A stretch of 62,531 bases of DNA, the filler included, from Sphacelaria rigidula (Eukaryota), in assembly GCA_964200075.2 (NCBI GenBank). It is 7 parts of 7 records of this genome, joined end to end, with 100 filler letters (N's around TTAATTAATTAA, not from the genome) between each part and the next. Parts side by side here need not be neighbours in the genome. Positions count along the whole stretch, not along the records: positions 35,794 to 44,639 come from CAXNAA020009948.1; 6 more parts are not named here. One strand, written 5' to 3'. The notes beneath the pieces are model-generated. The model was given only the letters and a program-made list of their open reading frames with translations, was not told the DNA's origin and made no database searches. How positions within the stretch are numbered: the first letter of the stretch is position 1; each line of letters opens with the position of its first letter. Positions 1-62,531 of this stretch are shown piece after piece. Position numbers and translations under genes: made by a program.

Positions 1-1283
1 CTGGGTCAGCCTTGTCTCCTTTTTTGAAAAGATTGACGACTCCTCCTTCTCTCCACCTCTTGAGCGTGTACTCGTTTTCCCACATCCAGTTCTACAGCAT
101 GACCATCATGGTAATCATTCCTTCCCCCCCATACTTTAGAAATTCATTCACTCTTCCGTCTGCCCCTGCTGCCCTTCTGTTCTTGAGTTTAGCTACGCAC
201 TCCTTCCCTTCATCTCTAGTAAACTCTTGCTGCAACTCTGTCGAGCCTCTATCCTCCCGTTTCGACGTCTCTACATTTGCCCCTGCCCACGTGTTGATTT
301 CTTTTTCGAATTTCTTGTCGAACTCCGTATTTGTTTCTGGTGTNNNNNNNNNNTCTCTGTGCCCGGAGTGTAGCTATCCCCTTGTCCATCTTCCCTGCCT
401 GGTTTCTCATTATCGCTTTTATCCCTGCCCACATTTGTTTCATCCCACCGTCGGAATCTTCATTTGTTTCATTTACTACACCTTCCCAAACATGCTTTTT
501 TTTCTGCTGTACCATATTTTTTACTTCCTTCCGGGCTTTAGCATACCCCTCCCATCCTACCTTACGTTTGTTCGATATCCACCTCGCGTGGGCCTCCTTA
601 CTCTGATAGCCCCTTTCTCTTCCTCATCCCACCATTTCACTGCTCTGTTGCATATGATCAGTTTCTTCCCTATGACTGTACTCGCTGTGTTCTTGACCAG
701 CTGCTCCCATCCTTCTACAATCTCCGCTCCTGCCCGATATCTTTCCATTTCGGTATCAACTGTACCTACGCGTTCCAATAGCTCCGAAAATTTCACTGCA
801 TTTTAGGCCATCTCCTCTTGGAATTCATGCCGTTTCTCTTCCATATCTGGTTTATCGATTTTCTATTTGTACATCTTCCTACCCCGCCTATTTCTTCTCG
901 TGTGTTGGCTTTCTGTCCATATTTGGCAGTGATCTGTGGTTCCCACGTCCTCCGCGCATACATGTACTTCCATTTCTCCACTATTTCCATGCTCTACCAC
1001 TATATAGTTAAGAACGGAGCACTCTATCTTTCCTTTGCATTGCCTCGTCCATGTCCATTGCTCCTCTGGCGTTTGTACTCTATCGCTCAGCGTCTTCATC
1101 TCGTTGAGCATTTCTACTCCATACGTGTTCTTCGTACCTGCCCCGTATTGCCCAATAATATCATCCGTTTGACCTGCTCTTCCTACCCTTGCATCTCCCA
1201 CTAACATTACTTCTCCTTGCCTTTTATACTCATGTACATTTGCTGCTATCTCTCCAAACGTACGGTGAATACTGTCCACAGTA
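1..1283 (-). mobile_element. Degenerate non-LTR retrotransposon (LINE) ORF2 fragment: endonuclease C-terminal part and linker
   Basis: Broken minus-strand frames give APE-like motifs (EVMLVGD.ARVG...IIGQYG, WTWTRQC...CSVLNYIVV, GTTDHCQIW), then VKWWDEE and MKQMWAGIK. Many stops and frameshifts. Confidence 0.75.
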
Positions 1284-2030
1284 AGTTTGGGGAACGGGAG
1301 ATACCATGAGCAGGCACCCGCTCCACATTCCGACACAAAATCGTCTCTGCGCTCAATATTGAACGACATACGGGCTGAGTTGACAGGGGGTTTTGGTTGC
1401 CGTTTTTGTTTAAAATATATCTCTTTTCGGCTCGACTGCGATAAATACGCAACACAAAAAAGTAAGGGCATGCGAAATCATTCACGAGAGCGATCGGGAT
1501 TTTGGTTCACCCTGGATGTGCTGTGCGAAGCTCGGTTGGGCAATTTTTGCAGTTGGGTGTTTTTCTGAATTGTTTCTCGCATATCCTTTCTCAGCACTCG
1601 AAAGTTCTACCATCGATACATACTGGGAAAAGAAGAAGGTCGCGCCCATGGCAAAATACTCAATGGGTGTTGTCAAGGTGATACGGAGTACGTACGTACC
1701 CCGTTCATTACGGGGGTGCTATGATACGATATGTATATATATTATCACTGTTACTAGACCAAAAAACACCTTTTTTTCAGCTCTAGCGTAATGACTATGT
1801 AGAAATTCGAAAACCCATTCCTTTTATTTTGTTCACGCGAACGACCGGAAGTGAAGTGCCCTAATCGAGCAAAAATACCCAAGGGTCGAAACCTGGGATG
1901 GGTAGTCACGGGACTCCCGAAAAACCGGTCAAACCGTAAGCCGTTTAATTTGGAGTGCAGAGATGATTTTGGTTCGGAATGTGGAGCAGATACCCCTAGT
2001 ATTTTTCGATCCCCGAAGTTTGGGATCAAG
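1283..2030. repeat. Diverged long inverted repeat (foldback/MITE-like); left arm abuts the LINE
   Basis: ctccacattccgacacaaaatcgtctctgcgctc (1321-) matches the reverse complement of gagtgcagagatgattttggttcggaatgtggag (~1953-1986). Weaker similarity continues inward towards ~1700. Confidence 0.65.
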
Positions 2031-3489
2031 GGTTCACTGAAATGGGCGGAGGCACGCGAAAGCACTATTGAAAATCGCCCTTAACGAAAAAATAACTAAA
2101 CCCCCCTGTTGCAGCTGTAAACTACTGTATGTCGTCATATTTCTCTCCCTCGTGTGTCTTTTCCCACCAGCGGTTCCCCTCCCCGACCGCCCATGTCGCC
2201 ATGAACCTTCGTCGCTCCGTCGTCAACCTGGTTACTGTTGGCTAGTTGTCAGCTTCGATCTCGAAATTTCTTGGGTCGTCGGCTAGACGTGCCTGCCTAG
2301 CCCTTCTCCGTACAGTAGCAACATTGGTCATTTTTAATCCTATAATGAAAAACAACTTTCCTACAGATAGGGTCGAATATGATCCAATATAGTATTTTTC
2401 TTCTTCCTTCCCTAATGAATCATTGCTGCCCTTGGCAGCGCAAGTCCGGCCACGGCGCTCCGATCGTTTTGTTGTCAGCACGCAGCAGACAGATGTGTTC
2501 CAAGTGTATGGAGCTTCCGTAACCAGCGCTCGCAGGGAGTGCAGTTTGCATGTATGTAGTACTAGCCCTATTTCTCCCGTGTGCTATTTCACACTGCTCG
2601 CTGCTTTATACGACGAGTACGCAACGGCTATCATGTTTGAGCAGAAGTTTACGTGTGATTTCTATGTATGTTTCTACCGTTCAAGTGAAGCTCGTGTTTT
2701 GCGGCGCACGACCTATTCCAACGTATCGGAACAGTGCAGATTGCGCCTCCACAGTGCCCACGAGCTCCATGGTTTGTGGGGGTCGAGTACAAGAGGGTAC
2801 ACTGAACGCCGAGAAATCTTGTCGTGGGGTATCAATGAGCACATGCTGACATGCTGACGGTATGCGGGGCCTAGTCGTTGGTGTTTTGCACGATAACCCG
2901 AGGGTCATGGCGTTCGTGATTGCTTAGCGCGGGAGGTGTGCCCGATCACGCTTGGATCCACGATGGCGAGTGGTAAACGCCGAAAAGTAGATACAAAAGG
3001 GTCCTACGTTCTCTTGGCGTGATTGCGCGGCAAAGTGCGCAAACGAAGGTCGCCTTCCGCCTTCCTCACCCAAAAACAACAACGTTGTAAATTTGGGTAA
3101 CTCACGATAACGTATGTTCTTTGTGACCACTCCGTCCCGAGTGTTTCGCGGTACAGTACGTATATCCTATGGACCTGCAGCCCTCACCGAGTCCCCGTTT
3201 GACTGCGCCTTTCTCCCTCTTTCTCTCTCCAGCGCCTTCCCCCTCAAGCTTGCGCTGCAATTTCTAGCTGTAACCCCCTCCCGTCGCTGATCGCGGTCTC
3301 GGCTGTATCGCTCTCTTTCCGTTCCCACCTCTGGGGAGGTAGGCTGGCGCGGGACAGGGACAGTTGGACTCGCCGATTTGGGCAGGTAGCTGCAATCGCT
3401 CGGACGACGGCGTCTTCCAGGTCGGGGCGGGGGGGCAAGAGGCGGAGACGGAGGGCACATTTCCTGGTGGGGGTGAGGACCTCACGGCG

Positions 3490-5427
3490 ATGGACAAGGC
3501 GGAACAGGACAGCTGTGGCAAGTCGCTACGTCTCCTCGACGTCCGTCTCCGTGTTTATGAGTTGGACCGGGTGGCGATGGTGATGCAAACAGTTGCGAAA
3601 AACACACGCCGCGAGGCCGAGGATTCTGCGAGGAAGCTCAAGCACGCTCGACGCAACCTTGAAGTCGCAAAGGACGTTGAGCGGTGTAATAAGGAGCGAC
3701 TGGGGAGACTCGTGGTGGAGGTGGAGAACAGCCAAGAGCTCAGGCGTAGGGCTGCCCGCGGCTGTGAAGACGTCGCGTCACGTGTTCCGCCGCCGACTGG
3801 AGAGAGTTCGCTCCATGCAGCGGGAGCGGGGGAGATCACCACATCACCGCTGCCTGCAGAAGCAGGCAAGCGCAAGCGGTACACAATTTCCCCAGCCCCG
3901 TTGAAGGCTCAAAGAGATTGCGACGGCTTATCGGTGGGCATGGCAGCGGAAGGCTCCCGTGAAGACGGCGGTGACGGTGAAGAGAGTGGCCCGGGTGTAA
4001 GCATGACCGTCGAGAAGTCGCCCGAGGAGAAGACGATCTTGGCGGCAAGAAGAGCAGTTGCCGCGGCACGCAGGAGCGCAAGGCGCATGAGGTTGGTGGA
4101 GGTGCGCCTCACGAAGACGGCGGCACAGCTGGAAGCGGCCGCTGTCGAGGCCGAGAATGCCGCCGATGAGGCCGACGTGACGTGTGCTCGGGTAAGACAA
4201 AGTGTTGACGTGGATATGACAATCATAGCGGTGGGAAGGGGGGTTGCACATGTGGAGATTTTTGTTTTCCCGAAAACAGGTAGTTGCTTGCCTCCCGAGC
4301 TTTGGCGTTGCAGTAGCTGTCCAAATTATTGAGATGCGTGTGCGTTCCGCTGCCGAGTGAGTGTTTCGTAGCAGCCGTGAGAAATGCAAGCGTTGAAGAG
4401 ATCATGTACGTATAGGTCAAGGCGACTTTTTCTCTCTCTTGTTCCTGTTGTCATGAGCTGTGGGTAACTCGGGCGGAGGTAGCATCAGCGCATGTAGCGC
4501 TCCTCGGTCGTCACGAACAGAGCTCGTGTGTGTTGTGTCGCCCCGAGTGGGGAGTTGATCCAAAACTTTGACATTGTGGAGGCTCTCTACCCCCTCCTTC
4601 CCCTCCCTCTCCCTGTTCGATCCCGTGACAAAACTCTCCCACTTGCGATTCCTAGGTCAAAGCTGAAGAGTTAGAGCCGGCCGAGCGAGCAGCCGCTGAG
4701 GCGAAGGCACATCTCAGAAGATTTGAGATTGCCATAGACGAGGAGACGCGGAAGGTGATGCGAGCAGGTCCGCGCGACTACAACTCGTTGACCGCACGTC
4801 CGAGAAGTTGGGTGAAGGGCGCCGGGCCGGTGGGGTTCCCAAGATTCCCTGCACCTACCATGTCTCCTCAAGAAGCGTGCCTAGAGGAGATGCTGGAGGA
4901 GGAGGCGGCCGCCGCGAGGGAAGCGGCCGCAGAGAAGAGAAGGGTGGCCACCATGAAGGCACAAGCCACTCGGGCTCGTAACAGAGCGGAAAGAGAACGC
5001 CGACAGCGCTTGGTGAGAGAAGCAAGGGAAATTGCGGGCGACAGTGGTGGAGGCGGTGGTGGCAGTGGTAGTAGCAGCTCCGACGACGGGGGAAGGATGG
5101 GCGGCGGGACAGGTGTTGATGAGGTCGTCCGGAGGGAGGGGAAGCGGTCGGTGAGACCCACTGCCGCTCAGCAGGAGTATATGGCGCAGAAACGTGAGTG
5201 TTTACTTTTGTCAGGGAGAGCGGAGCGCCGTTATCCAAGGGCAGACTTGTGCCCCTCGGTGTTGGTCGCGGGTGATCAAGTTGCGATGGACAGTTGAAGA
5301 GATGGTTCTCCAACAAATGTGCAGGGACCAGGCCGATCCCATTGTGTGTGAGTGTGTCGCTGGTTGTAGCTCCCTGATCATTGCGCTCCCGCTTCACGCT
5401 CATCACTTTCCCCCTTCCATGGGAGTG

Positions 5428-5460
<33 letters not shown>

Positions 5461-5630
5461 TTGATGGTACTGCAGAAGGGTTCGATCCTACAGGTGTGAT
5501 GCAGATGTGTCAGTCACTCAAGCAACCCTGATCAATAACTGAAGCGTGGATTGTATATGCTCATGGCTTGCTCTCTTTGTCCCCGGCTGCTACTTTCCGT
5601 CGGTGCTGTGTCTCAGATCTTCGACTTTGA
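3490..5630 (+). CDS. Putative 3-exon gene for a charged, coiled-coil/low-complexity hypothetical protein (~430 aa)
   Basis: Exons 3490(ATG; frame open from 3364)-4230, 4656-5193 and 5617-5630. Donors GCG|gtggga and AAAC|gtgagt, acceptors cctag| and tctcag|. Phases join in frame (...MTIIA/VKAEELE...YMAQK/HLRL*). No recognisable domain; may be transposon-borne. Confidence 0.5.
5428..5457. repeat. (CA)n microsatellite
   Basis: Direct reading. Confidence 0.95.
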
Positions 5631-6620
5631 GACCACAACTCTGACAGCGAGACGTCACCGGTGTGCTTTTCCTGCTGCTGCCTGGCGGTAGAGGTCTGCG
5701 TGCTAGAAACTTCGAGAAAGCTCCGTCGTGTGCGGTATTCCCCGTTGATGGTGTTGGCGGGATGGCTGGAATGGTCCGGCGCCCTTTTATGCACACCCTG
5801 GACAATGAATTATTTGGTAGAAATATGTACTGCGTACAGTGTTAAATCTATTATTTGTTGCAATAGGTGCAACAGTCTATACTGTACGCAGTACAATTCT
5901 CGACCGTGTATTCGATTGTCCGGGTGTGCTTTTATGCGTTTCGGAATGTGCTGATGGTATCCAAGCCCGCCGCGTATAGCCCATATATTTAATCACGTAC
6001 TCAATAGGTTCGGAGCTTGGCGTTAGTGTATCGGGCTCCGCATCCTTGTGTGCTCGTTCTCATTGTTGTTGCGGAATCGATGTCAGCTTGCATGGATGTA
6101 AAAGGCTGCGGATTAACCTGTCCCGCAATGATATTGTACGGAGATACTTGAGGAATGGAAACGAATTCCGTTCGGTTACCGTCTGAAGTCGCAGTAACAG
6201 ATTCGACGTAAGCGGCAAGCGTTGTCTACCTAGCTTCCACAGGACTTCGGCTTGCACCCTCACCCCTATCTTGGATCATGTGTCTTGTGTCGGTTCTCCA
6301 TATGACTTGTCAGGGATGAGGGGTCAGTCAGAAAGTGACGTCAGAACAAAGGCCGCAAGTCGGGCGGGGCGGAAGAATATATTCCGGTTTCATGGGTATA
6401 AAGTAATGGTAATGTATACACGGATCGGATGAAGACGATAATACGTGCGATACCCTGCTAGTGTAGTCGTAGTTGTTTATTTTGGTGTAAATTTTTCGAT
6501 ATACACTTGTTTTTATGCATACGTGCTTCCTCCGTGCAATACGAGATGCAAAGGCGTTAAGGTCTTTGGTCGACAAGATTGCTCTTAGACTTGGCCGTTT
6601 CTGTTTAGCGTGTACCCTTA

Positions 6621-6898
6621 CTGCAATCCGCCAAGCCCACTGGCCGCGTGAGCAAATAAAGAATCAGTGAGCATTGCAAACGATGAGCGAATTTGGCACT
6701 CTGGGAAGTGCGATAGCACGTGATGATGCTTTTCATAATGGTGGCGTGATTATAGGTGCCCAACCATCCATGATGATGTGTCATGTTCTTGTTCGTTTGA
6801 TCGTCTTTTCATCGCTCGAGGCACCGATTTGGTGTGAATTTCGTGGCACTTGCGTGTCTTTGTATCGTTCGTGCAAACGGGGGCTTGGCGGGTTGCAG
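6621..6898. mobile_element. MITE (~280 bp) with 18-bp TIRs
   Basis: ctgcaatccgccaagccc ... gggcttggcgggttgcag. Flanks are TA / TG (possible TA target duplication with one change). Confidence 0.6.
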
Positions 6899-7049
6899 TG
6901 AAAGTGATGCAAAGGGTTGCGAAATGAAGCCAGGAAAAAAATCGAAAGTGAATACTTTGCACACGAAGTTGAACACCACCACTTGTTGGACGATGAAGAT
7001 ACATGGGTGTATATCCACAGGGCTTCATTCGGAGAGGGAGCATCCGAGA

Positions 7050-7630
7050 TCGGTGGTGGTGGACTTGCATGTCGGTGTGTGTGTGATATGTTGGTGTGTG
7101 GTGTGTTGGTGTGTGATGCGTGTGTGGTGTGTTGTGTGTACTGTGTTTGATGTGGTGTGTGTACTGTGTGTGGTGTCTTGTGTGCACTGTGTATGGTGTG
7201 GTGTGCGTTGTCTGTGTTGTCTCTGCTGTTTGTGTTATCTGTGTTGTGTGTTCTCCTGTTGACCGCTGTTGTCGGGGATCACGTCAGCCCGTTCAGGACA
7301 CTTGCCGGCAAGATTATTTAGTCAATAGCAGGCGGACGAGATCGCTCACTTACATGCGTGCCAGCATGTGATCCGTATAAATTACGACGGTTGGGGGCCG
7401 GTCCCGTGTGTGGTGTGTATGTAGTACTGACTTGTGCGGCGGTGTGTGCATGGCCTTGACTTTGGGTTCGGTCATGAGTTCATCGAAGAGAGTGAGTCTT
7501 GTACTTGCCATTGTTGTTGTGGTGGTGGTAGTGGTGGTGGTCGTCTTCTGTTGCACGTGGTGGTGTAGTGTGTTGGTGTTGGTGTTGGTGTGATGTGATG
7601 TGATGTGGTGGTTGTCTTTTGTTGCATGTG
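7050..7630. repeat. TG/TGG-rich low-complexity tracts
   Basis: Degenerate (TG)n at ~7070-7260 and (TGG/TTG)n at ~7510-7620. These generate spurious ORFs. Confidence 0.85.
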
Positions 7631-8803
7631 GTTGCTGTCGTCGTCATATAGCTGCACCGCCCCACCGTAAATGTTCACTTCAGTCGGCGATCTGCATCTT
7701 CAACTTAGTGCCGGTTGCTTCAACTTCAGGAAACATGCCTGAAAATACATATGACCCATGTGCAAAATGGAATACGGGTTGCAGCGGCGTACACCCTTAC
7801 CCAAGACGGAGTGGTGCGAGAGTGGGTGGTACCGTACCAATCGTCGCGTTGGTTTGCTTCGAATATCATATACATACCCGTCTTCATTGTCGATGTTCCC
7901 ATCAATTTCTGCTGGAAGGAGATTCGGAGGCAGCGAAATGTCAAGGACGACATACGCTCCACGCCACGGGGCTGCGAAGGGCGTGTATGCCATACCATAT
8001 CGACGAGCGCACTTTGATAGGAGGGGGGAGGGAAGGAGTGAGGGTGGCTATTTCACATGACAAAAACACTGGAAGGAACACAGCGTTGAAAAACAAGTTT
8101 TAAGTTGGAGAAGAACGTCATTTATACAGAGGGGTGGGCGAGTTGATGAATGAAGTGGGTTTGTTGGGGAGATTCGTGCGTGCTAGATGGAGGTAGATGT
8201 TGCTGTTCTGCTGTTTGGCGATTATTTTCTTGTTCGTTCCTCTTCTGTTACCTTGTACGTGCAAACACTGCCCGCTGCTTGATCAGCTACCGGATCTTTG
8301 CGCTGCAGTTCACGGGACAAGAAGACGGAGCTTCGGGTGCAGTATGTACTGTATAACCTGTGGCACTGTAGAGTATAATGTATCGGGTAATGTTGACAGT
8401 ATTTCTATGTCGCTTCATGTCTTTTCATGGCTTGCTTGTGGTTGTTCTGCACTACTAGTCTGCCATATAACTACTGTATTGCAAGCCCGAAAATATGCAG
8501 TGATTAGTTTTTGTTGTACGGAAGGGATGAAGTAAAGTATTTGGATGCACTTGGCAGTGTGGTACACATGAGCACGTCAGCTTTTGCTCGCACAACCTCC
8601 GGTACGGTACCATGACTTGATCACTCCCCTCCCCCACGAGACAGACTGCGATTTCAGTCCTGGTTCATCTTCCTCCTCTCATCTCCACCTACCCCATACC
8701 CTGATGTGGGGAAAAGCGCGGCGGGGGTGCTCGGTGTAGCATTTGTCGGGGACACGGGTATGGGACAGCGCGCACATTTTTGTACTATACTGCACGGTGC
8801 CAC

Positions 8804-8849
8804 ACTGTACTGTACTGTATTGTACTGTACTGTACTGTACTGTACTGTA
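8804..8849. repeat. (TGTAC)n pentanucleotide microsatellite at contig end
   Basis: Direct reading. Confidence 0.95.
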
Positions 8850-8949
8850 NNNNNNNNNNNNNNNNNNNNNNNNNNNNNNNNNNNNNNNNNNNNTTAATTA
8901 ATTAANNNNNNNNNNNNNNNNNNNNNNNNNNNNNNNNNNNNNNNNNNNN
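8850..8949. other. Artificial contig linker N44-TTAATTAATTAA-N44
   Basis: 100 bp with stops in all six frames. Identical linkers at 17799-17898, 26747-26846, 35694-35793, 44640-44739 and 53586-53685. Confidence 0.97.
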
Positions 8950-10928
8950 GCGTTAAAGTAAGGTAGCACCAGGGAGGGGGGTTGAGGGGGGAGGAAGTTG
9001 GGGTGTTTTTTCTGGGAGGGGGAGGATGAAACAGTGTACGTACCACGTACGGGTATCAAATAGTACATCTTGTCTTACGATACAGTCATGCTTGGATATG
9101 CCCCGGGTGGCAACCCATCTGTCTCTGAGGCAGCGGCGGTTGGTTGGGGTTCAGTGGGGAGGAGAAAAGCTCCCAAATTACTCCGAGCCTCGACATGTTG
9201 GATATTGTATTTCACAGTGATTTCTATATTATTGGAGATTTCTCGTACTAAAGGTTCCTGGTATATATTATTGACTATAAATTACTGATGAATATACCGG
9301 AAACCACGAGTTTGAGATGCATGAACTGTTCTGTTCTTCTGGAGAGCATCAGTAAACCTCAGGGGACTTTGTCGTCTATAGTATACCACTGCACTGTTGA
9401 CATCCTTTTTCTGGTATTCTTCGTGGAGGTGTCTCGCAACAGCATTTGTTGTGAGGGTATTCACGTTGTTTCGAGAAAAACTGTTCGCGAAATGACTTTT
9501 TCCTCGACGAAGGCCACATATCGTGCAATTGCCCAAGAAATGCCTCAATTTTTTCAAGCGCCCAATAAGGCTTGTTTGAGGAATCGTTTCAGTCGAATAA
9601 GCTTCAAAATGGTGATATCTCAAACTCGACGTTCCCGGTAGATTTCGCGATATTTACCGTGAAATATGCCGGGAACCTCGGGTTGAGATACTTGTTATGC
9701 ACGCGGCGAGGTAGAAATACGGGGTCTGGATACAATCTGTACAGGTCTGGCCAGGAGCTCATAGCAGTCGGGTCCGCTACGATGCATCTGCTTCACAACA
9801 GCATTGTCGTGGCGATCGTGATGATGAGATAATTGCCGCTAAGAATATCACATAGGTGATGACATGGAAGTCGACGAGGAAAGAAAAGCGACCGACTATT
9901 CGGACGAAGTGCCGGGTAATGCGACGGTTAGTTCATCACTGGGAGGGTAAAAAAGTCTCGGAAATTTATAATTTCGAGCAAAACTATGACGCCAACACTA
10001 ACCCCCAACAAAGACACACCGAGAACTGACGGGCATAGGGGTAGGCTTTGACATATCCAGTGAGTGTCCATCATGGACATCTACTTCCGATCATCTAGCG
10101 TTGATGTGTACAGGAGTTCAGGCCAGTGAGAGGTTGAGAACTGGGGCTGTGATCGGCGTGATCTTGCGGCTCGATCCACCGACACACTTTTGTCTGAGGT
10201 TGCTGTTGTTGTTGTGTTCACATTAAACACCGTTCCGATATCTGCGCAGTACTCCGTACTGGGCATCTGATGCGGACATACTAGTGCCTCGTGAAAACAG
10301 ATAACTCGTTCTGTCAAACTCCATGAAAACTCAGCAGAGACCAACCAAACAGTACACATGGACGGTCGGAAGTACAGCCACCTGGTGCATGCTAAAAAAA
10401 AAAGGGCAAGTGATCAGGTGACGGATACTTTGACGGGAAGAGTTGTGGGGGTGTGACCCTTGACCGCCACGGTGGGTCATCTATCTGGTTGCTGGATGTA
10501 GGAGACAATTTGCTCACGATTGATGCCGATTCAGCAAAATACTACCACCAGCGGTGAAAGAGTAGAATTTCGAACCCTTCGACCACTCCAAGTTTCGGCA
10601 AGAATGACAAAACTAGGTTCAGCAACCATGACAATCCAACCCATCACACAGGGTACGCGCACCCCTTCGAATGCTCCCGTCTTCACCGCCCTCCTATTTC
10701 GTGTCTGCTCTGCTTACTCTCCACACTTGCATAGACAGTGTAGCTCATACGTGGAGCCGCGCCGACCACGGACGCGTGCGGTACCCTTCCGTCATGACAA
10801 AACCGGAAGACGCGTAGTGTGACCGCATGCGCGCGCACGATAAATGGATGCTGGTGTTGTGTGCCTCTTTTTCCATCACTACACGAGCACATATCAAATA
10901 TGGCCGGGATTAGTTCTACTCAGCTGTT

Positions 10929-12087
10929 TTAGATTTCGCGCCCAAACGTCTGATGACGGAAGGAGACATGCAGCTCGGTATGAGGTCGTGAGCATCACCT
11001 CTCTTTGGTGGCACATGCATATCTCACTCAACCGGCACTGGACTGGCTCATTATCGCGCACTTGGTGTGCTTCTGTGCTGTCGACTACTGCAGTCTCTCA
11101 CAACCTGCGAAGAGACACTAAAATCTTTTGAATTTGTGGACATGTTTCCCCGCTGTTCTAAGAAGCCCCTCCCCAAGACAGCCTACGTTGCACCTCTTTA
11201 GACTGGAAAGAAGTTGTTTCAACGTATGCTGTGTACGACGCAGTACCACAATATCCCCACTGAAGAAATGCATGCTACAGGCAATACCCTGACCTCTACG
11301 TGTGTGTGTTTTTTCATACATCATAACCGGTACAGTGTGGTGTATGAAATAAGGTCCGTTTATGTGCTCGACAGTCTTGTGTACAACATAATGAAGGCCC
11401 GATTTGTTGCGCATGCGTTGAGCATCGAGACCTTTTGGTACTATTGTAGCAACAGGGAGTACCAAAGAGTGAAAATGTGCATTTCTCTTCCAAAGCAAGC
11501 GGATGCACGGCGAAAAATATATGCTATCGGAGAAAGAAGATTGTTAGGGGTTGGGAAGGGGTCGCGTTTTTTGCCACAGCATCACCAAACGCGATGTGCA
11601 ACGGTCCTTGTAAAATACTCTTGTAGAGTAAACGAATGCTTCTGTTTAGCGCGCAGTTTCGCACGCACGAGGTTGCATGGCAACAACGCGCAGAGTACCA
11701 AGCAGACGACACGCGTATCTCTGTCACATGGCGGGAACATCTGCCTGGCGTTTCTGTATCGTGGCTGACACATCACTGTATATCGAAGTATCTTTCGTCT
11801 TCATGTAAAATCTCAGACAGACAAGTAGTTGTATAATGGATAAAGCAAAAATCCCGAGTGGAATGAGTGATACACATACAAGTATACCGTATGGGAAATG
11901 GAAAGTTGGAAGAGCCACCCAGCCTCACCTGTCTTTTGGTGTTGTACGAGATCTCGACTTTGTCCACTTTACCCTCCGCCAGGAACGCATCCACATCTGC
12001 CTTTTTTTCTCCATGCACAGAAACCTTTGACAAGAGATTGGGATGCCCCATGTGTGACCCTTCCTCTGCACTGCTTGCATTTCCCAT
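10929..12087 (-). CDS. Putative small N-myristoylated protein (53-aa exon 1; 59 aa if the predicted exon 2 is right)
   Basis: Exon 12087-11929 MGNASSAEEGSH...EISYNTKRQ ends at CAG|gtgagg (phase 0). Candidate exon 10949-10929 follows tctccttccgtcatcag| and reads TFGREI*. MGxxxS motif present. Confidence 0.5.
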
Positions 12088-13275
12088 GCTTTCCTCTTGA
12101 AGCCAGCTCTCACTCTAAGTCGGGTGTAATCCTCTCTTCCTGTCTCTGCCTGACCCCGTCTGTGTGCTCCTTTCGAAAGCAACGTCCAAGAAATAAACGA
12201 CACCTGCAAGTATCAAGTCCAGGAGAAGCAACTGCTGCCGATACCGCACTGTCTTTATAAGCCTGACTCCGTCTCACTAATCTCCACCACGACTGGCTGT
12301 CCTTATCCTTCCCCAGTCTGATAGCCGTCCAACGCGAGGATATTCACAGCTGGTCAGACGGGAAGGCGGGCGCTTTCAACGATAAGTCTTAGTTGAACGT
12401 TCGGACCCCTCTGTGCGTCTTTCAGCAGTGGGATGGCCTGACCGCAGTGTGCTAGGAGAACAAACCGCAGATTCTGTCAATCCGGTCGGTCCTTCTTTTT
12501 CCTCGATTCCGGAAAACAAAGCCGGATTGGTGTGCGGTAATGGACGACGGCTACAACGGGCCATTAGCGTGCACATTTCGTGTTTCTCGAAAGTGTTCGA
12601 GTTGTGGGATAGGATGTGGATCAGGGCAATGTCAACGAAGTTCTGTCTACTTTCGCAGTCACCGATCACGTCTTTGTGGGCAGGAGAAACCTACATATTT
12701 GAGGAGCAAATCCGATGGTACGCGGGAATCCGTAGTTGTATCCTTCATGTTTCGAATCAGGGATAATAACCATGGAAACGCGTAGCTGGCTTTTAGGAGG
12801 GCATCATGTGTCGGGTCGGGCTACTACTGTACTGTGCTCTCTTGACGAGGTATGTGGGAAGTCCACATGTCCGCAGGACTATAGCTACGCCCCGTTATGC
12901 AAATATCTCATCTTTGCATCACGGGAACCAATTATTTGCCGCCCTACGTTTCGTGCGTCCATACGGGAGGGAGCACTTCACGATTCGAGATAAGGGGAGG
13001 GGGCACCAGGAGGAGCACAGAGGGCGTCGTTACGTGCAACGGCACCCTATTGGGCTAAAACAACAGGTTTCGACCGAGGCATTCGTATCAGCCCTTAGAT
13101 TAGTTTTAAACGTCCAGTAAGAAAAGCAACGATGCGGCATGGTTTACTTCCGCATCGTCAACATGCAGCAATCTCGCTTCTCCGAAAACTGAGTGATAAG
13201 TCAATGAGTGGTATGATACTTCACGTCCGCTACCCGGCGTCATCCGCCGCACAGCAGCGAGGGGGCTCCTCTAGT

Positions 13276-13438
13276 ATGATGTCCCTTCAAAGGATCCCCC
13301 GCAATGGACGACGGGTTGGTTTTGCTGCAGCTGCTGCCACCGCTGCTGCGTGCGGATCTATTATGTTGGCGTCTGGTTTTTCTGGTCAGCAGCGGTCAAC
13401 AGTAGCCGCGGAAGCGTCATCGGTGGATGTACCCCCAG
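13276..13438 (+). CDS. First exon of a probable mitochondrion-targeted protein
   Basis: MMSLQRIPRNGRRVGFAAAAATAAACGSIMLASGFSGQQRSTVAAEASSVDVPP: Arg-rich start, Ala-rich hydrophobic stretch, donor CCAG|gtatgc (phase 1). A possible next exon 14324-14393 is phase-compatible but unverified. Confidence 0.55.
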
Positions 13439-13695
13439 GTATGCTCTCTCCGTAGACCGCATCGGGCTCGGTTCTCGCTTGACTGCAGCTCGTTGCTGAC
13501 TGTGCTCTACCGTCTTTGTACTCTGTTTGTGTTCTGTCTATGCACGATAACTGTGCGAACACCGTTGCAGGATATATGGTTGCTCAGTTGTACAGTACCC
13601 CAGGTCCCTTTACAATCACCAGCTATATAATAGCACAGAATGCGATGTGTTGAACCCAGGGGACAGACGTCCTAACCTGTATATACTACGCTGCC

Positions 13696-14016
13696 GCGCC
13701 CCCGTGGTGTAATGGTCTGACTGCCGCCGTTAGGGTGGAGAGAACAAGGGTTCGATTCCCGATGTGTTGGATTTTTTCTTCATAATGTCTGATTTCCACC
13801 GTGGAAAGCGTGAGAATGTGAGTTAATAAAGTAGTCGACTGAAAAACATTTGTTTGACGTGAGTTGACGCGGTGCGGAAGTGCTGACCCAATCCGCGAGA
13901 CCAAACTGCAAGGCGTGTACCGGGGGAGAGATGGGTTCATCCCTCGAGACCACGGACTCATCCCGAGGAAGGGGAGGGATTCAAAGTGCGACAAATCAAA
14001 ATATTGAATATTAAAA
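13696..14016 (+). mobile_element. tRNA-headed SINE, family A
   Basis: A-box tggtgtaatgg, B-box ggttcgattcc, and a ~300-bp body shared with 52189-52542 and ~33985-34320. A/T-rich tail. Confidence 0.8.
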
Positions 14017-14859
14017 ATTGAGGACACACTCGCTTGAAAATGCCTCGTCCAGTGTTGTGCACGGCACATCCTGGATTTTGAATTCGATTATTATTATACC
14101 TTGTTTCGGGGGGGTTTTCCGGCACGGGTGCGGTATTGGCAAACACCATGATACAACGCTGCGTTGTGCTGTACGAAGCCGTCCTGTCCCTGCATTCTAT
14201 TTTTGCATGTCAACCATCTGCTGCAGCTTTCACGGGAGGCAACTGCATGCAATAGCAGCTTGACCACACCATGATACGCCATGAGTAGTCTACTTGAGTT
14301 TTCATTTTCGTGTTCAACTACAGCAAGTCCTTACACACGTCCGACAAGTCCGAGTCCAACTCGTGTAGTTCGTTTGATGAATTACGGCTCACGGTAATGT
14401 TCGAATAACTCGCGGCACTCGAGTCGGACTTGTATTGCTTCAACACAGTGCCTCGTGGAACTCGAGCCATACCCATCCTCATTTTTCCGAATGACCCCTG
14501 GAACTCGAAATACAGTGGCTCCCATTTTTAGATGGTAAAAAAGACTAAGAGGACTCAAGTCATTCTGAACCCTTTACTGATGGCGAGAGTAGATCATCTG
14601 TCGAATTGGCATCAATTTCACTTGAAAAAAATGGGGATGATGCAGATGTACCACAATCGCGGTCTAAGGGTCAAGTCGCCGTAGGTCGTGATGAGTGATG
14701 ATACGCATGATACCATGAACCTTCGGAGCCTGGGGCTCACAAATCACGAAAGTGGGGGGTTTCCGGCCGGCCTTTACATGAGAGTCTCACATACGAGCTG
14801 GAGTGTTGCAATCAGCTACGTAATGCGCGATCATCATCTTTTTTGTCTTTCGTGCTTGT

Positions 14860-15101
14860 GTTTGTCGTAATTTTGTTGTTACTGCTGTTGTTGGTGGTTG
14901 TTGGTGGTTGTTGGTGGTGGTATGGTGGTGGTGGTGTTTTTTGTTGTTATCGCTGCCCCCTTTCTTTCATTTCTGAGGCCGTTGCTTCTGTCGTTTTTCT
15001 GTTCCTTTCTTTCTTTTTTGTATTTATTATTATTATTATTCTGTTCTATTTTTGCTGCTCCTGACCACGGGCTGGATTGTTGCAATCAGCTAATGTGAGA
15101 T

Positions 15102-15132
<31 letters not shown>
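14860..15132 (+). repeat. Low-complexity tract followed by a retroposon-like 3' end with (CAAT)n tail
   Basis: accacgggctggattgttgcaatcagctaatgtgaga followed by (caat)n at ~15104-15132. Confidence 0.55.
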
Positions 15133-16254
15133 GAGGTTGGTGCATCGCCAAAAATCATCTACTCGTACAGTTCAATAATGAGAAGCAGCCAGCACGGCTC
15201 ATATCCAACATCGTACATGCAGGACAGTAGTACAGTACAATCCTATCTACATGTGTGCGGACATGTCACCGACATGCGGACTTTGATCTCACCACGATAT
15301 CAATATAGTGACGTCGTGTCTTGAAGACGTCGAGTCAAAAGCAACCCGGGCCACGAACAAGCCCATCACCGAGATATATGGTAGCCGAAAAACTGTGTCG
15401 CCAGGATGACATGCATGTTTGGTGCTGTACTGTGATGCACTGTACTGTTGCTACCGACTCGTTCAGGCTGATGGTGACGTGGATAGATAAATGGTCGCCC
15501 TCGATCACTCTGCGCTCGTCGAAGTACTCGTTGGACCCGATTCGCACTTGTGCCTCGCTCTCCTAAATAAAATGAACCAGGAATCGAGCCAGGCGTATCC
15601 ACATTTGCTCAACGAGTCATGACTCGTCGGGTATGTGAAATATTTTCGTCCTTCGCTGCGGTTTCACTTGTCACTGTGGATTTTTTTCTGTCTATCGATG
15701 TATGCTCTGTCTCGTTTCCTCGAATTCTCGGTATTAGTCAAGTGGACACCATGGGAGACGTCCCCGGTTTGACTGCTGCAACCCCAAACAATGAATCATG
15801 TAACGGAGCAGTCTCTTCAGGTTCTCCGACGACGCATTGGTGTGGTGACTGATAACTATCGAGCTAATGTGCTGTACATGAGCGTACCACGACGTTTGGC
15901 GGGCGAAAATACGAAAGCGTAAGCACGTCAAACAACGAACGCGAGGCATCGGGTCATATCCACTCAGACCCTTGACCGAACCTCGTGACAGCGGAGTGGA
16001 AAATATCCTCGCGAGCAGTCGGCGAAGCTGGGACGTGAGGGTAAAGGTTTGGGTTTGATTTTCTCGAGTCGGGAAGTCACGGAGTATCAAGTTATGGGCA
16101 AATACCGTTGTTGGACTCTTTGTGACCACCCGTAGTACCAAGCCTTTCCGGTTGTTCGGCAACAGAGTGTTGGCGTGACGTACACACACGTATGAACTAC
16201 TGCTGTACGCTGTGCGTCGGCCATTTGCCCTAATGTCCCCCACACACACCCACG

Positions 16255-17165
16255 ACGTGATTGTACCAAAGCTGGAATATGCAGGAGAAGTATGGGAGGG
16301 GGACGTGAAGTTGGTGGAGATGTTAGAAGCAGTACAGATGACACCAGCGAAGAACATACTTGGATGCTCGAAAACGACGAGTAATTCAGTCTTGGAAGCA
16401 GGGTAGGGAATGTACTCACTTGAAACAAATAGAGACATGAGGAAATTGTGATGGCAATATAGCGTAAAGAACATGCAGAGAAAGAGATTGAAAGCTATAG
16501 TTGATGGGGCTGTACGGAAGAAAAGTTCCAGAGGGAAGGCTGGAGTAACGTGGGATAAAGAAGTCGAGGAAGTATAGAAGGAGATTATAGGAAACCAAGA
16601 CGAAATTCTGCCCATAGATGAAGGCGCGGGGTACGAGACAAAAGTGATATATATTTTGAAAAAATAAGGGGAAAAGGAGCGGTCAGACGCAAGGCAGACG
16701 AAAAAGAACACCTGGAGATACACGGGTGGTTGAGAGAGGGGATAGGGATGAAAGCATATTTGCATGGCCCGATGGACGCTGCGAACAATCTGAAACTGCG
16801 ATTTCGGGTGGGGGACCTAGACCTGCCAGAAAGAAAAGATATACCAGTCGTCGGAAGGAAGAGGAAGTAGATGGACAGAATTGCCCCTGTGGCAAAGCGA
16901 CAGAGAGCAGAAGTCATATAGTGGCAGAATGTGAACTATTCAAGGAGGAACGGGACGTACTAGAGGGGCGAAATGCCGGACGTGAACGAAGGTGGGATGA
17001 AATCGTTTGATGAATTTGACAGGGGGGAGGGAACGATGGCTATCCTAGGAGATAAATGGTGGCCACAGACGGCGAAACAGGATGGGGATGAGATATGTAG
17101 AAGGTTTTGTGTATTGTATGGAAAAAACGTGATGAGCGCCAGAATGTTGGAATGTTGGAGGTATC
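16255..17165 (+). mobile_element. Degenerate LINE ORF2 3' part (post-RT region and C-terminal Cys/His knuckle)
   Basis: VIVPKLEYAGEVWEG...LEAVQ...AKNILGCSKTTSN, then LKLRFRVGDLDL and CPCGKATESRSHIVAEC. Stops and frameshifts. Confidence 0.8.
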
Positions 17166-17718
17166 CAAGGGCAGATCGAGCAGAGTATATCCTTTTGAGT
17201 ACTCGAATTTTACTTTACTCAAGTTTCGAGTAGGTCGAGTATGGCTTCAAAAACGCTACGAGAATTTTGAGTAGATTGAGTACGGCCTCCAATACTCACT
17301 GAGGTATTGAGTAGGCACTCTCAGTAATACTTGAGTATAGAGTATCCCTTGGGTATGCCCTCAATCCTCTACTCAAATTTTGAGTAGGTCGAGTACGGCC
17401 TCAAATTCTTTACTCGAATTTTGAGTAAGCTCTCTCAGTAATACTTGAATAGTAATACTTGAGTATGGAGTATCACTTGGGTATGCCCTCAATGCTCGAC
17501 TGAATTTTTGGGTAGGTCAAGTGCGGCCTCAAATACTCCACCCAATTTTTGAGTAGGTTGAGTACGGCCTCAAATACGCTCCTTGAAGTTTGAGTAGATC
17601 GAGTGCGACCTCCAATACTCTACTCGAATATTGAGTAAGCGCTCTCAGTAATACTTGGGTGTGGAGTATCACTTGGGTATGCCCTCAATCCTCGACTGAA
17701 TTTTTGGGTAGATTGAGT
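17166..17718. repeat. Two-monomer tandem array (~41-bp and ~75-bp units) built on TACTC-N6/7-GAGTA; probable DNA-transposon subterminal array
   Basis: Unit A is tactcgaattttgagtaggtcgagtacggcctcaaatactc. Unit B contains ctctcagtaatacttgagtatggagtatcacttgggtatgccctcaat (3 copies). Confidence 0.8.
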
Positions 17719-19413
17719 GTGTGTGTTGTCGTCCCAATTATTCTGGGCGCCAGTCTACCCCTTTCGAGATATGTGGGCGCACCAGCCGGGGTCACAGANN
17801 NNNNNNNNNNNNNNNNNNNNNNNNNNNNNNNNNNNNNNNNNNTTAATTAATTAANNNNNNNNNNNNNNNNNNNNNNNNNNNNNNNNNNNNNNNNNNNNCT
17901 GACACACTTATGAGCCTCTTTTTTCTTGCAACCAAATACCCCCCCCCTCTATCGTAGGATGACTCAGTGAACGAGAGTCTTGAAAATCAAGTAGATATAG
18001 CTTACCTCGTGGAGCTATTGAGGTGTGAGCTTATTCGGACACAACTAATATACTGTACCCTTGCGGAGACTGTCAGACTTGACCCTCCGTGCACGTTGAG
18101 TTGCATGCATCCCAACCTCTTCACCCGTTAGGCGATTGCCGAAATTTTAGACCTTTTACCATTTTGTTTTGTCGATAATCACGGCCTTCATTGTGGGTTC
18201 CAAGAAAACTGTGGTGCAATTGATTTTGTGTATCTTCGCTCATTTTTCCGCGGTTTGAGGCCGAGCAAATTCTGCAAGCGCAGCATTACACGATGAGGTG
18301 GACTCCATCAGACAGCGCAGATATTACGCCCCATTTCGAAGGGGCCCAATGACTCGTGACGCACTCGATAAACTGATTCGATCATGTGGTTGACTTGTCT
18401 CTGTATTTGACAAATCTCCGTCGGTTGAAACCGGCTTCAAGTTTTCCCAAGATCAAACCTCCATGTATACTGCGGCTGTGCGCTCGATATCGCGAAACCG
18501 TGACTGCTAAAGCCGAGCACAACGAGAAGCTGGGAATTCCCACGCTTGGGTTCGTTTCCGCCAATTTCGCCCATATGAGACGCTTCATTCAACCTGAACC
18601 CAAACATTAGGCGCTGTACAACCATTGTTTCGTGACAAGTTGAGGCTGATTGTTTTGGGGAAAGTATCGTAGAAAGCGTCTTACTCTCGCTGGCCCAAAC
18701 ATGTGGGAAGACACGCTCTTACTTCTTCAGCGAAAAACTGATCAGGAGTACTTGCTTGCTAAAAACCGACTTCAAAACTCGAGTGGTCAGGCACATAGGG
18801 ACACCGCTGTACCATAGTACGATAGAGTCCATGCCGCCGTCCAAGAGAAAGAGCAGACCCTCGGTAACACTTAACAAGACATCGTTGACCTTCTCTCATC
18901 GTGCTCTATTACACAAGAAAACACCGATGCCATCTGCTCGGCTCCTCGTGGCGGGAGATCGAGGCGATAGCGCAGGGGAAAGCCACGGACACGTATGACG
19001 ACCACACGGGGAAGAGCATTCTGGTTGCCGGTGGGTCACACTTACTGATTGATCGACCGAGCGGTTCGCCTGACTGATGGTCGCACAGAAGGCTATTCTG
19101 GAATGAATCCACCGGTAGTTTTCAGATTCATGTGCCTGACGTAAATTAATGGAAACATTAGCTGACTGAACCTCAAGTGGAGGAAAAGATAAAGGAAGAA
19201 AACCGGAAAAAAACAAAATGCATGAAGTAAGCCAAGGCCAACAAACGACCAAAGAATACTGTCTGCGCATCGTATCAGGTTTGCCCCATAGATCACTTAG
19301 CACGATGTTTTGTCATTCAAGGACAGGAAAACGACTATTGAGCAGTGATGCACTCGATTTGCGTGTATTATTTTGGTTTTGTATGCGGTCCTATGATACC
19401 CTTCTTGAAGTAT

Positions 19414-19856
19414 CACGGGATCTTACAAATTGGGAATGGATCTTTTATTGGGGATGAGAAACCTGGAGAATTAAAATCTCCGTATCTACACCAAATCTTT
19501 GAAATATGATTCCATTTCTTCACCTACTGATAGTTATTGACAGCTGCTACACGCCATAGAAACTGGTATCTCAATAACCGAAATGTTGTGGTCCTAGGTA
19601 AAAAACCAATTTCGAGGAATTCCGGGCGTCCGAGCGGAAGCCAAAATAGTTCCGAAATTTTTTTTTCACCTAGAACCCCAACATTCCGGTGGTCAGAATC
19701 CAAATTTCTATGGCGTGTAGCAGTTGTCAATAGCTATCAGTAGTAGGTGAAGAAATGGAACCATATTTCGAAGATTTGGTGTGGATACGAAGATTTTAAC
19801 TTTCCGGGTTTCTCATCCCCAATGAAAGATCCATCTCCACTTTGTAAGATCCCGTG
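19414..19856. mobile_element. 443-bp foldback MITE
   Basis: cacgggatcttacaaa...tttgtaagatcccgtg, with arms of ~200 bp aligning throughout and a short central spacer. Confidence 0.9.
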
Positions 19857-19995
19857 TTAAGTGTAAATGTCGCACGTCGGACAAAAAAAACGAACATACG
19901 GCAGTGCTGGCGTCATTTTGCCACGTTTGGTGAAGAGGCAAGCAAAATAGGTACGATGTTTTTAGCCAGTCATAGCATTTATATTCTCATCAACC

Positions 19996-21490
19996 ACCTA
20001 CTCACCGCCAGCAGGAATGACCAGTCATCACCTCCCGCGAGAACGTCGGATAGTCCATGGTACCAAGAAATGCTGGTGACATAGTCTCCGTCGATGACTT
20101 CGTCGATGCTCCCTGTGGTGTGAAGCGTGAGAGCCAGGCGCAAAATGTGGTGGACAGCATCCACTACTGGCCCACACCCCAGTTCGGGCACCCGCCCGTA
20201 GTCTGCCGGCAATCACCCGCGGTAGATAAGCAACACGGTTTATGCCTCGAAATCGAATGCACGTAGGTACTCGGATACAGGAAATAATCAGAAACGGTGG
20301 CCGTTAGCTATCTATGTGTCTTATGGTGCTGAACATATCCGGCATATGTCTTGCGTGTTCAACTATGATCCATGGTGCGATCATTGGGTAGTGCTGTTGA
20401 CGTTCGTCGTCCCGGCTTCCCATTGGATGGAAGGGACCTGAAAAGACGAGACTGCAAATAAAATGAAGGCCCAGCAGACTGCTAAGATTGTAATCCGTGT
20501 GACAGCTCTACATTCCAGCGTCACTGGAGGTGCAAAGTGTGCTCAGGGTTAGTATAGATGCCAGAGAGAAGCAGATACACGTGCAAGCAAGCGGAGGGAC
20601 CAAAACATTGTGATACCGAGGAGACGATTGTACCAGTGTGAAAGCGTGGGTGCTACGACAACGGAAATACTTTCAGGGCCAACTTGAAACCCTTGGTGCA
20701 CCGAGATCATCACAAACGGCTCTGTGAACGTTCTTTATAGCATCAGACACTGTAGTCAAGCCAGCGTTTCTTCGCACCTATTTCCGAAGGACCGCAGAAT
20801 ATGTCGGGTGGGGCATGATGAGTGAGTGCCTGGATGGCTATCCTTGCCCAGCCGAACATATCGTTGTAAAACGTCATCTGCCGATCGAGCTCGATCTCTT
20901 CGCGCGCGATACCATTGTCGGCCATCCGAGTGTGTATGAAGTTAACCTGTTAGTCGACCACAAAGAGGTTGTGGAGAAGGATGGAGAGGTAGGTGAAGGT
21001 GAGACCATTCCTCAGCAAACGGGTTCTAGTCGTCTGTGTATTGGTCTCGTGCAATCATTGATTCTCAGCCGAAACGACATCGAGCTGGTGGATTATACGG
21101 GTTACCTGCATACTTGGGTTTACCTGCCAACACAGGCAATGTTCACGGAGCTTCTCTCTATTTATGTGTGGAAAGTCACGACATGGGGTTGAACTCCAAA
21201 CGCCCGGCGGAAGTACAACAGCAAACGTACACACTACTTGATAGACGATTGCATGCTGATGCCATACGCTGCTGCCTGCATCGGACTAGCTGTACTCACC
21301 AAGCGAGGGCTGATGTTATCCCACGTGTAAGCCCCGGCACGGTAGACAATGGCACCCTCGTCCTGGAATTCATAGGGCATACATATTGCAACATCGCGGT
21401 TAGATTCTGCCCTCCCCACATCTCCTCCCCCCTGACCGCCGCCGACTTGAGATGGTTGTGTCGGGGTTATTTCAAGACCAACTGGTGACC
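19996..21490 (-). pseudogene. Decayed multi-exon gene of unknown family
   Basis: Exon-like blocks ~21489-21300 (ends SPRL|gtgagt), 20946-~20780 (cag|VNFIHTRMADNG...) and ~20437-19996 (ends SFLLA|gtgagt). In-frame stops and frameshifts in the last block. Confidence 0.4.
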
Positions 21491-22001
21491 TAAGGACACG
21501 CCGATGCACAGGAGAGAGTGACATGATCTACAGACAAGTCTATGCATTGTGCCAGCGGTGATTTCGCACAAAGTAGCTAGTGGGCCATACCGATAAAACC
21601 GAACGTCGTGAAAAACTTTACAGATGAAAGGTTGAATCTGGGTCCCAGTACACGGTAAACCGTCAGCAGCGTGTAGGTGTAAAGAAGGCTAGAGCTAGGT
21701 CACATATATACGTGAGCTCAAAGTGGCGACCTACAAGGTCCGTATGTTCAGGAAACGAACAGGGTACCCATTGAACCAGGGTACACCGTCCCTCACGGGA
21801 AAGAATGGAGCTGACCACGCTGACGTGGAATGTCAACCAGTGGCTTTCAAGGCAATCGGACTGCAGGAGACAAGGAGACCCGGAAGAATCAAGTTCGCTG
21901 CTGTGGGATACTGTGCCCTCTGTTGCGGTGCGGAATGTGCCAAGAGAAGAGCAGGGCAAAATGAGGTTGCGTTCGCTTTCAATAAACCGATCATCAATGA
22001 C

Positions 22002-22252
22002 GACTGCTGCCGAGATAACCCCCCCCCCGAACCGGCAAAAAACGTGCACGGAGGCGATGATCATAAATGCCGTTAGAGCTGGTTTCGTGCTGCACGACGC
22101 GACTCATTTGAGCGTTATACCTGAGTTGCGGACTGTAGCACGCCTGTCACGTGGGCGAAATTGCTGCAAACGAGCCCAACAGTGGGATCGTAGCCGGTTC
22201 GTCGGACGGTCTCTGGTGCACGTTTCGTGGGGGGGCTATCTCGGTATGAGTC
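22002..22252. mobile_element. ~250-bp MITE, TIR GACTGCTGCCGAGATAGCCCCCCC (copy 1)
   Basis: TIRs at both ends; full-length inverted homolog at 25706-25953. Flanks TGAC / TGAG. Confidence 0.8.
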
Positions 22253-23607
22253 TGAGGCTACGTGGATTCAGGCGCTGACTAGCGAACACCTCACGTCGAT
22301 TTCTTTCAACCTCACAGGCAAATCGAAGGCTATAAAGTTTGTAGTTGACTGCACCCCTAAAACCCTATACACACCAAAGTGAAAAAAAAGGGAGATATAT
22401 TCAGGGGACTAGTGGGTCGGACGACACTGTAACTGAGTTCCCAACAACCACCTGCTTAGTTTGATGGACGCTGACAGTAGAAATGGGGTGAGAGGAGGAA
22501 AGAAGGACTGTACAATAGTCGCACGACACCAACAGCACCTCCTTGCTTCAAGTTTCGGGTGGCAATGGGCATGCTCTGGTCAACACCCCCCCCCCTCCCC
22601 CAAAGATGCACATCCCGTACATTCGACAGTATTGCGAATCGTCCGGCGGACAACAAACACATTGATTACACCCGCCTACGACAATACCATTATACGCTTG
22701 CTCGCAAAGTCATCTTCCACATTCAGCCACCCAACTCGCCGAGCTCTAACCAAAACATGTGCACGCCAGTGCGGCCCCAAGGTCGATCAGCAAGCAAGAA
22801 ACCTTGGCAAACCCCGACTGGGCGCAAACCCATCAATATGCGGGCGATAACATATGACACCGATAGATGTGAAAAACCCATCCAGGTCAACATCAGCATA
22901 CCTAAGAGAACTCGAACTGGCGATGCAGTCAGTGCAATGACTGCGGAATTCAATCACTCACTCCTGAGCTACGCTAAAAACGTGGTGCCCCGTCAGACTC
23001 GAAAGTCACGTATACCGGGGTGGTTCAAAGATGTTCCAATCCGAACTGAGTGCAAACAGGCCTAGAACGAGAGGGAGAGGGCGAGATTGACGGTACGAAT
23101 AGGACCGAATTATGGAGCCACATGACGCACATTGCTAACAGCGTGCGAGAAACTCATAGAGATGATCCCCGCTGGAGTGGACAAGTACCTGGGTGTGTAT
23201 GGGGTACAGAGGGGGAGAAGTACTTTGGAACTGGGGGCATGAGGATAGTACAGACGCCTGGAAGAAGGGTGGAGTTTGGCGGGACGAAAAGCAGAAGGAA
23301 ATTAGTATTTCAAGGACGAGGACGGAACCCTCTGCGGAACACGGGTTCCATCGCGAGCGATAGGGACGATACTTCTCCACCTTAGTTCAGTAACGTGCCA
23401 TATCGGCAACTACCGACCGGGCCGTCATCGAGAACATCGTGCGACGAGCCATAGCCTTGTCACTTGGAAACCCGCCTGGCCCGATTGAAATAAAGGATGC
23501 TCTGAGAGCTATGGTTGGCGACGAAGCGACGGGTCCGGATGGTCTAATTGCTGAACTCCTCGCGCTTGGGTTGGTCATGGAGCCTTCACATGTTCCACAC
23601 CACTCTC

Positions 23608-23857
23608 GAGTTATTCTACGATAGGGGAGGGGGTATTTTGGGCCGCTTTCTCCCACGAAATTCCACTTCAATCGCCGTTGAAATCAGCCAACAGTCGTTC
23701 GAACGCGCTTGCTCACGATAAATAACGCTCGTTCATACGACTTTGCACCGGGTTTACCCCAATACAAAAGCACCTCGAGTGTTTCAGGTCGTTTGACGCA
23801 TCTATGAGCGCGTTTTCCCGTGGAATCGGATACCCCCCCCCTATCGTAGCATGGCTC
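23608..23857. mobile_element. 250-bp MITE, TIR GAGyyATkCTACGATAGGGG.GGGGTAT
   Basis: gagttattctacgataggggagggggtat ... atacccccccccctatcgtagcatggctc. Interrupts the LINE reading frame; flanks TCTC / TTTC. The same TIR recurs at ~17936-17965. Confidence 0.75.
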
Positions 23858-25705
23858 TTTCACAGCATCATCGCTGTGCTCAGGGCATCTGGCGAGGTGG
23901 CTCAGGTGTGGAATGGCTATTATCAAAGTTGGGGGCAAATAGGCATAAATTTGAATCCGTGCGGCGAAACGTATGGGAAGAGGGCATCTTGGAGTCGAGA
24001 AATGGTCGACAGAGTTCAAGGAGGCGTGGTGACGCGAGCACAAACTCCAATAGGAACTTCGCTACGAACGGAAGGCTGCTTAGCCGATAGCCGCCTGTCT
24101 GAGACCAACTACCGCGCTGACATAACAACAGCACCAGCTCGCGAAGGAATGCAGTGTAGAAACGGCGGGGATGATGTTCTGCTTTATTTCCGACCATAGG
24201 AGGAATAAATGAGGGAAGCTGAATAAACGCGGGAAGTGATCCACCATTGTCCTGTCTTGTTGGTCGTCAACTGTTTACCCCGTGGTCTTGCGGTGTTCCC
24301 TGCATGCTTTTGTGCATGCTCTATTGTGTCCATGGGGTTCTTCGCTTCTTTGATTTGCTACATCCCTGTTATTTTATCAGAATATTGCCGAAGTGAACCC
24401 CAGTGTACATGTACTTGGATTAATTTGGGTACATTACGGGGCAGATTGATGGTATATCAAAGGTACGGGATATTGTGTTATGACGGAATGTATGACATGT
24501 GAGGGGATGCACGGTGCATGCGTGCTCACAAGCCACACTTGATTTTTGCATACTGAAAATCTACATTTCGGCTTCGGATGCAGCTCAGGTGGAGCTTGTA
24601 CAGTTGATCTTGGGTAAGTGAAGGGTATAAGAGATTGATGCGAAGAGTTACTACACATTCCCCTCTGCCTACAGCACCTCATTTGAGGGGCCTTCATTGT
24701 TTCATTGCGCTAGCGGCTTGAAGAGGTCGATTACAGCGAGGTAGCGGAGGAAAAAATTCAAGGTTGTTCACGGAGTTAGGATCCAATACAACTCACGCGC
24801 ATAGCGTTTTAGTACTGTCGAGCACGAGAGAAGATTTTGAAGCAGGATTCGAGAAAGTCACGCAGTTGAGCAGAACAGTTCCAGTGCAAAAGCACATCTT
24901 AAGTTTGGGTTATGGGTATATTGGTGGTATGCTCCTTGCACTCTGTGACCACGGGTTCGAGAGATCGAGCTAATGTGATGGATATAATAATAAGAAGAAG
25001 AATTCGCGAAACAGACATAGTACGGTCGAAGCAGTTTTCCAGCTGAGTGCCCGGAAGGGAGATAAATATGATTTTACAGGGGACTGAATGAACGATTGAG
25101 CAAAGTACTAGCGTACAAATCGATAACCACAAGCAAGAAGCTGGAGGAGAAATAATCACGGTCACCCAATGGCTACCACAAAGGAAATTTGTACAGAAGA
25201 AAATATCGCCGAGAAGTTGCGGCTCATGGGAGTGAAGCAGGCAGAGCTCACAGAGGCCGCAAAACGTGACGCTATCGCAGAGTATGAGAGAGAAAGAAGT
25301 ATACATTTTGATTCAGACGCGCAGGGTAACTCTGTCCAGACGAGTACAGTAAACAGAGACCATCGAAGCAACTCACGATTTTTTCCCGAGTACAGGCGAG
25401 AAGATTACATGTGAGGGCAACGTGCCCAAACAAACATTGTACGAACGCGTCACAACGCCAGCATACATTCATGGCACGAATCTTTGAAGTCAGGGGAGAG
25501 ACTCGAGTCAGGGGTTTCGGGTGTTTCACGGGCAGATGTGCGGATATTTCCAAGCCGACAGAGGTTATGACGATCTTTTCGTGCGGGTACCTACCCGTGT
25601 ATTTCATCAAACGGAAGGGAAGTTGGACAGACAGCACGGATACCAGGCAGTAGAAAGGGCCGAACGAGCTCTTAACATTATCTTGGAGAATATTACTGCA
25701 CCTCA

Positions 25706-25953
25706 GACTGATGCCGAGATAGCCCCCCCACAAAAAGTGCACCGGCATCATCCAACGAACCGGCTGCGATCCCACTATCGAGCTCGTTTGCAGCTATTTC
25801 GCCCACATGAGAGGTGTGTAGCGGTCCAAAATCAGTTATAACGCCCAAATCAGTCGCGTCGTGCGGCACAAAACCAGCTTTAACGGCAGTTATGATCATC
25901 TCCTTCGTGCACGTTTTTGGCCGGTTTTGGGGGGGGCTATCTCGGCAGCAATC
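25706..25953. mobile_element. ~250-bp MITE (copy 2, inverted relative to 22002-22252)
   Basis: gactgatgccgagatagccccccc...gggggggctatctcggcagcaatc, flanked by CTCA on both sides. Confidence 0.8.
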
Positions 25954-25989
25954 CTCATATGGTAGAACATCTGGCTATACTTGGTTCAC

Positions 25990-26400
25990 TTAATGAAACA
26001 TGGAATTATTTTGTTCAATATTATACTGTGTATCCCATTGCTGAAAAAGCGCACCTCGGAAAGGAGTGAACAAGCCTACAGATGTCGTCTGGAGTATCGC
26101 CTTCAGTTTTTCTGAGCAGGGCAAACCTGATTCGACATAAGAGACATCCGTACGGTACCGTAATATCGGAGGTTGATGCCAACAGGCACTATGGGTGAAA
26201 ACCATCTTCGGATTACGAGATCCAGCGTGGTGTGCTTTGTGACGCTAGCAGGTTGTCAGTACTGCAGCGTCTAAATGCTATTTAGGGACTCCCCAGCTCC
26301 ACTGGCCTCAAGATCTCAAACGTCAGCCTTCACAACACCTTATCATTACCGGAGTCAATGCCTGCAGCCCCGTACCGTCAGACCTGGGCTACACCGCAAG
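25990..26400 (-). mobile_element. Highly decayed Ty1/copia integrase remnant
   Basis: YVESGLPCSEKLKAILQTTSVGLFTPFRGALFQQWDTQY resembles copia IN 'L.DSGLP..LWGE...TA.YL.NR.P..AL...TPY'. Confidence 0.4.
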
Positions 26401-38816: not shown

Positions 38817-41800
38817 ATGAAATTATTCTTACTGTCGCTTTTGCCCTGCTCTGCCTTGGCGGGTGGGTCCGTGTCTATATCCATCGCGGATCTTGGTGCT
38901 GTGAACAGCGTGGAATCGTTGGACATCAAAGGTATGTATTTGATACGCCCTAGGCACGTGTGTCGCACAAGTCGGAACAGTTATTGCATACCTGTATTGA
39001 AGGACATTACAAGAGCGTTGATGGCGAGTTGCCGGTCCTGGGCAACCACATCATACTGTACCCTATCGCTCTGTAGCGATTGCCATGTCTACCTCCCGAA
39101 GGCAGTTTGGGTTCGATTTGCTGGGTGAAACATGGCTCGCGTTCATACATTGTACCGAACACTGCAGATATCAAGGGCCAAAGCCGCTAGCTATGGGACG
39201 ATGCCGTGATCGCACCATGTCAGGCCTCTCAGTTATACCGGACCTCGGGGTTGGCTCGAACGATATAGTATATGTACCTGTATACCTAGACTACACCTGT
39301 GCTGTAATTTGCAGTAAAACACACACGGTAAGCTAGAATCTCGACAGCAAATCAAATCTGCATCGCAGAGAGAGCAGAATACGGATGTGGAACTTCTCTG
39401 AAGTACCCCACCAACGTCAACATCATTTCGTCATCGCCTCTACATGCGTGCCCTCTGCCCAAATCGCTGATCCTTTAAATAACCCATTCCAAAATGTCTT
39501 GGTAGGTAACTATGACTGCCAGCTGAACGACAAGGTCACCGGAAAAGCCGCATATAGTTTCAACAAGGACCGCTGTAGGCCCTCCGGTCTCACGGCGTGC
39601 TCCAGTGCGGACACCAAGTATGGCAAAGTGCTCGGAGCTGTGACGGTTGACCCTCAGGTGACTGATTCCACCGCACCTGTACGTAGCACGACGAACCCAC
39701 CAAGACCCGTCGCCATTTACCGACAATGAGTATTTTTTTCGGGCGTGGGCGTTGTTTCCTCTCATCAAACTTCCGCAACTCCGCTAACTAACGCTTGGAG
39801 GTATTAACTTGCAAATGCTTATTTGTACAGGGCTGTGTCACATGTGGTGCTTGTCTGTTATGTACTGTCTTGTTTCGACAACCCCCTTAGCGATTGATAC
39901 TTGGAGTACTTTGACTGTACTGTGCATGTTGATGCTGCGCGGTGTGGGTCCTCTCGCACAACTCTCTCTCTCTCCTTGTATGTTTCGGCTCTGAATCTAG
40001 TTGAAGGCTGGTGATGCCATTCGGGACAGAAACGGTTGCGCTGTATCTCTGGTATGCACGCCAAAGTTTTGAGCTTTTTTTTGCAAGCTTGTGCACGACT
40101 GGGGCCGACAACGTTGCACCAGTTGGGGCGGCGATTCTGCGCCTGCCACAGAACGGCTTAACAGTGCCACAGACGACACCGATCGATGCCTTCGGAAACC
40201 AGTGGGCCTCTGTATCATCAACCAATCAACGGTCCTCCACCACCGTTAGCGATCTTTGCATTGTGTAGTCGCGAGAGACCTATACACAGCCGAACCGCTC
40301 GAGCATTTTTCAAGCACCTCCCCGCGTGAAGGGTTAACCCGCGTGTGCATGCTTTCCCCCTGTACCCCATCTCGTACTTGGGACGTGCTGCACTCTGTAT
40401 CTCAGGAAAAGACTGCTAACGTGGATGCGACGCTGCGCAACGAAGAATTAGGTGCCTTTTCGACAAGTTATAAAGCCAGCGAGGTGAGGAGGTTACAGTC
40501 GTTGAGGAAACGTGACTGCCGTACAGTAGTGTTGGACTGTTGATATTCAGCGACAGCTGCGCTCTAAAGCAAAGCTCAGCACCCTAGATACGACCCCCAA
40601 TATTGGGCACCGCTGTCTCCACAGGCACGACTCGCTTGTTTTGGGTAATATCGCACATGATAAGGGGTCTCTCTACCAGAAAACAACTTCCCGTGTTTTT
40701 ATATCGAATATCGCGCACGACTAGGGGTCTCTCCGTCAGGCAGCAGCTTTCCGTGCTTTTTTTTTTCTTCATCTTATTGGTCTTCTTTTGCTTATTTTGT
40801 AAACACAGTCAGGGGGAGTCCTCGGCGCTTTCAGGTGGACCAGCAACCCGATGCCGTTCCCATTCGCATTGCGCGAGCCCACACCGATGGTGCTCAGCGC
40901 GTCCCACAACATCAAGACCAAGGAGGGGCACATGACCATAGCGGCCAAGCTAAACAACAACTTGGACGGCAAGCTACATCTTCCCTCGCAAGGGGATGCC
41001 GTCATTACGCTCGTAGGATCGCACAGGTCGGTGGGCCGCACGTTCACTTGTATACAAATGCAAGCCCCAAACGGGCCCCTCCCGCACCCAATGCCGCAAG
41101 TCGACCCTCCAGTTGAACCACGGTACACAAAAAACAGGAACAGTTTCTGCCGATAACGCCTTCCGTAAAGTTTCGAGGAGAGTGTGCATTTTGATGGAAC
41201 AAAGCAAAGGGGAGTATCTCTCATTTTATTTCGTGCTGCAGCCACTACTGTGGGCTTGCTTTCATTGCCACCGTATTGAAAGCATGACGCGCCCCGTGCA
41301 TGTACGTGTGAGCGCTGTCACTGCCACGTTGTAGGCAATGACTACGGTTCTCCCAGCGTGGTGCTGCTACACCTTGGGTAATTGGGTGGCTTATGTGTTT
41401 CTGACAACATCTCTGGAACTGTGAGCTCGACATTTGCCGTCCGCAAGACAGTTGCCACATCTAGTCACTACTGTAATTGCCCTGTAATCTACTCTACGCT
41501 TCTGTGATCAACCACTAGCTCACGACACTACTGACTTTTCTGCTGTGCATGAACTGTCTCTTGGCAGCGATTTACTTCGTGAATATATGCACAAACTTAT
41601 GTCCTTGCACACGATTCCACGGCTGCACTGGCGCCCAGCACCGCGCCCGTCAAATATGACGTAAACCTAGGAAATGCTTGCGGTCAATTCCCTGGTAGCG
41701 CGAAAGGTAGGTATGTGCAGCATTCTACAAACGAAGTAAAAGGTTGATCTATAGTTATCCCGTCTCTGGCATGATTCCTCAATAACTCGAACACTCCCAA

Positions 41801-44300
41801 TAAGCCTCCTCTCGACTCAAATTTGGCACAAAACAACGGCCAGCAAATGGTCGGCGTGACTGTCTACCAAAAGCACTACCCGAAAAAAAAATGTCTGGCG
41901 CCCGAGCATTCAACAGTTACACCGTTGTACGGTAGTCGGTTTATTTGTTTGCAGGTGATGTGTGTACCGCAAGAGTTGGGTTTTGGTCTCTGTACTTGAG
42001 CTATCCTGGAGTTACACGTGCTGCGAGCGAATGCCCTCGATTCCCCACGACGCTGGCACTCCCATTGTACGTTAGGGTCAAGACATGAAGTTAGCATCCT
42101 GCACGTTGCGATTATCCCGCAGCAGCCACAGCGTCAGCAAAGTCAACCGTTTCTTGACCATGGCAGCGACGCGTGCTGAACGCCTCACCGCTCCTGACCT
42201 AGCAGACTAGACGCCACGACGAGATGGCGCGCTGATTGCACCTTTGGTGCTCGTGGCTATGTCGCTTCCCACATCTCTGTTGGTTCTTTGTTGCACAGCC
42301 CGGACAAGGACTCAGACGTACGGATGTCGGCAAATGTCCTGGATCTAGCCGGGCAAGGGTTCGGCAAGGGGGCCGTTGGAGTGACGTACAAGCGCGACTT
42401 GGATGCCGTTGCGGTGAGACGACCTGCGGTAGGCTCCAGTAGCTAGTGTTGCACTAGAAATAACTACAAACTTAATTCACAAATGATCGACACGTTTGTC
42501 TCCCGCAGCATTCAAGGCGAGCTCCCGGACGACTTGACTGGCCGATCTGATCACTGCGAGTATTTATTGCTGATATTTCCGCTCGCAAAATCGTTGCTAC
42601 TGGAGAATTGTTAATCGCGTGGACGTAAATAGACACCAGTCGGACACTGTCGCTAACATGAACTTGTCGAAAATATTGTTTAGTTTCAGCTGGTAGGATC
42701 AACCAGCGACTATTCCAACCCTCCCGGTCAAAACTCTCGTCCAATTTTTCAATTGGCACGTAACCAGCAACCTGAACGCTAACGGGGTTAACAAGGTAGT
42801 GAGCCCTTGTTCAAAGCTGTCGCACGATGCGCGGTGGCTTTGGGTGGTCTTGCGTAAGGTAGATATACCCTGGCAAGTCCCCATGCGTACATGCACCCCG
42901 TTGTTGCATATGACATACCTCACCCTATACTGCTCGATATAGTGAAGCCTTGGATTCGCAGCGGAGATGGAAAATGCCAGTAACGCTCACATCGGGAGTA
43001 CAGTAGCTGTAACTGCGTCATGGGTTCGTGGTTCGTTGCTCTCTGTCGTAATGCACAATATAACCACCACCTTCTTATGGATGGGGGAGGGGGAGTTGCT
43101 GTTGCCATGTACGCATTTCGTCGATATCAAGTTGACGCACATTGAATGGGAATTATTATACCTCAAGTTAAATGAAATGCACGTAGCAATTGGTTGCTGA
43201 TGCTTCTCCCAAGAAGTTGCACCCCAGGTGTGCCATCTTCCAAACGATGGGCGACTCTGGTATCCCCCCCTGCTGTTGCAATTGCTGGTGAAACGGTGAA
43301 TACACCGGGGCTGTCTCGCTCCTGAACTTTGCACAGTACGATTAATTCATGCAGTGCCGGCTGCCGCGTTTGCAGGGTGTCATTGCGTTCCTTCTGTCGT
43401 CTGCCTTGTACATGTTGCACAGGAGACCGTCGTCATATTCGTCGTTACAGCACCGAAGTTAGATGTTGATGCATTCGCCGCGCAAGGTGCCCAGTTGTGT
43501 CACAGGTGTCTCGAACAAAATTATTTTCGAGTGTATACTTCGTATTTGCCATCGCACAACCCTCCCTTTGAGCACACGCCCGTGGCGTGAACGTCTCCAA
43601 GCGCTCTTGTCTCGACAACGAACGACTATGCTGCATCCGATCATGAAGGGGGGTTGCGTGAAAGACCTTGGGTAGATCCGTCAACTGTCATGCCCATCGC
43701 CGCTAGCCTTGACGTTGGATACAGGAACTGTCAGGAACTGTACTGTCGACGTGACAGTTTTCCGGCCAGTGATCATATGCCGATGCGTTCTCACTGAGTT
43801 TTACGGTATTTTGAAGTGCTTGTGCAGTAAGTAGCACATGTCTTGAGTGCCTCACGATCAGAGGAGTAAATGGACGCACACATGCTGTGCTACCCACAAT
43901 TCCGCACCAAACTGTCAGCGATGGCAGAGCACTCATTTATTTTTGCAATCGAATCGTTTGTCCGCTAGCCACGGTGGGCTAGTTCGTGGCCTTTCACTGA
44001 AAATGCCGCAGCGTATTGATTGTCGTCACATGATGCAAGTCGGTCCACGGTGCATCCATACGATTGACCACCCCACGCGTTTCTCGTCATATCTTTGTAT
44101 ATATCCTCGGACTTTTTTTGCAGGGCTCCACCTCTCGAGTGACGCTTGAGGGTAAGGACACGGGTGACTACGCCTGGAGCCTGAGCAACACATCCAAGAG
44201 GATGACACTAGTTTTGTCGGGGAAGGGGAAGTTCGCGAAACGAGGGAGTGACAAGGGCGCAGCCAGCACGGTTTCTCTTCGGCAAAGCTTCCGTTTTTAG
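38817..44300 (+). CDS. Complete multi-exon gene: signal peptide plus predicted beta-barrel protein (OEP24-like, stramenopile conserved-unknown type), 284 or 301 aa
   Basis: Exons 38817-38931, 39506-39657, [40001-40051 optional], 40406-40483, 40809-41026, 42299-42413 and 44124-44300. All introns are GT-AG, all phases match and there are no stops. Begins MKLFLLSLLPCSALA, has alternating beta-strand patterns, and ends ASTVSLRQSFRF*. The structure is well supported; the product is inference. Confidence 0.8.
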
Positions 44301-44519
44301 TTGACACACCACATCAAAACACACACCCAGTCAGGGCCCGATTGTCAAAAGCTGGAGCCTTTCCTGGAGCTCTACTCTAGCTGGCAGGACTTTGCGGATT
44401 GATCGAATTAAATTACTGAGGACCAAAGCTGGGGTAGAAATTCGGCGTTTCGCTGTGAGATTTTTTTCTTCGGACCGCATGAGTGATGATGCTGCAAGAT
44501 GCATGTAAAATTTACCTTT

Positions 44520-44600
44520 GCGGGAGGGGCGTACTCATTTGTTGCTTGCCTTGGTCGTTTGACCATTGACCACGCATCCCTTTCGCGATGGTGCCCTGTC
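44520..44600 (+). repeat. Dispersed repeat (also ~45035-45110 and ~46095-46175)
   Basis: tactcatttg.tgcttgccttggtcgttt.accattgaccacgcatccctttcg occurs three times in two contigs. Confidence 0.75.
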
Positions 44601-45634
44601 CCTTTTCCTAACAGGGGAGGGGGGGGGGGGAGACAGAGTNNNNNNNNNNNNNNNNNNNNNNNNNNNNNNNNNNNNNNNNNNNNTTAATTAATTAANNNNN
44701 NNNNNNNNNNNNNNNNNNNNNNNNNNNNNNNNNNNNNNNCCCAGCATGCTTTTTTTTTTTTTTTTCCACTGAGGCCCTTGATATCCCTGGGTAGGATATC
44801 GACGTGTAGCTGTAAGCACACGCAAGTGATGGAGGTAAAGAAAAACACAGGTGGAATAAAAGAATGACTCACTTAAAGGGAATGATCAAAGCCACTCTCA
44901 ATCGTATCATCTACTACTCTCAATCTCACGAAAACACTGTTTGGCGTGTTATGCAGCGTCCTTGCCAACCAACGCCAACCAACGCCAACCAACGCTAACA
45001 ATCGATAAAACGGGAGAAAGAGGGAGGAGGACAGGGGGGGGTACTCATTTGGTGCTTGCCTTGGTCGTTTCACCATTGACCACGCATCCCTTTCGTGACG
45101 GAGCACCGTTCCTATACTCCTAGTAGAGACACCTCCAATATTTGGATGCCCATTACGTTTCTTCCATACACACACACAAAACCTTTTGCATATATTATCT
45201 TGTCCTCGTCATGTTTCGCCGTCTGTGGCCACGATCTATCTCCTATGATGTTTGTTGTCAGGCTGCATGAAGCGCCTCATACGGGCGACATTGGCGAAAA
45301 CGAACTCAAGCGTGGGAATTCCGAGCCGCTCGTTGTTTTCGACTTTTTATTTATTTCGTTTCTTGTGTAAATTTTGTCTCCCCAAACCAGCTGCTTTTTG
45401 AGGGGAAGCTATCGTAGAAAGTGTCCTAAGTGGATTACGTCGAGACCTTCTCCTGGCGGTTGGGACGTAGGTTCGAATCTAGGTGAAGTCACACGATCTG
45501 CGATTTGTCTTCCAACATGCCCAACAAGTAGGTAGTATCTAGGACGCGTGTTTGAGGGGAACGTGCAGTCAACACACGAAATGATTCTGTAGGGGAGAGG
45601 CAAAGAGGAAAGCAAGAATATTAACTTCCCCAAT

Positions 45635-46028
45635 AATGGGATTAAACAAAATAATCAGGTTCAGCTCAAAAACAGTGCTGTCCCCAACCTAAAGTCTTGA
45701 CAGCGACTTTCATATGGACGACCTCATCCTTCTCGACCTGTCTAAAACTATTTGGGGAGATACTTGGCCTCCCGTTCGTTCCCGAAACGGTATGTGGGAA
45801 AGCACGATTTTTGGGCAAAAAACATCCCTTTTTTCATCCCGAAATTGAGGCAAAAATGTGCGTTCGCACACACCCTTTTGGAGAACGGAAGGCTAGAAGT
45901 CCTCCGAAATAGTTCTAAGGAGGTCGGGAGGGGGATGATGTCGTCCATATGAAAGCCATTTATCATGACTTTGGGTCAGGGGAAACACTGCTTTCGAGTT
46001 GAATCTCAAGTTTTTGTTCAACCCCATT
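45635..46028. repeat. ~390-bp foldback inverted repeat (MITE-like)
   Basis: ctttcatatggacgacctcatcc (~45707-) vs ggatgatgtcgtccatatgaaag (~45933-). Arms align out to aatggg...cccatt. Confidence 0.8.
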
Positions 46029-46505
46029 TTTTAGAATCCGTTGTTTAGATCTGAAAAACAAAATAAAACGGATTCCGGTCCTCCGGGAGCGGGGGGGGGC
46101 GAACGTATTCGTGGCGTGGCTTAGTCGTTTGACCATCGACCACGCATCCCTTTCGAGACGGAGCATCGTGCCCCAATCCCAATAAACCCACCTTCAACAT
46201 TCCGCATTCCGGCGTTCACTACGTTTTTCTTCAATACCCCACACAAAACCTTCTACATAATATACAGTATTATCCTCCGGGAGGGGGCGGGGAGGTAATA
46301 CATGTGTGCGAAATACCGCCGTCCTCATACCCCCTTGATGTATACGCATAAAACTTATAAGGCTATAATGTAGGTATCAATGTGTGTTGCATTGGTGTAA
46401 CTTGTGTTCATGTGCGTGTGTTTGAGGCCCTCCGGTGTTTGACCCGAACCAACAGGGCAGCGCAACGGAAATATCACGCTCATTGCGGCGAAAGTAATAC
46501 CATAG

Positions 46506-47857
46506 GGTCACGGATGGATATTGAATTGGTTGGTATGGATCAGAACTGTATACAGCAGTAGCAAGAGCAGGAGATAGATAAGCAGAAAAAAGTTTGAAGA
46601 GAAGAATGGTCGCGTTTTCTCCTGCTGTATGTCAGACCTCGCTTCTCCCCGTAGATTGGTACAACCTGCAGCGCAAGTTTTGGTGATTCCGTGCACTATA
46701 GCTTTGTTCTCCAAAGACAATCAATTGCAGTAAACGCTGCGTTGACCATAGGTAAATGCGGCGGAGGAAGCGACCGCGGAAATCGAAAGACAGCAATCAG
46801 TTACAAAGGGTATGGCTCATATGCAGTACTACTGAAGTATACCAACGGCGCATGCATGTGTAAATGGTAGAGGAGGCCACCGCGTTGGCATATGTCATTT
46901 TCTAATTTCGCTTCCCTTACTGACTTTATTTGTCATTCTGATTTCCGACGCTGATGGGGTTCGGCTTGGACATCCCACCCACAAAGAGGAGACAGTATAC
47001 GTGCTCACGATACTAGATGAGGGCGGGGGGGTAGGCGAGGGCTAAAACTGAGCTGAAAAAAGTGAACATCCTGGAGTATACCGGAGAGAGTTCTGCCCAC
47101 CAATAAGCGTCGGGTGTAAGAAGGTGAGTCTCTTGTGTGATGCGTGGGGGTATGAAGCACGACCACCTCCCCGTGCTGTATGGCACCGATGGCGATGTAT
47201 AGCACCCCCCAGTGACGGGCCCTTGCAGCTCGATTTTCTCAAGGGTTAATGACCCTCCGTTACAGAGAGAGAGCAGATTTATCAAAACAGACCTGAATTT
47301 TATTACCGATGGCATCAATTTGGGTGCCATGGCCGTACAACGTAACACCCTAGCCCTCGATAAATCGGACGCGAGAAACTTGCCGCACCGAAAGAGGGTG
47401 TTAAACTTCGTCATCCAACAGTCCCTACCAAAGGTCCGTGTTACTCAGATGAACTGCCCTTGTTCGCGCTGCTGGGGGACAAGCGTTGTGCGGTACGTGC
47501 GTGTGTGGGGAAGTACAGTTGTGTGGCTTACCAATGATGCACAGTGATGACAAGTTCGGGTCTGATTCCAGGAGTTTGTCGGGTTGTGCGGCTTCGATGG
47601 TTGCTCTTTGTAGTTTTCAGGGTTGCTGTCCGCGAGGGGTGCGTGTTTGCGTTCAGCAATGTTTGCTCAATACGTGTGCTGAAAACAACAGCACAGCCGG
47701 AAAATTCGCCCACGAGGCATGGCACCGCACAAGGCAGGGTATTCCTTATGCCCTGCAACGTGTTGTGCATCACCGTTTCAAGCCAAGCAGCAAACTCTGT
47801 AATGGGCAGATTCTTGTAGTACACGACATTACTCTCGAATGCAGCTGCAATGTTGTT
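46506..47857 (+). pseudogene. Decayed short-intron multi-exon gene, Cys-rich, possibly a DNA transposase N-terminus
   Basis: Exon-like blocks ~46506-46608, 46752-46809, ~46950-47122, 47265-47432 and 47621-47857 (GCCPRGVRVCVQQCLLNTC...) with gt/ag borders and in-frame stops. Confidence 0.35.
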
Positions 47858-48678
47858 GTGAGGACATGACACATGTACCATGACCCGGGCGTTTTACAGC
47901 ACTCCAGGGTACTGTACCGAGCTGTGCTGGACTGGATTGTTGTGCGCTGTCTGATGAGCTGGCTGTACACGGCGTTTAGACCAAGACGAGGAAAGAGTGG
48001 TGTTCCTAGTCGGCGTCGGCAGCGCGTGTTTTTCACATGTGTGTTCAGTCTTCTCGCTAGCTGTAAAAGGTTCCATGACGGCAGATGCGGCAAGGTTGCT
48101 GCGCAAATAATTTTGAAAAATCAGATATTATAATGGATTCTTGGCTCAAGTGACGGTACTTGTACTTCGATTATTTTTGAACATGGTGAGTAGTTTTTAT
48201 AATTTGGCTCTGTCGCAGACGACACTACTGCATACAACAGAACAGTACCTCGTTCTGTACGGTGCTATAATATTAACCTTACTTCGGGCCATTGAATATC
48301 AGAGCGTACGTGGTGACTCTCCCAAATTACCCATCTACAGAAGGCACTTGAAATGCCTGTTCATCATGATCGAAATATCGCACGAGCAAAGTGAGCTGCC
48401 AAAGCGTTGCGGTCATAGGTCGCAGGACTACAAAATGTCGGCATCTATGGCGTGTCCGAATTGACGCCATTTGAACGCAAAACAAAACTCGTAGCGGCTA
48501 CCGCTAGTACACTTTTGTACTGCACTGCAAAAACTCGCCCTCGGTTGTTGTTTGAAAGATCTCTGTGATGTGTAAAGCTTGTGCAGCACTTGTTTCGCGT
48601 GCCTGCACTAAACATGCAAATATCTAAGACGTGAAAGCGCGGCCGATAGGGCGGAAGTCGGAAGTTACCTGTCAACAC

Positions 48679-49269
48679 CAAGGATAGGGAAAACCCCGGA
48701 TGTTCCATATAACCCACCGGTTATAACCGCAACCGTAAGGGGACGAAACCGCACCATCCCCGAGGTTTTTAGCTTTTTGGTGCGCGCGTACCGCCGGTAC
48801 GTGGTTGTATGTCCCTGACCCTCGTGTTCTGTGCGTTTATCGAAGAATAAATGTCTTGAGGGCCGCGCAGCAATCTTGCAGGTGGTTACCATCACACAAC
48901 AATCGACCAACCAGGGCAGGATGGTAGCCAAGTGCAAGCTGTGTGAGAAGATGTTCGCTGGCATGAGCGATCGTATGGCGGCTCACTACGCCAAAAAAAG
49001 CGGCTACCACGTCTCTGAGTGTACCAAAGCAACCCCTGAAGCTACCGCTCTCGGCAAAACACTCTGGACGAGTTCTTGAAGAGGCGGTGTGCTATGTGCT
49101 GTTGTGCCGTGTGAAAATTTTGAAAAGGGGGGGGGGGGCTGGTGGTGGCATCCGGGGTAGGGGGGGGCACCGTCACTCGAAACACCGGATATATCCCTGG
49201 GAAAACCGTATAACCCACCCGCCAACTCCATAACCGGTTATCACCGGTTACGGGTTTTCCCCATCCTTG
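48679..49269 (+). mobile_element. Non-autonomous hAT element (591 bp) retaining a BED zinc-finger fragment
   Basis: TIRs caaggatagggaaaaccc / gggttttccccatccttg; 8-bp TSD gtcaacac / gtcaatgc; subterminal taaccggtta motifs; CKLCEKMFAGMSDRMAAHYAKKSGYHVSEC. Confidence 0.85.
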
Positions 49270-49286
49270 GTCAATGCTGCACCAAC

Positions 49287-49602
49287 CGCTCGCCCCGGCG
49301 ACTCAGTTGGTAACCTCGAACGTTTCTGACGGTTGGGCCGTGGGTTCGAATCTCGGTGCCGCCGCACGATCTTGTTTTTTTTCTCAAGAAATGCCCAACG
49401 GTGGAGAGCGACTATGTCGTGGTTACAAAAAGTTCGACTTCACGGTCGACGAGGGAAAGGGACTGCTGAACCCCTCTCGCGATAAAAAAAACAAGGCAAG
49501 CACCGCAGAAGGAAGGTGGAGAACTCACACAAGGAAAAAGAAAAAACTCCTTTGTCGACCTTCCTCCTGTGTGACCCCGGCTGGTGCGCCGGCGTACACG
49601 GT
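49287..49602 (+). mobile_element. tRNA-headed SINE, family B (3' truncated)
   Basis: ctcagttggtaa A-box, ggttcgaatct B-box, body shared with copies at 50.9-52.65 kb. Confidence 0.8.
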
Positions 49603-50157
49603 TTGATCGATTGATTTGATCGGTTGTCGCACTTTAACTGACCCCCCAGGGATCCAGCCGTGGTCACATGATGGACGTACGTACCCAAGACAAAACAAAA
49701 CTGAAACACCCGCGTACATTCCCGTATTTGTTTAATATATACTCCCATTTTGTCCCTAAAACCACGGATATACCCCCATTTATCTATTCTCATAATATAC
49801 TTGTAAGTCACTGCGATTCTTGGTCACCGGCTTGTGCTGTCTCGGGTTGCAGATGATTCGTACGGGAAGCGAGAGCTTCTAGTAGGGTCCAGCATTCAGC
49901 TTAATATCTATCAGCTCCACAACATAATGCAAGAACCCCATGTGAAGAAAACGATACGATCCCTTTGGCTGCGAACGTGTGGATTTGTGTCTTGATGTCT
50001 GATCCCTTACGGCGGACTTCGTGTGACTTGGTTGTCATGTACCGCACCACCACTACTATTGTATTTCAGTCAAAGGTTTCTAGACGCTCCACCGTCGCAG
50101 GTTTACAGGACGTCGTGTCGATACGCCCTAGATGGCATGTGTCACAGACAGCCTGGC

Positions 50158-50158
<1 letters not shown>

Positions 50159-50201
<43 letters not shown>

Positions 50202-50210
50202 CGCGCGCGC
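50159..50210. repeat. (GT)n then (GC)n microsatellite
   Basis: Direct reading. Confidence 0.95.
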
Positions 50211-50889
50211 GTTTTGTTTCGATAAGATGGCAGCGATTTTTGTCTGTTTTTATTTTCTCATGGGGCGATCACAGGTACCACTTTTTTGAGCCTGGCGGGC
50301 GGTACCCCTGGCCAAGCGTAGTCGGCTCCCCATCCGGCACGGGGATGGCCGCGCCGGGAGACGCGGAGAGCGGAAAGTCCGACGCACCAGAGTCCAGTGA
50401 GGTGAGTGAAGTGTTGCGGTGTTTAGATAGTCATAGCTCACACTCGTACTGAATATACTCCCTGCGTATATCATATCGATGGTCGCTGCAAGCCATGAAT
50501 GGAACACGTAAAAATGTTGGGATAGTTACAATGTGAGTGTTGTCCACTCCATCTATTCTGGACACCGGTCTACACCTTTCGGTATATAACAAGGTTTTCG
50601 CGAAATTGAGAGTAGAGCGCAGATTGAGAGTGGCTTTGATTATTCGCTCCGACTTAGCCAATCTTCCATTCCGTGCGCGCTCTTCTTTGCCTCCATCGCC
50701 GGTATGTGCCTAAAGCTACACGTCGATATCCTACTCAGGGATATCAAGCGCCTCAGTGGCAAGCTACTACAGAAGGAATAATGGGCCTCGTGGAGGGGCA
50801 TTTCGGAACTGAAACGATTCATTCACTGACTGACCGCGTTTCACTCTCAATCGTATCGTCTACTCTCAATATCCCGAATACACTGTTAT

Positions 50890-51293
50890 ATGTGGACGCA
50901 CCAGCCAGGGTCACACAGAAAGAGTGCCAACACCGGAGTTTTTTTTCTTTCTTTGGTTTAGCTTCCACCTTCCTTCCGCGGTGCTTGCCTTTATTTTTTA
51001 TCGCGAGAGGGGTTCAGCAGACCCTTTCCCTCGCGTCGACCAGTATCCGTTAGACCGCGGTCTGGGTAGTCCATCTGGACCACGGGTACTTTTTCAAAGT
51101 GAAAATTGATGTCGATTCAGCAGATGACCTGCTCTCGCGGTCTAAGCGTCGAGTCGAACTTTGTGTACCCACGACATGGTCGCTCTTCACTGTCGGGTAT
51201 TGTGGGAGAAAAAATCCCAGATCGCTCTGAGATTCGAACGCACAGCCCAACCGTCAGAAGGTTTCGAGGTTGCCAACTGAGCCACCGGGGCGA
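50890..51293 (-). mobile_element. SINE family B copy with a small internal TIR insertion (~51050-51145)
   Basis: Head ccaactgagccaccggggcga; internal ttagaccgcg...cgcggtctaa. Confidence 0.7.
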
Positions 51294-51297
51294 TGTA

Positions 51298-51669
51298 ATG
51301 TGTCGTATGTTGTGTTTGTGTTGTGGTCCCATCTCTTCTGGACGCCGGTCTACACCTTTCGGTGTATGGGGGCGCACCGGCCGGGATCACACAGGAGGAA
51401 GGCCAACATATTATATTTTTTGTTTTTTGTGCGTTTTTAATTTGCTACATTTTTTCTGCGGTGCTTGCCTTGTTTTTCTATCACGAGAGGGGTGCAGCAG
51501 TTCCTTTCCCTCGTCGACCATAAAGTCGACTTTTGTGTACCCACGACATGGCCGCTCTTCACTGTTGGGCATTGTGTGAGGAAAAATCCCAGATCGCTCC
51601 GAGATTCAAACCCACGACCTAACCCTCAGAAGGCTTCGAGGATACCAACTGAGCCAACGGGGCGACCGG
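51298..51669 (-). mobile_element. SINE family B, apparently full length
   Basis: Minus strand begins ccggtcgccccgttggctcagttggta...gggtttgaatctc and ends in a (CAACA)-like tail. Confidence 0.85.
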
Positions 51670-51964
51670 CTTGAATATACAATGATAAATAAAATCGCTC
51701 TGACCTTTAACAATGAACAGCCCGTCTTTTCTGTAATTCTTTTTTTCGTTTTTTTTCGTCTGTGATGAACCTCCCCGGCTGTCGAAGAGACTGGGACTGG
51801 CTATGTAGCGAAATGTACTTTCGCTCCCGATCCTCTGCCCTCTCCTCACTCCCTACCGCCCGCCTCTTGGGAGTAGACGCTATTACTATTTTCAAGTCAA
51901 TTTCCGGAAACCAGAAGGTCGTTTTTCACATTTCGTTTTTTTAGCAGGCGTAGTCTCCTTCCCT

Positions 51965-52651
51965 CCCCCAGTCTACGCGTTTTGGTATATGTGGACGTAT
52001 CCGCCGGGGTCACACAGGAGGAAGGTTATCAGACAGGAGTTTTTTTTTCAGCGCTCCACCTTCCCTTTGCAGTGTTTCCCTTGTATTTTTCAACGCGACC
52101 AGGGTCGCAGCGATCTCTTTGCCTCGTCGACCGTCAAATCGAATTTTGTGTCGCCACGACATAATCGCTCTCCGCTGTTGGGCACGATTATTATTATTAT
52201 TATTTGTATTATTATTTGTATTATTATTTGTAATATTATTTGTATTATTTTGTCGCACTTTGAACCCCTCCCCTTCCTAGGGACGAGTCCGTGGTCCCAA
52301 GAGATCAACCCATCTCTCCCCGGTATAAGTCTTGCATTCTGTTCTCGCAGATTGCGTCAGCGCTTCCGCACCGCGTTAACTCACGTCAAACACTCTCAGT
52401 CGACTACTTTTTTCACTCACGTTCCTACGCTTTCCACGGTGGAAATCAGATATCACGAAGAAGAAACCCAACGCATCGGGAATCGAACCCTTGTTCTCTC
52501 CACCCTTAAGGCGACAGTCGGATCATTACACCACTAGGGCGCACGATGCGAGGAGAAATCCCAGATCGTGTGGCTTTCGCCGAGTTTCGAACCCACGTCC
52601 CAACCGTAAGTAGGTTTTGAAGATACCAACTGAGCCACGGGGGCGACCGGC
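51965..52651 (-). mobile_element. SINE family B copy interrupted by a SINE A
   Basis: Body 51965-52188 and head 52543-52651 are colinear with the 51298-51669 copy. Confidence 0.8.
52189..52542 (-). mobile_element. SINE family A, full length with (TAA)n-like tail and TSD
   Basis: Matches 13696-14016; (gc)acgat duplicated at 52182-52188 and 52541-52547. Confidence 0.85.
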
Positions 52652-54294
52652 CAACTACATACTTCGAAGTACACAACACAGTTATTACTACCCAAAACTT
52701 ACTTCGACTTTCGGTCCCCTCCCCTCCCCCCCCTCTACACGCAGGATAAGGGTCATGTACGGGAGCTCTGAAACGACGAAGAGTGGGTTCAAATTACAGT
52801 ATTTTGGATAAGGAGGTTGAACCACAGTAGAATGTATGCGAAGAGCTCACGGCTATGTGGGCAGAAGACGCCAAAACGTTGTGATCTGAGCTCTTTCCTC
52901 CCCCACGCCCCTCCCTCCCCGCTACCCGTTTGACACAACACCAGAACGCCGAACACGCGGGCGGCAACGAGGAACCCGCCGCCATCACCTCCGCGGTGCA
53001 ATCATGGGCATCAGCGAGTGATGCATCTGCTACAAAATACACATCGGCTGCCGAGGGCACACCAGCCGCTAAGGACGGACCAGCTGCTGAGGACCCATCA
53101 GCCGCTAAGGACGGACCTGCTGCTGGGGACCCATCAGGACCACCACCGCCGCCCCCGCTGCCGCCGCCTTTGCCGCTTGCGCTTCCTCCTCCGCAGCCAG
53201 CGGTCTTGGCGGCCGGAAACGAGGAGTGGGCTGTAGGGGTAGGTCCTACCTCAAGCGATTCGACAAGCGGAGGCCGACGTGAGGGGCGGGGGCCGGTGGG
53301 GGATGGGAATGGAGGCAGATCAGCCGCGGCGGCGGTCGGCAGGGGTCCGCAACATGCCGCTGGGAGTGGCGGGGGCGGGGCAGCGGGCGGGGGTCCTGCG
53401 AAGGGGGTGGTGCTCAAGCATCCGATATCGGAACGAGCTCAGATGAAGCTGCTCGCGGTGAGTGGCGATGTTGGACGGTGGTGTATCTTTGTTCTCGTCG
53501 TGGGGTTGGCGGGGGGGGGGGGGGGGGCGAGGGGGGGGGGCGTTGGGGGGGGGGGGTTGGGGGGTGGTATTTGGTTTTGTGTTGGNNNNNNNNNNNNNNN
53601 NNNNNNNNNNNNNNNNNNNNNNNNNNNNNTTAATTAATTAANNNNNNNNNNNNNNNNNNNNNNNNNNNNNNNNNNNNNNNNNNNNCCCTCCCCCCCTTCG
53701 CCACTTTTGAAATGTAATGAAGTACAGACAACGGCGAACGCGCGCCGTGTTTTGTGTGTACCGCGTTGTATAATAATATTGTGATGGTTCGGAATGGGGG
53801 GGGCAAACGGCCAAAAAAATATACTCCGGAGAACGAAGACAAAAACAAAAGCGCGGGGGAATAATGAACACGTCATCAGGTGATCGCACCTTTGCTGAGC
53901 AGACCACGAACAGAACACACGCTTCATCCCTTACCAACTTGGTCTAGTAAGCGACACCTGTAGCCCTTTTCATCGTGAGGTTCTCGACACAGGAAGCAAG
54001 ATGGCCCGCGGCACTTCACAGCCCCTGGCATATACCCAACAGCTAGGTGAAGACGTTACACCCTTTGCTTAACTGGCCACAGCGGACCGCAAGAGCCCCA
54101 AAAGCCGAATAACACCCTTTTATGTACATTTGAGTTCGTTGGGGCTTGGTATCAGGCGCGAATGCAATCGTGTAACGCCTCGACCCAGATTGCATGTGTG
54201 GGAAGCGCACGCAATAAACCGCAGTCCAGTCCTACGCTTCGTTGCCGAGATGACCGCGTTGAAAGATCGGGACGACATTCTGCAACAAGAGGGG

Positions 54295-54295
54295 C

Positions 54296-54330
<35 letters not shown>
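54295..54330. repeat. (CAA)n microsatellite
   Basis: Direct reading. Confidence 0.95.
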
Positions 54331-54331
<1 letters not shown>

Positions 54332-57300
54332 CGAGCAGCACCTTCTATCCATGACCCTGTGTACAGATATACAGCAACATCAGTCACAGGTTTGTTGTAT
54401 TTCTTCAACATACAGTGGTTGGTGCGCACTTTCCCGAAATATAGCGCCCCAAATCGGCTCCCATTCCGGCCGATAACTGTCGATGTTGGGAACAGTGCCG
54501 TGCGGTAGCGTACTACTATCTGTGGGGGTATGTATTTACCAATACAGTCTGAGCCCACCTGCGGCCGAAGCTCAAAATAATAGGGCGGCGCTAAGTTGAC
54601 AAGGCGATCCCTATACTTGCCATGAGCAAAGCTCCCGAACGCCCGAGGCGCCGCCCACCGCACACAACGGCCGCGAGGCGGTCTAGCCGAGCCTCCAGTG
54701 TCGTGAGCCAAAACGCTTGAAGACATTATTGTCTCGTGTGTACTACATACAAGTCAAGGAAAGAATTGAGTGTGTGCAGGAATTGAGTTCAAAGAAGCTA
54801 GGGAATACCGTTGTCCGTAACACAGGGGTAGAGTTATGGCATTTGAACCCTTTCGGGACCAGACTCCCCACAACGTTATGTTTGTGGCACTTTTTCCCAC
54901 TTTGCACAATGGTGTGCTATTGGCCGGTGTCTGTTAGTTTTGCTCTCACGTCAAGATGATGGTAATTCATTAAAAGGTGCGAATTGGCATCACTTTGACT
55001 TGAAGACAATACAAGTGGACACCTGCCACTCACACACGATTGCGGGGGGAAAGGGTCCCGAAATGGTCAAGATGCTGCAAGGTGTGGAATCGGTTTCAGA
55101 ATGCATTTATGTATACTAGTGTCCAAAGGAGATGTAATAGTCCAAGAAAGCATGTGAAAAGGATCGGCACAACAGAAAGTCTCGTTATGGTTCCAGTAGA
55201 ATACAAGGAAAACGCATGACGTTTGGTTGTAACAGCTGGAGTGACTTGTATTTAGATTCTTGGTTGCAGGTTTTGGAGTCAGGTACGGTAGAAGGGGTGG
55301 AAGGGTCAAAGGGGTGGAATGAAGATCATTTCTTGTCGCTCCCCCCATCTCGATCACTTCCGTTCATTCCCCAGCTCTTCCTTCTGCTCTAGTCACAGAG
55401 GGCTGCAAGAATGCACTGGAGTTCTCTGTTTTACTTTGTGAGAAACAACAGTTGATGCAAGATAAAACCATCAACCAGCATTTTTTCTGCATCATCTGGC
55501 ACATCTCGGTGGACTTCGACGTAATCGTGAACGTTGTACTGGACACCACCGTTCTACATCGCACAAAGCGGCTGAACCTTTTCAGAAAAGGGAGCTCAAA
55601 CCTCTCCCCCGACACTGGCATTGAGGGTGGTCCGCGGGGAAGTACAACTGCAGCTATCGGCGAGAATGTCTTGTGAGAGCAATCGTTCGCGTGGCGATGT
55701 GGGCTCTGTTGGCATGGGCACTCGTTGACGAACTAGAGCTTAAGCCACCTTGCATGGGCCGGAGGACAACACAGCAGACCTAGACTCTAGTTTGTCTTAA
55801 CCATTTGGCGTTGGTGGAAAGCGAATCAGTTGGGAGCGCGCCAGACCTGGAGTCGGCGCTCTCGACGATGTCAGCGTCTAACACTGCTGGGGGAGAGAGT
55901 ATTTCAGAAAAAAAAACCTTCGACGCTTTCCCCCCAGGAGGCGAGTAACATGGATTATGCACAGCGTGAATCTCACAGGAGTGATATCCCGTCTGCTGCA
56001 GCACGTGTAGACTCAGGGACTAGCGCTGCCGGGGAGAAAAGCTCTACCGACGCTTTTGCTCCGGCGCTTCGGACCCCCGTAGCAGACGACATGAAATGTT
56101 GTCAACAGCTCCCCAAATTTCTGTGAACACTGGTAATGCTGTGTCCATCACCTCCCGTCAGAAATCAGAAAACCTTCAGGCGATTCGTCATGATGTTGAT
56201 ATGCCTGATATGTTACATAGTGAGAGGCTCACGCGTCGGGTCTCTCTCTCATAGTGCCAAGCCACGCTCTTCTACGCTGAAAACGTCGCGCAGGGGCCAA
56301 CCTTGGCATGTAACGGTTTCTGCTCAGCAGGTTAATATGCTCAGTAGCACAAAAAAACAACGCTACGCGGCATGATCGATGAAGTAGATCGAAAACCAAT
56401 TCCGCCCGGGACCCATCAGCCTCGTAGTAGACACCAAAATACAGATGTCCCAACTCAGGATGAGCAGTCCTCTCTTGAGAGAACTGCGCAGCAGGCCTGG
56501 AATATGGTGGCGGTCCAGGGTAGCGATACACAGTCGGAAGGTCGGTTCACATTATCCGCACAACCTTTCAACTCTCGTGAAGCGAAAGATGTCACTCGCA
56601 AAGCATCCGATTCTTTTGTCTGAATTGCGGCAGTTCTGAGCACCTGTAAATACGTGACTGTCCTCATGATTACATGAACGAGTTGGGCAATATTAATCAT
56701 GGAATCGGGGAAGGTTTCCCAGATAAAATTTGAGACAAATCGCGGCGACGGCAACGTCGATCGTGTGACTACCATCGTAATAGGAACAATCCTTGAGGGT
56801 GCGACGATGAAAACTGGCCATTTCATCGACAGCATCTCAGCCCGCTATGGGAACTGGAGGGCCTGACCCTCTCGCAAAGATTGGAGGTACCGGTGGCGTT
56901 ACTGTGTCCAGTCCGCGCAGTCCAACTGGCTCGGCCTTGCACAGGAGGAATACTAGTTGGGGAAACGGGGGAGATCTACGCCAAGATGGTGAGAATGACG
57001 TTTCCGCTGGAACACCAAAGTCCAAAACGGACTGATTACCCTCGTAGAAGTATTTTAAAAATTGGAAAGGATTCAACTGGTCTGCAGGCACATTACTGCA
57101 GACACGTGCAAGTGGGGCCTCGGTGTTTAAATCTTGCATGGCACGTGAGCCTGGCCTTCGGGATAGTATATCAAGTAGGGATCGCTTCCCTAGTTATGCA
57201 CCAACCCTCAACGACCGACCATGTAAAAGTTTAGAGTCGAGTGCACAAGCACGCAGCCGACTGTATCGTTTGAATCTTCGGTCGTCGGAAGGGTTACGGA

Positions 57301-57559
57301 TGAACCGCATGTGATTGTACCGTCACATGATAAAGAACACCCTGTAAAAACAGAAAGCATCCAGGGTCAGGCAAGGGGACCACATGATTGAGACACGAGG
57401 CAAAGTACTTCCAAATACACATCTGGACCGGGCAAAACAAGCAAGGATCTCCCAGCTTAAGATTCCACCACGCACAGCAGCAAAGCTCGCATCGGTCAGA
57501 GCAGAAGTAGTAGTAACCTGGGTGGAGAGATGAACGTAGCTCCTGCAGAATTCTTTTTT

Positions 57560-60500
57560 CTCGGTGCGCAGCAAAACGGCCCGCATCCGCCGAAATAATA
57601 GCAGTGCGCCGGTGGGGCACAAGGAGAATTACCCCACCAAAATTTCCACTGTGAAGGGCGAGTGTGATCGCATCGGTCAGGAGATTGGCAGCACAGTGGT
57701 GGGTAGCGATGACAGTTTTCCACCTGGAGTCTCGGATGTGCATGGCTTATCAGCTCGCAACAGGCGGGGCAACAATACTAGAGGTCAGGGAGGGCCACAC
57801 GAGGTTGGTTCTACTCTCGATCTGGCAACCGTGCATGAGGTTGGATCAGTAGACGACGGTAACGATGTGCAGGATAGCATGATCATTGATTTCCCCAATA
57901 GTGCCGTTGTAACATCCCGAGATACTTCACGCCCTGTAAACAGTGACGAGCCTTCGTGTGGCGTTATGCCCAATGCAGCAGGAGGGGATTGTGGCAAGTC
58001 TGAGAGGACTTTAGACGACGAAATTTACGTGCTGGATCCGAAAATAGGTGACCGTCTGCCTGACCCACATGTCCCTTCCCGCATTCCAGCAACAACTCCT
58101 CGCCCGATAACGCGAGGACGGAAAGGAACATATTTAGAAGAAGTTCATACAGTCGTGGGAGGGAAGCAAGCCTTGATCGCGAAAAAAGTTCAGCTCTGGT
58201 CCAAATATTTTCGGGTGCAAAAGCGACTAGAGCGACGGAGGTTAAAGCGTTGGTGGACACGGGAAGCCCCGTCGCCCTTTATTCAAAACCAGGTGTGGAA
58301 AAGAATGGTTGATATTGGGGGCGGCCACGATTGCAGGTGCCCGCGAAATTGATCCAGTATCTTGGGGAGGTTTTCATGGTGTCCCGCTGTGCATGTCATC
58401 GCAGGTCCGTTTAAATATCAGATTATGGCCTCGAAGACCCAACGCGCGACAAGCGATCGGAAATGGGAAGGCATGTTCAACAGTTTACGCACATGTTGTA
58501 CCGGAGGGCACGATGAAGTGTGTAGGATATCCTAGTAGGACGTGGTGGCCTAGGACGTTCTCAGTCAGAACGTACATAGGTGTCAACAAACGCGAGACAG
58601 TCATGGCGCTACAAGATAGTGATGAAGGCTCTGTTGACCGTGTGTTTGAGGAAGGTCTTCGCAACGCCGTTGGTGTTGTTGAATCCGGATCAGCTGCGGA
58701 GCAAGTTGTAGTCGTTTACAACGGTTGTAAGGATATGAAAAAACCACATGACTTGTCCTGGGTTCCTGCTGAATTACTCCATCAGGATGGCACACTCACC
58801 AAAACTGGCTCTCATAATGCAACTCGGAACCCAGATAGGTTTCCACGGGACGTGATTGTAGAAACTGGAGAATTCGTTATTTCTCTCCGTTTTACTGGTG
58901 CGGAGGAACAAACGTTGATTCGGAAATGCACTTTGGGCAGTGCGGGTATAATTCCTTGCCTCTTGGACGATGTTGCAATTTCCAGAACGTTTGAATCGTT
59001 GTGAGAGGAAGTGCTCACGGTAGATCTGAATGTGAACAACCCACGTCGATCGCTTTTTCATGGTTTGAATGAAGAGAAACAAGCAGCACCAAAGAGGCTG
59101 TGGGAGAAACTTCCCATACAGATGCAGAAATTAAGTTTGGTGTCAAAGGCATATATTGGACGGTGAAAGATATTGATGGGTTGACATAAAATTTATGCAA
59201 GTATTCGTATCGATTCTCCAAGGATAAAATCGACTCGGGGCATTGAACGGTGGACCCCTTTAAAAATGATTTGAAACCGGGACCCAGGCCGATCAAACAG
59301 CGCCCATACCGTCATAGCCGAGCAGTACAAGAGAAAGTGCAAGTGATAATCCACCATATGCTGGCAGCAGGTCTCTTGAGGAGATCGTATTCCAATTAGA
59401 GTAGCCCACTGGTAATCGCTAACACAGCAGATGGATTGATTCCGATTACATGCAACTGTAAGAACCTGAACGACAGTACCAATCTGGTGATGCCCCTTCC
59501 AATAATTGAAGAACTCCTGGATGAGTTGGGCGGAGCCAAAATATTTTCATGTTTACACATCACCTCGGGATATTTTGATGTGGCTATGCATCAGGACTCA
59601 CTCGCGTTGACGGCGATTTGTACTCAGAGTGGCTTGAATGAATGGTTAGTCATGGCCATGGGTTGTGGTCGAAGTCCGGGATGGTTTCAATCAAATATGG
59701 CGCGTATTTGCGGTGGTCTAGAACGTTGTACGCTGCATATTGATAGCGTGTGTACCTTCAGTGGAACTGGGAAACATGTGGAGGACTTGCAACATCTTTT
59801 TCAGAGATTGACCAAGTACAACCTTGAGTTGGCACCGCAAAAGTCACATGTAGGGGCGTGAGACTAAGTTTTGGGACACCACATCTCCGCTGATGGAATT
59901 TCCCCTGATATGGAGAAGGTGCAAGCTTTACTCATGATGCCAATGCCGACTGATGCATCCATGCTTAGATCGTTGTTGGGAGGTTTGGGACACTACCGCA
60001 AATTCATTACGCGAATGGCTGCGCGAATCAAACCTCTAACGCGATTGTTGCGTGAAGGGGTTAGCTTCCAGTTCACCTCCGAACATGAAGCCATTATCAA
60101 GGAAATTTTAACACACCTGACGAGCACGGATGTTTTAGCGTTTCCTGACTACGAAGGCGCGGCACAGGGGCAGCGACCATTTATGCTAACCACTGATGCA
60201 CCTTTAGATGGCCTGGGTGAGGTAGTTGAACACACAGGCAAAAAGACGATAAGGTTCGCCCTCTTGTGTTTCCAAGTAGAGAAACACTTTCCAGCGAGAA
60301 AATTGGATTGTGTTCGGATTAGAAGAAGCAGCCATTTCGTGGGCCATTAAAAAGAATAGATCGAATTTCTATGGTGTGCCGTTTGAGATTCATATTGACC
60401 GCCAACCGTTGCGAAATGGTTGAGCCTGGCTGAAAAGGTTAATCGAGTTCAGCGCTGGCATGATCTCTTGAATGCGTACGTACACTGATGAAATCAAATA

Positions 60501-62090
60501 CAAACCAGGACGAGTGAACGCGAATGCTGATGTGTTGCCTCGTTTGCCACAGCCACCAGATCATGATGGTGTGTTCGGGTAGGCGAAAATCACGAACCTG
60601 GAAGACGTGCATATCTGTTTCATTGGGGCTGGTGGAGTATGATCGAGTAGTTGTACCAACCCGTCCGGGGAGGAATATATATGATGTGAAGTGAGTACCC
60701 ACGATTCAAACTTGAATGAGCTGACCCCTGAATCTGGTTTGAAAAATGCGGGGAAAGAAGTAAGCGCAGCACCGCTTAGGACCTCTGAAAAAGCTGACCA
60801 ACAATGGATTGAGCTACAAAGAGAGAGGGGTAGAAGTAGTGCAAGTTGGATACGACGGAAAAGAGCGGACAAACCTCCGTACGTAGTACCGGATTACTCC
60901 CCGTCAAGTCTCCACGAATTAGTCACATGGTCAGTGGACAATGGGAACAGGGTTTATCCTTGGATGCATGTCCCATCGCGAAAGTAGCAAGAAGATCGCT
61001 AAAGCCTCTGAAACACAGAGCAGTATCAGTAATCAAGCACGCTAAATCAATAGGAAACAGCAGTGCGGGGCCACAAATAGCGGTATCACCGACTCTGGAA
61101 GCAGACGAAGCTTGTAATTTTGGAGAACAGTTGTGCCAAAAAACGGCAACATGCTGGGCCCAAATACAGCAGGCAGATCCAACGTCTAGAACGAGATCCA
61201 TCGTCTAGAACGGTCACTGCATTAAAAAACAAGTGACGGTGCTGACGAAAGATCAGGAGAAAATGTGTCCCGACACGAATTGGCTTACCCGAGTTCCACA
61301 GATTGTTGAAGAATGGAACACTTTAGGCACTGTCGGATGACAACTATTTGTTGGTAAAAAGCAGACGCCTATGCCTAGTCAAGGGAGCAGAAATCCTGGG
61401 CAATTTGAAAGATATTTGGGAGAAAAGTCGATCCGATCGTATGTGCCATTGTTGTCAAGACCTTGGGTAATGGACCAAAACCACAAATAAGCTATTGATT
61501 TGGAGGAGGGTTTCACATGATCGCTGTTGAAACGATATTACTGGTGCATCGGAATGAAACATAGTGTAGAGTTCAGGGTCAGGCGATGATACACATGCCA
61601 AGCTCGAGAAAACCCGAGATATACGGCGAGATGGCCTCTTATTTCCTTACCGTTGACAAGTCAAGCAGGACACATGGTTTCGTTTGATTTGCTGGACCCG
61701 TTCCCAAACACAAACGGAGGAAATACATTCACCAGAACAACTGGGATAAGCTGTTGTTACATGCAATTCATGCACAAAACAATAATGGCAGTAGGGGAAT
61801 AGGGTTGGCACCAAATGAGGTTCATATTGGGAGATATGCCCGGTTACGCATGATCATCCTGGAAAGAAGGGGTGTGTCTGGACACCGAGCGTTGAAGGCG
61901 GATCAACTGGAGTGCTTACATTTGAGGAGGGATCGTAAAACCAGAGCGTATAATGTGGGACAGGAAGACTAATTAATCAAATTCAAACACGAGCCGAACA
62001 ATGAGTAGGTGTAGGAAACTCTGAATCGACGACCGGAATAGGAGGTGGGTGACTGGGTATTTGTCTACGATACCAAGGGTACTATCACGT
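57560..62090 (+). mobile_element. Degenerate Ty3/gypsy LTR retrotransposon pol (protease region, RT, RNase H, integrase)
   Basis: PIKQRPYR, SSPLVI, LPIIEELLDELGGAKIFS, MAMGCGRSPGWFQ, LGHHISADGISPDMEKV, LRSLLGGLGHYRKFI, FMLTTDA, NANADVL and integrase-like LLKRYYWCIGMK...TCQAR. RT-RH-IN order. The core (59200-62090) is firm; the 5' boundary is uncertain. Confidence 0.85.
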
Positions 62091-62531
62091 CGGGTGGAAA
62101 TGCGGTACGAGAAGGGAGAACGACATCTTTATCGCCTTAACTGTCTTACTCCTGAAAGCGACCGTACACAATGTTGGTAGGAACAGGTGTTTCAGATAAA
62201 AGAGAGCTGGTGGGAGAAAAGCTACTGGCTGAGCCAGCTGACAGTGACTTTTGAACGTATTTTGGCGATGCGGAGAGTAATTCGAGGAGTTAGGCGCTGA
62301 AATTTTGACAGCATTTTTATCATCTCTACGCACAACATTCCCCGAGGTGCGTTGAAAAACAAAAACAGGAAGTTGGAGCGATTTGAAGTTTTTACAAAAA
62401 CTAGGAAAATGCTATAAGGCCGCTTCTTATAATAGACAAAAATAAAAAGCTGGAAAAAGTATTTTTGGAGCTTTTACATCGTTTCACGCCCCAAAAGAGA
62501 GCTAGGCGGAGCTTGACACCTTGGAATGACT

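What the first reader, a model, noticed from the sequence alone, without database searches (positions are those of the whole stretch)
38817..44300. Intact gene for a signal-peptide-bearing beta-barrel protein with a bacterial-style C-terminal beta-signal: candidate uncharacterised pore of the complex plastid
Seen in sequence: the exons splice in phase into a stop-free 284/301-aa protein. It has a cleavable-looking signal (MKLFLLSLLPCSALA), many short alternating strands (SVSISI, GKAAYSF, LGAVTVD, ANVDATL, VLSASHN, GHMTIAA, AVGVTYKR, YAWSLSN, MTLVLSG) and a last strand VSLRQSFRF ending in Phe. Established knowledge: terminal-aromatic last strands are recognised by Omp85/BamA insertases, and red-lineage complex plastids have four membranes whose solute channels are poorly defined. 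Inference: it resembles a stramenopile conserved-unknown family reminiscent of plant OEP24. The mature chain seems to start directly after the signal (GGSVSISI) with no ASAFAP/transit segment, implying an unusual route from the ER to a beta-barrel insertase.
Basis: partly seen in the sequence, partly recalled or inferred. Interest (0 to 1): 0.75.

Follow-up and report, generated by a model that had tools for sequence, protein, structure and literature searches.

The report
Expressed brown-alga porin-like secretory protein
This is a real, spliced and transcribed brown-alga gene for a small all-beta protein with a secretion signal that looks like a membrane pore; it could be one of the missing solute channels of the four-membrane plastid, but neither the closed barrel nor its location is shown.

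Summary
The gene is real. The window is Sphacelaria rigidula DNA. The product has 284 aa. The 301-aa variant, a candidate exon at 42697-42795 and the 28-aa insert in the public 312-aa model are not supported.

The protein has a 15-residue signal peptide, no conserved cysteine, pI 9.1, and 14 of 14 relatives end in Phe. Sequence searches found relatives only in brown algae. There is no Pfam or PDB sequence match.

Two AlphaFold2 models have low confidence (pLDDT 48.9 and 56.2). Both give a meander of long antiparallel strands, 16 beyond the N-terminal segment. Their best structural matches are almost all outer-membrane barrels, at Z up to 11.6 but with large rmsd. Language-model look-alikes are diatom unknowns, OEP24 and eukaryotic porin.

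Best reading, at 0.45: an OEP24-like barrel of the third plastid membrane. A closed barrel, the location and pore activity are untested. A PPC-type presequence is not excluded.

The parts
38640..38816 (+). 5' untranslated region, as far as contigs reach
   Evidence: Spliced contigs begin at 38640 (X1), 38669 (X8) and 38778 (X2). No ATG lies in 38640-38816. An in-frame stop lies at 38670-38672.
38817..38931 (+). Exon 1 coding part. It holds the start codon, a 15-codon signal peptide (38817-38861) and the start of the conserved N-terminal segment.
   Evidence: The donor GT and the joint 38931|39506 are seen in X1, X2 and X8. A hydrophobic core followed by small residues at -3/-1, then Gly-Gly, is found in 8 of 8 relatives with an N-terminus.
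39506..39657 (+). Exon 2
   Evidence: Joints in three runs. tblastn of P0003 and P0007.
40406..40483 (+). Exon 3
   Evidence: Joints in three runs. tblastn.
40809..41026 (+). Exon 4, the longest at 72 full codons. It was used as the search query.
   Evidence: 100% identical to P0001 of Sphacelaria rigidula. Joints.
42299..42413 (+). Exon 5
   Evidence: Joints 41026|42299 and 42413|44124.
42697..42795 (+). Open in-frame stretch inside intron 5. It is NOT an exon.
   Evidence: All three spliced contigs skip it. It is absent from P0002, P0003 and P0007. No tblastn hit.
44040..44123 (+). End of intron 5, which the public gene model P0001 reads as 28 extra residues. Not supported.
   Evidence: P0001 equals the spliced form plus 28 residues at this place. 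The contigs join 42413 to 44124. Inserts at this junction are not alike between species.
44124..44300 (+). Last exon coding part, with the stop at 44298-44300. The last predicted strand, ending in Phe, is at 44271-44297. The 3' UTR runs beyond 44500.
   Evidence: Contigs cover 44123-44500 and run over the end of the stretch laid. The C-terminal Phe is present in 14 of 14 relatives.

Best explanation
The gene encodes a roughly 16-stranded, OEP24/porin-like transmembrane beta-barrel. It enters the ER through a cleavable signal peptide, is passed on to the plastid, and is inserted into the third membrane from the outside (the former outer envelope of the red-algal plastid). There it most likely serves as a wide solute channel.

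Proposed route (inferred):
1. Sec61 takes the chain into the chloroplast-ER lumen and the signal peptide is cleaved before Gly-Gly.
2. The conserved, poorly structured segment of about 24 residues lacks an aromatic residue at +1. It acts as a periplastidial-type presequence or recognition segment for passage of the second membrane.
3. The plastid Omp85 inserts the barrel, reading the last strand with its invariant terminal Phe.

Shown here: the gene, its splicing, the signal-peptide-like N-terminus, the all-beta meander, and conservation of the C-terminus.

Inferred: barrel closure, membrane, route and pore function.
For: (1) The gene is real, spliced and conserved. Five joints appear in 3 runs of 2 studies. 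Identity is 62-78% across Sphacelariales, Ectocarpales and Laminariales.

(2) Two AlphaFold2 models built on different family members give the same topology: long (8-12 residue) antiparallel strands with short turns. In P0003, 16 strands follow residue 40. pLDDT reaches 70-85 over the first six hairpins.

(3) VIA-align was run against 48,161 chains.
- Model 1: by my reading of the titles, 47 of the top 50 rows are outer-membrane barrel proteins or complexes built on them. Top Z is 11.5. The N-terminal half superposes on barrel walls at rmsd 3.4-4.6 A over 144-157 residues (8blw_A, 1nqe_A, 3efm_A, 4gf4_A, 3por_A).
- Model 2: 49 of 50 rows are such proteins, top Z 11.6, and 32 chains reach Z>=8.
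- The tool states that a typical best Z without a true match is 7-8.

(4) ESM Atlas look-alikes for two members include an OEP24 cluster (0.93; 186-190 of 256 features), Porin_3 (0.88-0.89) and diatom unknowns of 233-311 aa (0.94-0.95).

(5) The strands have one hydrophobic face and one polar face. The mature chain has pI 9.1 and no conserved Cys, and 38.7% of it is G, S, T or A.

(6) The terminal Phe is present in 14 of 14 relatives. In the window's protein, hydrophobic residues sit at positions 1, 3, 7 and 9 from the end.

(7) Established knowledge: eukaryotic transmembrane beta-barrels occur only in mitochondrial and plastid outer membranes. An Omp85/Toc75 homologue sits in the second innermost membrane of red complex plastids (PMC6115763, passages read).

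(8) A preprint predicts OEP24 as a 16-stranded barrel (10.64898/2026.07.15.738633, passages read). Another reports structural hits of OEP24 in rhodophytes, haptophytes and SAR (10.1101/2025.06.18.660430, passages read).
Against: - Both models have low confidence (mean pLDDT 48.9 and 56.2; pTM 0.38 and 0.42). The C-terminal half is below 50.
- Closure of the barrel was not seen. Whole-length VIA alignments have rmsd 10-16 A.
- Foldseek found 0 PDB matches at E<=1e-3, and many of its weak rows are single-layer OspA sheets.
- Lipovitellin, an open lipid-binding sheet, is among the low-rmsd matches (Z 10.0, rmsd 5.2 over 133 residues; Z 8.0, rmsd 4.5 over 136 residues).
- No Pfam match to OEP24 or Porin_3 at E<=10 in 10 of 10 members. 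No PDB sequence match.
- There is no classical transit peptide, and the segment after the signal peptide is conserved and acidic.
- A conserved N-x-S/T sequon fits a secretory glycoprotein equally well.
- Relatives were found only in brown algae, although a basic plastid pore should be widespread.
- In 13 of 14 relatives an extra residue shifts the C-terminal register away from the bacterial pattern.
- The chloroplast-barrel preprint sees no C-terminal beta-signal in plant OEPs.
- Atlas scores of 0.9 or more are reached by 4-10 in 100 shuffled proteins, and P0007's recognition value was low (1669).
Confidence: 0.45

Rival explanations
1. A soluble or lipid-surface-associated protein of the secretory pathway (ER lumen, wall, vesicles or lipid bodies). 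It would be built of amphipathic antiparallel beta-sheet that is not a membrane-spanning barrel, like an open lipid-binding sheet or a single-layer sheet. The signal peptide alone decides its location.
For: - The signal peptide is followed directly by a conserved, acidic mature-looking segment, with Gly at +1 in 8 of 8 relatives.
- There is a conserved N-x-S/T sequon.
- The models do not close into a barrel.
- Foldseek's weak rows include many OspA single-layer sheets.
- Lipovitellin and vitellogenin sheets match at comparatively low rmsd.
- Diatom lipid-droplet proteins DOAP1 and PtLDP1, which the authors predict to hold a beta barrel bordered by two alpha helices, show that such proteins exist in stramenopiles outside plastid envelopes (PMC8100218, passages read).
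Against: - There is no conserved cysteine, which is unusual for extracellular proteins.
- 47 of 50 and 49 of 50 best structural matches are membrane barrels.
- The nearest named families by language-model features are OEP24 and Porin_3.
- The invariant terminal Phe has no obvious role in a soluble protein.
- Sixteen long meander strands with one polar face are rare in soluble folds (inference).
Confidence: 0.3
2. A true beta-barrel of the third plastid membrane whose job is not general solute passage. It could be a lipid-transfer, protein-import or barrel-assembly partner, for instance a hybrid-barrel partner of the plastid Omp85.
For: The same structural evidence applies as for the best explanation. 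Models that stay open fit the preprint's suggestion that chloroplast barrels can be open and form hybrid barrels, OEP24 included. The top Foldseek row is a chain of the Chlamydomonas TOC-TIC supercomplex (7vcf_I, E 7.2e-3, prob 0.90, TM 0.25).
Against: The Foldseek row is weak (rmsd 19.6) and I do not know the identity of that chain. The open state may be an artefact of low-confidence modelling. No partner was tested.
Confidence: 0.15
3. A bacterial outer-membrane protein gene acquired by horizontal transfer that keeps the bacterial layout (signal peptide, barrel, terminal Phe).
For: The layout of signal peptide, mature barrel and C-terminal Phe is that of bacterial outer-membrane proteins (sequence).
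Against: - No bacterial relative appeared among 1.84 billion representatives searched with exon 4. The only non-algal hits, P0021, P0022, P0024 and P0025, are repeat proteins matched through low-complexity repeats.
- None appeared in the profile search or in two metagenome scans.
- The gene has five spliceosomal introns.
Confidence: 0.03

Closest known systems
OEP24 (plant chloroplast outer envelope pore protein 24, Pfam PF28482)
   Same: Small, basic, all-beta protein. The 16 strands predicted here match the 16-stranded barrel predicted for OEP24 in a 2026 preprint. It is the nearest named cluster by ESM features for two family members (0.93). A 2025 preprint reports OEP24 structural look-alikes in red-plastid lineages including SAR.
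   Different: No sequence-level match. The mature chain is longer: 269 aa against about 213 aa for OEP24 (recalled). It carries an ER signal peptide, whereas plant OEP24 has no cleavable targeting signal (recalled). The invariant terminal Phe contrasts with the preprint's report of no C-terminal beta-signal in plant OEPs.
Bacterial general porins and other outer-membrane barrels (substrates of BamA)
   Same: Signal peptide, then the mature beta chain, then a C-terminal aromatic residue. Barrel walls of BtuB, OprB and Rhodobacter porin superpose on the N-terminal half at rmsd 3.4-4.6 A.
   Different: No sequence relative was found in bacteria. The gene is nuclear with five introns. The hydrophobic register of the last strand is shifted in 13 of 14 relatives.
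VDAC/Tom40 (eukaryotic porin, Pfam PF01459)
   Same: Weak structural matches: VDAC1 Z 8.4-9.5, Tom40 Z 8.8-9.8, Foldseek prob 0.87 for VDAC1. Atlas score 0.88-0.89.
   Different: No Pfam hit. 16-17 predicted strands against 19 (recalled). A signal peptide, which mitochondrial barrels lack.
Plastid Omp85/Toc75 of diatoms and apicomplexans
   Same: It is the known beta-barrel of the second innermost membrane of red complex plastids, and it too is nuclear-encoded (PMC6115763). It is the likely insertase here.
   Different: It is much larger and has POTRA domains (recalled). No similarity was tested or found here. How its presequence compares could not be checked, because the original paper is not held.
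Lipovitellin/vitellogenin open beta-sheets; OspA single-layer sheet
   Same: Long antiparallel meander sheet. Lipovitellin Z 10.0 and 8.0 at rmsd 5.2 and 4.5 A. OspA variants appear among the weak Foldseek rows.
   Different: There is no sequence similarity, and these are generic sheet matches to a low-confidence model.

Membership tests
OEP24 (PF28482) | Match to the family's Pfam profile | tested here: not met
   No hit at E<=10 for P0001 and P0002 or in 10 of 10 members of A1. No hit at E<=0.01 for P0003 and P0007.
OEP24 (PF28482) | Closed beta-barrel of about 16 strands | tested here: inconclusive
   The P0003 model has 16 strands after residue 40. But mean pLDDT is 56.2, closure was not seen, and whole-length rmsd is 10-16 A.
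OEP24 (PF28482) | Location in the plastid outer envelope, and solute conductance | not testable with these tools
   Needs localisation and bilayer recording.
Bacterial-type outer-membrane barrel (Omp85/BamA substrate) | C-terminal aromatic residue | tested here: met
   14 of 14 relatives that reach the C-terminus end in Phe.
Bacterial-type outer-membrane barrel (Omp85/BamA substrate) | Hydrophobic residues at positions 3, 5, 7 and 9 from the C-terminus (pattern recalled) | tested here: inconclusive
   The window protein has F, Q, L, V at 3, 5, 7, 9. In the other 13 of 14 relatives one extra residue puts Arg at position 3.
Bacterial-type outer-membrane barrel (Omp85/BamA substrate) | N-terminal cleavable signal peptide | tested here: inconclusive
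   A hydrophobic core and small residues at -3/-1 before Gly-Gly are read directly in 8 of 8 relatives with an N-terminus. No signal-peptide predictor was available.
Eukaryotic porin (PF01459, VDAC/Tom40) | Match to the Pfam profile | tested here: not met
   No hit at E<=10 in 10 of 10 members.
Stroma-type bipartite plastid presequence of ochrophytes (ASAFAP) | [quoted passage not shown] | tested here: not met
   Gly at the presumed +1 in 8 of 8 relatives. The criterion is taken from PMC12136025. The cleavage site is read by eye.
Periplastidial-compartment-type presequence | Signal peptide followed by a transit-peptide-like stretch without an aromatic +1; acidic residues allowed | tested here: inconclusive
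   Compatible: Gly at +1, acidic residues present, and about 24 residues of low model confidence before the first barrel strand. ASAFind 2.0 could not be run, and conservation of the stretch argues against a mere targeting peptide.
DUF4097 'putative adhesin' (suggested by the automatic names of diatom look-alike clusters) | Match to the Pfam profile; short-strand solenoid fold (fold recalled) | tested here: not met
   No Pfam hit at E<=10. The models show 8-12-residue hairpins, not short solenoid rungs.

The most novel reading that the evidence does not exclude
This family is the first identifiable solute channel of the third membrane of ochrophyte complex plastids. It would be an OEP24-like 16-stranded barrel that reaches its membrane through the ER with a signal peptide plus a short conserved periplastidial-type segment. 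It would be handed to the plastid Omp85 by an invariant C-terminal Phe, a bacterial-style signal that plant OEPs seem to have lost.
Probability: 0.3. Interest if true: 0.8.

Novelty: new variant of a known kind. Interest (0 to 1): 0.55.

Why it matters
Triose-phosphate translocators are mapped to three of the four membranes around the diatom plastid. [quoted passage not shown] My searches found no paper that names such a channel in diatoms or brown algae. They found only a preprint noting OEP24 structural look-alikes in SAR.

This gene is an abundant-looking, transcript-confirmed candidate with a clear N-terminal signal and an invariant C-terminal Phe. That makes the question directly testable by GFP or split-GFP localisation, truncation of the last residue, and bilayer recording.

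The work also corrects the public gene model here. It suggests the same last-intron error in 5 further NCBI models, 6 of 7 in all.

Tried and rejected
- **Candidate exon 42697-42795.** It is in frame and has beta-like sequence, but all spliced contigs and all transcript-like relatives skip it.
- **Public 312-aa model.** Its 28 extra residues are intron sequence.
- **Distant hits of the exon-4 search** (P0021, P0022, P0024, P0025). These are repeat proteins (SprB, Calx-beta and 'LDGKLQ'-type repeats) matched in 6-10 stretches. I judged them low-complexity artefacts.
- **Pfam** at E<=10: nothing relevant. Only Big_9 at E 0.5 and DUF7881_C at E 0.1, each in 1 of 10 members.
- **PDB by sequence:** only chance-level rows, a beta-lactamase at E 0.02 and DhaM at E 1.2.
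- **Foldseek against PDB:** 0 matches at E<=1e-3.
- **Two metagenome scans:** 71 and 175 pattern matches, none a relative.
- **Sequencing runs:** no RNA holder is listed as such. The runs used are of unrecorded type.
- **Earlier findings of this scan:** nothing.
  - Own-genome search, because no genome is held.
  - Cluster and accession look-up, because the database is switched off. I therefore could not search proteomics papers by accession.
  - Bullmann et al. 2010, which is not held.
  - bioRxiv supplements, which list the SAR structural hits of OEP24. They are closed, so I cannot say whether this family is among them.
- **Limits of the searches.** The full-library search used only the 72-aa exon 4, and the other searches need shared 5-residue words. 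'Brown algae only' is therefore a lower bound on the family's range.
- **Not retrievable.** Diatom look-alike clusters from the Atlas come without sequences, so no deeper alignment or profile-profile test against OEP24 could be made.

Full report
**What is there.** The window is nuclear DNA of the brown alga Sphacelaria rigidula (Phaeophyceae, Sphacelariales). Exon 4 is 100% identical to an NCBI 'unnamed protein product' of that species, P0001.

Reading the sequence and locating the borders gives six coding exons: 38817-38931, 39506-39657, 40406-40483, 40809-41026, 42299-42413 and 44124-44300. All five introns are GT..AG. Joined by coordinates, the exons give 855 nt, that is 284 codons and one terminal stop.

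**Transcript support.** One look-up found eight runs that hold the stretch. None is on record as RNA. I laid four of the eight.
- X1 and X2 (one study) and X8 (a second study) each hold a spliced contig at word depth 396-507.
- The five joints skip 574, 748, 325, 1272 and 1710 bases, and all fit GT..AG at exactly the borders above.
- Introns carry depth 0-6.5.
- X5 covers the whole stretch in one DNA piece and has no joint.

Because the library types are unrecorded, 'mRNA' is an inference, but a strong one.

This result rejects two alternatives. One is an in-frame stretch I had taken for an exon (42697-42795). The other is the 84-nt upstream extension of the last exon in the public model. P0001 equals the spliced protein plus 28 residues at that point.

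Six of the seven NCBI genome models in the family carry unrelated inserts at this same junction. Pylaiella P0003 and the two full-length Logan proteins, P0002 and P0007, join directly. tblastn with P0003 and P0007 finds exactly the six exons and no second copy in the window.

**Family and range.** Full-length relatives of 62-78% identity come from Pylaiella, two Ectocarpus species, Hapterophycus, Scytosiphon and Laminaria, and from unnamed contigs.
- A filter-free search of 1.84 billion representatives with exon 4 gave 16 hits. Twelve are brown-alga-like fragments or orthologues. Four are unrelated repeat proteins matched through low-complexity repeats.
- Two metagenome scans found nothing.
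- There is no Pfam family at E<=10 in 10 of 10 members, and no PDB sequence relative.

The range 'brown algae only' is limited by the queries. The full-library search used one exon, and the other searches depend on shared words.

**Sequence features.**
- The N-terminus is a short hydrophobic signal-peptide-like segment followed by Gly-Gly in 8 of 8 relatives that have an N-terminus.
- The next ~24 residues are conserved, Ser/Gly-rich and net acidic.
- The mature chain (269 aa) has pI 9.1 and GRAVY -0.34. It has 33 K+R against 27 D+E, and no cysteine that is conserved across the family.
- There is one conserved N-x-S/T sequon.
- Family-averaged hydropathy alternates residue by residue through most of the chain.
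- All 14 relatives that reach the C-terminus end in Phe. The window's protein is one residue shorter than the rest. This places hydrophobic residues at positions 1, 3, 7 and 9 from the end, the bacterial pattern as I recall it. The other 13 have Arg at position 3.

**Fold.** Two AlphaFold2 runs on shallow alignments gave low-confidence models.
- P0002 with 13 sequences: mean pLDDT 48.9, pTM 0.38.
- P0003 with 17 sequences: mean pLDDT 56.2, pTM 0.42.

Both are all-beta meanders of 8-12-residue strands with short turns. The first six hairpins reach pLDDT 70-85. The P0003 model has a signal-peptide helix, one short strand, then 16 strands.

Exhaustive structural alignment against 48,161 PDB representatives returned almost only outer-membrane barrels.
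- Model 1 (aligned over residues 1-177): 47 of 50 rows, top Z 11.5. Barrel walls match at rmsd 3.4-4.6 A over 144-157 residues.
- Model 2: 49 of 50 rows, top Z 11.6, but rmsd 10-16 A over the whole length.
- The exceptions are lipovitellin, vitellogenin and a Bacteroides protein of unknown function.

Foldseek found nothing at E<=1e-3. Its weak rows mix a TOC-TIC chain, Mdm10 and VDAC1 with OspA single-layer sheets and propellers. The models therefore say 'barrel-wall-like meander sheet', not 'closed barrel'.

ESM Atlas features, counted as one source and as a lead only, place two members next to three kinds of cluster:
- diatom clusters of 233-311 aa without Pfam families (0.94-0.95);
- a plant OEP24 cluster (0.93);
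- Porin_3 (0.88-0.89).

**How it most likely works.** It is established knowledge that membrane beta-barrels of eukaryotes live only in mitochondrial and plastid outer membranes. In red complex plastids, an Omp85/Toc75 sits in the second innermost membrane (PMC6115763, passages). If this protein is a membrane barrel with an ER signal peptide, that membrane is the one sensible destination.

The missing aromatic residue at +1 does not argue against this. ASAFind 2.0 describes periplastidial presequences as lacking exactly that residue and as tolerating acidic residues (PMC12136025, passages). The periplastidial compartment is the topological equivalent of the cytosol from which plant OEPs reach the envelope.

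The caveat is that the N-terminal segment is conserved like a mature part. Pore function is inferred from size, strand number (16, as a preprint predicts for OEP24) and the polar inner face.

I give this reading 0.45. The rivals are:
- a soluble or lipid-surface secretory beta-sheet protein, 0.30;
- a plastid barrel with another job, 0.15;
- a horizontally acquired bacterial OMP, 0.03.

**What is known.** Moog et al. [quoted passage not shown] A 2025 preprint reports structural hits of OEP24 in rhodophytes, haptophytes and SAR, without sequence similarity. It leaves homology versus convergence open (10.1101/2025.06.18.660430, passages).

Five literature searches found no named channel of this membrane in diatoms or brown algae. 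I file the family as a new variant of a known kind: porin-like, with an ER signal peptide. I do not file it as a member of OEP24, because the Pfam test was not met.

**Verdict.** Interest is moderate to high because the candidate is concrete and testable, but the structural evidence is weak.

Noticed in passing
window 36034-36630 (+): An open frame of 199 aa matches reverse transcriptase RVT_2 (Ty1/copia type; E 3.4e-26, 92.8 bits). It is a retrotransposon remnant about 2 kb upstream of the gene. Eleven other long open frames across the window gave no Pfam hit at E<=0.001.
   Followed up: partly
window 44640-44700: A run of N, then TTAATTAATTAA (stops in all six frames) at 44684-44695, then N again. 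It looks like an assembly linker between scaffolded contigs, about 340 bases beyond the stop codon, so the 3' end of the gene may lie close to a gap.
   Followed up: no
window about 40650-40760 (intron 3): Two adjacent imperfect copies of a unit of roughly 50 bases. Each ends in a T-run and follows an 'ATCGC.CA.G' motif. Seen by eye.
   Followed up: no
relatives P0004, P0005, P0006, P0008, P0009 (and P0001): Six of seven NCBI gene models of this family carry mutually unrelated inserts of about 20-30 residues at the same exon junction. In the window this is shown to be intron sequence. The other five are probably the same annotation error.
   Followed up: partly
window 38994-44115, introns: Runs X1, X2 and X8 also hold short unspliced contigs inside introns 1, 4 and 5, at depth 1.4-6.5. 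These may be pre-mRNA or a trace of DNA. Three single-contig base differences at 39008, 39317 and 41975 have depth below 5.
   Followed up: no
protein P0017 (156 aa fragment): This is the most divergent exon-4-like fragment: 62% identity to the window's exon 4 over residues 15-72. Alignments A2 and A3 list it at 38% and 35% identity to their first sequences. It may be a paralogue or come from a distant brown alga.
   Followed up: no
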